DNA of 32,000 bases. Origin: Candidatus Poseidoniaceae archaeon. Its GTDB lineage: Archaea; Thermoplasmatota; Poseidoniia; Poseidoniales; Poseidoniaceae. How positions within the stretch are numbered: the stretch's first letter is position 1; each line of letters opens with the position of its first letter. The DNA lies in NCBI GenBank assembly GCA_943789275.1, contig CALSTM010000002.1, positions 60,001-92,000 on the forward strand. The letters run 5' to 3'. Under the pieces are notes generated by a model. The model saw only the letters and a list, made by a program, of their open reading frames with translations, was not told where the DNA came from and did not search any database. A program made the translations under genes and the position numbers. Below are positions 1 to 32,000 of the stretch, piece by piece.

Positions 1-1
1 A

Positions 2-559
2 ACTCCAATATGGAGTCTTGAGTTGGATTCTGAAAAACCCTTCATCATCTCAAACGATAACGGACCCACTGTACTCATCGATATTTTTGAGAGCATCAGA
101 AAGAAGGTATGTGAGGGAGACCCCCACATTACAGTGTACATGTCACAACGTCCGGTTTGCATACTTCGAGACTGTGATGTGGTCGACACACCGTCGACGG
201 ATTCCCTCGTGTCTCTCGTGCTGCTTGGAATCGCTGGTTGGCCGATTGATTCAACACCGCCAACACTTGGGAAAAAATCCATCATGGCCTCATCCATGGA
301 TATCGAAGACACCACGACGCTCTCAACGGCTGATTACAATCAGATTCAATCAGCACTCCATCTACAGCAAGAAGGGTTCACTCATGCAGGAATTTCGGTT
401 CTGGCACAAATGGCTCGAAGATTGTATGTTTGCAGATGCTGGCATATTGATAAAATTAAACTGATCCTCCAGCCGATTTTAGAAACCTTTGAAGACGCTG
501 AACTTCAGACCTATCTGCGACAACCGGATGAACAAACCGATGTTCTTTTCCTCACTTAG
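2..559 (+). CDS. hypothetical protein, C-terminal part (gene starts upstream of window)
   Basis: The frame of the 23..559 track ORF has no stop codon back to nt 2, so it is open to the window edge. I recognise no motif. The overlapping 18..464 ORF looks spurious. Confidence 0.4.
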   Translation, partial: TPIWSLELDSEKPFIISNDNGPTVLIDIFESIRKKVCEGDPHITVYMSQRPVCILRDCDVVDTPSTDSLVSLVLLGIAGWPIDSTPPTLGKKSIMASSMDIEDTTTLSTADYNQIQSALHLQQEGFTHAGISVLAQMARRLYVCRCWHIDKIKLILQPILETFEDAELQTYLRQPDEQTDVLFLT

Positions 560-621
560 GACGACACAATCGCTCAAGAATGCTCAAGTGCTGTCGGTTA
601 CGACAATTCATCGGTGAGTGA

Positions 622-1416
622 ATGAAAGTCTACCATGACCTAATACAGCGCATTCTTGACGAAGGTGAAGAAAAAGGCGACCGAACTGGCACGGGCACAC
701 TTTCGGTCTTTGGACACCAAATGCGCTTTGACCTTTCGGAAGGGTTCCCGATGGTAACCACGAAGAAGCTTCACCTTCGTTCCATTGTCCACGAACTCTT
801 ATGGTTTCTCAAAGGCGATACGAACGTCAAGTACCTCCAAGAAAATGGCGTTCGCATCTGGAACGAATGGGCCGATGAAAACGGCGATTTAGGGCCTGTT
901 TACGGCAAGCAGTGGAGAAAATGGGAAGCAAACGATGGCCGAATAATTGACCAAGTCGAACAGGCTATTGACATGATCAAAAACAACCCGAACAGTCGAA
1001 GAATAATCGTATCTGCATGGAATGTTGGCGAGCTTGATGAAATGGCCTTGATGCCGTGCCACGCTTTCTTCCAGTTCCATGTCGCAAACGGCAAATTGAA
1101 CTGCCAACTTTACCAAAGAAGTGCAGATGTTTTTCTGGGCGTCCCGTTTAACATTGCTTCGTATGCGTTGCTTACCGAAATGATGGCTCAAATATGTGGT
1201 TTGAAAGCAGGAACATTTGTCCATACCCTCGGTGATGCACATTTGTACACCAACCATCTTGAGCAAGCCAATCTACAAATCACCCGTGAACCAATGAAGT
1301 TGCCAACCTTGAAACTCAACCCAGAGTGCACGACCATTGACTCGTTCACCTTCGAAGACATCGAGGTCGAGGGTTACCAGCATCACCCGCATATCTCTGC
1401 ACCGATTGCAGTCTGA
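622..1416 (+). CDS. thyA: thymidylate synthase (folate-dependent, ThyA type)
   Basis: 264 aa. Carries [12 protein letters not shown], the catalytic-Cys region [11 protein letters not shown] and [16 protein letters not shown], all textbook ThyA. A GGTGA Shine-Dalgarno sits at 613-617. Confidence 0.97.
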
Positions 1417-1425
1417 GGCGATTCT

Positions 1426-1893
1426 ATGTTTACAATGATTTTCGCATGTGATTTGAACGGAGCCATTGGTAAAGACGGCGACTTACCCTGGCGGCAATCT
1501 TCGGACTTGCAGCACTTCAAGCGCATAACGATGTCGAAAACAATGGTGATGGGTCGAAAAACATGGGAAAGCCTACCTGGCAAACTCCCGGGACGACGGC
1601 ACATCGTTTTGTCACGAGCACCTCGAGAGGATATTGAAGTGATGTCCTATGAACAAATCCTTGAACTTGGTGAATCTGAAGAACTGATGATTATCGGGGG
1701 AGGAGAAATCTACCAATTGTTCATGGAACACACCAAAGAGATTCACAAAACCATTATTGACACGAGAGTTGAGGACGCTGACGTCTTCGCACCTTCGATG
1801 GAGGGGGAGGGTTTTCACATGATTGGAGAGCGGTTCGTCAATGCTGGCCCTCGTGACGAGCACAACATGGTGTTCCAACACTGGATTCGATGA
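1426..1893 (+). CDS. folA: dihydrofolate reductase
   Basis: 155 aa. GAIGKDGDLPW, LQHFKRITM, MGRKTWESLP and GRRHIVLSR are canonical DHFR motifs. The gene starts 9 nt after the thyA stop. Confidence 0.93.
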   Translation: MFTMIFACDLNGAIGKDGDLPWRQSSDLQHFKRITMSKTMVMGRKTWESLPGKLPGRRHIVLSRAPREDIEVMSYEQILELGESEELMIIGGGEIYQLFMEHTKEIHKTIIDTRVEDADVFAPSMEGEGFHMIGERFVNAGPRDEHNMVFQHWIR

Positions 1894-2265
1894 TCATTCC
1901 TCGGGCGTGTACTCGGTCACCCGTAAACCAAGCCTTCCTTGGCGAGAAGGACGTTGCATGATTTTGGCATACTTTGCTTCAAAGGCAGCTTTCAAGTCCA
2001 CTTCCATGGCTAGGGAGTGACCCATTAAAAGCAGCAGTATATCCGCCATTTCTTCTGCACATTCGGAAAGTGGTTTACCCTTCGTCACAGCTGCAGCCAA
2101 TTCACCTAATTCCTCGACGGTAAGGGCAATTCGATAGCCCATGTCATGACCGTTGTTTTCTTCGAAATTGTGTTTGTCATGAAAAACTGCAATTTTCTTC
2201 ATCATAATTTCCCATTCGTTCGTTGCTTCATGTGCCATCCAGTCATCAACCGACATTCCTTCCAT
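1894..2265 (-). CDS. MazG-like all-alpha nucleoside triphosphate pyrophosphohydrolase (dCTPase/house-cleaning type)
   Basis: The helix pair EELGELAAAV and EEMADILLLL is typical of the MazG/NTP-PPase family. The first ATG is at 2265; the track start at 2316 is TTG. Its stop abuts the folA stop (TGATCA at 1891-1896). Confidence 0.72.
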   Translation of the reverse strand: MEGMSVDDWMAHEATNEWEIMMKKIAVFHDKHNFEENNGHDMGYRIALTVEELGELAAAVTKGKPLSECAEEMADILLLLMGHSLAMEVDLKAAFEAKYAKIMQRPSRQGRLGLRVTEYTPEE

Positions 2266-2328
2266 AGTGACGCCTTGTGCAGTCGGACTTTGAACTTGTA
2301 TGAATCTCAAAAACAATCACGAGAGAGA

Positions 2329-2335
2329 TTTAAGA
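2329..2335 (+). promoter_or_regulatory. candidate archaeal TATA box (TTTAAGA) for a leaderless transcript
   Basis: TTTAAGA is centred 27 nt upstream of ATG 2359. The same heptamer lies 26 nt upstream of ATG 25687. Confidence 0.3.
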
Positions 2336-2358
2336 ACAGTTGACTGCTACGTAAAGCC

Positions 2359-2673
2359 ATGACAGTACCAACCACAATACCTGCAACTGAACGAGATTTA
2401 TTCGTCGAGAATGACACCCATGGATTTGAAGCAAAAGACGCCAATGTACAGCCAATAATGCACAAGGTCCTCGTCGATGGCTGGCCAGCAATGGCCGGTG
2501 TTGGTTCATTCGGCAATTACAGCACTCGACTTGTCATCACATTTGATTCACCGCACCCAGAGTTAGGACTCGAGTTGTCAACGAAATACTTCATGTTCGA
2601 TGATACTCGCCCTGGACATCTTACTTGGGGCCACGATGGCGCATCATTATCCATTCAGAAAATCATTGAGTGA
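2359..2673 (+). CDS. hypothetical protein (104 aa)
   Basis: Clean ORF with an ATG start and a TATA-like element at about -27. No recognisable motif. Confidence 0.45.
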   Translation: MTVPTTIPATERDLFVENDTHGFEAKDANVQPIMHKVLVDGWPAMAGVGSFGNYSTRLVITFDSPHPELGLELSTKYFMFDDTRPGHLTWGHDGASLSIQKIIE

Positions 2674-2742
2674 AGAGCCAAAGCAGAGACAAACCGTCGG
2701 GCGCACATCTATATGTCGTATCCATGAGGTGCAGGGTTCAAG

Positions 2743-3531
2743 TTATTCCTTCAGTAATTCGACCATGCACGCCCACACAGGCATCAATCGACGGTTCGCC
2801 TGTGAGGAGACCGAATGATGGTCGAGGTCTGCCCCTGAATCACCAGGTTGACGGCCTGCCGCCCAGTTCGACGAAATACAAACCGCCACATACGGAAGTT
2901 TGAGTTCCCGGGCAAGCTTTGCTTCGCGTGGCATCGTCATTCCGACCATATGTCCACCGAGCGTATCAATCGCGTCGATCTCGGCTTTGGTCTCGAAATG
3001 TGGTCCTTGTGCAAGCCAATAGGTGTAGAACATTCGCTCATCGTCAGAAAACCCTTGAACCGAACGCAACACCTCACTCAGCCGTTGATTGATGGCGGTG
3101 TCAAACGGTTCAGTCACCGATGTGAATACGGCTGCCTCATCATGGAAAGTCGAAGCCTTACCCGTGAAATCGATGTATTGTTCTGCTAATGCGACTTTAC
3201 CCGGTGGGAAATCTTCGGGGATTGCCCCGACCGAACAAACCGCCATAACCGCTTCACATCCCGAATCTGCGAGTGCACGCATGTTGGCACGGTGTTCAAT
3301 CATATGCGGTGGTTTACTGGCCTCGCCGCCGTTATGGTGACGTTGTAAAAAGAACAATTCTTTGTCTTCGCTTCCAGTTGACAGTCGCATGCACGTGAGT
3401 GGGACATCTCCCCAAGGCGTCTCAACGGTCACATCGTCCCTTCTCAACAATTCAATACCGGACTGTTTCATTTCTTCACCAACTGCCATGTTGATGAGAC
3501 CGGTTCCGCCAATCACTCCGAGTCGTTGCAT
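2743..3531 (-). CDS. 5'-methylthioadenosine / purine nucleoside phosphorylase family protein
   Basis: 263 aa from ATG 3529-3531 (MQRLGVIGGTG). FLQRHH and HMVGMTMPREAKLAREL...ISSNWAAG match the trimeric PNP/MTAP fold family. The track ORF runs to 3711 only because the frame stays open into rps3ae. Confidence 0.85.
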   Translation of the reverse strand: MQRLGVIGGTGLINMAVGEEMKQSGIELLRRDDVTVETPWGDVPLTCMRLSTGSEDKELFFLQRHHNGGEASKPPHMIEHRANMRALADSGCEAVMAVCSVGAIPEDFPPGKVALAEQYIDFTGKASTFHDEAAVFTSVTEPFDTAINQRLSEVLRSVQGFSDDERMFYTYWLAQGPHFETKAEIDAIDTLGGHMVGMTMPREAKLARELKLPYVAVCISSNWAAGRQPGDSGADLDHHSVSSQANRRLMPVWACMVELLKE

Positions 3532-3625
3532 ACCAGTCCCTCGCGCTATGTGTTTGTCAAACCTACGGCTCAAAAGCCGGCTGGACCTTGCTTTCGCTGA
3601 GAACAGTGTTACGGCGTCGAATGCA

Positions 3626-4621
3626 TCACTCGTTAAGACGAGCAATGAGATCTGCTTTCTTACCAGAAACTGGCTTTCCTGCAGCCTTGAGAAGCTCCTT
3701 GAGTTCTGCAACCTTCATCGATTCGTAGTCTGCAGTTGGTGCAGCCTCTTCAGCAGGTGCTTCTTCAGCAGGCGCTTCTTCAGCAGGCGCTTCTTCGGCA
3801 GGTGCTTCTTCGGCAGGTGCTTCTTCGGCAGGTGCCTTTTCAGATGCAGGTTCCATTGCTTCAGCAGCATCGATAATGGATGGAGTGGAATCTTCTTCCT
3901 CTTCATCTTCCATAGCAGATGCAAGTGCTGCTGCTTTCTTTGCTTTGATTTCCGCATCGCTGCGTGCTTCTTCAGCATGAATTTCATCAAGGGTTTTACC
4001 GTTATCAGCAACAACACCAGCTTGGAGCAATTGGCTCTTACGGATGGCGACCGACTTAACAGGGTAAATTGGTTTTACAGCCTTACGGATTTCTTCTTCG
4101 AGTGTTCCGTCAAGAATCTGGGTTTGAATCTTTGAGTAGGTTGCTTTTGAGGCAAAAGCAATGATCATGTCTCTGGCCTTCGCACGCATAGCTTGCTTAA
4201 TCGAGGTCTGAACACGCTTTTGGGTAATGATAAGCGGCTTAAGGCGAATCAGGTAACCGTCGGTCGAAACCACATCAACGACGTCATCGACTTTACCACG
4301 GTAGCGACGGATTTGTCGGCGGATGTGGTCGGTTTGGTGGTGGTGACCGATAAAAGTGGTTAGAGCATCTTGTCCAACGCACTCATGAACACGGAATCGA
4401 AGGATAACGTGCATCTTGGTAAAGTCGCCATTGAATTCTTGTTGTGTCATTTCATACACACGGCCGATAATGTGTTCATCGGACTCCCCGAGAGTCTCTC
4501 CTATTTTCTTAAAATCCCATGGTGATCGTGGGGCACGAATGGTGTACCAAATCTTGTTCTTCCACTTGTCACGTTGCTTACGTGCTGCTGCACGTGCCTT
4601 TACACTAATCTTTTTTGCCAT
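3626..4621 (-). CDS. rps3ae: 30S ribosomal protein eS1 (S3Ae) with C-terminal acidic repeat linker and SAP-like domain
   Basis: The N-terminal ~207 aa (KDKWKNKIWYTIRAP...GRVYE...FKLRF-type core) is clearly S3Ae. The C-terminal ~124 aa add (APAEE)x6 and MKVAELKELLKAAGKPVSGKKADLIARLNE. Confidence 0.92.
   Translation of the reverse strand: MAKKISVKARAAARKQRDKWKNKIWYTIRAPRSPWDFKKIGETLGESDEHIIGRVYEMTQQEFNGDFTKMHVILRFRVHECVGQDALTTFIGHHHQTDHIRRQIRRYRGKVDDVVDVVSTDGYLIRLKPLIITQKRVQTSIKQAMRAKARDMIIAFASKATYSKIQTQILDGTLEEEIRKAVKPIYPVKSVAIRKSQLLQAGVVADNGKTLDEIHAEEARSDAEIKAKKAAALASAMEDEEEEDSTPSIIDAAEAMEPASEKAPAEEAPAEEAPAEEAPAEEAPAEEAPAEEAAPTADYESMKVAELKELLKAAGKPVSGKKADLIARLNE
3741..3842. repeat. 15-bp tandem repeat, ~6.8 copies (GCAGGYGCTTCTTCR), coding (APAEE)n on the minus strand
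   Basis: Units read directly at 3753, 3768, 3783, 3798, 3813 and 3828, with a degenerate partial copy at 3741-3752. They differ only at synonymous or third positions. Confidence 0.95.
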
Positions 4622-4792
4622 GGTATCATCTCGGGGTGTGTGTTTGCGGGGGCTACCCCACTTGCAGGCTTGCGACTTCCCTCCCCTATTTGAAGAAGTC
4701 TCTCCGACCCCTTAAACCGATAAGGTACCATTCGGCTTATCTCGTTCGCTTTGGTTCGGTAAACTCTTGAGCATGAAGGAGCACGGAAGGGT

Positions 4793-5242
4793 GTGAGCCT
4801 ACACCACATCACCTGGCGCGCAACAGTCGGCGCTGTTGAAGATGAGACCGTTGTCGCAGAAGCCATTGCTTGGTTGGTTGGGGATGCAGAACTGGTCGAA
4901 ATCGAGAGAACAACTTCGTATCACGGCTCCGATATTCATATGGTCACTGGAATTTGTAAAAAAAAGCGGCAATCTCTCTCTTCACTCGCCCGGATTGGAG
5001 CGGAAAATTTGCACACGCTGTCTCAAGAAATAGAGCAACGCTTCGATGAAAACAACACGCTCCATTTCCGTTTAGATTTCCATTCGTTCATCAACGGTGA
5101 GGCTGTACTGGCAATGCCTGGAAACGAGTCGACGATAAAATGCCACACGAAAGTGGAAGTCTATCCGGGACAAGAATCGAAACAAGAATGCTTGAACGTC
5201 ATTGCCCAAGCACTTGAACTAAGCACAAAGTCGTCGGAATAA
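4793..5242 (+). CDS. small alpha/beta protein, possibly UPF0201/COG1931-type predicted RNA-binding protein
   Basis: 149 aa with a GTG start. The N-terminal pattern V.A.V...EDE..V.EAI..LVG and the later FRLD...NGEAVLA resemble the archaeal UPF0201 family. This comes from memory only. Confidence 0.45.
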   Translation: MSLHHITWRATVGAVEDETVVAEAIAWLVGDAELVEIERTTSYHGSDIHMVTGICKKKRQSLSSLARIGAENLHTLSQEIEQRFDENNTLHFRLDFHSFINGEAVLAMPGNESTIKCHTKVEVYPGQESKQECLNVIAQALELSTKSSE

Positions 5243-5294
5243 TGCGGTGAGATTTCAACGCTAAGTTGAAGTCCAGTCCGAGTAACCGAGGTCC

Positions 5295-7409
5295 ATGAGT
5301 CTGAGGATGAGAGCGGTTCTGCTCACATCGCTCATGTTGGTCAGTCTCACTTTTTCCATTTCAGCAGAACATTTACCGACGATTAACGAACCGCCAGTGT
5401 GCAATGCAGACCGTCATTCAACATGGACCGTTGGACTCCTTTCATGCAACGATTCCATTGATACGGGCTATACTTTATTTTCTCCAATCCCGTCAAACAC
5501 CAGTTATCTCATCGACAGTGAGGGAAGAGAAATCCATTCGTGGGAATCACCGGGTAATCATCGCCCAGGACTCTCTTCGTATCTGCTTCCGGACGGTGAT
5601 CTGCTGCGCACTGCCAACATTGCTCAAGAAGCAGTGGGGAATTTCAGCGGCGGGGGGACTGCCGGTAAAATTGAACGAATTGGGTGGGATGGTGTTGCTG
5701 AATGGTCTTGGGAATTTTCCTCAACAACCTACATCACACACCATGACATCGAACCGATGCCAAACGGAAACATTCTCGCCATCGCGTGGGAAGACAAGAC
5801 AGAGGAAGAGGCACTCCAAGCGGGAAGAAACCCCGCCATAGCAAGTGATGCCCCAGGCGGAAGTGCCAATGTGTGGCCCGATTTTATTATCGAAATTGAA
5901 CCACTCGAAAACAATCAAGCTAATATCGTATGGGAATGGCATGCATGGGACCATCTGATACAGGATTATGATTCGTCCAAAGACAACTATGGCGTTGTTC
6001 GAGACCATCCTGAATTGCTCGACATCAATTTTGTAGGTGCTACTGGCAACCAAGCAGGCCGCGCAGATTGGATGCACTGCAATGGTATCGATTACCACGA
6101 GGGTTTCGACCAAATTGCTCTTTCGTGCAAAAACATGAATGAGATTTACATTATCGACCACAGCACGACTACTGCAGAAGCAGCAGGCCACACCGGTGGA
6201 AATTCAGGCAAAGGCGGAGACTTTCTGTATCGATGGGGGAATCCACAAACCTATGATGCCGGGCTTTCAAGCGATCAAAAACTGTTCGGGCAACACGATG
6301 TCCAGTGGATTGAGGACGGCCGACCGGGTGCAGGTGACCTGATTCTGTTCAACAACGGCGGTGGTAGGAATCCAAGTTATTCCTCAGTTGACGTGCTTCA
6401 ACTGCCGGGCAGTAACGGCCAATACCCGTTGTTAAGCAACAACACGTGGGGCCCTCAACAACTGAACTGGTCGTGGAATATTGGAGAAGACATGTACGCA
6501 CAAGCCGTATCCGGTGCAGAACGGTTGCCAAACGGGAACACTTTGGTGACCGATGGCACGCATGGAACGCTCTATGAAGTCGACCTCTCGGGCGAAATCG
6601 TATGGAAATACGTGAATCCAGTGAGCAATCAGGGTACACTGTCGCAAGGCGATGTGATTCCTGATGGAAATGTTGCAGGATCTTTAGCAAACCCCGTCTT
6701 CAAAGCCAGACGATACGCCCCCGACCATCCAGCATTCGCCGACAAAGACATGACACCTGGAACCTACATCGAAACTTTCACCGACCTTTGCCCCAACGAA
6801 GAGGCGTTGCCGTGGGACCGCGATGGAGACGGATGTACAGATGATTCAGACAACGATGGCACCACCGACCCATTCGACATCTGCCAAGGGCATGACGATA
6901 CAGTGGACATCGACAACGATACCGTACCCGACGGTTGCGATTCCTTCATTGATGCGGATGGCGACGGTGTATCGGATGCAAATGATGCGTGTGAAGGATA
7001 CAATGATTCTATAGACGCTGATGCTGATGGAGTTCCTGATGGATGTGACGCTGCACCGAACGGCGAAGCAACCAACAGCACAGAAAACAACACGCAGACC
7101 AACCAATCGGTCGACAATTCCACGGAAAACAACACGCAGACCAACCAATCGGTCGACAATTCCACGGAAAACAACACCAACGTGTCCCAACCCAGTGAAC
7201 CGAATCCGTTCAATGAAACTGAAAGTACAGTCAATACGGATTCTACATCGGGGAAGCCTGATGTGGATGCAGCCACTCTTTCTACTGCTGCACTCCTTTT
7301 CTTAGGAATCTGTGGACTCCTGTATTTTGCAGCCACCTCTTTGTGGAAGAAACCGAACGTTGATGCGGTGTCAATGGAAAAACTCGACAAGGATGTCGAG
7401 GAAAAATAA
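5295..7409 (+). CDS. secreted, C-terminally membrane-anchored protein: arylsulfotransferase(ASST)-like beta-propeller + thrombospondin-type-3 Ca-binding repeats + Asn-rich stalk
   Basis: Signal peptide MRAVLLTSLMLVSLTFSISA. GYTLFSP..SYLIDSEGREIHSW, HHDIEPMPNGNILAIAWE and NGNTLVTDG are ASST-like propeller motifs. DRDGDGCTDDSDNDGTTD and DADGDGVSDANDAC are TSP3-like. NSTENNTQTNQSVD repeats follow. C-terminal TM segment AALLFLGICGLLYFAATSL. Confidence 0.7.
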   Translation: MSLRMRAVLLTSLMLVSLTFSISAEHLPTINEPPVCNADRHSTWTVGLLSCNDSIDTGYTLFSPIPSNTSYLIDSEGREIHSWESPGNHRPGLSSYLLPDGDLLRTANIAQEAVGNFSGGGTAGKIERIGWDGVAEWSWEFSSTTYITHHDIEPMPNGNILAIAWEDKTEEEALQAGRNPAIASDAPGGSANVWPDFIIEIEPLENNQANIVWEWHAWDHLIQDYDSSKDNYGVVRDHPELLDINFVGATGNQAGRADWMHCNGIDYHEGFDQIALSCKNMNEIYIIDHSTTTAEAAGHTGGNSGKGGDFLYRWGNPQTYDAGLSSDQKLFGQHDVQWIEDGRPGAGDLILFNNGGGRNPSYSSVDVLQLPGSNGQYPLLSNNTWGPQQLNWSWNIGEDMYAQAVSGAERLPNGNTLVTDGTHGTLYEVDLSGEIVWKYVNPVSNQGTLSQGDVIPDGNVAGSLANPVFKARRYAPDHPAFADKDMTPGTYIETFTDLCPNEEALPWDRDGDGCTDDSDNDGTTDPFDICQGHDDTVDIDNDTVPDGCDSFIDADGDGVSDANDACEGYNDSIDADADGVPDGCDAAPNGEATNSTENNTQTNQSVDNSTENNTQTNQSVDNSTENNTNVSQPSEPNPFNETESTVNTDSTSGKPDVDAATLSTAALLFLGICGLLYFAATSLWKKPNVDAVSMEKLDKDVEEK
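7081..7178. repeat. 42-bp tandem repeat, 2.3 copies, coding (T/S)ENNTQTNQSVDNS
   Basis: Units start at 7081, 7123 and 7165 (the last is partial). Units 1 and 2 are identical except at the second base (cag versus cgg). Confidence 0.95.
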
Positions 7410-7636
7410 AATTCGACCGCCATGTTGCGGATGCTCGATCAAAATGAACTTGCCACCATTCGAAGAGAACCAAAGATGTGAGACGGCTCAACTGCCCGAA
7501 CAGGCCGCTCATTCCCGATGAAGGGGTAGCGTCTGACAAGACCCACTGCAAGCCCTTTGATTTAGACAAAACGAATCAATGGGTTTCTGCATTAACCCTC
7601 TGATTTAATTGAATAACGAACCAATCAATGCCTAAT

Positions 7637-7876
7637 CTAGTCAAAAAAAGAGAAGATTGTAGCGATGGTTTTCGGAAGAGCCGCTAATGCCAACATGACG
7701 AGTAGAATCGTGATGAGTTGTTTTGAAGACATTGAATCTTCCTTACCTTCCTCTTTCATCTTCTTTGAGTGATTCATCTCATGGAATATGGCCCAAACTA
7801 CGAAAGCAATCAATCCGATAATCGGTAAAATGATCACACCAAAAAGGAAAACCATTGCACCAATTCCGTCTGACAC
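7637..7876 (-). CDS. small membrane protein (79 aa, two predicted TM helices)
   Basis: Two hydrophobic stretches, MVFLFGVIILPIIGLIAFVVWAIF and LITILLVMLALAALP, are separated by a K/E loop. GTG start with a TATA box about 25 nt upstream. Lies in an AT-rich locus. Confidence 0.55.
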   Translation of the reverse strand: MSDGIGAMVFLFGVIILPIIGLIAFVVWAIFHEMNHSKKMKEEGKEDSMSSKQLITILLVMLALAALPKTIATIFSFFD

Positions 7877-7897
7877 AGATGAAGTGTATTATCATGA

Positions 7898-7905
7898 ATA
7901 TATAA
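7898..7905 (-). promoter_or_regulatory. candidate TATA box (TTATATAT on minus strand) for leaderless 7637..7876 transcript
   Basis: The best TATA-like octamer in the window. It is centred about 25 nt upstream of the GTG at 7876. Confidence 0.4.
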
Positions 7906-7935
7906 TGATGATTTTATGTTGATGCTATCATGTCT

Positions 7936-7958
7936 TAATCAGAGGGACCCTCTGATTA
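7936..7958. repeat. perfect palindrome TAATCAGAGGG-A-CCCTCTGATTA (11-1-11)
   Basis: Read directly from the sequence. It lies in the divergent AT-rich intergenic region. Related half-sites are CCCTCTGATTTA at 7596-7607 and CCCTTTGATTTAGAC at 7553-7567. Confidence 0.9.
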
Positions 7959-8143
7959 GACGGGGCATCAGACCGTACCCATTGAAGTGGCGGTGTGCAA
8001 TGGGCTCCTTTGCATTTACAAGCCTGATTTCTTCTTTCAATCTAAATGGCGCATCAAGTATGTTACCTACGGGAGTATAGAATATATTGAAGTATTAATT
8101 TCATAAAGATAGAATCCATTCTATCGTCACAAATGGCCCAACC

Positions 8144-8263
8144 ATGACAGAGATTGTTCACTCTATCGCCTTGACTGTCGAACTTTTGATTTCTGGATTC
8201 CTGATGTATTGGGGATACAGAATGATGAAGGAAAGTTGGATTAGACAAAGGAAGTTGATTTGA
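8144..8263 (+). CDS. possible 39-aa single-TM micro-protein (MTEIVHSIALTVELLISGFLMYWGYRMMKESWIRQRKLI)
   Basis: Hand-translated, and below the ORF-track length cutoff. A hydrophobic helix is followed by a basic tail. Its TGA (8261-8263) directly abuts ATG 8264 of the next gene. Confidence 0.3.
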   Translation: MTEIVHSIALTVELLISGFLMYWGYRMMKESWIRQRKLI

Positions 8264-8557
8264 ATGGATACAATGCCTACTTACACAAGGTCTTGGACGG
8301 AAATTGAGTGGATGTTAGCAGAAGCTCAAGAACAAATGTTGGAGCAAAGAGCCAAGTTCAATCATCGCAAACGAATACGAGACAAGGAGGGCTGTCGTAG
8401 AGCGGCTGCTAAATTTGCTCGTGCCAAAGGTATGGCCGATGTATTGACTTGGGTTATTGGAGGAAAAGGCGCTCCAGATCCAATGGCTGGGTTCGAAGAA
8501 GTCGGCGAGAACCAGTTTATTGGAGATAGGTTCCGTTCCTACATGAACAGAGTCTAA
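8264..8557 (+). CDS. small conserved hypothetical protein, paralog of 10099..10383
   Basis: 97 aa. Shares the pattern R[ST]W.EIE.ML..AE...F...R..D..G...AA...A..G....L.W..G..G...P with the 94-aa ORF at 10099..10383. Confidence 0.6.
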   Translation: MDTMPTYTRSWTEIEWMLAEAQEQMLEQRAKFNHRKRIRDKEGCRRAAAKFARAKGMADVLTWVIGGKGAPDPMAGFEEVGENQFIGDRFRSYMNRV

Positions 8558-8755
8558 TTACCAAATGCCAAGCAGAAGAAGCAGTATCGGATGCATACGA
8601 AGGGATGTTCAGTCCGCCAGTACACTCCCTAGGCTCGTGGGTGGTCTGAAGAACAATGGGCACAGTATGGAACACAGTGGTTGGAAACCAAAAGTCAGTA
8701 CTTTTTTTCAAAGGCTTCATGTATGGCGAGTTCTTGGGTTGGCTGAGGAATAGCC

Positions 8756-9034
8756 ATGACCCACGTAGTTACGAGCACCTGTGTCGATCACAAATACCAA
8801 GAATGCGTCGCAGTATGCCCTGTTGAAGCATTCAGAGAAGCCGAAACATATCTGGTCATCGACCCAGATGAATGCATCGATTGTGGAGCATGTATTCCAG
8901 AGTGTCCAGTCGACGCCATCTTCGCAGACACCGATGTCCCTGATGAAGAAGAGTCTTGGATTGACCGGAACGCAGAGGAATCCGTCGACGCAGAAATCGC
9001 AGAAGGCGATTCTCCTGTCCTCGCTGACGACTAA
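8756..9034 (+). CDS. ferredoxin, 7Fe-type ([3Fe-4S][4Fe-4S]) cysteine pattern, with acidic C-terminal tail
   Basis: C9..C16xxxC20P followed by C40xxC43xxC46xxxC50P (TCVDHKYQECVAVCPVEAF ... CIDCGACIPECPVDAIF). Confidence 0.9.
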   Translation: MTHVVTSTCVDHKYQECVAVCPVEAFREAETYLVIDPDECIDCGACIPECPVDAIFADTDVPDEEESWIDRNAEESVDAEIAEGDSPVLADD

Positions 9035-9072
9035 GGTCGTCTCTATTTACTGCATGACCTAAACTAACGTTC

Positions 9073-10098
9073 ATGAAGGTCGCGCTCAAGGCAAAAGTGA
9101 TTGAAATGGTTCGAACAGACTTTACCCAACTGCGAAACGGTAGTGATTTACTCAAGCGTGGCTTTGCCCGAATGCAACAGGGTGGCGTCATTATGGACGT
9201 CGTCGACCCTGATCAAGCCGCCATTGCCGAAGATTCCGGCGCTGTGGCTGTTATGGCGCTTGAACGAGTTCCTGCTGACATCCGCCGTGATGGTGGAGTC
9301 GCTCGCATGAGCCATCCTGACATGATACAAGGCATCCTTGACTGCACTTCCATCCCAGTGATGGCCAAAGCACGTATCGGCCACGAAGGTGAAGCACGTA
9401 TCCTCGAGTCAATGGGGGTCGACATGGTCGATGAATCTGAAGTTCTCACTCCAGCCGACCCTTTCTTCCACATCAACAAAAACGATTACTCAATTCCGTT
9501 TGTTTGTGGAGCCACTGGACTTGGCGAAGCAGTTCGTCGAATCTATGAAGGTGCTTCCATGATTCGTACCAAGGGCGAGGCAGGAACCGGAAACCTGGTC
9601 GCTGCTGTAACTCACGCACGCCTGATTGACCAAGAGATTCGACAAATCCAATCGTTGGACGATGCAGGCTTGGAAAAAGTTTCGAACATTATTGTTGATC
9701 GTTACCGTGTTCTTGCTGACACCTCCGAACTACCAGGACATTATCCAATGACGCCGTTTGGAGCCATAGACGACAACATGAACAATGACATTCTCGAAAT
9801 TCTTAACCAGGTCAAGAACATGGAAAGACTTCCCGTTGTCACGTTTTCTGCTGGAGGCATCGCTACGCCTGCCGACGCATCTCACATGATGCGATTAGGA
9901 ATGGATGGAATTTTCGTCGGCTCAGGAATCTTCAAGTCATCCGATCCAAAAACGATGGCTGACGCAATTGTTCTTGCGACTGCACACTATGATGATGCAT
10001 CAAAGGTAACCGAAGCCATGGCTATGACGCTTGGCGACCCAATGAAGGGCGATGAACTTGAAACGCTGGAAGTCCGTATGGACCAGCGTGGCTGGTAA
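9073..10098 (+). CDS. pdxS: pyridoxal 5'-phosphate synthase, lyase subunit PdxS
   Basis: [45 protein letters not shown] and TKGEAGTGN are unmistakable PdxS motifs. No pdxT lies adjacent. Confidence 0.97.
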
Positions 10099-10383
10099 TC
10101 ACTCCAAGGGGTTGGAAATTCCCTCTTCTCCGAGGGCCCACTTGAGCGTCTTTACCACACCGTCCAGTGCCTTGTGATTTCGTGCGGCCTCTTTCATACC
10201 GTCCCTGTCCTCATTCCTTCGGCATTCTTCGAACCACACCTTCCACTCAGCACGCTTAGCCTCAGCTTTGTTGAGCATGTTTTCGATTTCTTCCCAAGTG
10301 CGGTCGTAACTTCGAACAGGTGTGCCACGAGATGACATATGCGGTGTGCGATAACCCAAGGTATTTGAGCCAAACGCCAACAT
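10099..10383 (-). CDS. small conserved hypothetical protein, paralog of 8264..8557
   Basis: See 8264..8557. The start is ATG 10383 or the internal ATG 10338 (MSSRGTPVRSYDRTWEEIE...). It lies 2 nt downstream of the preceding gene's stop. Confidence 0.6.
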   Translation of the reverse strand: MLAFGSNTLGYRTPHMSSRGTPVRSYDRTWEEIENMLNKAEAKRAEWKVWFEECRRNEDRDGMKEAARNHKALDGVVKTLKWALGEEGISNPLE

Positions 10384-10385
10384 GA

Positions 10386-11447
10386 TTACTCAGGGTTCGG
10401 AATTCGGCAATCTTTGAGAACGCTACCAGGCTCCAAAATCACACCATCACCAAGAATGACATTCTCTAACGAACATCCTGCGCCTATCTTCACGCGTTCA
10501 CCTAAAACGCTGTTCGTAAGCCGGCAATCTTTGCCCACTTCCGACCCCGACATGACAAGAACATCTTTGAGAACACTTCCGTATTCAATATGGCTCGAAG
10601 AAGAGACGACCGTGCCCTCAATTTCGCCGTTCATTTTTGCTGAACAGGCGATGAAACTGTTTTCGGAAAAGTCACCTTCAGGAAGTGGAAAAGGAAGTGA
10701 CGCACGCTGTTCAATGAGGGTATGCTGGGCGCGGATAAGTTCGGATGGGTGCCCAACGTCAAACCAGACACCATCAATTGTTTTCGCATACATTGGCCAG
10801 CCTTTTTCCAATACCATTGGAAAGAGTTGTTTGCTGAAATCAAACTTTTCTCCTTCCGGCACGAGAGCCAGAACTTCAGGTTCGATGATGTACAATCCTG
10901 CATTGATGACATTGCTGAAGGCTTCTTCAGCAGTAGGTTTCTCCTTGAACTTACAGATGTATCCTTCTCGAAGTTGACCGTCAAGTTCACCGTGATGCGT
11001 TGCTGAAAGGCCCACTATGCCGAACTCAGTCGGGTCTTCGACCTCCCAAAGAGCCATGGTGACTCGTGCTCCGCTTTGGCGATGCGAATCAATGAGGGCA
11101 CCGATATCAAAAGAAGCTACAGAATCACCTGAGCCGACAACAAAGGTATCGGTCAAATGTTCCGAGAGAAGGCGAACACTGCCCGCAGTCCCCATCGGGG
11201 TGGATTCTTGATTGACCCACGCTTGCAATGGATGGTCACCAACGGTCCACGATGCGACATGGTGTTCAAGTTGCTCTCCACGGTAACCGGTGGTCACAAC
11301 CACGGTATCGATGGAAGCATCCTGCATGGCATCTTTGACAAAGTCGATAACCGGACGTCCGAGAATCTCAACCATTGGCTTCGGCCGAGTGAGTGTGAGA
11401 GGGCGTAGGCGAGAGCCCTGGCCACCTGCCATGATGACCCCGAACAT
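10386..11447 (-). CDS. NDP-sugar pyrophosphorylase (sugar-1-phosphate nucleotidyltransferase) with C-terminal left-handed beta-helix
   Basis: N-terminus MAGGQGSRLRPLT..RPKPMV..G.P.I. The C-terminal hexapeptide-like repeats are VLGERVKIGAGCSLENVILGDGVILEPGSVL. Confidence 0.87.
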   Translation of the reverse strand: MFGVIMAGGQGSRLRPLTLTRPKPMVEILGRPVIDFVKDAMQDASIDTVVVTTGYRGEQLEHHVASWTVGDHPLQAWVNQESTPMGTAGSVRLLSEHLTDTFVVGSGDSVASFDIGALIDSHRQSGARVTMALWEVEDPTEFGIVGLSATHHGELDGQLREGYICKFKEKPTAEEAFSNVINAGLYIIEPEVLALVPEGEKFDFSKQLFPMVLEKGWPMYAKTIDGVWFDVGHPSELIRAQHTLIEQRASLPFPLPEGDFSENSFIACSAKMNGEIEGTVVSSSSHIEYGSVLKDVLVMSGSEVGKDCRLTNSVLGERVKIGAGCSLENVILGDGVILEPGSVLKDCRIPNPE

Positions 11448-11456
11448 GTCAACACC

Positions 11457-12464
11457 TCAGCGACGTCGTGATGCACGCATGTCGATTTTACGCATCGACT
11501 TCTTCTTACCAGACTTCGATTTACGATTGCTCGAATTGCCAGTATCCCCTTGACCAATTCCGCCAAAGGTAATTCCACCCGAATTCAAGAGTTTGGAGAC
11601 AAGTTCGTCAGCAACTTCTTCCGATTCTGCTCCGGTTTTCATCTCTGCTTTGACCGAAGCATTGTGATCGGTCATCCATGACTTACGCTCATCACGAGCC
11701 ATGTTCAACTTGTCCCGGACCTTGTTGACATCGACCATGAGTTCAGTGATTTTGTTGTGCATCTCGTCAGACTTTTGACGCAATTCCAAAAATTCAGTAT
11801 GGAATCGGTCGCCTTCGGCCTTGAGGAAATCTCGGTGCGAAAAGGCTTCATCCACTTCTTTTGATATGGCATCTGCCCTTCCGACTGCTTCGAGCATGTC
11901 TTGATGGGCTGCGTCAGCTTCTGAACGAAGCAATTTGATGGCTGAATCCATGTCGCTAAGGTCAACGTTAATCATCTCAAATTGTGTGACCTCCGGTGCC
12001 AATTCCTTAATTCGGAGTTTCATCTCCTTGATTTTCTTAATCATTTCCTTTTCCTTCTTTTGACCTACTGAGGAGGTCTCAAATGTCTTTTCGAGTGATT
12101 GTACTTCGTGTCGTAACTTGGCATACTCTGCAGTAGCCGATTTCTTTTCGCCCTTTTCATCACGGCGGCCTTTCACTTGATTGATCACTTCGCGAAGTTG
12201 TTGCTGAAGAGCGTTACGCTTTTCCTTGAACATCTTAATTTCAGCACGGATGGCTTTGATTTCGGTGAGTACCAAGTCGACCTTTTCGCGGTGTTCCTTG
12301 TATTGACCCTGGATAGCGTTACGCTTATCGGCTACAGTACGAGCCTGGTCGCTGAAGGAATTGCGAGTATTTCGCATTTTTCGAACACGTGCTTCCATGC
12401 CCTGTAATTCTTCTCGCAATTCAGCATCAGGACTTGGAGTCGCATCGTCTGGTCTTCCGCGCAT
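11457..12464 (-). CDS. coiled-coil protein, paralog P1 of an archaeal ~300-aa coiled-coil family (COG1340-like), basic C-terminal tail
   Basis: Heptad-rich K/E/R sequence. The central motif LEKTFETSSVGQKKEKEMIKKIKEM (aa 124-148) is shared in position with P2 and P3. C-terminus carries LVSKLLNSGGITFGG and RKSKSGKKKSMRK. Confidence 0.75.
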   Translation of the reverse strand: MRGRPDDATPSPDAELREELQGMEARVRKMRNTRNSFSDQARTVADKRNAIQGQYKEHREKVDLVLTEIKAIRAEIKMFKEKRNALQQQLREVINQVKGRRDEKGEKKSATAEYAKLRHEVQSLEKTFETSSVGQKKEKEMIKKIKEMKLRIKELAPEVTQFEMINVDLSDMDSAIKLLRSEADAAHQDMLEAVGRADAISKEVDEAFSHRDFLKAEGDRFHTEFLELRQKSDEMHNKITELMVDVNKVRDKLNMARDERKSWMTDHNASVKAEMKTGAESEEVADELVSKLLNSGGITFGGIGQGDTGNSSNRKSKSGKKKSMRKIDMRASRRR

Positions 12465-12516
12465 GGTTGCTGCACAGAGTGACCCATTTCAAATCTACCC
12501 ATGAGTAAAAAGGCAA

Positions 12517-14064
12517 TTACACACCGATGTTACCGAGTATTTCACTGACTTTGATGAACACTGCGGCAGTAATACCAAGGATTCCAAACAGTCCAGTGGT
12601 CACCGATGAAAAGCCGAGAATACGTTCAAGGAATTTTGTCCGTACACGGACGTTAATTTGGCGCCCAATAATGAGGTCACCGCTCTGTTCTTCGAGACGT
12701 ACAGAGACCGTTGCCTCTCCAAACCGCTCAGGAAGTAACGATTGCCAAGAAACGGTTCCGTCTCGCAATAAACCCGACATTAAGCCGAGAACATCCTCGT
12801 CTCCCTTTGCAGCGAGTGGGAGAGCCTTTGTCGACCACCAATGTTGTTCACCTGGATTAAGGCGGTAAGTCATGGCAATGTCGTGTGGACGGAAGTCTGG
12901 CGATTGGACCCGAAGCACTACGTTTCGCGGTGTTTCTGAAAGATTGTGAATCAACGTGAACAAATTTGCACGCTCATGAACCACATTCTCCATGTCGACT
13001 TCGAAGACAATGTCAGAATTGGTTGCCGCTCGACCAGCACCAAGGTCTTCCTCGATTCGACCGATCATGCGGAAGAAGGCTGGACATGAATGTTCAATGT
13101 GGTCGATGATAGAAAGCCATTCTTCCATCGTAAAGACGGGATGGTTCTTGACGAATTCCATTCCTTTGACATTCAAAACTTCTGACAACTCCGATTCCAT
13201 TGTCTTGTAATCGAGTCCCTTTGAATGCCGGTAAAGCGTCATCAAAATTTTCTCACGCGCATACTGAGGGTCCGTTCCTCGCTTGAGTTTTGACTCCAGT
13301 CCTTTCGAATAAACTTCGTAAACCGAACGCAACAAGGGGTCCATGTGCGTTTTAACCAAATCATCAAACACCATTTCAAGGGTCGAAGGGTGAATCGGTG
13401 GGTTGTATGCTTTCAACAGACCTGTTCGCTCGTCCATGTTAAACGGATAAGAACGAGTTGGGAAGTGCTGTGACAAGGACAACATCAGCGTCGAAAAGGA
13501 AAGTAAAAGCATGATACGACCGTTCAGTGAGGAGATATCAACAAAGAAAATCACAATCAAGAGTAGACTGGAGAGGATTCCAAAGGAAAGCGCCCAAGTG
13601 TGCTTCGATTTTGCGCCAGATAACTGGTCAGCGAGGCTTTCATAACCGTGCAAGGATTGTACAGAGAGATGTTCACCGTTGAGTCGTTCGACTTCCTGCT
13701 CGAAATTGTTCAAAGATAACTCAACACGGTGGCGATGAAAAGTTTGTGCGAGAATATAGCCGAGAAGGAGAACAAAGGTTAACGCCGTGAGAGCAATGGC
13801 GAAACTAATTCCCACGGTCGGTTCAATTTTCAACCACCATTCAGGTGACGAGGCTGAAAAAGCGAGAGCTCCAAAGTACGTGAAGAAGGAAAATGCCGGT
13901 AAAATCAGGACAAGACGCAATCCAGAGCCGAGTAATTGCCGGTCGATAGCAAACCAAAAACGTTCAGACATGAGTATACTTTCTTCCGAAGCAACTGGGT
14001 TTTTTCCATCGCTTGATGAATCAACCTCTTTGTCAACCATGTTTGTTCCACCAACCCTTTGCAC
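12517..14064 (-). CDS. hypothetical multi-pass membrane protein with large soluble domain and C-terminal TM
   Basis: About four N-terminal hydrophobic helices, a ~290-aa soluble region and the terminal helix GLFGILGITAAVFIKV. The start is GTG 14064 or, more likely, ATG 14040. No known motif. Confidence 0.6.
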   Translation of the reverse strand: MQRVGGTNMVDKEVDSSSDGKNPVASEESILMSERFWFAIDRQLLGSGLRLVLILPAFSFFTYFGALAFSASSPEWWLKIEPTVGISFAIALTALTFVLLLGYILAQTFHRHRVELSLNNFEQEVERLNGEHLSVQSLHGYESLADQLSGAKSKHTWALSFGILSSLLLIVIFFVDISSLNGRIMLLLSFSTLMLSLSQHFPTRSYPFNMDERTGLLKAYNPPIHPSTLEMVFDDLVKTHMDPLLRSVYEVYSKGLESKLKRGTDPQYAREKILMTLYRHSKGLDYKTMESELSEVLNVKGMEFVKNHPVFTMEEWLSIIDHIEHSCPAFFRMIGRIEEDLGAGRAATNSDIVFEVDMENVVHERANLFTLIHNLSETPRNVVLRVQSPDFRPHDIAMTYRLNPGEQHWWSTKALPLAAKGDEDVLGLMSGLLRDGTVSWQSLLPERFGEATVSVRLEEQSGDLIIGRQINVRVRTKFLERILGFSSVTTGLFGILGITAAVFIKVSEILGNIGV

Positions 14065-14076
14065 TAAAGTGTTACA

Positions 14077-14760
14077 TCAATTTAAACCCGTATGTGTACG
14101 TACGAGAAGTTTTGAAGCAAGTTCCGTTGAGAAAGCGATGTTCGTTTGGTCGGAGAGCATGTAGCCGTCCTTCGAACGGGTAATGGTTTGGCCGACTTTA
14201 CACCCTTGAGATTCCAAGACTTCCACTTCGGCTGCATGGAGAAACATCGCTTCCAAAACTCCAGATTCGTTGAATGAAAGGCTGGCAAGAGAGCAAAGGC
14301 GTGACTTTGAGGCAAGCACTCGCTCTGCAATGTCCGAGGAGGCAAGAGGAATATCTCGTCCACTGGGGTCAAACTCAGGCTCTCCGAGAAGCAACGTAAG
14401 AGCGACTTCTAAATCATCATCGATGGCGTGTTCCAATCGACATGCCGTTTCGTGAGTATTGCCTTGGAAAGAAACGCTCTCCAAAAAGACTTCAGCTAAA
14501 CGATGACGGCGCTTCATCTTCTGACCGTGAATCATGCCCTTTTCAGTCAGAGTCGCACCCTTGTACGGGACATAATCAACTAAACCCTTCCCAGCAAGCC
14601 GTTGAATCATTTCGGTTGCTGAGGCCGGTGAAACACCAAGTGAGCCGGCTAAGTCACCGTTACGAACTGGGAGGTTCGGTTGCTTCTCAAAAAACTCATA
14701 CATGGTCTCAAGATACTCATCCTCAAATTCGCGAAAATGTCCATTCATGCCCTCACCCAT
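14077..14760 (-). CDS. DtxR/IdeR/MntR-family metal-dependent transcriptional regulator with C-terminal FeoA/SH3-like domain
   Basis: wHTH region DLAGSLGVSPASATEMIQRLAGKGLV. TEKG....KM.RRHRLAEVFL and CRLEH match the DtxR metal-site and dimerisation region. Confidence 0.9.
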   Translation of the reverse strand: MGEGMNGHFREFEDEYLETMYEFFEKQPNLPVRNGDLAGSLGVSPASATEMIQRLAGKGLVDYVPYKGATLTEKGMIHGQKMKRRHRLAEVFLESVSFQGNTHETACRLEHAIDDDLEVALTLLLGEPEFDPSGRDIPLASSDIAERVLASKSRLCSLASLSFNESGVLEAMFLHAAEVEVLESQGCKVGQTITRSKDGYMLSDQTNIAFSTELASKLLVRTHTGLN

Positions 14761-14765
14761 TTCGA

Positions 14766-17255
14766 TTAGGTCTGTTCAGCAGAAAAAACTTCCTCACATG
14801 CCGGACAACGAACTGAACCGGTGTAGTCACCAGGAATTCGGAGTGATTGTGTGCATTCCGGGCAGTGAATCTCAACCTTGCCGTCCGTCTCAACAGCCGG
14901 TTCTTCTTCAACCGGTTCTCGAGAGGTATCAATTCGAGGCGTCACTTCAAAGCGATTTGAACAATCTGGACAACGCACTTGGCCACCGTAGTCTGCCGGA
15001 ACACGAAGCTGGCGGTCGCACTCCGGGCAGCCAATCTGGATTTTCTCGACGTTCGTCGTTTTGGTTTGCTTTTGAGAACCCTTTGATTCCTTGCCCTTCT
15101 TTGGCTTTTTGAGTGCTGAATCGGTACTTCGGTTTTGATAGATTCGAATGACTGCACCAAGAGCCACAGCGAGCATAGCCCCTCCAATCAGTCCGACCCA
15201 AGGAAATTCAAACGATGCTTCCTCAACCACGACGACCCCTGATTGGAACGAGTTCGTTCCAACGAAGCTGTCTTCGGCAACAACCCAAGTCACTTTGAGC
15301 GGAGCGGAATCCAAGTTGGGCCATTCAAAAGAGAACTGATAGTTCGAATCGGAATTCGCTGCTAGTGCATCGGTAGGCATCTCTCCAAGGAAAAGGCCAC
15401 CCTGTGTTGAAACGACAAGATAGCCTTCAGCGCCAGCAATATCTCCAGTGTTTCTCACTTGAACGGTAACCGTGCCGGTCTGGCCAGGTAACGGGCGGTT
15501 GGGCGTTGAAAGTGGATTGAAATCAACCGAATACGATGGACGGTCGTCTGGAACGCTCAAACTAAAACTTGAGAAACCAAATCCAGTGGTCCAGTTCAGC
15601 GGAGTTGCTCGAATGGAAACTCGGTCGGAGTCAACAAAGCCTACGGTGTAAACACCACCGGTCGAACCTGCAGTGAGTGTGGCTTCGTAATCCATTGGAT
15701 AGACATCCAAACCCGACTCAGTATAGCCAAGCCGGATGCGAACTGGACGATCTATACCTTCGCTCATCTCGACGGACCACTCAAAGGAGATGCCGTTGAC
15801 TGCATCCCATTTCACCGAAGTAATCTTTGGATTCAGGGTTTGCTGCGCTGCTACAGGGACCATCACTGTGCCGTTCAGTCCGGAATCTATTGAGCCATCC
15901 GTGGATGAAAGTGACCAGTTAACCGCCTGGTCTCCAACCATTGAAAGCGGCAAGGAAACACTGACTTCACCTGCTGAGTCGATACCGAGAGTGAGAAGAT
16001 TACTCGTGTATTCGACTCCGAGGGTCTCACACAACAACACCACCTGACCAACGTGTTCCCCATGGTTACGTACGAGCATTGAGAAAACTGCTGTATCCCC
16101 TTCATGCCAAGGACCGTTCAAAACAGCAGGTATGCTGGAGCCTGCGGATTCAAATGCGGCCGCTTCAATATCAAAAGCGAGCGAGACGCTCGACACCGAC
16201 TGCTCGGAAATCCGCATGCCATTGACCGAGCATGACAACAAATCAGGACGGGCAGTCGACTGCAGAGGGAGGGTTGTTGCCGATTGCAGCGATAACGAAA
16301 ACGGTGCATCATAGAGCGTATCCTGCCCGAAGGTGCATACCATCTGACCGTTAAAATCGAGAGTCCCGGTATTGGAAACGGAGAGATTCCATTCAACGGC
16401 ATCACCAGCGGTAATTTCGCCCGTGTTGGAAGAGAAAGAGAGGGTTAACAGCGGCAAAGGAGGCGGTGATACTTGCAATGTAAGTTCACGAGATTCATCG
16501 CTTGAATCACCGTCACCCGATGAATTCAAGGCCAGTAAAAGTGTTGCAGAGCCTTCCTGAAGTTGGAGCGTACTGTTGAAGAAAACAATCAAGCTTGATT
16601 GTGCATCGACGGTGAATGGGGACGTTGTTTGATTATCGAACGTCGACTGTACGAGCAGGGAGTGGGAAAGTGTTCCGGTCCAAGAAAAGTCACCGTCGTT
16701 AACGACCGCGACCTCGGTCTGTAGGTAATCCCCATCGTGAAGAGAAACGTTTCCGGTAAGGTCGCCTTCCGAGGTCAAACCAGAAAGAAGAATTTGTCCT
16801 GCTGGTGCTAAAGAGATATCGATCGGCTTGAGGCGATGAAGCGTTCGGGACAAGGTCAGTGTTTGGGTCGAATTCGCAGTCCCCACCTCACCCAAAACCT
16901 CGACTTGGACGGAGGTGTAACCGTATGGAAGAGAAGTGAGACCAAATTGCACGGGAAGAGTTGAGTCCGCAGGAACGGTTAGATTTTGGCTCAATGCAGC
17001 GAATGGAGTCCCGTCGAGTGAAGAAAGGACGACTTGAACTTCCACTTCGGCGTCGCTTGATAACAGTTCAACCAAGTCAAACTGTAAGTCGTATGTCGAG
17101 TCCTCAGTGGTCGCAAAATCATCGAGTGAAAAACTGCTTACATCGAGCACTGCGCCGCCACCTGTTGCACTAACCAAAGGCAACAGACAGGTCAAAAAAA
17201 GAGCAGTCATGCACACGGCTAACCCCTTGGATTGACTGGCCTCACCCCTGCCCAT
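14766..17255 (-). CDS. type-I membrane protein: signal peptide, CARDB-like beta-sandwich repeats, one TM, cytoplasmic tail with two MJ0042-type zinc ribbons
   Basis: Signal peptide MTALFLTCLLPLVSA. Repeated V.V.N.G-type segments (LSVSNTGTLDF, MLVRNHGEHVG, VQVRNTGDIAG). TM segment WVGLIGGAMLAVALGAVIRIY. Zinc ribbons CPECDRQLRVPADYGGQVRCPDCSNRFEV and CPECTQSLRIPGDYTGSVRCPACEEVFSA. Confidence 0.8.
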   Translation of the reverse strand: MGRGEASQSKGLAVCMTALFLTCLLPLVSATGGGAVLDVSSFSLDDFATTEDSTYDLQFDLVELLSSDAEVEVQVVLSSLDGTPFAALSQNLTVPADSTLPVQFGLTSLPYGYTSVQVEVLGEVGTANSTQTLTLSRTLHRLKPIDISLAPAGQILLSGLTSEGDLTGNVSLHDGDYLQTEVAVVNDGDFSWTGTLSHSLLVQSTFDNQTTSPFTVDAQSSLIVFFNSTLQLQEGSATLLLALNSSGDGDSSDESRELTLQVSPPPLPLLTLSFSSNTGEITAGDAVEWNLSVSNTGTLDFNGQMVCTFGQDTLYDAPFSLSLQSATTLPLQSTARPDLLSCSVNGMRISEQSVSSVSLAFDIEAAAFESAGSSIPAVLNGPWHEGDTAVFSMLVRNHGEHVGQVVLLCETLGVEYTSNLLTLGIDSAGEVSVSLPLSMVGDQAVNWSLSSTDGSIDSGLNGTVMVPVAAQQTLNPKITSVKWDAVNGISFEWSVEMSEGIDRPVRIRLGYTESGLDVYPMDYEATLTAGSTGGVYTVGFVDSDRVSIRATPLNWTTGFGFSSFSLSVPDDRPSYSVDFNPLSTPNRPLPGQTGTVTVQVRNTGDIAGAEGYLVVSTQGGLFLGEMPTDALAANSDSNYQFSFEWPNLDSAPLKVTWVVAEDSFVGTNSFQSGVVVVEEASFEFPWVGLIGGAMLAVALGAVIRIYQNRSTDSALKKPKKGKESKGSQKQTKTTNVEKIQIGCPECDRQLRVPADYGGQVRCPDCSNRFEVTPRIDTSREPVEEEPAVETDGKVEIHCPECTQSLRIPGDYTGSVRCPACEEVFSAEQT

Positions 17256-17314
17256 ACAACCCCCTCTGCACGGGGGTTCTTCACTTTCTCGCCTAATGAA
17301 GACACTACGCCATG

Positions 17315-17322
17315 TTTATTGA
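17315..17322 (+). promoter_or_regulatory. candidate TATA box (TTTATTGA) for the plus-strand coiled-coil/NTase operon
   Basis: Centred about 28 nt upstream of ATG 17347, in the 70-nt divergent intergenic region. Confidence 0.25.
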
Positions 17323-17346
17323 AGGTTGGAGACTGGCGCACTTTGT

Positions 17347-18213
17347 ATGGGTCCTGACGAGTTGCTGGAAATGACTCCCGCCTTGTTGGCGAAGTCGATT
17401 TTGCACCGACGCGAACGGCTTGCTGAAACCATTCCTGAGCAACTTGATGCTCGTCAAGACGAACTTCGAGCTGCTGAACCATTGGCTCGAAGTGCCAAAG
17501 AACAACGTGATGCTGTGAACGCTAAAGTTGCGAACCTGAAAAAGGAAAGAAATACAGCCCGAAAAAAGGCTCAAGAACTCTTCCGCCAAGCAGGGAAAAT
17601 TCGTGAAAGTATTGCCAACGCTGGTGGCGTGAAGGAAGCGAACCCAGAGTGGGCTCAATCGAAACTTGAAGACAAACTCAAGAAGATTGAACACGAATTG
17701 GAAACCAATGCCGGCAACCACAAGACCGAACAGAAATACCTCAAAGAAATGAAAGCATTGCTTCAGCAGCACGAAGATTGGGTGTCAAAAAGAAAAGACA
17801 ACCAAGACGAACATGCTGAAATGAAGAAAATGTATGACGATGCTCGAAACCAACTTTCCTTGTCAGAAAAGGCCCACAATGCTTTGCTTGACCACGCGAC
17901 TCAAAACGAATATTTCCACAACACCTACCTTGAGCAGGAAGCACACCGCCGTCGAGCAGACGCCCGCACCAAACGACTGGCTTTGGCACTCGACAGCAGT
18001 CAGAAGGGCATTGAACACTGGCAGAATCACATCGACAACGGATTTGATTCACTGCTTGAAAACGCACAACGTGTCAAAAACGGTGAACCGTCAAGTCACG
18101 CTCGCCGTCGAGCACGGAACAACAAGAAGGAATCGAAACCTGCCTCCTCTGGTCGATCAAAGAAAGAGCAACCCAAGCAACCCAAGCAAGCCAAGGGAGG
18201 CGAAGAAGAATGA
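17347..18213 (+). CDS. coiled-coil protein, paralog P2 (COG1340-like), K/R/Q-rich C-terminal tail
   Basis: Central motif IEHELETNAGNHKTEQKYLKEMKAL aligns by position with P1 and P3. Basic tail SSHARRRARNNKKESKP...KKEQPKQPKQAK. The track start 17326 is TTG, so I prefer ATG 17347 (17371 is also possible). The stop overlaps the next ATG (ATGA at 18210-18213). Confidence 0.72.
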   Translation: MGPDELLEMTPALLAKSILHRRERLAETIPEQLDARQDELRAAEPLARSAKEQRDAVNAKVANLKKERNTARKKAQELFRQAGKIRESIANAGGVKEANPEWAQSKLEDKLKKIEHELETNAGNHKTEQKYLKEMKALLQQHEDWVSKRKDNQDEHAEMKKMYDDARNQLSLSEKAHNALLDHATQNEYFHNTYLEQEAHRRRADARTKRLALALDSSQKGIEHWQNHIDNGFDSLLENAQRVKNGEPSSHARRRARNNKKESKPASSGRSKKEQPKQPKQAKGGEEE

Positions 18214-20378
18214 GCGATGAATGCCCCATCACGGGTTTTGATAACGCTCAGCAACATCGCTGGCCACTCGTTCACCAGTACCTTTGCGATAAACTCGAAT
18301 TACCAAACGGCGATGGACTGGAGACTTCCGCAATGGAAAAACTCTCCAAAGACATCGAAAAAACACTTTACGAACAACGCCCAAACGCTTCGATGTTGAA
18401 AAAGCGAAAGGGCTTGTATGAGCATTTGAAACGAACCGTGGAACGGAGATTCAAGGGCAGTTCTCTGCGACAATTTGGTTCTTCAGCATCCGGACTTTCA
18501 CTCTCCAGCGGTGACATGGACCTCTGTTTATTGTTGAACGACCAAAAGCCAAAGAAAATCCTCCGTTCCCTTTCAAACACGCTGAAGAATCAGGACATGG
18601 AAGACATTCAAGTGATTGCTTCGGCTAAAGTCCCGATCATCAAGTTCACCGATGAACGCACCAAAATCCCAGTTGACATTTCCATCAACAACACACTGGC
18701 CTTGCACAACACGACGCTCCTCAAGCGGTATGGAGACATGGATGAACGCATCCAGAACAGCATTCTTGCCGTCAAGTATTGGGCCTCACAACGGGATGTT
18801 GGTGATGCAGCAAAGGGTACCTTCTCGTCCTATGCTTGGAGCATCATCATGCTGCAAGCACTTCAGACAACATCACCGCCAGTTGCTCCAAACATTCAAT
18901 CCGGTAAAGAACGCACGCACCTCAAGGTAGACGGAATCGAATACGACCTCACGATGGCTGAGAATCCTGAGGATTTACTCAACGAAAAGAACACCCAATC
19001 GGTTGGAGAATTGTTCACGCACTTCATCAAACAATTGGTGCTTGAGCGGCCTTGGGAAGAGCACGTGCTTTCGATTCGAAGCGGACAACCTATCGGTCGG
19101 AACGAGAAGAAATGGAAATACGGCAAACCGCACGCCTCGACTGCTGTTGTCATGGGTGGCAAAACGCGCCTTGGCCTGCATTCGTTCCCTGTTGAAGACC
19201 CCTTCAACCACGAGCATGACTTGAGTCGGGTTCTTCGCCCCGAAGGCGCCCTTGACATTCAAGAAGAACTGTTCCGATTCTGGCTGGAACTCAACCAAGG
19301 AAAGAACTGGAATGAATTGTGTCAGCTCAAGAATCCAGAACGATTCCCTGTAGTTGAAGAAAAAGACCTGTTTGAAGACTTACGAACGCTTGCAAAAGCC
19401 GACTTCGAATTGAAAGTCAAAGCGAACAGTGAACAACTTACCGACCTTGAAGGTCGTATTGAAATGCTTCACCAAGAGCGACAAAACAACATCAAAATTT
19501 CTCAGGCACTGCGTGGCCTGTTTGAAGAAACCAGCGACTTGCGCAACGAACACCGTAAAATCGTCCGCAGCCTTCGCCCTCGCAGTGACAAAATGAATGC
19601 ACTGCAGGAAAAGCGAGACCAACTCAATCAAAAGATTGGGATTCCACTTTACAGAATCCGAGAATTAATTCTCGAAGTGTACAACAATCTCACTGACGAT
19701 GTCGACTTTTTCCAAGTCCCATCGCTTCAGCGCGAAGATGAACAATTTGCTTGGTTCTTCGAATTGCAAGCCATGCATGCCGTGGCATTGGAAGCAGATA
19801 CAGCGCACAAGGAATTCATCTCATTGGTCCGAGAGCAGAAGAAGGCGGTTAAAGATTTGAAAATCACTGAAAACAAGCAATCCGAAGTTCGAGCAGAAAT
19901 GGTGAACTCCGAACCAATTCTTGCGAACATCACCACTGAATTCAGCGAAGCCAGACAATTCGACCAGAACGCGCATTCCCTCAACAAAGTGATTCAAGAA
20001 CGACGTCGAGAGATGCGACAATTGCGCCGAGAGAAAGGTCGATTGGATGCATGGGCTCGTATTTCTGCCAAAGGAACATCAACACGAAAACCCGGCAAGA
20101 GAGATGGTAAGCGTAAATCCAAGTCGGGCCAAGCGGATTGGAAGCCTCGGAACAACGGACCTCGCCCTGAAGAAGTTCAGCACCGAGCTGCTACCGGCGG
20201 TGCACTCTCCCTCTCGGACCTGGATGTCCTCCTCAACAGCGGTGGAATTGCCTCGGTGAACACATCCAAGCCAACACCGAAATCCACCCGAAGAGCAGAA
20301 CGCAAAAAGAAGCAAAACCGCAACTTAACCGTTCGACGCGGTGAGCGCTCTCAATCTACAAAAGGGCGTAAAGAGTGA
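18210..20378 (+). CDS. Cid1/Trf4-like (non-canonical poly(A)/poly(U) polymerase-type) nucleotidyltransferase fused to a COG1340-like coiled coil and basic tail
   Basis: FGSSASGLSLSSGDMDLCLLL, AKVPIIKFTDERTKIPVDISINN, VKYWASQRDVGDAAKGTFSSYAWSIIMLQALQ..PPVAPNIQ and FPVEDPFNHEHDLSRVL form the NTase plus PAP-associated signature. The coiled coil spans aa ~385-640, followed by LLNSGGI and a K/R tail. GGGAGG Shine-Dalgarno at 18195-18200. Confidence 0.8.
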   Translation: MSDECPITGFDNAQQHRWPLVHQYLCDKLELPNGDGLETSAMEKLSKDIEKTLYEQRPNASMLKKRKGLYEHLKRTVERRFKGSSLRQFGSSASGLSLSSGDMDLCLLLNDQKPKKILRSLSNTLKNQDMEDIQVIASAKVPIIKFTDERTKIPVDISINNTLALHNTTLLKRYGDMDERIQNSILAVKYWASQRDVGDAAKGTFSSYAWSIIMLQALQTTSPPVAPNIQSGKERTHLKVDGIEYDLTMAENPEDLLNEKNTQSVGELFTHFIKQLVLERPWEEHVLSIRSGQPIGRNEKKWKYGKPHASTAVVMGGKTRLGLHSFPVEDPFNHEHDLSRVLRPEGALDIQEELFRFWLELNQGKNWNELCQLKNPERFPVVEEKDLFEDLRTLAKADFELKVKANSEQLTDLEGRIEMLHQERQNNIKISQALRGLFEETSDLRNEHRKIVRSLRPRSDKMNALQEKRDQLNQKIGIPLYRIRELILEVYNNLTDDVDFFQVPSLQREDEQFAWFFELQAMHAVALEADTAHKEFISLVREQKKAVKDLKITENKQSEVRAEMVNSEPILANITTEFSEARQFDQNAHSLNKVIQERRREMRQLRREKGRLDAWARISAKGTSTRKPGKRDGKRKSKSGQADWKPRNNGPRPEEVQHRAATGGALSLSDLDVLLNSGGIASVNTSKPTPKSTRRAERKKKQNRNLTVRRGERSQSTKGRKE

Positions 20379-20387
20379 GGGTTACCG

Positions 20388-20864
20388 ATGGGCAACATCC
20401 AGTGGGTGTACGGTTTCGAACCAAAGACGCTCTCGGATGACTGGAAAGAAAAAGTGAGGTCGCTCTTCCTCCAAGAAACAGGAGAACGCTACACTCTTGA
20501 ATCGATTTCGAATTTGCCCATTCCGCAATGGAGTGGGAATATGCTGCTGCTCGATAACGACAGGTATCCTCATCCGGAGTCCCTACTCGGCCTGATGTGG
20601 GCCTTACCGCACGAAGAGCACGGCGTTCGAATAGCAGCCTTTGTCATCGACTCAAACCATCAGTCCGCCGGATGGGGTGGAAAAGCTTGGGACCACTTGG
20701 TCGAAATCGCACTCTCCGCAGGAAAGACAACCATTCAACTTGAAGTCAAGGCCGAAAACATTCGGGCACAAAATTTCTACACTGCAAGGAATTTGAAAGT
20801 CGTTCAACATCTATCAAACTACTATGCATCAGGACTTGGTTACATGATGAAAGGACCCATTTGA
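20388..20864 (+). CDS. GNAT-family N-acetyltransferase (RimI/Ard1-like size)
   Basis: 158 aa. The acetyl-CoA motif A region is VIDSNHQSAGWGGKAWDHLVEIA, followed by NIRAQNFYTARNLKVV. SD-like GAGG lies 7 nt upstream, and the gap to the NTase gene is 9 nt. Confidence 0.85.
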   Translation: MGNIQWVYGFEPKTLSDDWKEKVRSLFLQETGERYTLESISNLPIPQWSGNMLLLDNDRYPHPESLLGLMWALPHEEHGVRIAAFVIDSNHQSAGWGGKAWDHLVEIALSAGKTTIQLEVKAENIRAQNFYTARNLKVVQHLSNYYASGLGYMMKGPI

Positions 20865-20930
20865 GAAGTGTTCTCTTCTCAATCTTCGTTCAAGGTCAAA
20901 GGTTATGCCCCCCCGATGCTTCGATGAAGC

Positions 20931-21251
20931 GTGGAACCCCTCTTGCTTCGTGACATAGCAGCCCAATCCGGCGTTACCGGTGCTGCTTTACTCGACGGAG
21001 AAGGTTTTGTGCTGCACAGCGAACCTCAACACGATGACAGCGTTCAGGATTTAGGTAAAGCGATCGCCCTTCTTGACCCGAGTTTTTCCAGTGGTCGAGT
21101 CACGTTGAACGGTGAGAGCGGTACGATCATTGTGCAAGAATTATCAGGAAACCGAGTTTTAGTCGTACGGTGCTTACCCTCCTCAAACCTCGGCCAATTG
21201 CGTCATGTACTTGACCAGGCCGTGGCTCGATTCAACACCCTCATACCTTAG
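20931..21251 (+). CDS. Roadblock/LC7 (MglB-like) domain protein
   Basis: 106 aa. The pattern L..IA..SGVTGAALLDGEGFVLHS....D....LGKAIA.L, then G.I.V.EL.GN.VLVV, is typical of Roadblock/LC7. GTG start. Confidence 0.75.
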   Translation: MEPLLLRDIAAQSGVTGAALLDGEGFVLHSEPQHDDSVQDLGKAIALLDPSFSSGRVTLNGESGTIIVQELSGNRVLVVRCLPSSNLGQLRHVLDQAVARFNTLIP

Positions 21252-21378
21252 AACGGTTGTTTTCAGGACCACAATGGGCCACTTGAGTCTGGATTATCAA
21301 GTGAAGAGATTAAATGTAAAGGGTCGGTCGCAAGGCCAGTGAGAAGATGGGAATCTTCCACGACCAGGTGAGATACGA

Positions 21379-22266
21379 ATGGATGAACTAAAACCTCAAC
21401 TCGAAGAACGACGAAAGATGGTCGATGAAAAGGCTACAAAATACCGTACTCTTCGAGATGAGTGTAACGATAATTCCAAGAAATTCACCGCCACACGAAA
21501 CGAAATGAACGGCGAAGTACGCGAACTTATTGTCCAAGTTCGTGAACAACGTGAAATTCGAGAACAAATGAACGAAATCGTTCGTGAAAAGAAGAGCATT
21601 CGGCTTGAAGCAAACAAGAAAGTTCGTGAAGCAAAAGACGCTCTCAATGAAGCAAAGGGGCCAGAAGCCGCTCCACAACGAGATGAAGGACGCCGTGGTC
21701 GTCGAGACCGCCCAGACACCATTCACTCCCTGCGAAGAGAATTGATTCGATTGGAAAACGAATTCGAAATGGGACGTCACACCGGTAAGAACGAAACCAA
21801 AGTCATGAAGCGCATGAAGGAAATCAGCGCTAAAATCCAAAAGATGAAGATTTCGGAAGACTCCAACACCGACCTCAAAGAATCCCGCGAAGCACTTCGC
21901 ATCGCTATGGAAACCCAAGAAACGGCCCACGCCGCAGTTGAACAAGCAGCCGAAGCCGCTCAAGAAGCGCACGATTTGATGCTCCAATGGAACAAGGAAG
22001 TTGACAACCAACGAGAAAAGGCAGAATCTGCTCACCGAAAGTTGCGTACTTCCAAGAAGGAAGCAGACAAGAATCACCGCGCTTACATCGTTTCGCTGCG
22101 ATGCTTGCACTCCATTCAAGACATACTCCGTGCAATGCGTGGCGCAAGTGCAGGTGCTGGACAACGGCCAAATGCACGCGTCGAAGTTCAAGATTTGATG
22201 GGCAAGTTGATGTCTGGAGAGACACTCTCGACCGAAGAATTGATGCAACTTCAGCGCTACGACTGA
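21379..22266 (+). CDS. coiled-coil protein, paralog P3 (COG1340-like)
   Basis: Central motif LENEFEMGRHTGKNETKVMKRMKEIS at the same position as in P1 and P2. C-terminus DLMGKLMSGETLSTEELMQLQ. AGGTGA Shine-Dalgarno at 21366-21371. Confidence 0.75.
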   Translation: MDELKPQLEERRKMVDEKATKYRTLRDECNDNSKKFTATRNEMNGEVRELIVQVREQREIREQMNEIVREKKSIRLEANKKVREAKDALNEAKGPEAAPQRDEGRRGRRDRPDTIHSLRRELIRLENEFEMGRHTGKNETKVMKRMKEISAKIQKMKISEDSNTDLKESREALRIAMETQETAHAAVEQAAEAAQEAHDLMLQWNKEVDNQREKAESAHRKLRTSKKEADKNHRAYIVSLRCLHSIQDILRAMRGASAGAGQRPNARVEVQDLMGKLMSGETLSTEELMQLQRYD

Positions 22267-22329
22267 ACGCCATCAATGCGATGAGATGAAAGACCCCCCC
22301 ATCTACACTTACATTACCGAGGGAACACC

Positions 22330-23487
22330 ATGCTGTCGAAAGAAGATATTGCATCCATCGTCGAAGATTACGACCGAATGAAACTCAGAATCGGCATGAC
22401 CGCTTCGCACTCTGCTTTGGACATCTGCGATGGAGCTATTGAGGAAGGATTTCCGACCGTTGCTTACTGCAAAGAAGGCCGTCACAAGACCTACGCCAAC
22501 TACTTCAAAGCGCACCGTTCTCAATCGGGTCGAGTTGTTCGTGGAATGGTCGACAAGGCCATCGTTATGCCTTCGTTTAACGACGTCATGAAAGAAGAAA
22601 TGCAGGAAGAAATGCGCAAGCGGAATGTCGTCTACATCCCAAACCGTTCGTTTACTTCGTATTCTTCGATTGCTGATGTTGAGGACACCTTCAAGGTGCC
22701 TTTGTTCGGTTCACGAAACATGCTCCGCATGGAAGAGCGAACCGAAGAGCAAGACTACTACTGGATTTTGGACAAGGCTGGATTGCCTTACCCAGAAGCC
22801 ATTGCCGACCCACAAGACATCGATTGCTTGGTCATCGTCAAGTTGCACCACGCTCAGAAGAAACTTGAGCGTGGATTCTTCACCTGCGCCTCTTATGCAG
22901 AATACCAAGAGAAATCCCAAACCCTACTTGCAGAAGGTGTCATCGATGAAGAATCACTTGCTGGCGCACGGATTGAACGCTACGTTATCGGGCCAGTGTT
23001 CAACCTGAACTTTTTCTATAGTCCGCTGGCTGAAGAGGGTGAAAAACTCGAATTACTCGGCGTCGACTGGAGATTCGAGTCCTCGCTCGACGGTCATGTT
23101 CGTCTTCCTGCTCCTCAGCAAATGACCATGCCCGCTCACCAGCAAATCCCAGAAATGACCGTTGTTGGACACAACACCGCAACCATCCGTGAATCACTGC
23201 TTGAGAAGGCGTTTGAGCTGGGTGAACGCTTCATCACTGCCAGCAAGGAGCATTACGACCCGGGAATCATTGGACCGTTCTGTCTGCAAACCTGTATTGA
23301 CAAGGACATGAATTACTACATCTACGACGTTGCCCCTCGTTTGGGTGGCGGCACGAACGTCCACGTCAGCGTTGGACACCCGTATGGGAACGCAACATGG
23401 AGAAAGCCGATGTCCAGTGGACGACGCATCGCTATGGAACTGCGAATGGCTGCTGAGCAAGACCGTTTGCTCGAAGTCCTCACATGA
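22330..23487 (+). CDS. purP: 5-formaminoimidazole-4-carboxamide ribonucleotide (FAICAR) synthetase, archaeal PurP (ATP-grasp)
   Basis: The N-terminus IGMTASHSALDICDGAIEEGFPTVAYCKEGRHKTY matches the PurP signature (..SHSAL.I..GA..EGF.T...C..GR...Y). The 385-aa length and ATP-grasp-like C-terminal half also fit. Confidence 0.88.
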   Translation: MLSKEDIASIVEDYDRMKLRIGMTASHSALDICDGAIEEGFPTVAYCKEGRHKTYANYFKAHRSQSGRVVRGMVDKAIVMPSFNDVMKEEMQEEMRKRNVVYIPNRSFTSYSSIADVEDTFKVPLFGSRNMLRMEERTEEQDYYWILDKAGLPYPEAIADPQDIDCLVIVKLHHAQKKLERGFFTCASYAEYQEKSQTLLAEGVIDEESLAGARIERYVIGPVFNLNFFYSPLAEEGEKLELLGVDWRFESSLDGHVRLPAPQQMTMPAHQQIPEMTVVGHNTATIRESLLEKAFELGERFITASKEHYDPGIIGPFCLQTCIDKDMNYYIYDVAPRLGGGTNVHVSVGHPYGNATWRKPMSSGRRIAMELRMAAEQDRLLEVLT

Positions 23488-23556
23488 TGCCGCACTCCGG
23501 CCTCATCTCCCCATACAGACATTGATAATCTCTTGAGCAAGGCTTGAGTTGTTACC

Positions 23557-24376
23557 ATGCCTGAAGGTCCAGAAATACATCGCGCTGCGTCAAAGATTCG
23601 CAATGCGCTTGAAGGCAAGACCATCGAAGACGTTGAGATCACCCTTCCACGCTATGAAGAACGCGCCAACGAGTTCCTCGACAAGACCGTTCTCAAAGTC
23701 GAGGCGAGAGGAAAGGCCATGTTGATTCACTTTCGACACCTTTGTCCTGTACAGTCACAACCAGTTGTACGGACGATGGACGGTCAACCGGAGAGCGACT
23801 GAGCCCAAAAAGTGGAACCGTTCACTGAGGATTGCACTTTCAACCAAGACCCATACCTGCCGATTGTGGTCTGCCACCGACATTCTCATGCTCGAACCTT
23901 GGGAGGTCTCTGGCCACCAATACATCGCTAAACTCGGGCCCGATGTTGTCATTGATGAGACGACACCCGAGCAGTTGATTGAGCACATCAGCCAAAAACG
24001 GTTCCAACGCAAACGCCTGAAGACGTTGTTGCTCGACCAGGGTTTCTTTGCAGGCATTGGAAATTACCTGCGCAGTGAAGTGTTGTTCACTGCCAAACTC
24101 CATCCCGACCGAACTGTCGCCTCATTGGACGATGCTGAGAAGCGAAAGCTGGCTGAACAAGCATTGTTCCTTTCTCGTCAATCCTACAAGGTACCTGGAA
24201 TCACTGTGGATTTGGAACTCTATGAGCAATTGAGAGACATTGGCCTTTCCAGAGGCCAAGCACGGCACTGGGTGTTCACTCGCAATGACCGGCCGTGCCA
24301 TCAGTGTGGAGACTTGATACTGCATACAAGGCCTGGTGGCAGGCGGCTTGACTATTGTCCGACCTGTCAACACTAA
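23557..24376 (+). pseudogene. nei: endonuclease VIII / Fpg-Nei family DNA glycosylase, interrupted by an apparent +1 frameshift near 23726-23747
   Basis: Frame 1 reads MPEGPEI...EARGKAMLIHF. Frame 2 reads LYSHNQLYGRWTV...GPDV...LLDQGFFAGIGNYLRSEVLF...CHQCG...YCPTCQH. Together these form a complete Nei (catalytic N-terminus, H2TH, zinc finger). The split lies at a T-run. Confidence 0.88.
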
Positions 24377-24451
24377 GCCGAACTCGAAACGTCATCCAGT
24401 GAACGGAAAAAGACACTCTCCACGGTATGCCCGCAATATCCGCAGTGAAAT

Positions 24452-25594
24452 TCACTCACCGGTCTCATCAGTACCTGACGAAGCCTCAGGGAAAAGCAAC
24501 ATCACTTCTTCCGCAGATTGAGCAAAGAATGCATCAAAATCGGCCAAGTATTCACTCTTTGTTGCGTTGAAGTTGTTCTCAAAGGCTGCATCAAACCCAA
24601 GACTGTCAAGGTCACCGTAGAAGCCATTCAGGAAGGCATCCTCGCCCTCGTGATGGATAAGATAAGCAATGAACCATGCGCCAACATCGTAAGCGTTCAC
24701 TTCGGATGAGTAGGTCAATTGGTCGAGCGATGAGTTTTGAGCATTGTATCCGTCCTGTGACATTTCCAACTTCCGTTGCATGACTTCTCGAAGATAATTC
24801 TCACCCACACCGTCTTGTTCAGCATACAGCGATTGAGCCATGAATTCCGCACCGCCTTCTGCGAACCATGGAGTATTTTCACCACCCATTTTCGAATGGC
24901 GTTCGCATGCATCTCGGCTGTCCCCCGTGCATTCGTCACTGATGTGTGAATGCTGGAAAATGTGGAAGTATTCGTGCAAGGTGACCGGTTTGTAATCCTC
25001 TTCACTGGGTCCAGGGTATTTTGCCGACATGATCATCATCAGAAAATCGTATTCGATGTATGTACGCTTGAACGTACTGATTGCTGCACCACCCTCGTCA
25101 GTATAACGCGTGAAAATTTGGTAATTTTCATTGGCACAATCCCACTCTTCGTTCCAATTGTCATCAAGTGCCTTGTGGCGTTCACAAAACAAATCTTCCA
25201 AGTCTTTCGCAGCGTCTACATCTTCACCAATGATAAACAGTTCAACAGGCCCATAATTGCCCCACTCTTCTGCCGCAATGCCGTACCATTCGAGGGTTAA
25301 ATTGACGGTTTCATTGGAAACATCTGCTGCTTTGAACACCGTTGGCACAGCACATGTAACGGCACCCCACTGAATGGTCTCCTGTGTGCCATCAGGACAA
25401 ACAACATCGTAAGGAGATGGTTCAGGCTCTGTTGGTGTCGAATCATTTTGAACCACAATGATGCTTTCATCAGAAGAAGTGTCGTCTGCATTGGAATTGT
25501 TGTCAGCAACGACCTCTTCAGTTGCTCCAAGGCATCCTGAAAGGGGAGCCATTAGAAAAGTGAGACACATGAGAACTGCCAACTGTTTCAGCAT
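24452..25594 (-). CDS. secreted (lipobox-like LSGC) protein with HExxH zinc-metallopeptidase motif
   Basis: Signal sequence MLKQLAVLMCLTFLMAPLSGC and motif VTLHEYFHIFQHSH. I prefer ATG 25594 over the track GTG 25612 because a TATA-like element sits about 25 nt upstream of the ATG. Confidence 0.65.
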   Translation of the reverse strand: MLKQLAVLMCLTFLMAPLSGCLGATEEVVADNNSNADDTSSDESIIVVQNDSTPTEPEPSPYDVVCPDGTQETIQWGAVTCAVPTVFKAADVSNETVNLTLEWYGIAAEEWGNYGPVELFIIGEDVDAAKDLEDLFCERHKALDDNWNEEWDCANENYQIFTRYTDEGGAAISTFKRTYIEYDFLMMIMSAKYPGPSEEDYKPVTLHEYFHIFQHSHISDECTGDSRDACERHSKMGGENTPWFAEGGAEFMAQSLYAEQDGVGENYLREVMQRKLEMSQDGYNAQNSSLDQLTYSSEVNAYDVGAWFIAYLIHHEGEDAFLNGFYGDLDSLGFDAAFENNFNATKSEYLADFDAFFAQSAEEVMLLFPEASSGTDETGE

Positions 25595-25614
25595 GAATCG
25601 CCCAGTAAACACCG

Positions 25615-25622
25615 CTATATGA
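25615..25622 (-). promoter_or_regulatory. candidate TATA box (TCATATAG on minus strand)
   Basis: Centred about 25 nt upstream of ATG 25594. It is part of an inverted CTATAT...ATATAG pair in the 74-nt divergent region. Confidence 0.3.
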
Positions 25623-25657
25623 TTGTGATCGGTGATATAGACTGTATGGGCGGCGAG

Positions 25658-25664
25658 TTTAAGA
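25658..25664 (+). promoter_or_regulatory. candidate TATA box (TTTAAGA)
   Basis: Centred 26 nt upstream of ATG 25687. The heptamer is identical to the one at 2329-2335. Confidence 0.3.
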
Positions 25665-25686
25665 GGAACCGGCTTCAGCCGAATTC

Positions 25687-26037
25687 ATGTCTATCATAAC
25701 AGCATACAACGAAGCCTGGGATAACGGAGATGTCGACGCACTTGCAAACATCATTCACGATGATTGCGTGTTCAACCCGCACGTCGGTGGAATCACCATG
25801 AGCAAGTCCGACATTCTTGGATTCGTCAGTGGCGGAAGTCCACCAAAAGGAGAAAACCAAAGAATTCTTTTCGAAAACGATGAAGTTGGCGTTGCTCACT
25901 CTATTGTTCACTTTGCAAACGATTCCGACTCTGAAGCTGTCATGTCCTTCATGCGCTTCAAAGACGGTCAAATCATTCTCATGGAAACCGGTGCTACGCC
26001 ACTTTCCGATGACTACAAGCTCGTCGGCAGTGAGTGA
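25687..26037 (+). CDS. SnoaL-like / NTF2-fold protein
   Basis: 116 aa. The N-terminus AYNEAWDNGDVDALANIIHDDCVF is the classic SnoaL/NTF2-like opening helix pattern. Confidence 0.68.
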   Translation: MSIITAYNEAWDNGDVDALANIIHDDCVFNPHVGGITMSKSDILGFVSGGSPPKGENQRILFENDEVGVAHSIVHFANDSDSEAVMSFMRFKDGQIILMETGATPLSDDYKLVGSE

Positions 26038-26082
26038 ACGCCACTTTCGCCTTTGTTCAGATAAGCGAAGGTTGAGCCGTAC

Positions 26083-29000
26083 TTAGCCTTGGAAAGCAGG
26101 GTAGTACTGTTGGGTGTACTGCAGAGCACTCTCTTGAGGATAACCTTGAGCGATCAAGCCGTTGTAGTATTCTCGAGCCGGGTCAGGTTGAACTGGAGCA
26201 GGTTGCGCTGCTGGCTGGGCTGCTTGAACCGGTTGTGCTGCCATGTTTGGCATGGCAACAGCTGCGGCTGGTTGAGCGGCCATATTCGGCATACCACCGG
26301 CAACCGGTGCTGCTGTGTTGCTGTAATTCGGCATCAAAACCGTTGGTTGTGCTGCCATGTTTGGCATGGCCGGCATTGCGCCACCCATTGGAGCAAAGTT
26401 ACCGTCGTTCCAGTTCTTGTCGACAACCTCACCATCCGGCTTGCGAATGAAGAAGAAGGCAAGACCTGCAATGACAGCGAGCGCAACAACAGCACCAATT
26501 CCGAGGACCAACGTCGAGGATGAAGAAGCCCCGTCGGTTGAAGAAGCGTCTTTTATCCAGCGCAGAGGGTCATCGGGGTAAGCGTCAGCTCCGTCCTTGA
26601 CCTTCCAGTCTCCTGAAGGGTTCGAATAGCCGTCACCGTCCGCATCAAAACAACCAGTACGGTCTGCTGTTGAGTTACCCGCACCCGAGACACAGGCATC
26701 AGCACCATCGGCGAGCGTCCATGAACCATCAGGGTCGGAGTAGCCGTCGCCGTCGGTGTCTGCGCAGCCAATTCGGTCAATGCTTGAGGAATCTCGGACG
26801 GTCGGGCAAGCATCCGGAGTGATGCCAAGCGGATTGTCGCCAAAGCCGTCACCATCAGCATCCGACCATTGCGAGGCTTCGTCGGGGAAAGCATCGCCAC
26901 CTAATTCGTAGCCCCATGTGATATCAGCGTTGGAGTAGCCATCGCCGTCGGCGTCCATGCATCCAAAGCGGTCAACAGTTGAGTTACCAGGCAGTGCTGG
27001 GCATGCATCGGGTTGGTTTCCACTTTCGTTGTCACCAAATGAATCCATATCGGTATCTTCCCATTGTGTCGGATCGTTATCGAAGGCATCCATGAAGTCC
27101 GCCCATCCATCAGAATCGGTGTCAAGACATCCAAGGATTCCTTGTTGCCAAGATGTACCAAATTGGTTTGGACATGCATCCTGTTCTGTGGCGCCATCGA
27201 CGTAGATTCCGTTCCATGAGGATTTACGGTCGTCCCAAGTTGAGTTCCCCCAGTTATCGCCAAATCCGTCTTCATCAGAATCTGCCCATTGGGTTGCATC
27301 GTTTGGGAAAGCGTCTGCACCGTCTTCGATGTACCAGCTGGAATCAGCATCCGAATAGCCATCTTCATCTGAATCAAAACAGCCCAGTCGGTCTAAAGTT
27401 GAAGTTCCAGGTACTGTGGAACAATCGTCAGGGGAAAGGCCTTGCAGGTTGTCTCCATAGTTGTCTGCATCTCCATCGGCCCATTGCGTTGGCTCGTTCG
27501 GGAAAGCATCATCGGTGTTTGACCAGCCGTCTCCATCGGTGTCAGGGCATGCATTCTTGCCGCCAAGTGTTGAGTTACCGGCTTCAGTCGGACAGTCATC
27601 GTAGGTATCGGACCAGCCATCGCTGTCAGAGTCAAGGCATCCAGTGGTACCGAGTAACGATGTTCCAGGAGTTGTAGGACAGTCATCTTCAACGTCGTCA
27701 AAACCATCAGCATCGTCATCGACGTCTTCGTCAGAATCACGGCAACCGTCACCATCGAGGTCGTTTGAGGAATCTGAAACCCATGTTGGCCGTGGAGGGT
27801 CATAGGAAGTGTACGGGCATATATCGTTGACATCCAGAACTTGGTCGTTGTCGTCATCTAAATCTTCAACATCGTCTTTGCAGCCGTCGTTATCCCAATC
27901 GCTCGAAGCAGAGGGGTTGGATGTGTCTTGCATGCTTGTCCAATTGAATTCGCCACCACGAGGACAAAGGTCAGGGAAGTTATCGGTAAGCCCATCGTTG
28001 TCATCGTCCGAATCGCATGCGTCGCCTTTGTCGTCCATATCGGTGTTTGCTTGAGTCGGGTTTGAAACCGTAGGACAATTGTCGTCGACATCGACAATAC
28101 TGTCGCTGTCGGTGTCTTTCAATGCGGCAGGGTCAAACGACCAAATGAACGCATCTCGTCCACCGGTTGAAGTAATCGATGTGCCATCGTGGGTCATCGA
28201 ACCTGAGTAGGCTCCACCGACGCCAATTGAATCGGTGTCGTTGACCGCCAAATCCCACACATAATCGTATTGAGAGCCACCGACTGATTCAGCCCATTCC
28301 GCTGAACCAGAGTCGGAAAGTCCGACCACAAATCCATCGTGATTGGAAGGTGTAAGCGTGTACGAACTGGCAGTGTGGGAAGCAATCATGTATCCACCAT
28401 AAACAACCTTACCGGTCGTGGTAATCGCAAGGCCTTGAGGCTCATCTGCTTGACTTGAACCAGAAACAAACGCCCAGCTGTTGGAAGAAGAAGTCGCTTC
28501 ACGCACAATAAAAATATCGTTTCCACCGTAGGAAGCAGTTGCAGACCAACCGGTGCCGGTCAACGATCCACCGAATGTACCGGCATAGTATGTGTCTCCA
28601 TTGAAGTCAATATCGATGTTCAAGATGATGGTCTGTTCATTTGGAGTACCGTAGCCAGTGAGTCCGAGTAGAGCACCGCTGGGGTCAACTTCTACGATGA
28701 CTGCATCAACAGTACCTTTCGCAAGGTAGCTGGTCGTTCCCCATTGAGAAAAACCATCCGATATGGTGGCGAGTTTCACGCCGCCATTTGTTGTTGGTGC
28801 AAGGTCGAAAACACGGTTAACACCGATTCCACCACCGTTGAGAACCCAATTCAAACCGCCGCTGCCAAAATCATAACTCGCGACATAGATTTCGGTGTTG
28901 GTGACGTTCAAAGGAATCCCACCGAAGTCAGTTTCACCTTCGAACTCACCGGTCAGTAGAACATCACCGCTTGCAGAAAAGGCGACGCCAGATGTCGAAC

Positions 29001-29623
29001 TGTATTCACCGGTGCCGTTCACCAGCGTTTCAAGGCCTCGAACCCACTGCCAATCTCCGTTTGGGGTCAATGTAGCAACGAATCCTTCAAAATGATAACC
29101 AGAATTGGTGTTGGACAAGATAATATCTGGACCCGAACTCCTTGGGAAAGAGATTTCACCGTAATAATAGCCAGAGATAGCGATATCTCCTGAGATGTCG
29201 ACAGCAATATCAGTTAGAAAAGAAAGTCCACCCGCTCCATAACTGTGGTCGGCACCAATGACGGAGCGCCACACACCAGTGTCATCGACCATCGCCAAGA
29301 AAAATTCACCGTAGTGCAGACCCATACGGGGATGTCGGTTGGAGCGTAGTCGTTCCAAACGTGAGTGATGCGTTGTATTCCGAACCGATGATCCATCCAG
29401 CGCCCCCAAGTGCAGCAATATGTCGCGCATCGATGCTTTGACTGGTGGAACCACCTGCTGAAAGGTATGAGTTGGATGCACCTCGACCTGAAGTGAATTG
29501 AGGTCCTTGAGATTCAGTTTCAAGAGGGTGTTCAACCAAGTCAGGTGATTCCATCACCATGATTGAAGCAAGCATCAAGAACGTGAGCAAAAGTGCTGAG
29601 AAGGTTCTGTTCAATGGGCGCAT
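26083..29623 (-). CDS. giant surface protein: signal peptide + beta-propeller repeats + ~8 thrombospondin-type-3/Cys-knot Ca-binding modules + TM + 120-aa cytoplasmic P/Q/A/M-rich tail. N-terminal 105 codons are in a different frame (apparent +1 frameshift near 29309-29345)
   Basis: The main ORF 26083..29535 is 1150 aa. A DNCPTVSNPTQANTDMDDKGDACDSDDDNDG segment and repeated CP...G.S..DR.GC.D.DGDGYSD...DAFP.D..QW.D.D.DG.GDN modules are present. TM segment LVLGIGAVVALAVIAGLAFFFI. ORF 29306..29623 supplies a GGTGA Shine-Dalgarno, an ATG, the signal peptide FSALLLTFLMLASIMVM and the first propeller blade. Confidence 0.8.
26231..26370. repeat. 26-bp exact direct repeat pair (GGTTGTGCTGCCATGTTTGGCATGGC) plus a degenerate middle copy, coding MPNMAAQP
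   Basis: Exact copies at 26231-26256 and 26345-26370. A diverged copy lies around 26273-26294. All are within the cytoplasmic tail of the giant protein. Confidence 0.9.
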
Positions 29624-29696
29624 AGCGTCACCACTACGCCGAGTGACATCAAACCTTTGCTACCAAGTGCAGGCGATGAACGCCTGAAAACGGCCA

Positions 29697-29996
29697 TCAT
29701 TCAAGGTTGGTTTCAAGCTGCAGCAAATCACTGTCACCAGCATCGATGATGCTGATTGTGGAAACCGAAAACGGCTTACCACAAGCGGTTCCCAGTTCGC
29801 GATTTACCATGTTCGCACGGAATTTGGTCACTTCAGGGTGATTGGCGTGCAATTCATCGATAAATTCGCTTGGGCAGTTCGCAGCAAAAATTACGACTTT
29901 CGCTTCACCACGAGCACACGCATCGAGTGCTTGGCGTTGTCCAAATCGTAGGTTTCCAGTTGCAATTGCATTTTTCAGTTGTCGGCTTAGGTCCAT
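29697..29996 (-). CDS. rpl30e: 50S ribosomal protein eL30 (L30e)
   Basis: 99 aa. GNLRFGQRQALDACARGEAKVVIFAANCP and LGTACGKPFSVSTISIIDAGDSD match L30e/L7Ae-fold eL30. GGAGGA Shine-Dalgarno at 30004-30009. The gene has the canonical position after rpoA2. Confidence 0.9.
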   Translation of the reverse strand: MDLSRQLKNAIATGNLRFGQRQALDACARGEAKVVIFAANCPSEFIDELHANHPEVTKFRANMVNRELGTACGKPFSVSTISIIDAGDSDLLQLETNLE

Positions 29997-30043
29997 ATTT
30001 TATTCCTCCATACTCCACATCGTTTCTCATGGGTAGAAAATCA

Positions 30044-32000
<1,957 letters not shown>

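What the first reader, a model, noticed from the sequence alone, without database searches (positions are those of the whole stretch)
3626..4000. Ribosomal protein eS1 (S3Ae) carries a C-terminal (APAEE)x6 linker and a SAP-type helix-extended-helix domain
Archaeal S3Ae is normally about 200-220 aa, but this ORF is 331 aa. After the S3Ae core come an acidic low-complexity stretch, six perfect or near-perfect APAEE units encoded by a 15-bp DNA tandem repeat (3753-3842), and the last 33 aa YESMKVAELKELLKAAGKPVSGKKADLIARLNE. That final segment fits the SAP / Rho-N-terminal motif (L..L.V.ELR..L..RGL...G.K..LI.RL) very well. SAP domains bind nucleic acid and are mainly eukaryotic. A flexible tether placing one on the small-subunit platform protein is unusual. 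It could contact mRNA, DNA or a partner, and transcription-translation coupling is a speculative option.
Basis: partly seen in the sequence, partly recalled or inferred. Interest (0 to 1): 0.65.

Follow-up and report, generated by a model that had tools for sequence, protein, structure and literature searches.

The report
Ribosomal protein eS1 with tethered SAP domain
In the abundant marine archaea of groups II and III, the small-subunit ribosomal protein eS1, which sits beside the mRNA exit, ends in a long floppy tail tipped with a small SAP domain of the DNA-binding type, so these ribosomes may be physically leashed to DNA or another nucleic acid.

Summary
Window 3626-4621 (-) encodes a 331-aa protein with four parts: an S3Ae/eS1 core (Pfam E 1.5e-52), a 32-residue helix, a disordered acidic stretch containing six APAEE units (15-bp DNA repeat, 3746-3835), and a C-terminal SAP domain (PF02037, 48 bits against a cutoff of 23.9).

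It is not an artefact. 73 of the 80 best GTDB Poseidoniales species representatives end in an in-frame SAP; the other 7 are contig ends, N-gaps, one frameshift and one early stop, all in or near the repeat region. A second clade that includes Marine Group III also has the fusion.

SAP is at least as conserved as the ribosomal core (0.87 vs 0.78 mean pairwise identity). The linker is free to vary (0.22 identity, 19-54 aa, net charge -17 to +5).

Other Thermoplasmatota carry an (HhH)2 domain at the same position. The closest solved relative of that module is the N-terminus of haloarchaeal ribosomal protein eL32.

SAP domains tested in the literature (Tho1, SAFB2) bind dsDNA. The best reading is therefore a flexibly tethered duplex-DNA binder at the 30S platform, beside the mRNA exit, possibly coupling translation to transcription. 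That mechanism is inferred, not shown.

I found no paper describing the fusion. It is a new variant of a known kind, of moderate to high interest.

The parts
3626..4621 (-). Complete eS1 (S3Ae)-SAP gene, 331 codons plus stop (stop codon at 3626-3628)
   Evidence: ORF list. Homologs 70-97% identical share the same start (MAKK...) and the same end (...RLNE).
4022..4585 (-). S3Ae/eS1 core domain, residues 13-200
   Evidence: Pfam PF01015 E 1.5e-52. NCBIfam PRK04057 scores 190 bits, just under its 198-bit cutoff. AF2 pLDDT about 90. Foldseek to archaeal eS1 chains: TM 0.95-0.96 normalised by target, rmsd 1.3 A.
3896..3991 (-). Conserved long alpha-helix of the extension, residues 211-242 (TLDEIHAEEAR..ELKAKKAAALA.AM)
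   Evidence: AF2 helix H211-242, pLDDT 64-74. Mean pairwise identity 0.74 over residues 201-236 among 74 Poseidoniales sequences. Residues 200-262 searched alone gave no PDB sequence match.
3890..3910 (-). Acidic patch, residues 238-244 (EDEEEED)
   Evidence: Read directly from the sequence. Always acidic, but variable in length across homologs.
3836..3883 (-). Short conserved motif PSI[IL]DAAEAMEPxSEK, residues 247-262, inside the disordered region
   Evidence: Found in 115 of 119 close homologs by regex. Less conserved across the whole order (0.38). AF2 pLDDT below 50. Function unknown; it could be a linear binding motif.
3746..3835 (-). Six tandem 15-bp units encoding (APAEE)x6, residues 263-292: the variable spacer
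   Evidence: TRF. Unit-by-unit DNA comparison. Copy number and charge vary among near-identical relatives, from APAEE to APAEK to APAKK. AF2 pLDDT about 32, i.e. predicted disordered.
3629..3730 (-). SAP domain, residues 298-331 (DYESMKVAELKELLKAAGKPVSGKKADLIARLNE)
   Evidence: Pfam PF02037 48-54 bits against a cutoff of 23.9. Tail profile vs PDB: Tho1 SAP 1.5e-11, MKL1 SAP 2.6e-11. AF2 helix 304-313, loop, helix 322-330, pLDDT about 82. Mean identity 0.87 among 66 species; invariant positions V..LK..LK..G..VSGKK..L..R.

Best explanation
SHOWN. This is the genuine eS1 (S3Ae) small-subunit ribosomal protein gene of a Marine Group II archaeon (Poseidoniaceae). In the whole class Poseidoniia (MGII and MGIII) the protein is built as: eS1 core, then a conserved helix, then a disordered and mostly acidic spacer that evolves freely in length and charge through slippage of a 15-bp repeat, then a SAP domain under purifying selection as strong as that on the ribosomal core. 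Other Thermoplasmatota lineages carry an (HhH)2 domain in place of SAP. Haloarchaea carry the same kind of (HhH)2 module on large-subunit protein eL32.

INFERRED MECHANISM. The core anchors the protein on the 30S platform, where eS1 together with uS11 and h26 walls the mRNA-exit / Shine-Dalgarno chamber. The spacer works as an entropic leash: about 55 disordered residues, a contour length near 20 nm, with net charge that keeps it off the rRNA. The SAP domain at its tip binds duplex nucleic acid non-specifically, most likely chromosomal dsDNA. That would keep small subunits, or whole ribosomes, near the template so that nascent transcripts are captured as they emerge. This amounts to factor-independent support for co-transcriptional translation or nucleoid-proximal translation.

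My confidence is about 0.95 for the architecture and its selection, about 0.65 that the tip binds a nucleic acid, and about 0.4 that the ligand is dsDNA with a role in coupling.
For: Domain calls and disorder. Breadth: the top 120 homologs almost all pair PF01015 with PF02037. 73 of 80 GTDB Poseidoniales species are in-frame through SAP, including the MG-II chromosome CM001443.1. A second SAP-bearing clade of 240-300 aa includes 'Marine Group III euryarchaeote CG-Bathy1 eS1'. Selection: SAP identity 0.87, core 0.78, linker 0.22; linker 19-54 aa with net charge -17 to +5. Convergence: nine S3Ae representatives from other Thermoplasmatota carry HHH_5 above Pfam's cutoff at the C-terminus. After eL32, the nearest solved relatives of these HhH tails are the dsDNA-binding (HhH)2 modules of Pol X, RadA/Rad51, Topo V, Hel308 and ComEA. 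Ligand type: Tho1 SAP, the closest solved relative, binds dsDNA but not dsRNA (PMC4909252), and SAFB2 SAP binds only dsDNA (PMC9958909). Position: eS1 lines the SD-duplex / mRNA-exit chamber (PMC9932298 section 10; PMC7005279). Archaeal coupling is supported by polysomes seen near DNA and by RNAP-ribosome co-isolation (PMC8576121).
Against: Nothing here shows binding to anything. The extension as a whole is strongly acidic (-23) and the SAP domain is only +1, which would weaken or auto-inhibit DNA binding. Isolated SAP domains bind DNA only at micromolar affinity (PMC9958909). Near-invariance of surface residues fits a specific partner (rRNA or a protein) better than backbone-only DNA contacts. 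Many Thermoplasmatota have an acidic tail with no terminal domain, so the tail may have a primary role that does not depend on SAP. SAP-like and (HhH)2 folds can also mediate protein-protein contacts: PIAS1 and MANF/CDNF are among the fold-search hits, and from general knowledge so are the NusA AR domains. The exact point where the C-terminus leaves the 30S surface was not measured here.
Confidence: 0.45

Rival explanations
1. RNA ligand. The tethered SAP binds RNA rather than DNA. One version has it binding the 5' leader of mRNA as it leaves the exit channel, a bS1-like fishing line that aids mRNA recruitment. The other has it binding a helix of the organism's own rRNA in cis, as a structural strap.
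For: eS1 sits at the mRNA exit / SD chamber. The high conservation of SAP surface residues fits a conserved RNA target such as rRNA. HhH-type folds do bind rRNA in ribosomal proteins: the weak Ribosomal_S13 hit of an HhH tail, and from general knowledge uS13. Lysine-rich tails on S3Ae in other archaea would bind any polyanion.
Against: The closest solved SAP relative did not bind dsRNA, and SAFB2 SAP bound only dsDNA. A stable cis rRNA contact would not need a hypervariable spacer of about 55 disordered residues whose length varies roughly three-fold. SD-like GGTGA/GAGG motifs lie upstream of about 8 of 18 genes in the window, so a special SD-independent capture device is not obviously required.
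Confidence: 0.25
2. Protein docking. The SAP domain, perhaps together with the conserved PSILDAAEAMEPxSEK motif, recruits a protein partner to the platform. Candidates are RNA polymerase or Spt4/5, an initiation factor, a hibernation or dimerisation factor, or a chaperone.
For: Near-invariant surface residues, plus a short conserved linear motif inside a disordered region, are typical of protein-protein interfaces. SAP or SAP-like domains that bind proteins appear among the fold-search hits: the PIAS1 p53-binding domain and MANF/CDNF-BiP. In eukaryotes eS1 is a docking surface for the HCV IRES and, from general knowledge, for eIF3.
Against: Swapping SAP for (HhH)2 in sister lineages is hard to reconcile with one conserved protein partner, and easy to reconcile with a shared generic ligand such as duplex nucleic acid. 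No candidate partner gene is linked to the locus, and gene neighbourhoods differ between the three loci examined.
Confidence: 0.15
3. The acidic tail is the functional element and SAP is an accessory. The tail would act as an electrostatic modulator or entropic bristle at the platform, analogous to the poly-glutamate tail that RimK adds to bacterial bS6, which occupies the place of eS1.
For: Acidic C-terminal tails without any terminal domain are common on S3Ae across Thermoplasmatota, for example Methanomassiliicoccales at 234-287 aa. The extension here carries a net charge of -23. bS6 and bS18 occupy the eS1 position in bacteria, and the eS1 C-terminal domain resembles bS6 (PMC9932298).
Against: This does not explain why SAP is as conserved as the ribosomal core. 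Nor does it explain why some Poseidoniales linkers have flipped to net-basic APAKK repeats while keeping SAP unchanged.
Confidence: 0.1
4. Artefact. The extension results from assembly error, read-through of a stop codon, or a chimeric gene call.
For: The repeat does break assemblies. Among the 80 GTDB loci there are N-gaps in or near the repeat (L023, L063), a frameshift within the extension (L011) and contig ends (L005, L007, L044).
Against: The same in-frame architecture appears in 73 of 80 independent species-level genomes, in thousands of metagenomic proteins from several sources, and in MGIII. The SAP reading frame is under purifying selection.
Confidence: 0.01

Closest known systems
Canonical archaeal eS1 / S3Ae (for example Pyrococcus, Thermococcus, Saccharolobus and Methanosarcina ribosome structures)
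   Same: Residues 13-200 have the same fold and are clearly the same family (TM 0.95-0.96, rmsd 1.3 A, 32-38% identity). The position on the 30S platform beside the mRNA exit is therefore expected to be the same.
   Different: Solved archaeal chains are 184-222 aa, and 178-190 residues are modelled. None has the 131-residue helix, disordered spacer and SAP extension.
Haloarchaeal ribosomal protein eL32 with an N-terminal (HhH)2 module (H. marismortui L32e, PDB 1JJ2 chain X, 240 aa; 9L94 chain Q)
   Same: An archaeal ribosomal protein carrying an extra small domain of a dsDNA-binding type at one terminus. It is the closest solved relative (E 7e-21) of the (HhH)2 tails that replace SAP on S3Ae in other Thermoplasmatota.
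   Different: Different ribosomal protein, different subunit (50S), different terminus (N) and different fold ((HhH)2, not SAP). I found no paper discussing its function.
Eukaryotic SAP domains of the Tho1 / SARNP (Hcc-1) / MKL1 type
   Same: Sequence-level homology including the N-cap (sADYSSlTV..LK.LL......V.G.K..L..RL), with E 1.5e-11 to Tho1 and 2.6e-11 to MKL1, and a helix-extended loop-helix prediction. The tested members bind dsDNA.
   Different: Those are nuclear chromatin, mRNP or transcription proteins. Here the domain is the C-terminus of a ribosomal protein in an archaeon. Nucleic-acid binding has not been tested for this one.
Bacterial bS1, and the RimK poly-Glu tail of bS6 (functional analogies only; from general knowledge)
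   Same: Flexible, platform-located appendages near the mRNA exit that influence mRNA recruitment. bS6 and bS18 occupy the eS1 position in bacteria.
   Different: No homology. bS1 uses OB-fold S1 domains to bind single-stranded RNA. The bS6 tail is added post-translationally and has no terminal domain.
Pro/Ala-rich inter-domain linkers (for example 2-oxoacid dehydrogenase E2 lipoyl-domain linkers; from general knowledge)
   Same: Low-complexity Ala/Pro/charged repeats acting as extended, flexible spacers between folded domains.
   Different: Here the linker is encoded by a near-perfect 15-bp tandem repeat. Copy number and charge are polymorphic among close relatives.

Membership tests
Ribosomal protein eS1 / S3Ae (PF01015) | Profile match above the curated cutoff over the whole domain | tested here: met
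   PF01015 178.4 bits against a cutoff of 29.3, covering profile positions 3-189 of 191. NCBIfam equivalog PRK04057 scores 190 bits, slightly below its strict 198-bit cutoff.
Ribosomal protein eS1 / S3Ae (PF01015) | eS1 three-dimensional fold | tested here: met
   The AF2 core has pLDDT about 90. Foldseek to archaeal eS1 chains gives TM 0.95-0.96 and rmsd 1.3 A.
Ribosomal protein eS1 / S3Ae (PF01015) | It is the organism's ortholog (single copy), not an extra-ribosomal paralog | tested here: inconclusive
   Each of the 80 GTDB genomes contributes one locus, and no short MGII-type S3Ae appeared among the close homologs. Whole genomes could not be scanned for a second, divergent copy. The 37%-identical SAP clade is assigned to MGIII by a source name, not shown to be a paralog.
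Ribosomal protein eS1 / S3Ae (PF01015) | Incorporation of the full-length form into 30S subunits | not testable with these tools
   Needs proteomics or cryo-EM of ribosomes from an uncultured organism.
SAP domain (PF02037) | Profile match above the curated cutoff | tested here: met
   48.1 bits in the full protein, 52.6-53.7 bits for the tail alone, against a cutoff of 23.9. Precomputed PF02037 appears on nearly all homologs.
SAP domain (PF02037) | Two amphipathic helices joined by an extended loop with a conserved Gly, about 35 residues | tested here: met
   AF2 gives H304-313, loop 314-321, H322-330 at pLDDT about 82, and the same from the single-sequence model. Invariant G and the VSGKK loop. 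Foldseek E-values for the 44-aa model are not significant (best 0.17), although nine of the ten top-ranked hits are SAP or SAP-like domains.
SAP domain (PF02037) | Homology to experimentally characterised SAP domains | tested here: met
   Profile of 16 tails against PDB sequences: Tho1 1.5e-11, MKL1 2.6e-11, SIZ1 2.1e-5, E1B-AP5 8.3e-5, Ku70 5.3e-4, Hcc-1 5.4e-4.
SAP domain (PF02037) | Binds double-stranded DNA | not testable with these tools
   Only inferred from Tho1 and SAFB2. Needs EMSA or NMR.
Rho N-terminal domain (Rho_N, PF07498) | Profile match | tested here: not met
   Rho_N is absent from the Pfam hit lists even at E<=10, for both the full protein and the isolated tail.
HeH/LEM domain (PF12949) | Profile match above the curated cutoff | tested here: not met
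   14.0-24.5 bits against a cutoff of 28.9, always far weaker than SAP.
Ribosomal proteins with a tethered (HhH)2 module (S3Ae-HhH of Thermoplasmatota; eL32-HhH of haloarchaea) | HHH_5 / (HhH)2 domain present in the protein | tested here: not met
   The window's protein has no HhH match. The nine S3Ae representatives that do (HHH_5 29-58 bits against a cutoff of 27) are different lineages. The window protein is analogous to this group in architecture, not a member of it.

The most novel reading that the evidence does not exclude
Several archaeal lineages have independently hard-wired a dsDNA-binding module onto their ribosomes through a flexible leash: SAP on eS1 in Poseidoniia, (HhH)2 on eS1 in other Thermoplasmatota, and (HhH)2 on eL32 in haloarchaea. 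Ribosomes would thus be physically tethered to the chromosome, giving a factor-independent mechanism of transcription-translation coupling or nucleoid-anchored translation that has not been described in any domain of life.
Probability: 0.25. Interest if true: 0.85.

Novelty: new variant of a known kind. Interest (0 to 1): 0.6.

Why it matters
Marine Group II archaea are among the most abundant archaea in the surface ocean and remain uncultured, so anything about their core machinery has to be read from sequence. Here a universal ribosomal protein at the mRNA exit carries a conserved DNA-binding-type domain on a leash. Related lineages solve the same problem with a different dsDNA-binding fold, and haloarchaea attach that fold to another ribosomal protein.

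This recurrence suggests an unrecognised functional class: ribosome-tethered duplex-nucleic-acid binders. How archaea couple transcription and translation is an open question, and this pattern yields a concrete hypothesis that can be tested. Two routes exist: the biochemistry of a 35-residue domain, and genetics of the eL32 (HhH)2 module in Haloferax.

There are also two practical points. The polymorphic 15-bp repeat repeatedly breaks or frameshifts MAG assemblies of a phylogenetic marker gene. And automatic annotation sometimes names this ribosomal protein only 'SAP domain-containing protein' or 'hypothetical protein'.

Tried and rejected
(1) Rho_N or HeH/LEM instead of SAP. Rejected: Rho_N gives no hit at E<=10 and HeH is below its cutoff.

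(2) Assembly artefact or read-through. Rejected by 73 of 80 in-frame GTDB species and thousands of metagenomic homologs.

(3) The helix and motif region (residues 200-262) as a homolog of the eukaryotic eS1 C-terminal extension. phmmer against PDB found nothing at E<=10, so this is not supported.

(4) 'These archaea lack Shine-Dalgarno sites, so they need a bS1-like capture arm'. SD-like GGTGA/GAGG motifs precede about 8 of 18 genes in the window, so this rationale is not supported.

(5) Other SAP domains in the window. A six-frame HMM scan found only this one.

(6) Fold search of the tail alone. No significant E-value (best 0.17), because the model is a 44-residue single-sequence prediction; only the ranking is informative.

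(7) Synteny to decide whether the second SAP clade is an ortholog or a paralog. The gene neighbourhoods share nothing, so this was uninformative. A source name (MGIII CG-Bathy1) gave the assignment instead.

(8) Neighbour-joining tree of cores. The two SAP clades did not group together and HhH lineages were scattered. The tree has long branches and no support values, so it cannot decide between one gain and several.

(9) Regex-based census of tail types among the 150 representatives. Too crude (82 unclassified); only the HMM counts are used (12 SAP, 9 HhH).

(10) Literature searches for the fusion. Nothing found.
Full report
OBSERVATION

Pfam places Ribosomal_S3Ae at residues 13-200 (E 1.5e-52) and SAP (PF02037) at 298-331 (E 7.8e-13; 48.1 bits against a curated cutoff of 23.9). 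The last 33 or 39 residues scanned alone score 52.6-53.7 bits. HeH/LEM stays below its cutoff, and Rho_N does not appear even at E<=10.

Tandem Repeats Finder reports a 15-bp period with 6.5 copies at 3747-3843. In coding register there are six perfect APAEE units (residues 263-292, window 3746-3835). DNA units 1-3 are identical to each other, units 4-5 are identical to each other, and unit 6 differs at two bases. Solved archaeal eS1 chains are 184-222 aa.

ANATOMY

An AlphaFold2 model built from a 38-sequence alignment has the following parts:
- a confident core (pLDDT about 90 through residue 200);
- a long helix at 211-242 (pLDDT 64-74);
- a disordered stretch at 244-296 (pLDDT about 32), which contains an acidic patch (EDEEEED), a short motif (PSIIDAAEAMEPASEK) and the repeat;
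- a confident helix, loop, helix at 304-313 and 322-330 (pLDDT about 82).

The core superposes on eS1 from Pyrococcus, Thermococcus, Saccharolobus and Methanosarcina ribosomes, with TM 0.95-0.96 and rmsd 1.3 A. None of those chains has any extension. Net charges are +19 for the core, -23 for the whole extension and +1 for SAP.

A profile of 16 SAP tails searched against PDB sequences finds yeast Tho1 SAP (E 1.5e-11), MKL1 (2.6e-11), then SIZ1, E1B-AP5, Ku70 and Hcc-1/SARNP. Even the N-cap 'sADYSSlTV' is shared with Tho1. A fold search with a 44-residue single-sequence model gave no significant E-value (best 0.17), although nine of the ten top-ranked hits are SAP or SAP-like domains. The sequence evidence is what decides membership.

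NOT AN ARTEFACT, AND NOT A ONE-OFF

Nearly all of the 120 best homologs (70-97% identical, 314-376 aa) carry both PF01015 and PF02037. Where sources name them, they are Poseidoniales or Poseidoniaceae, sometimes annotated only as 'SAP domain-containing protein' or 'hypothetical protein'.

A scan of one genome per GTDB species returned 80 loci, all Poseidoniales, including the original MG-II chromosome CM001443.1. In 73 of them the S3Ae frame runs through to a SAP terminus. The other seven are contig ends (L005, L007, L044), N-gaps (L023, L063), a frameshift in the acidic region (L011) and one locus that stops just after its repeat (L079). The low-complexity repeat region, then, is where these assemblies tend to fail.

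A second large marine clade is only about 37% identical in the core and is 240-300 aa long. It has the same architecture with a shorter acidic spacer and a clearly homologous SAP (DYSSMKVAELKELLKEKDLPVSGTKAELIERL). One member of it is 'Marine Group III euryarchaeote CG-Bathy1, small ribosomal subunit protein eS1'. The fusion therefore spans class Poseidoniia (MGII plus MGIII; taxonomy).

SELECTION

Among 74 Poseidoniales sequences, mean pairwise identity is 0.78 for the core, 0.74 for the helix at 201-236, 0.32-0.38 for the acidic patch and motif, and 0.22 for the repeat spacer. Anchored on its own motif, the SAP block is 0.87 identical (minimum 0.65) across 66 species, with V..LK..LK..G..VSGKK..L..R invariant.

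Among the 115 close homologs that carry the EPxSEK motif, the spacer ranges from 19 to 54 residues and from net -17 to +5. The charge flips through APAEE, APAEK and APAKK units. In the seven closest GTDB relatives a strict APA[EK][EK] count gives 1-5 units between near-identical flanks, against 6 here. This pattern is what a spacer looks like: only its existence and flexibility matter. It ends in a domain whose exact surface does matter.

THE WIDER PATTERN

An exhaustive search of 1.84 billion cluster representatives shows that long C-terminal tails are common on S3Ae outside the classical model archaea. Among the best 150 representatives, my own HMMs find 12 with SAP and 9 with a helix-hairpin-helix module. 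All nine score above Pfam's HHH_5 cutoff (29-58 bits against 27) at the C-terminus, after an acidic or mixed linker. Others have purely acidic or lysine-rich tails.

Where named, the HhH-bearing proteins are Thermoplasmata, Thermoplasmatota or Ca. Saliniplasma. Methanomassiliicoccales-type proteins (234-287 aa) have acidic tails with no terminal domain. So within one phylum the same position carries either SAP or (HhH)2.

The closest solved relative of the HhH tails is the N-terminus of haloarchaeal large-subunit protein eL32 (9L94 chain Q, E 7e-21; H. marismortui L32e, 1.5e-17). Next come the dsDNA-binding (HhH)2 modules of Pol X, RadA/Rad51, Topo V, Hel308, ComEA and FAAP24. This is a precedent for a ribosomal protein carrying a DNA-binding-type module, and I found no paper that discusses it.

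A neighbour-joining tree of the cores could not resolve whether SAP was gained once or twice, or how the HhH lineages relate to each other.

MECHANISM

What is established from the literature:
- eS1, with uS11 and h26, forms one wall of the mRNA-exit / Shine-Dalgarno chamber of the archaeal 30S, and it occupies the place of bacterial bS6/bS18 (PMC9932298; PMC7005279).
- Tho1 SAP binds dsDNA but not dsRNA (PMC4909252).
- SAFB2 SAP binds only dsDNA, at micromolar affinity (PMC9958909).
- Archaeal transcription and translation appear to be coupled: polysomes lie near DNA in T. kodakarensis, and RNAP, ribosomal proteins and aIFs co-isolate in Haloferax (PMC8576121).

Putting these together with the convergence of two unrelated dsDNA-type folds at the end of the same leash, the best-supported model is as follows. 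The core anchors the protein at the platform. The disordered spacer of about 55 residues lets the tip explore roughly 5-20 nm (my estimate from contour length). The tip binds duplex DNA non-specifically, which keeps small subunits close to the template and to emerging transcripts.

I rate 'binds a nucleic acid' at about 0.65 and 'binds dsDNA and promotes coupling' at about 0.4.

Four points count against this model. The extension is very acidic and could auto-inhibit binding. Isolated SAP domains bind weakly. The near-invariant surface suggests a specific partner such as rRNA or a protein. And many relatives have the acidic tail without any domain.

The rivals are an RNA ligand (mRNA leader or rRNA in cis), protein docking, and the acidic tail as the primary element, analogous to the poly-Glu tail of bS6. 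The idea that these archaea need such a device because they lack SD sites is not supported, since SD-like motifs precede about 8 of 18 genes in the window.

ORIGIN OF THE SAP MODULE

SAP modules 53-77% identical occur on 147 stretches of IMG/VR viral contigs. They are mostly in small proteins (70-280 aa), several of which look like a membrane helix, then an acidic linker, then SAP. So this SAP subtype is not exclusively eukaryotic, and viruses are a plausible route of exchange. The direction of transfer was not tested.

NOVELTY AND VERDICT

The proteins are in public databases and are tagged with both Pfam domains automatically. Full-text searches combining SAP domain with S3Ae, and with Marine Group II, MGII, Poseidoniales or Thermoplasmatota, together with separate searches on S3Ae C-terminal extensions and on eL32 with helix-hairpin-helix, found no description of the fusion or of the wider pattern.

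Lineage-specific extensions of ribosomal proteins are a known kind of thing. A conserved, tethered SAP domain on eS1 across a whole abundant archaeal class, with (HhH)2 substituting in sister lineages, is a new variant of that kind. The functional reading is inferred, but it is now specific enough to test.

Noticed in passing
P0133, P0137, P0139, P0142, P0148, P0149, P0152, P0154, P0156 (for example locus L162 6001-6939): In other Thermoplasmatota (Thermoplasmata, Ca. Saliniplasma), S3Ae ends in an (HhH)2 / HHH_5 domain instead of SAP, after an acidic or mixed linker. A different dsDNA-type fold sits at the same position.
   Followed up: yes
PDB 1JJ2 chain X and 9L94 chain Q (found through alignment A3): Haloarchaeal large-subunit protein eL32 (234-240 aa) carries an N-terminal (HhH)2 module closely related (E 7e-21) to the S3Ae HhH tails. 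No paper discussing it was found.
   Followed up: partly
window 18210-20378 (+): A 722-aa ORF with an MTPAP-like / Cid1-type nucleotidyltransferase palm domain (PF22600, E 1.5e-33; weaker PAP_assoc and TUTase hits). That is a eukaryote-like non-canonical poly(A)/poly(U) polymerase-type enzyme in an archaeon.
   Followed up: no
L093, L109, L117, L136 (IMG/VR viral contigs); also L152 (giant-virus MAG): Small viral proteins built as a predicted membrane helix, an acidic linker and a C-terminal SAP that is 60-77% identical to the eS1 SAP. L152 has a Lys-rich region and two SAP copies. The module appears to be common and mobile in marine viruses.
   Followed up: partly
L011, L023, L063 (GTDB Poseidoniales loci): The repeat and acidic region of this marker gene causes a frameshift (L011) or N-gaps (L023, L063) in MAG assemblies. 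Gene callers also add spurious N-terminal extensions of about 30-40 aa in some records (P0006-P0009, P0020).
   Followed up: partly
L041 (CAXQWT010000045.1): A contig encoding a typical Poseidoniales eS1-SAP (66% identity) is filed in a MAG titled 'Salipiger bermudensis', a bacterium. Probably a mis-binned contig.
   Followed up: no
window 7079-7177: A near-perfect 42-bp tandem repeat (2.4 copies, 98% matches) inside the 704-aa arylsulfotransferase-like ORF at 5295-7409.
   Followed up: no
window 2743-3711 (-): The mechanical ORF for the downstream PNP/MTAP-like phosphorylase overlaps the 3' end of the eS1 gene only because of an upstream TTG. The likely true start is the Met of MQRLGVIGGTG (about 3528), which leaves roughly 97 bp between the genes.
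   Followed up: partly
P0143, P0145, P0150, P0163, P0208, P0213: In other, unnamed archaeal lineages S3Ae carries lysine-rich, histone-H1-like tails (for example AKKPAAKKAPAKK). This is a third kind of polyanion-binding appendage at the same terminus. Their taxonomy was not determined.
   Followed up: no
window 4793-5242 (+): A PF01877 'RNA_binding' family protein (149 aa) is transcribed divergently from the eS1-SAP gene.
   Followed up: no

What the first reader, a model, noticed from the sequence alone, without database searches (positions are those of the whole stretch)
17315..22266. Tightly linked plus-strand module: coiled-coil P2 / NTase-coiled-coil / GNAT / Roadblock-LC7 / coiled-coil P3
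Seen directly: the P2 stop overlaps the NTase ATG (ATGA at 18210-18213) with a GGGAGG Shine-Dalgarno. The GNAT starts 9 nt after the NTase stop with its own SD. Roadblock follows after 66 nt and P3 after 127 nt with an AGGTGA SD. All five genes are on one strand, behind a single TATA-like element at 17315-17322. P2 and the NTase both end in K/R-rich tails. Inference: P2 and the NTase may heterodimerise through their homologous coiled coils, giving an RNA-binding tailing complex. The GNAT and the Roadblock protein (which normally partners with small GTPases or longin-like regulators) would be accessory or regulatory parts. I know of no described system with this composition.
Basis: inference. 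Interest (0 to 1): 0.7.

Follow-up and report, generated by a model that had tools for sequence, protein, structure and literature searches.

The report
Eukaryote-type RNA uridylyltransferase operon in marine archaea
Marine Group II archaea (Poseidoniales) carry a conserved gene cluster built around an RNA-tailing enzyme of a type otherwise found only in eukaryotes, fused to an archaeal-style coiled coil and partnered with three small proteins, which suggests that RNA 3'-end uridylation may occur outside eukaryotes.

Summary
The five ORFs, their junctions and their Shine-Dalgarno sites are exactly as described. The window is Poseidoniales (Marine Group II archaea) chromosome. The 722-aa protein has a genuine Cid1/TUT4/TUT7/URT1-type terminal nucleotidyltransferase core. 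Its catalytic G-S and three Asp residues are invariant in 78/78 species representatives, and the UTP-selecting His is present in 74/78. Every named relative outside Poseidoniales is eukaryotic. The core is fused to a roughly 225-residue helical coiled coil and a K/R-rich tail. P2 and P3 belong to DUF7121/COG1340, archaeal coiled-coil proteins of unknown function, as does a third copy, P1, at 11457-12464(-). The 106-aa protein has a Roadblock fold (TM 0.80-0.86). The GNAT is distantly Nat/RimI-like. Gene order is kept in all retrieved loci from at least 78 species, and the P2/NTase overlap is kept in 82/82.

Two corrections apply. P3 has its own conserved TATA-like element and a covarying leader hairpin, and an opposite-strand gene separates it from the cluster in 16 loci, so the core is P2-NTase-GNAT-Roadblock. 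Homology of the NTase coiled coil to DUF7121 is only suggestive, and is closest to P1 rather than P2.

The most likely function is an RNA 3'-uridylating complex. That function, the complex and co-transcription are inferred. No description was found in the searchable literature.

The parts
17315..17322 (+). TATA-like promoter element of P2 (TTTATTGA), about 25-32 nt upstream of ATG 17347
   Evidence: Conserved as TTTATT[CG]AAGG in this range upstream of the start in most clades sampled, and a few nt further upstream in one clade. Its promoter function is inferred.
17347..18213 (+). P2: a 288-aa coiled-coil protein, a divergent DUF7121/COG1340 family member with a K/R-rich tail. Its last codons carry the NTase Shine-Dalgarno site.
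   Evidence: The window copy has no Pfam hit. Orthologs hit PF23435. hhalign gives probability 95, E 3.8e-8 against P3 and probability 93 against P1, with reversed controls at E 0.2-0.4. Orthologs are present in 82 loci.
18195..18213 (+). Start/stop-overlap junction suggesting translational coupling: GGGAGG (18195-18200), then ATGA in which the P2 stop overlaps the NTase start (18210-18213)
   Evidence: the overlap is -4 in 73/82 loci and -1 in 9/82, with a conserved GGTGA/GGAGG motif.
18210..19331 (+). NTase catalytic module (aa 1-374): Cid1/TUT-type Pol-beta nucleotidyltransferase domain plus PAP-associated domain. Key residues are G90-S91, D102, D104, D156 and H336 (codon 19215-19217).
   Evidence: PF22600 at 1.5e-33. 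PDB TUT4 at 6.6e-47, URT1 at 8e-38, Cid1 at 1e-30. Catalytic residues are invariant in 78/78 and His336 is present in 74/78. His336 aligns with the corresponding His of URT1 and TUT7.
19395..20069 (+). NTase C-terminal helical coiled-coil region (about aa 396-620), carrying family-specific motifs such as VPSLxxExxxFxWFFELQAMH
   Evidence: AF2 on aa 375-722 gives pLDDT 80.5, with helices at fragment residues 22-101, 106-121, 132-193 and 204-246. Invariant columns are listed. Foldseek returns only generic coiled coils.
20070..20378 (+). NTase K/R-rich, mostly disordered tail with a conserved LLNSGG motif and a terminal N-L-x-x-x-R-G-x-R motif, both shared with the tail of P1
   Evidence: (tail-only hhalign E 3e-4, reversed control 0.5).
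20388..20864 (+). Small GNAT acetyltransferase (158 aa), distantly Nat/RimI-like, with a Q-x-x-G-x-G acetyl-CoA motif
   Evidence: PF00583 at 3.3e-9. rimI TIGR01575 scores 37 bits, below its 86-bit cutoff. PDB hits are N-terminal acetyltransferases at 8e-5 to 2e-4. The gap to the NTase has a median of 8 nt across 81 loci.
20931..21251 (+). Roadblock/LC7/MglB-fold protein (106 aa, GTG start)
   Evidence: AF2 gives pLDDT 85 and an a-b-b-a-b-b-b-a topology. Foldseek PDB top hits are 7f8m, 9jue, LAMTOR2 and MglB, at E 1e-7 and TM 0.80-0.86. Divergent orthologs of about 84 aa align with it.
21310..21361 (+). P3's own promoter-like element (TTAAATG, 21310-21316), a conserved GGTCGC (21326-21331) and a leader hairpin GTG-A-GAAGAT[GGGA]ATCTTC-CAC (21339-21361)
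   Evidence: Alignment of 46 loci. RNAalifold and pair counts show 85 double-change cells against 33 +/- 5.5 in shuffles (0/500), and a covariation score of 0.51 against 0.06-0.21 in slid controls. No Rfam match.
21379..22266 (+). P3: a canonical DUF7121/COG1340 coiled-coil protein (295 aa). It is probably a separate transcription unit and a neighbour rather than a core member of the module.
   Evidence: PF23435 at 5.2e-16. It shows 57-98% identity across loci where the NTase shows 36-96%. A minus-strand KaiC-like gene separates it from the Roadblock gene in 16 loci.
11457..12464 (-). P1: a third DUF7121 paralog (335 aa) in the syntenic block, and the closest relative of the NTase C-terminal region and tail
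   Evidence: hhalign P1-P3 gives probability 100, E 9e-54. P1 against the NTase C-terminal region gives E 7e-4, probability 26. Tail against tail gives probability 39.

Best explanation
The core is a vertically inherited operon found in Poseidoniales: P2, NTase, GNAT and Roadblock. It encodes a eukaryote-type (Cid1/TUT4/TUT7/URT1 family) terminal nucleotidyltransferase.

Shown:
- The catalytic core is intact and under purifying selection, and it carries the His that selects UTP in Cid1 and TUT7.
- The core is fused to a long helical coiled coil followed by a disordered K/R-rich tail that ends in an invariant short motif.
- The upstream gene P2 is a DUF7121/COG1340 coiled-coil protein with a basic tail. 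Its stop codon overlaps the NTase start codon.
- A small GNAT and a Roadblock-fold protein follow within 8 nt and 25-72 nt respectively.

Inferred:
- The conserved start/stop overlap couples P2 and NTase translation and keeps the two proteins in fixed proportion.
- The two proteins assemble through their coiled coils into an elongated complex.
- Their basic tails bind RNA, or an RNA-containing particle such as the ribosome.
- The enzyme adds non-templated U, or short U-rich tails, to RNA 3' ends, most plausibly to mark RNAs for decay or quality control as in eukaryotes.
- The Roadblock dimer would dock on a helical segment of the scaffold, as Roadblock proteins do on the dynein intermediate chain and on LAMTOR1. 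The GNAT would acetylate lysines of the basic tails or of a substrate protein to tune binding.
- The catalytic module was most parsimoniously acquired from a eukaryote by an ancestor of Poseidoniales and then fused to a host coiled-coil module.

P3 is a neighbouring housekeeping paralog with its own promoter and leader, and is not an obligate part of the module.
For: Enzyme identity:
- PF22600 at 1.5e-33.
- PDB TUT4 at 6.6e-47, TUT7 at 5.9e-45, URT1 at 8e-38 and Cid1 at 1e-30.
- G90, S91, D102, D104 and D156 are invariant in 78/78 species representatives, and H336 is present in 74/78.
- H336 aligns with the His of URT1 (DPFETSHDL) and of TUT7 (DPFDLNHNL).

Eukaryotic affinity:
- An exhaustive HMMER search of 1.84 billion cluster representatives returned about 14 Poseidoniales-type representatives, followed directly by TUT4/7-like proteins (E 4e-60, 34% identity).
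- Of the 20 relatives looked up, every one that carries a taxon name is a eukaryote: Physella, Tegillarca, Pavlovales, Filamoeba, Fabomonas, Pigoraptor, Prasinoderma, Rozella, Basidiobolus and Ramicandelaber.
- The literature treats TUTases as eukaryotic (PMC11646218).

Operon:
- The order P2-NTase-GNAT-Roadblock is kept in all loci from 78 or more species.
- The P2/NTase overlap is -4 or -1 in 82/82 loci with a conserved SD. The NTase-GNAT gap has a median of 8 nt and the GNAT-Roadblock gap is 25-72 nt.
- The P2 promoter motif is conserved.

Scaffold:
- AF2 predicts helices of 80, 62 and 43 residues followed by a disordered basic tail.
- P2 belongs to DUF7121.
- P2 evolutionary distances track the NTase coiled coil best (raw r 0.79, partial r 0.59) and the GNAT next (0.42).

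Roadblock fold.

Not a defence island: no PADLOC hits, and the chromosomal context is fixed.
Against: - No biochemical or transcript data exist. Substrate, nucleotide specificity, complex formation and co-transcription are all inferred.
- The whole block of about 11 genes, from P1 to PurP, is syntenic across the order. Conservation of adjacency therefore does not by itself prove functional linkage.
- The NTase coiled coil is not demonstrably homologous to P2 (hhalign probability 2).
- Mirror-tree partial correlations reach 0.8 for apparently unrelated pairs such as U515 and PurP, so 0.59 is weak evidence.
- One divergent lineage (P0285/L085) keeps the synteny and the coiled coil but has lost the GS, DxD and third-Asp residues. 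A non-catalytic scaffold role can therefore suffice there.
- A conserved motif upstream of the Roadblock gene could be an internal promoter.
- Roadblock proteins normally partner with small GTPases, and none is encoded nearby.
- His336 is replaced by R, L or V in 4/78 representatives.
Confidence: 0.5

Rival explanations
1. This is conserved synteny without a shared function. The five genes are independent housekeeping genes that remain neighbours because gene order in this chromosomal region is frozen across Poseidoniales.
For: - The syntenic block extends well beyond the module. P1, a 515-aa membrane protein, an Fe-dependent repressor and a CARDB/zinc-ribbon membrane protein lie upstream, and PurP lies downstream.
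- P3 has its own promoter-like element and leader.
- Conserved motifs also precede the Roadblock and PurP genes.
Against: - The P2 stop/NTase start overlap is kept in 82/82 loci with a conserved SD inside P2.
- The NTase-GNAT gap has a median of 8 nt and ranges from -26 to 28, which leaves no room for a promoter.
- P2, the NTase, the GNAT and the Roadblock protein evolve at similar fast rates, unlike P3 and PurP.
- P2 distances co-vary most with the NTase coiled coil.
Confidence: 0.15
2. The protein acts mainly as a coiled-coil scaffold of the DUF7121/COG1340 system, whatever cellular structure that family builds. The NTase domain serves as a regulatory, ligand-binding or pseudo-enzymatic head rather than as an RNA-tailing enzyme.
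For: - Three DUF7121 paralogs (P1, P2, P3) cluster in the same block.
- The NTase C-terminal region and tail resemble P1 co-linearly (E 7e-4; tail E 3e-4; shared LLNSGG and terminal MRK..M.A.R / N-L...RG.R motifs).
- Lineage P0285 has lost the catalytic residues but keeps the coiled coil at high similarity.
- Roadblock proteins are typical adaptors of structural or regulatory assemblies.
Against: - All catalytic residues are invariant in 78/78 species representatives and the nucleotide-selecting His is retained in 74/78. This indicates selection for catalysis.
- Similarity to active TUTases extends over the whole catalytic and PAP-associated module.
Confidence: 0.2
3. The enzyme is a non-canonical poly(A) or mixed-nucleotide polymerase (Trf4/Gld2/CutA-like) rather than a uridylyltransferase. 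It would, for example, supply A-rich tails for exosome-mediated decay.
For: - The same fold and family include PAPs and the C/U-adding CutA. PDB hits include CutA at 5e-36 and Gld2 at 4e-30.
- His336 is not universal: R, L or V occurs in 4/78.
- In archaea, the tails known so far are A-rich and made by the exosome (my own knowledge, not tested here).
Against: - The best-scoring relatives are uridylyltransferases (TUT4, TUT7, URT1).
- The His that confers UTP preference in Cid1 and TUT7 is aligned and present in 74/78.
Confidence: 0.12
4. It is a mobile defence or toxin-antitoxin-like module, with the NTase and GNAT acting on tRNA 3' ends as MenT/AbiEii and TacT/AtaT do.
For: NTases and GNATs both occur as tRNA-targeting toxins (my own knowledge). 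The genes are compact and tightly linked.
Against: - PADLOC gives no hit for the NTase, the GNAT or the Roadblock protein. Only spurious SMC-like coiled-coil matches appear for P1 and P2.
- The position is fixed and syntenic in every species, among housekeeping genes.
- There is no antitoxin-like gene.
- The NTase belongs to the Cid1/TUT family and not to the MenT/AbiEii family.
Confidence: 0.03

Closest known systems
Eukaryotic terminal uridylyltransferases of the Cid1 family (S. pombe Cid1, human TUT4/ZCCHC11 and TUT7/ZCCHC6, Arabidopsis URT1)
   Same: - They share the Pol-beta NTase domain and PAP-associated domain, at 30-34% identity and E 1e-30 to 1e-60.
- They share the G-S motif and three catalytic Asp residues.
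- The His that selects UTP aligns.
   Different: - The host is an archaeon.
- There are no zinc knuckles, no C2H2 finger and no duplicated inactive NTase module.
- There is a Poseidoniales-specific insertion of about 13-20 residues before the DPF motif.
- The C-terminal fusion to a roughly 225-residue coiled coil and basic tail is absent from the eukaryotic enzymes.
- The gene sits in an operon with DUF7121, GNAT and Roadblock genes.
Two-component tailing complexes in which the NTase relies on a partner for RNA binding (Gld2-Gld3/RNP-8; Trf4-Air2-Mtr4 TRAMP)
   Same: The logic is analogous: a catalytic subunit without a classical RNA-binding domain, plus an accessory subunit. Here the candidates are P2 and the basic tails. 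This is an inference.
   Different: The partners are unrelated in sequence. No helicase or zinc-knuckle protein is present. The interaction has not been shown here.
DUF7121 (PF23435) / COG1340 archaeal coiled-coil proteins
   Same: P3 (E 5e-16), P1 and, more remotely, P2 are members. The family is conserved in archaea and its function is unknown (PMC1322226).
   Different: Three paralogs lie in one block. One of them (P2) has a stop codon that overlaps the start of an NTase gene, suggesting translational coupling. The NTase carries a possibly related C-terminal module, but that homology is unproven.
Roadblock/LC7/MglB modules (MglA-MglB, Ragulator-Rag, Asgard Roadblock proteins, dynein LC7)
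   Same: The fold is the same (TM 0.80-0.86), including the C-terminal helix seen in MglB-type members.
   Different: No small GTPase is encoded in the neighbourhood. The sequence is below the Pfam cutoff. It is linked to an NTase and a GNAT instead.
N-terminal/ribosomal-protein acetyltransferases (archaeal Ard1/Naa10-like, bacterial RimI)
   Same: It shares the GNAT core and the Q-x-x-G-x-G motif. These are its best PDB and NCBIfam matches.
   Different: The scores are far below the equivalog cutoffs (37 bits against 86). It has a family-specific 60-residue N-terminal region. Its substrate is unknown.

Membership tests
Cid1/TENT family terminal nucleotidyltransferases (PF22600 + PF03828) | Pol-beta NTase motif hG[GS] ... 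DxD ... D (three metal-binding carboxylates) | tested here: met
   F89-G90-S91, D102, D104 and D156 are invariant in 78/78 species representatives. PF22600 at 1.5e-33.
Cid1/TENT family terminal nucleotidyltransferases (PF22600 + PF03828) | PAP-associated / PAP-OAS1 substrate-binding domain following the NTase domain | tested here: met
   In the window copy PF03828 scores 21.5 bits against a 22.6-bit cutoff, but it is recorded for most orthologs. Alignments to URT1 and Cid1 run through residues 355-357, including the E-D-P-F motif.
Cid1/TENT family terminal nucleotidyltransferases (PF22600 + PF03828) | UTP-selecting histidine in the nucleotide-recognition motif (Cid1 H336 / TUT7 H1286; numbering recalled from memory) | tested here: met
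   The window His336 in DPFNHEHDL aligns with the His of URT1 (DPFETSHDL) and of TUT7 (DPFDLNHNL). It is present in 74/78.
Cid1/TENT family terminal nucleotidyltransferases (PF22600 + PF03828) | Template-independent nucleotide addition to RNA 3' ends | not testable with these tools
   This requires a biochemical assay.
Roadblock/LC7/MglB (PF03259) | alpha-beta-beta-alpha-beta-beta-beta(-alpha) Roadblock fold | tested here: met
   AF2 gives pLDDT 85. Foldseek PDB top hits are all Roadblock, LAMTOR or MglB, at E 1e-7 and TM 0.80-0.86.
Roadblock/LC7/MglB (PF03259) | Sequence match above the Pfam gathering score | tested here: not met
   It scores 19 bits against a 23-bit cutoff, over residues 4-38 only. 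Of 21 orthologs, 6 match at E <= 0.05.
Roadblock/LC7/MglB (PF03259) | Genomic or functional pairing with a small Ras-like GTPase | tested here: not met
   No GTPase domain appears among the neighbouring genes in the window or in related loci. A partner encoded elsewhere cannot be excluded.
DUF7121 / COG1340 archaeal coiled-coil proteins (PF23435) | Profile match over the full ~300-aa coiled-coil architecture: P3 and P1 | tested here: met
   P3 hits PF23435 at 5.2e-16, 59 bits against a 29-bit cutoff. P1 orthologs hit PF23435. hhalign P1-P3 gives probability 100.
DUF7121 / COG1340 archaeal coiled-coil proteins (PF23435) | Profile match: P2 | tested here: met
   The window P2 alone has no Pfam hit. 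Orthologs in L003, L005 and L085 hit PF23435. hhalign P2-P3 gives probability 95, E 3.8e-8, with reversed controls at E 0.3-0.4. hmmsearch with the P3 HMM against P2 gives 1.6e-10.
DUF7121 / COG1340 archaeal coiled-coil proteins (PF23435) | Profile match: NTase C-terminal region (aa 375-722) | tested here: inconclusive
   hhalign gives probability 26, E 7e-4 against P1 (co-linear over 201-275 columns), probability 2 against P2 and probability 1 against P3. Tail against tail gives probability 39, E 3e-4. Reversed controls give 0.03-0.5. hmmsearch gives E 0.14-0.45.
RimI / Ard1 N-terminal acetyltransferases | Match above the equivalog cutoff | tested here: not met
   TIGR01575 scores 37 bits against an 86-bit cutoff. 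PDB hits reach only 8e-5 to 1e-2. Membership of the GNAT superfamily (PF00583, 37.5 bits against 20.7) is met.
   A conserved TATA-like element and a covarying leader hairpin precede P3. In 16 loci an opposite-strand gene lies between the Roadblock gene and P3. Direct transcript evidence cannot be obtained with these tools.
Known anti-phage defence systems (PADLOC) | Match to a defence-system protein model | tested here: not met
   The NTase, GNAT, Roadblock protein and P3 have no hits. P1 and P2 give only weak SMC-like coiled-coil matches.

The most novel reading that the evidence does not exclude
Poseidoniales, among the most abundant archaea of the surface ocean, possess an RNA 3'-uridylation pathway. 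A Cid1/TUT-type enzyme was captured from a eukaryote at the base of the order, fused to a host COG1340-like coiled coil, and operates as a P2-NTase(-Roadblock-GNAT) complex. This would be the first prokaryotic RNA-uridylating machine and the first functional handle on the conserved archaeal COG1340/DUF7121 family.
Probability: 0.35. Interest if true: 0.85.

Novelty: new variant of a known kind. Interest (0 to 1): 0.64.

Why it matters
Non-templated RNA uridylation by Cid1-family enzymes is regarded as a eukaryotic trait (PMC11646218, PMC4442281). Here an intact enzyme of that family is under purifying selection in at least 123 species-level genomes of one archaeal order. It has a new domain fusion and fixed operon partners.

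This has three consequences:
- It would extend uridylation-type RNA tailing to archaea.
- It offers a clean case of eukaryote-to-archaeon transfer followed by domestication.
- It links the functionally uncharacterised but widely conserved archaeal COG1340/DUF7121 coiled-coil family, and a GTPase-less Roadblock protein, to a concrete enzymatic activity that can be assayed with recombinant proteins.

Poseidoniales are uncultured. Testable hypotheses derived from sequence are therefore the main route to their cell biology.

Tried and rejected
1. Pairwise BLASTP among P2, P3 and the NTase C-terminal region was not significant, so I moved to profile methods.
2. A homolog search with P3 returned only Poseidoniales proteins in its top 120. 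It therefore said nothing about COG1340 gene neighbourhoods in other archaea.
I redid it with proteins from the last homolog search.
5. A PDB search with NTase residues 290-380 alone found nothing. A longer fragment gave the URT1 and TUT7 alignments.
6. Oligo-T terminators after the Roadblock gene occur in only 8/52 loci, so they do not help define transcription units.
7. Rfam (gathering and E <= 1) gave no family for the P3 leader or anything else.
8. PADLOC gave no defence hits.
9. Literature searches for DUF7121, Poseidoniales with nucleotidyltransferase, Marine Group II with uridylyltransferase, and Cid1 with archaea and HGT found no description. COG1340 is mentioned only as 'archaeal proteins of unknown function'.
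10. I considered and rejected TTG 17326 as the P2 start. The conserved TATA-like element sits at a conserved distance (about 25-32 nt) from ATG 17347, and orthologs start there.
11. I did not use the sigma-70 promoter/terminator scanner, because the organism is an archaeon.

Full report
**1. The observation**

The region holds five + strand ORFs at the coordinates given:
- P2, 17326/17347-18213
- a 722-aa nucleotidyltransferase (NTase), 18210-20378
- a 158-aa GNAT, 20388-20864
- a 106-aa ORF with a GTG start, 20931-21251
- P3, 21379-22266

The junction details are exact.
- ATGA lies at 18210-18213, preceded by GGGAGG at 18195-18200.
- The gap before the GNAT is 9 nt, with GAGGG overlapping the NTase stop.
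- The gap before the Roadblock-like ORF is 66 nt.
- The gap before P3 is 127 nt, with AGGTGA at 21366-21371.

The basic tails are real. The median K+R fraction in the last 45 residues is 0.33 for NTase orthologs, 0.22 for P2, 0.27 for P1 and 0.13 for P3.

**2. Organism and conservation**

Homologs of the NTase are full-length proteins of about 686-730 aa, down to 37% identity, from marine metagenomes. Where named, they come from Poseidoniales / 'Euryarchaeota archaeon' MAGs.

A scan of one genome per GTDB species found 123 relatives, of which 78 distinct loci were retrieved. All are Poseidoniales-type MAGs, apart from two bins with evidently wrong bacterial labels.

An ORF-by-ORF comparison shows the same order in essentially every locus. 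On the minus strand lie P1, a 515-aa membrane protein, an Fe-dependent repressor and a CARDB/zinc-ribbon membrane protein. On the plus strand lie P2, NTase, GNAT, Roadblock, P3 and PurP.

However, because synteny covers the whole block, adjacency alone is not evidence of shared function.

Spacing is more telling.
- The P2 stop and NTase start overlap by 4 nt in 73/82 loci and by 1 nt in 9/82, always with GGTGA/GGAGG about 9 nt upstream.
- NTase-GNAT gaps have a median of 8 nt (range -26 to 28).
- GNAT-Roadblock gaps are 25-72 nt.
- Roadblock-P3 gaps are 88-156 nt.

Evolutionary rates also separate the genes. Where the NTase is 36-45% identical to the window copy, P2, GNAT and Roadblock are 25-51% identical. 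P3 is 57-72% and PurP 86-92%.

**3. The enzyme**

The N-terminal 375 residues are a Cid1-family terminal nucleotidyltransferase.
- PF22600 hits at 1.5e-33, with weaker NTP_transf_2, TUTase and PAP_assoc hits.
- The best solved relatives are TUT4 (6.6e-47), TUT7 (5.9e-45), URT1 (8e-38), CutA, Cid1 (1e-30) and Gld2.
- F-G-S(89-91), D102, D104 and D156 are invariant in 78/78 species representatives.
- His336 in DPFNHEHDL aligns with the His of URT1 (DPFETSHDL) and TUT7 (DPFDLNHNL). By established structural work on Cid1 and TUT7 (my knowledge), this residue confers UTP preference. It is present in 74/78.

An exhaustive HMMER search of 1.84 billion cluster representatives with residues 1-380 returned about 14 representatives with the Poseidoniales architecture. 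The next hits were long TUT4/7-like proteins (E 4e-60, 34% identity). I looked up 20 of these relatives. Each that carries a taxon name is eukaryotic: molluscs, a haptophyte, an amoebozoan, Fabomonas, Pigoraptor, Prasinoderma and fungi.

Reviews describe TUTases and non-canonical PAPs as eukaryotic (PMC11646218, PMC4442281). I found no paper on an archaeal member. The most parsimonious reading is a single eukaryote-to-archaeon transfer into the Poseidoniales stem. This is an inference, because no rooted tree was made.

**4. The C-terminal half of the NTase**

AF2 on residues 375-722, with 33 sequences, gives pLDDT 80.5. It predicts helices of 80, 16, 62 and 43 residues, followed by a low-confidence basic tail. 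The region is not generic. It contains invariant motifs such as VPSLxxExxxFxWFFELQxMH and RRExGRLxAW, and an invariant terminal N-[LF]-x3-R-G-x-R-x4-K. Foldseek against the PDB finds only generic antiparallel coiled coils.

**5. The coiled-coil proteins**

P3 is a clear DUF7121 (PF23435) member, E 5e-16. JGI names orthologs 'uncharacterized coiled-coil DUF342 family protein', which I equate with COG1340 from my own knowledge of the COG name. COG1340 is a conserved archaeal group of unknown function (PMC1322226).

P1 (11457-12464, minus strand) is a close paralog: hhalign probability 100, E 9e-54. P2 is a remote member. It gives probability 95, E 3.8e-8 against P3 and probability 93 against P1. 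Reversed-profile controls give E 0.2-0.4, and hmmsearch gives 1e-6 to 1e-10. Orthologs of P2 hit PF23435 directly.

The NTase C-terminal region is only suggestively related.
- Against P1 it gives E 7e-4, probability 26, co-linear over 201-275 columns. Reversed controls give 0.03-0.05.
- Against P2 it gives probability 2, and against P3 probability 1.
- hmmsearch gives E 0.14-0.45.

The best-supported piece is the tail. P1 reads ...LLNSGGI...KKKSMRKIDMRASRRR. The NTase reads ...LLNSGGI...KK...N-L-x-x-x-R-G-x-R. The tail-only hhalign gives E 3e-4, probability 39, with a reversed control of 0.5. A shared short C-terminal motif suggests a common docking partner, which is an inference.

If the fusion partner was a DUF7121 protein, it resembled P1 more than P2.

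**6. The small proteins**

The 106-aa ORF scores below the Pfam cutoff for Robl_LC7 (19 bits against 23). Its AF2 model (pLDDT 85, a-b-b-a-b-b-b-a) matches Asgard Roadblock proteins, LAMTOR2 and MglB at TM 0.80-0.86 and E about 1e-7. In a divergent clade it shrinks to about 84 aa but stays directly after the GNAT. No GTPase gene is nearby.

The GNAT has the Q-x-x-G-x-G motif. It is most similar to N-terminal acetyltransferases (Ard1, RimI), but far below the equivalog cutoffs.

**7. Transcription units**

The TATA-like TTTATTGA at 17315-17322 is conserved as TTTATT[CG]AAGG. In most clades it lies about 25-32 nt upstream of ATG 17347, and in one clade a few nt further. This supports it as the P2 promoter and a leaderless or short-leader mRNA.

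P3 does not depend on that promoter alone.
- Across 46 loci, the Roadblock-P3 spacer holds a BRE-like purine run and an invariant TTAAATG-type box (21310-21316), followed by GGTCGC.
- A hairpin follows (21339-21361, GGGA loop). Its inner pairs covary (AU/GC/UA): 85 double-change cells against 33 +/- 5.5 in shuffles (0/500 reach the observed value), and a covariation score of 0.51 against 0.06-0.21 for slid partners.
- Then comes GAACAGGTG and the ATG.
- In 16 loci a minus-strand KaiC/RecA-like ATPase gene sits between the Roadblock gene and P3.

P3 is therefore best treated as a neighbour with its own regulation. A conserved motif also precedes the Roadblock gene (20896-20914) and could be an internal promoter. 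Oligo-T runs do not define terminators here.

**8. Mechanism**

I propose that P2 and the NTase are made in fixed proportion, because of the conserved start/stop overlap, and assemble through their coiled coils. I propose that the basic tails bind RNA or an RNP, and that the enzyme adds U or short U-rich tails to RNA 3' ends. The Roadblock protein would act as a helix-binding adaptor and the GNAT as a modifier of the lysine-rich tails or of a substrate.

The following are shown:
- the enzyme family, the intact active site and the conserved His
- the domain fusion
- the family assignments of P2, P3 and P1
- the Roadblock fold
- the conserved overlap and spacing
- the distribution across the order

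The following are inferred:
- translational coupling of P2 and the NTase
- RNA as substrate, and U specificity
- the P2-NTase complex
- the roles of the Roadblock protein and the GNAT
- horizontal transfer from a eukaryote

A mirror-tree test gives modest support. P2 distances correlate best with the NTase coiled coil (raw 0.79; partial 0.59) and next with the GNAT (0.42). However, unrelated pairs reach 0.8, so this is weak.

One observation cuts the other way. The divergent lineage P0285/L085 keeps the synteny and a well-conserved coiled coil but has lost the GS, DxD and third-Asp residues. A non-catalytic scaffold role therefore exists at least there.

**9. Comparison and novelty**

The catalytic module meets every sequence-testable criterion of the Cid1/TUT family. 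The whole differs from known members in several ways: the domain of life, the lack of zinc knuckles, the coiled-coil/basic-tail fusion, a lineage-specific insertion before the DPF motif, and the operon partners. It is not a defence system, and no Rfam element is present.

I rate it a new variant of a known kind. The enzyme class is known, while its occurrence in archaea, its architecture and its partners appear undescribed. Interest is moderately high because uridylation-type tailing outside eukaryotes would surprise RNA biologists. The module also offers an assayable entry point to COG1340 and to a GTPase-less Roadblock protein in an abundant, uncultured archaeal order.

Noticed in passing
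window 21310-21378: The P3 leader has a conserved TATA-like TTAAATG and a GGTCGC box. It also has a hairpin (21339-21361, GGGA loop) with strongly covarying inner pairs across 46 Poseidoniales loci. No Rfam family matches. It may be a cis-regulatory, possibly autoregulatory, RNA element for the COG1340 gene.
   Followed up: yes
L085:7147-9228 (protein P0285): A divergent lineage keeps the full synteny and a well-conserved coiled coil, but its NTase has lost the G-S motif, both DxD aspartates, the third Asp and the DPF motif. It is an apparent pseudo-enzyme.
   Followed up: partly
L056:9873-10598(-), L043:9990-10718(-) and 14 other loci: A highly conserved (77-95% identity) KaiC/RecA-like ATPase gene of about 241 aa is inserted on the opposite strand between the Roadblock gene and P3 in one clade. 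It is absent from the window.
   Followed up: partly
window 11457-12464 (-) and 20280-20378 (+): P1 and the NTase share a C-terminal short linear motif set: LLNSGGI, a K-rich stretch, then M/N-[RL]-x-A/x-x-R-[RG]. The motif is invariant among NTase orthologs, which suggests a common docking partner.
   Followed up: partly
window 17273-17294: The motif GGGGGTTCTTCACYTTC[TA]CGCC is conserved in the divergent intergenic region between the CARDB/zinc-ribbon membrane protein gene (-) and P2 (+). Its role is unknown. It could be an operator, and an Fe-dependent repressor gene lies adjacent.
   Followed up: no
window 20896-20914 and 22270-22291: Two conserved intergenic motifs of similar style ('AAAG...' followed by a C-run) lie upstream of the Roadblock gene (TCAAAGGTTATGCCCCCCC) and of PurP (GATGAGATGAAAGACCCCCCC). 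They may be promoters or processing signals.
   Followed up: no
window 23557-24376 (+): The Fpg/Nei-type DNA glycosylase gene is split by a frameshift near 23732 (frame 1 to frame 2). It is an intact 272-aa ORF in L009. This is either an assembly or sequencing error or a pseudogene.
   Followed up: yes
window 3626-4621 (-): Ribosomal protein S3Ae carries a C-terminal SAP domain (PF02037, 7.8e-13), an unusual fusion for an archaeal ribosomal protein.
   Followed up: no
protein P0057 (860 aa): One NTase homolog contains an exact internal duplication of about 170 residues of the coiled coil. This is either an assembly artefact or a recent tandem duplication.
   Followed up: no
window 12517-14064 (-): A conserved 515-aa multi-pass membrane protein between P1 and the Fe-dependent repressor has no Pfam or PDB match. 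It is syntenic in all loci.
   Followed up: partly

What the first reader, a model, noticed from the sequence alone, without database searches (positions are those of the whole stretch)
18210..20378. Eukaryote-type Cid1/Trf4-like terminal nucleotidyltransferase, fused to a coiled coil and K/R tail, in an archaeal genome
The first ~345 aa carry the full signature I associate with non-canonical poly(A)/poly(U) polymerases. The elements are: FGSSASGLSLSSGDMDLCLLL (hG[GS]...DxD, nt 18474-18521); AKVPIIKF...IPVDISINN (third catalytic Asp, nt 18675-18677); and a PAP-associated-type region (VKYWASQRDVGDAAKGTFSSYAWSIIMLQALQ, PPVAPNIQ, FPVEDPFNHEHDLSRVL). The remaining ~375 aa are a coiled coil related to the neighbouring stand-alone proteins, then LSLSDLDVLLNSGGI and a K/R-rich tail. 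Two points of established knowledge apply. Cid1/Trf4/GLD-2 enzymes lack their own RNA-binding domain and borrow one from partners. Archaeal 3' tailing has been attributed to the exosome, and the well-studied archaeal class-I NTase is the CCA-adding enzyme. A dedicated TENT-like enzyme with a built-in basic tail would therefore be an undescribed archaeal RNA-modification activity.
Basis: partly seen in the sequence, partly recalled or inferred. Interest (0 to 1): 0.85.

Follow-up and report, generated by a model that had tools for sequence, protein, structure and literature searches.

The report
Cid1-type RNA tailing enzyme in archaea
A gene conserved across the abundant ocean archaea of Marine Group II encodes an intact enzyme of the kind eukaryotes use to add U-tails to RNA, fused to an archaeal coiled-coil protein, which suggests these archaea may mark RNAs by uridylation, something apparently not yet described in archaea.

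Summary
The ORF (18210-20378, +, 722 aa) is real. Its first ~365 aa are a Cid1/TUT4-7/URT1-type terminal nucleotidyltransferase (TENT): PDB phmmer E=6.6e-47 to TUT4; predicted fold matches Cid1, URT1, TUT7 and CutA at target TM-score 0.84-0.90. No CCA-adding, MNT or CD-NTase matches appeared. The catalytic triad and nucleotide-binding residues are invariant in 75 orthologues. The UTP-selectivity His336 is present in 72/75. dN/dS is 0.01-0.12 in all parts. The host is archaeal: 139 GTDB species genomes encode a relative, the 80 best being essentially all Poseidoniales, with fixed synteny. The catalytic modules form one clade (92/100 bootstraps) among otherwise apparently eukaryotic proteins, so one ancient eukaryote-to-archaeon transfer is likely.

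One correction: the C-terminal half is not detectably related to the neighbouring coiled-coil proteins. It is a separate module that also exists free-standing in two lineages lacking the NTase. A third lineage keeps a fused NTase with a dead active site. The upstream COG1340-like gene overlaps the TENT start (ATGA) in 62/75 loci, suggesting a partner.

An MGII genome also encodes a transcribed exosome, so the TENT adds to it rather than replacing it. I found no prior description. Activity, nucleotide choice and substrates remain untested.

The parts
17347..18213 (+). Upstream 288-aa coiled-coil gene (cc288), a COG1340/DUF7121-like paralogue and the likely partner of the TENT. The conserved start is the ATG at 17347, not the TTG at 17326.
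   Evidence: hhalign to the DUF7121 orthologue profile gives probability 90.5%, E=1.4e-6. Precomputed Pfam calls the syntenic genes DUF7121. Its stop overlaps the TENT start by 4 nt (ATGA) in 62/75 loci and by 1 nt in 6 more. It is present in 76/78 loci.
18210..20378 (+). Whole TENT-coiled-coil fusion ORF, 722 aa.
18210..18326 (+). N-terminal extension (aa 1-39) with near-invariant C5, T8, G9 and an RWP motif. It lies outside most of the Cid1-family alignments and its role is unknown.
   Evidence: Invariant columns. C5, T8 and G9 are each 73/75. Most PDB alignments start at query residue 40-65 and the earliest (CutA) starts at residue 25.
18327..19304 (+). Catalytic module (aa ~40-365): a Pol-beta-type nucleotidyltransferase palm inserted in a PAP/OAS1-type substrate-binding domain.
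   Evidence: Pfam PF22600 1.5e-33. PDB phmmer: TUT4 6.6e-47, URT1 8e-38, Cid1 1e-30. Foldseek target TM-score 0.84-0.90 to CutA, Cid1, URT1 and TUT7. dN/dS 0.02-0.08.
18474..18521 (+). F89-G90-S91 ... D102-x-D104: the hG[GS] motif and the first two catalytic aspartates.
   Evidence: G90, S91, D102 and D104 are invariant in 75/75 orthologues. F89 is invariant in the 27-sequence alignment.
18675..18677 (+). D156, the third catalytic aspartate (VDISINN).
   Evidence: 75/75. It aligns with the catalytic region of TUT4/7.
19194..19229 (+). Nucleotide-recognition motif E329-D330-P-F-x-x-x-H336-x-L338-x-R340. His336 occupies the UTP-selectivity position.
   Evidence: It aligns with URT1's IEDPFETSHDLGRV. 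E329, D330 and L338 are 75/75, H336 is 72/75 and R340 is 73/75. The role of H336, D330 and R340 in Cid1 is from PMC3479196.
19365..20069 (+). C-module (aa 386-620): a long antiparallel helical coiled coil starting at the invariant DLFEDLR motif. It carries the conserved motifs RDxIN, FAWFFELQAMH (nt 19746-19778) and RREKGRLDAW (nt 20025-20054).
   Evidence: Invariant columns. AF2 helices with pLDDT about 85-95. Only generic coiled-coil fold matches. No PDB or Pfam relative. It exists as a free-standing protein in L080/81 and L084-86. dN/dS 0.01-0.06.
20070..20375 (+). Disordered basic tail (aa 621-722, 27.5% K+R). It embeds a short conserved amphipathic helix, LSLSDLDVLLNSGG (nt 20205-20246), and a terminal RGxR motif.
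   Evidence: Composition. pLDDT below 50 for 623-649 and 701-722, with a helix at 668-676. Motif conservation. dN/dS 0.03-0.12.
20388..20864 (+). GNAT (RimI-like) acetyltransferase, 9 nt downstream. It is a conserved neighbour, but a functional link is not shown.
   Evidence: Pfam Acetyltransf_1 3.3e-9. NCBIfam rimI 2.9e-9, below its cut-off. Present in 76/78 loci.
20931..21251 (+). Small Roadblock/LC7-like ORF, a conserved neighbour in many loci.
   Evidence: Pfam Robl_LC7 1.2e-3, weak. tblastn detects it in 54/78 loci.
21379..22266 (+). DUF7121/COG1340 coiled-coil protein (295 aa), a paralogue of cc288.
   Evidence: Pfam DUF7121 5.2e-16. Present in 71/78 loci. hhalign.
11457..12464 (-). Probable third DUF7121/COG1340 paralogue (335 aa), assigned by synteny only.
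   Evidence: The genes at the same position in L084/85/86 and L087 carry a precomputed PF23435 hit. The window protein itself gave no significant Pfam hit.

Best explanation
The gene encodes an active, template-independent RNA 3'-terminal nucleotidyltransferase of the eukaryotic Cid1/TUT4-7/URT1 branch, most likely a uridylyltransferase.

Shown: it has the complete Cid1-family fold and an invariant two-metal active site (D102, D104, D156), with the hG[GS] motif and nucleotide-binding residues N167, K189, S206-S207-Y208, D330 and R340. The histidine that selects UTP in Cid1 is conserved. All parts of the protein are under strong purifying selection. The gene is native to Poseidoniales (Marine Group II archaea).

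Inferred: an ancestor of the order acquired the catalytic module once, from a eukaryote. The module was fused in frame to the N-terminus of a lineage-specific coiled-coil protein, the C-module. That C-module is translationally coupled to, and probably assembles with, the upstream COG1340-like coiled-coil protein cc288. The coiled-coil scaffold and the disordered K/R tail stand in for the RNA-binding partners that eukaryotic TENTs recruit. They would deliver the enzyme to its RNA substrates, where it adds short U-rich tails. Because these archaea also have an exosome, the tails most plausibly act as marks or single-stranded landing pads for 3'-5' decay or surveillance. The C-module/cc288 pair has a function of its own, since it persists where the NTase has decayed or is absent.
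For: Family and fold: (TUT4 6.6e-47; target TM-score 0.84-0.90 to Cid1, URT1, TUT7 and CutA).
Active site: invariant in 75 distinct orthologues, with H336 in 72/75. The meaning of H336, D330, R340 and Y212 comes from the Cid1 structures, where all confirmed poly(U) polymerases have His at this position (PMC3479196).
Selection: dN/dS 0.01-0.12 in the catalytic module, coiled coil and tail.
Native and ancient: 139 GTDB species genomes encode a relative. The best 80 are Poseidoniales of both families apart from two mis-binned contigs, and include the 2.06 Mb chromosome CM001443.1. Synteny is fixed.
Single origin: the archaeal catalytic modules form one bipartition with 92/100 NJ bootstraps among 136 representatives. 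The next-best proteins are of 1100-2000 aa with two NTase-like stretches, which is the TUT4/7 architecture, and the named ones are from a haptophyte and an amoebozoan.
Modularity: the free-standing C-module remains coupled to the cc gene in L080/81 and L084-86, with no NTase remnant. A fused NTase with a dead active site but an intact C-module occurs in L087.
Coupling to cc288: ATGA overlap in 62/75 loci.
Exosome co-occurrence: Rrp4, Rrp41, Rrp42 and Csl4 are transcribed in an MGII MAG.
Against: There is no biochemical or transcript-level evidence. RNA as the substrate, U as the added nucleotide, tail length and targets all rest on homology.

His at the selectivity position is correlative. Cid1 still uses ATP in vitro, and CutA, an equally good structural match, is described as adding C/U-rich extensions (abstract of PMC5689010).

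The cc288 interaction is inferred only from gene overlap. The whole ~10 kb region is syntenic across the order, so neighbourhood alone says little about function.

The C-module has no recognisable RNA-binding fold.

The direction of transfer and the gain-versus-loss polarity within the order are not resolved.

That two or three lineages do without the NTase shows the activity is dispensable in at least some members.
Confidence: 0.62

Rival explanations
1. It is a poly(A) or mixed-tail polymerase that works like Trf4 in the eukaryotic TRAMP complex. It would add short A-rich tails that hand RNAs to the archaeal exosome, supplementing the exosome's own tailing.
For: MGII archaea have an exosome, and archaeal exosome substrates are A-rich-tailed (PMC7144898). 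Cid1 itself incorporates A in vitro. GLD-2 poly(A) polymerases are also significant matches (4e-30).
Against: The selectivity position holds His in 72/75 orthologues, and none of the substitutions is Asn (R in 2, L in 1). Confirmed poly(A) polymerases of this family generally have Asn there. Trf4 is a distant match (3.5e-9) compared with TUT4/7 (about 1e-46) and URT1 (about 1e-37).
Confidence: 0.15
2. The nucleotidyltransferase is a passenger or regulatory pseudo-enzyme. The real function lies in the coiled-coil C-module/cc288 complex, and the NTase domain only binds a nucleotide or RNA without tailing it.
For: The C-module/cc pair persists without the NTase in L080/81 and L084-86. One lineage keeps a fused NTase with a destroyed active site (L087).
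Against: In the window protein and 74 other orthologues every catalytic and nucleotide-contacting residue is invariant. dN/dS of the catalytic module is 0.02-0.08. That pattern is what an active enzyme shows. The dead version is an exception found in a single contig.
Confidence: 0.07
3. It is a different kind of Pol-beta-fold nucleotidyltransferase: a CCA-adding or tRNA-repair enzyme, a minimal MNT/KNTase-type enzyme, or an OAS/CD-NTase-like second-messenger synthase.
For: These enzymes share the Pol-beta-type core, and the OAS family also shares the PAP/OAS1-type substrate-binding domain (my own knowledge). The Polbeta and PAP_NTPase Pfam models give weak sub-threshold hits (E about 0.025).
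Against: No such enzyme appears among 39 PDB sequence matches or the 50 Foldseek matches listed. No NCBIfam prokaryotic NTase model matches at E <= 0.01. The nucleotide-recognition motif is that of Cid1 and URT1.
Confidence: 0.04
4. It is an artefact: eukaryotic DNA mis-assembled or mis-binned into an archaeal contig, or a recent mobile or viral insertion.
For: The catalytic module's nearest relatives outside the family are eukaryotic.
Against: The same intron-less gene sits in the same archaeal neighbourhood in 70+ independent assemblies, including Mb-scale contigs. It diverges in step with the host, from 99% down to 37% identity. It overlaps the upstream archaeal gene. No relative was found in 2.9 million viral contigs. 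Composition is unremarkable.
Confidence: 0.01

Closest known systems
Human TUT4/TUT7 (ZCCHC11/ZCCHC6) C-terminal catalytic module
   Same: Best sequence matches (6.6e-47 and 5.9e-45, about 35-40% identity over ~250 aa). Same fold (target TM-score up to 0.90 to 5w0o). Same catalytic triad.
   Different: TUT4/7 are 1500-1650 aa proteins. They have a second NTase-like module, seen as the weaker N-terminal matched stretch. From my own knowledge that module is inactive, and they also have CCHC zinc knuckles and a Lin28-interacting module. The archaeal protein has one NTase module, no detected zinc knuckle, a unique 39-aa N-terminal extension and a coiled-coil plus basic tail.
Arabidopsis URT1 and S. 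pombe Cid1 (cytoplasmic terminal uridylyltransferases)
   Same: They match the full catalytic module including the C-terminal lobe (query 58-357, E=8e-38 and 1e-30). The nucleotide-recognition motifs are near-identical: IEDPFETSHDLGRV in URT1 and VEDPFNHEHDLSRV here. The His that contacts uracil O4 is shared.
   Different: From my own knowledge, Cid1 is a minimal enzyme with no appended domains and URT1 has a disordered N-terminal region. Neither has a coiled coil. Both are eukaryotic.
Aspergillus CutA (C/U-adding TENT)
   Same: Top Foldseek match (E=1.1e-21, target TM-score 0.85) and sequence E=5e-36.
   Different: CutA is described as synthesising C/U-rich 3' extensions (abstract of PMC5689010). 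Whether the archaeal enzyme shares any such preference is unknown.
Trf4/Trf5 of the TRAMP complex
   Same: Same superfamily. It offers a functional analogy as a tailing enzyme that feeds an exosome, which MGII archaea possess.
   Different: A distant match (E=3.5e-9, covering only query 58-211). From my own knowledge, Trf4 works with separate Air1/2 and Mtr4 partners; no such partners were examined here.
Archaeal exosome tailing (Rrp41/Rrp42 with DnaG and Csl4)
   Same: It is the 3'-tailing activity described so far in archaea in the papers read here (PMC7144898), and it is present in MGII.
   Different: From my own knowledge it is an unrelated, phosphorolytic, RNase PH-fold enzyme that uses NDPs and makes heteropolymeric A-rich tails. 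The enzyme here is an NTP-dependent Pol-beta-type transferase.
COG1340 / DUF7121 archaeal coiled-coil proteins
   Same: The two stand-alone neighbours belong to this family or resemble it. The TENT's C-module is likewise a long helical coiled coil with a C-terminal G-x-x-L-S-x-x-[DE]-L-x-x-L-like element.
   Different: No detectable homology between the C-module and DUF7121 (hhalign probability 0.8-2.3%; no Pfam hit). The function of COG1340 is itself unknown (PMC1322226).

Membership tests
Cid1-family non-canonical terminal nucleotidyltransferases (TENT / ncPAP / TUTase) | Pol-beta NTase signature hG[GS] followed by DxD, plus a third catalytic Asp. | tested here: met
   F89-G90-S91, D102, D104 and D156. 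G90, S91 and the three Asp are invariant in 75/75 orthologues.
Cid1-family non-canonical terminal nucleotidyltransferases (TENT / ncPAP / TUTase) | Two-lobe fold: an NTase palm inserted in a PAP/OAS1-type (PAP-associated) substrate-binding domain. | tested here: met
   PF22600 scores 116 bits against a 27-bit cut-off. PF03828 scores 21.5 bits, just under its 22.6-bit cut-off, in this protein, but is on record for most orthologues. The AF2 model matches Cid1, URT1, TUT7 and CutA with target TM-score 0.84-0.90 and E about 1e-21.
Cid1-family non-canonical terminal nucleotidyltransferases (TENT / ncPAP / TUTase) | Nucleotide-recognition motif, with His at the Cid1-H336 position in uridylyltransferases. 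| tested here: met
   E329-D330-P-F-x3-H336-x-L-x-R340 aligns with URT1. His is present in 72/75 orthologues. The meaning of the motif is from PMC3479196.
Cid1-family non-canonical terminal nucleotidyltransferases (TENT / ncPAP / TUTase) | No RRM-type RNA-binding domain of the canonical poly(A) polymerase. | tested here: met
   No RRM or PAP RNA-binding Pfam hit. Canonical PAP gamma scores only E=0.68.
Cid1-family non-canonical terminal nucleotidyltransferases (TENT / ncPAP / TUTase) | Template-independent addition of NMPs to the RNA 3'-OH. | not testable with these tools
   Requires an enzyme assay.
TUT4/TUT7 subfamily | Duplicated NTase modules (N-terminal inactive, C-terminal active) with CCHC zinc knuckles. 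| tested here: not met
   The protein has a single NTase module and no zinc-knuckle Pfam hit. It resembles the TUT4/7 catalytic module but does not share the architecture.
Class I CCA-adding enzymes / MNT-KNTase minimal NTases / CD-NTases | Best profile or fold match to these families. | tested here: not met
   They are absent from the 39 PDB sequence matches and the 50 listed Foldseek matches. No NCBIfam model matches at E <= 0.01.
DUF7121 / COG1340 (asked of the C-terminal half) | Profile similarity to DUF7121 or to the neighbouring paralogues. | tested here: not met
   No Pfam hit at E<10. BLASTP E=0.21 and 0.45. hhalign probability 2.3% and 0.8%.

The most novel reading that the evidence does not exclude
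Marine Group II archaea run a eukaryote-like RNA uridylation pathway. A TUTase captured from a eukaryote and hard-wired to an archaeal COG1340-type coiled-coil complex U-tails specific RNAs to direct them to the exosome or to Sm-like proteins. The natural active, dead and absent variants within the order offer a built-in comparative experiment. This would be the first dedicated NTP-dependent RNA-tailing enzyme, other than CCA-adding enzymes, described in archaea. It would also give the first functional handle on the conserved but uncharacterised COG1340 family.
Probability: 0.35. Interest if true: 0.85.

Novelty: new variant of a known kind. Interest (0 to 1): 0.75.

Why it matters
In the TENT papers retrieved here, Cid1-type enzymes are described only from eukaryotes, and archaeal 3' tailing is attributed to the exosome. 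This gene is an order-wide, strongly constrained, apparently active TUT4/7-like enzyme in one of the most abundant archaeal groups of the surface ocean. It sits in an architecture (TENT + coiled coil + basic tail) found in none of the known TENTs it was compared with here.

If it is active, three things follow:
- Uridylation-type RNA marking is not confined to eukaryotes.
- An old eukaryote-to-archaeon transfer of an RNA-metabolism enzyme has been domesticated by fusion to a host scaffold.
- The uncharacterised COG1340 coiled-coil family is tied to RNA metabolism.

It is directly testable. The protein can be expressed. MGII-rich metatranscriptomes exist, and lineages with an intact, a dead or no catalytic module provide natural controls.

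Tried and rejected
- **C-half versus the neighbours.** BLASTP and hhalign of 66-71-sequence orthologue profiles show no relationship. I had noticed that TGGALSLSDLDVLL resembles the DUF7121 C-terminus SGETLSTEELMQLQ, but the profile comparison did not pick it up, so it remains anecdotal.
- **Apparent split genes.** P0323/L083 and P0331/L079 turned out to be full-length genes broken by frameshifts, in assemblies where other genes are broken too. I rejected them as evidence of natural splitting.
- **Gain versus loss of the NTase.** NJ trees of the C-module, DUF7121+DtxR, PdxS and PurP give conflicting or long-branch placements for the NTase-less lineages. Source names tie one of them to Ca. Thalassarchaeum (MGIIb). 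The dead-site L087 sits nearest the MGIIb-type clade. Loss is favoured but not shown.
- **Viral vector.** No relative in IMG/VR.
- **Expression evidence.** The stored part of the MGII metatranscriptome supplement holds neither the gene nor purP.
- **Donor lineage.** The sister group in the NJ tree is not robust.
- **Prior description.** All ten literature searches found none. Subscription-only papers were not searchable.

Full report
**1. The observation**

The ORF at 18210..20378 (+) is present and encodes 722 aa. F89-G90-S91...D102-x-D104 occupies nt 18474-18521, and D156 is nt 18675-18677.

Pfam gives MTPAP-like_central (PF22600) at 1.5e-33, NTP_transf_2 at 7.8e-8, TUTase at 1.4e-4 and PAP_assoc at 2.8e-4. 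The PAP_assoc score of 21.5 bits falls just under its 22.6-bit cut-off, but that family is on record for most orthologues.

A phmmer search of all PDB sequences returns only eukaryotic Cid1-family enzymes plus one very weak canonical poly(A) polymerase match:

| PDB match | E-value |
|---|---|
| TUT4 | 6.6e-47 |
| TUT7 | 5.9e-45 |
| URT1 | 8e-38 |
| CutA | 5e-36 |
| Cid1 | 1e-30 |
| GLD-2 | 4e-30 |
| mitochondrial PAP, TUT1 | about 1e-15 |
| Trf4 | 3.5e-9 |
| canonical PAP gamma | 0.68 |

An AlphaFold2 model built on a 27-sequence family alignment has mean pLDDT 81.9. Its catalytic module superposes on CutA, Cid1, URT1 and TUT7 with target TM-scores of 0.84-0.90 and E about 1e-21. No CCA-adding enzyme, MNT/KNTase or CD-NTase appears in either list.

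**2. The organism**

The window is archaeal. It carries ribosomal protein S3Ae, RNA polymerase subunit A'', PurP, PdxS and thymidylate synthase/DHFR.

Full-length homologues of 686-731 aa, at 37-99% identity, occur on contigs up to 1.8 Mb. A scan of one genome per GTDB species found 139 genomes encoding a relative. The best 80 are Poseidoniales of both families, Poseidoniaceae (MGIIa) and Thalassarchaeaceae (MGIIb), apart from two contigs titled as bacterial MAGs that carry the archaeal synteny. They include the 2.06 Mb MG-II chromosome CM001443.1. The window is closest to Poseidoniaceae MAGs (96% identity to L001).

Gene order is conserved in about 70-76 of 78 loci: DtxR - membrane protein - cc288 - TENT - GNAT - (Roadblock-like) - DUF7121 - PurP. 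Contamination by eukaryotic DNA, or a recent mobile insertion, is excluded. No relative exists in IMG/VR viral contigs.

**3. The enzyme is built to work**

In 75 distinct full-length orthologues the following residues are all 75/75: G90, S91, D102, D104, D156, N167, K189, R195, S206, S207, Y208, E329, D330 and L338. R340 is 73/75.

The nucleotide-recognition motif VEDPFNHEHDLSRV aligns with URT1's IEDPFETSHDLGRV. His336 is present in 72/75 orthologues. The Cid1 structures show that H336 hydrogen-bonds uracil O4. All confirmed poly(U) polymerases of the family have His at this position, whereas poly(A) polymerases generally have Asn. An H336N mutation shifts Cid1 towards ATP (PMC3479196).

Pairwise dN/dS among close orthologues is 0.02-0.08 for the catalytic module, 0.01-0.06 for the coiled coil and 0.03-0.12 for the basic tail.

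I therefore infer an active NTP-dependent 3'-terminal transferase with a probable preference for UTP. This is an inference from homology. No tool here tests activity.

**4. The C-terminal half**

The model shows very long helices at 396-475, 506-567 and 578-620. A disordered tail follows, with 27.5% K+R in the last 102 residues. It contains a short conserved helix carrying LSLSDLDVLLNSGG and a terminal RGxR motif.

This half is not a generic coiled coil. Several motifs are invariant across the family: DLFEDLR, RDxIN, F(S/A)WFFELQAMH and RRExGRL(E/D)AW.

BLASTP gives E=0.21 and 0.45. hhalign of orthologue profiles gives probabilities of 2.3% and 0.8%. The two neighbours are related to each other (probability 90.5%, E=1.4e-6). 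One of them is a Pfam DUF7121 protein, which JGI names "coiled-coil DUF342 family protein" and which I equate with COG1340 from my own knowledge. COG1340 was described in 2005 as a highly conserved archaeal group of unknown function.

The C-module has no Pfam, NCBIfam or PDB relative. It gives only generic antiparallel coiled-coil fold matches: SMC arms, SH3BP5 and EnvC at query TM-scores of 0.13-0.29.

**5. Modularity and natural variants**

Searching with the C-module alone and reading genomic contexts revealed three states.

- **Active fusion.** This is the state in nearly all sampled Poseidoniales, including the MGIIa type species Ca. Poseidonia alphae (WP_338171946.1), where it is annotated only as "nucleotidyltransferase domain-containing protein".
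- **Free-standing C-module.** Proteins of 325-336 aa sit in the same neighbourhood, still start/stop-coupled to the upstream cc gene. No NTase remnant is detectable in any frame. They occur in two lineages. L080/81 is found on 10 contigs, up to 679 kb. L084-86 is found on 24 or more contigs. The conserved proteins of L084-86 fall in clusters of at least 90% identity with Ca. Thalassarchaeum betae, the MGIIb type species.
- **Dead fusion.** In L087 the protein is still fused, but the active site is destroyed while every C-module motif is kept:

| Element | Window protein | L087 (P0177) |
|---|---|---|
| hG[GS] motif | FGSS | IDSS |
| First two catalytic Asp | GDMDLC | GEFGVS |
| Third catalytic Asp | VDISINN | VNMGIND |
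| Nucleotide-binding SSY | FSSYAW | FGNDTW |
| Recognition motif | EDPF...R | ESAF...N |

L087 is nearest the MGIIb-type clade.

The C-module/cc pair is therefore the conserved core, with a function of its own, and the NTase is an added module that some lineages have lost or are losing. Simple NJ trees do not resolve whether the NTase-less lineages branch inside or outside the TENT-bearing ones. The existence of a decayed intermediate and the Thalassarchaeum affiliation favour secondary loss.

Two apparent split genes (L079, L083) are frameshifted full-length genes and were discarded.

**6. The partner**

The conserved start of the upstream gene is the ATG at 17347, which makes cc288 a 288-aa protein. 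Its stop codon overlaps the TENT start codon by 4 nt (ATGA) in 62/75 loci and by 1 nt in 6 more. The same overlap joins the cc gene to the free-standing C-module in L080 (GTGA). This conserved translational coupling suggests, but does not prove, a stoichiometric complex.

Here a coiled-coil scaffold and a K/R tail are built in.

**7. Origin**

An exhaustive HMMER search of 1.84 billion cluster representatives with the catalytic module gave 6854 hits. About a dozen clusters have the archaeal architecture. After them comes a step down to proteins of 1100-2000 aa with two NTase-like stretches, which is the TUT4/7 architecture, at 29-34% identity. The named hits beyond the family are from a haptophyte (Pavlovales) and an amoebozoan.

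In an NJ tree of 136 representatives the archaeal modules form one bipartition with 92/100 bootstraps. Among the archaea sampled here the gene is confined to Poseidoniales, and the family is broadly eukaryotic. The most economical reading is therefore a single ancient eukaryote-to-archaeon transfer followed by fusion. The donor and a rooted topology remain undetermined.

**8. Cellular context and likely role**

The annotated MGII MAG in the supplement of PMC9723583 lists transcribed Rrp4-Rrp41-Rrp42 (best hits MG2_1082-1080), Csl4 and beta-CASP nucleases. Where archaeal 3' tailing has been studied, it is attributed to the exosome (PMC7144898). The TENT therefore co-exists with an exosome.

My best mechanistic reading is that the enzyme adds short U-rich tails to selected RNAs, and that these tails act as marks or single-stranded entry sites for 3'-5' decay or surveillance. 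This would be analogous to TUT4/7-URT1 or TRAMP pathways in eukaryotes. The substrates, the readers and the role of cc288 are inferred, not shown.

**9. Novelty and verdict**

No curated NCBIfam model matches the protein at E <= 0.01. Public names are "hypothetical protein", "nucleotidyltransferase domain-containing protein" or "DNA polymerase sigma". All ten full-text searches and the main comparative paper on the order found no description. Subscription-only literature could not be searched.

The catalytic family is well known. What is new is its stable presence in an archaeal order, the fusion architecture and the natural active, dead and absent series. I rate it a new variant of a known kind. 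It is of high interest to RNA-tailing and archaeal RNA-metabolism specialists and is directly testable.

Noticed in passing
window 3626-4621 (-); also L085/L086 1-260: Ribosomal protein S3Ae carries a C-terminal SAP domain (S3Ae 1.5e-52 at aa 13-200; SAP 7.8e-13 at aa 298-331). The same fusion is recorded in the NTase-less relatives. From my own knowledge SAP is mainly a eukaryotic nucleic-acid-binding motif, so this may be another eukaryote-like feature of these archaea.
   Followed up: no
window 11457-12464 (-), 17347-18213 (+), 21379-22266 (+): Three COG1340/DUF7121-type coiled-coil paralogues lie within 11 kb, around the TENT. The first is assigned only by synteny with genes carrying DUF7121 hits in L084 and L087. 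The family is widely conserved in archaea and has no known function.
   Followed up: partly
L087 8001-10082 (JGI 3300003894, 60.9 kb contig): A fused orthologue (P0177, 693 aa) in which every catalytic and nucleotide-binding motif of the NTase is destroyed, while all C-module motifs are intact. It is a natural pseudo-enzyme intermediate.
   Followed up: partly
L080/L081 6001-7011; L084 7424-8401; L085/L086 8001-8978: A free-standing C-module (325-336 aa) with no nucleotidyltransferase, still overlapping the upstream DUF7121-like gene. One lineage clusters with Ca. Thalassarchaeum betae.
   Followed up: partly
supplement file 4 of PMC9723583 (MGII MAG 'SIMO Bin 19-2'): The MAG is annotated with a COG0617/K00974 'Poly A polymerase head domain' CCA-adding enzyme, which is the class II (bacterial/eukaryotic) type rather than the archaeal class I type. 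It also has a Csl4-like exosome cap protein carrying an RRM Pfam hit.
   Followed up: no
L069 (titled Rhodobiaceae bacterium MAG) and L076 (titled Salipiger bermudensis MAG): These two contigs are filed under bacterial MAGs but carry the full archaeal TENT neighbourhood. They are almost certainly mis-binned Poseidoniales contigs.
   Followed up: partly
window 18210-18326 (aa 1-39 of the TENT): An N-terminal extension with near-invariant Cys5, Thr8-Gly9 and an RWP motif. It has no counterpart in most of the aligned eukaryotic TENT structures. Its function is unknown.
   Followed up: no
window 14766-17255 (-) and 26083-29535 (-): Two large probable surface proteins. One is 829 aa with a CARDB domain and two C-terminal zinc ribbons after a predicted transmembrane segment. 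The other is 1150 aa with thrombospondin type-3 repeats. Both are syntenic across the order.
   Followed up: no
window 4793-5242 (+): A PF01877 'RNA binding' protein that JGI names 'RNA binding exosome subunit'. It lies about 13 kb upstream of the TENT, next to S3Ae.
   Followed up: no
P0057 (860 aa family member): It carries an internal tandem duplication of about 140 aa of the C-module, running from the DLFHDLR region to the FELQAMH region, visible in alignment A1. It could be a real duplication or an assembly artefact.
   Followed up: no
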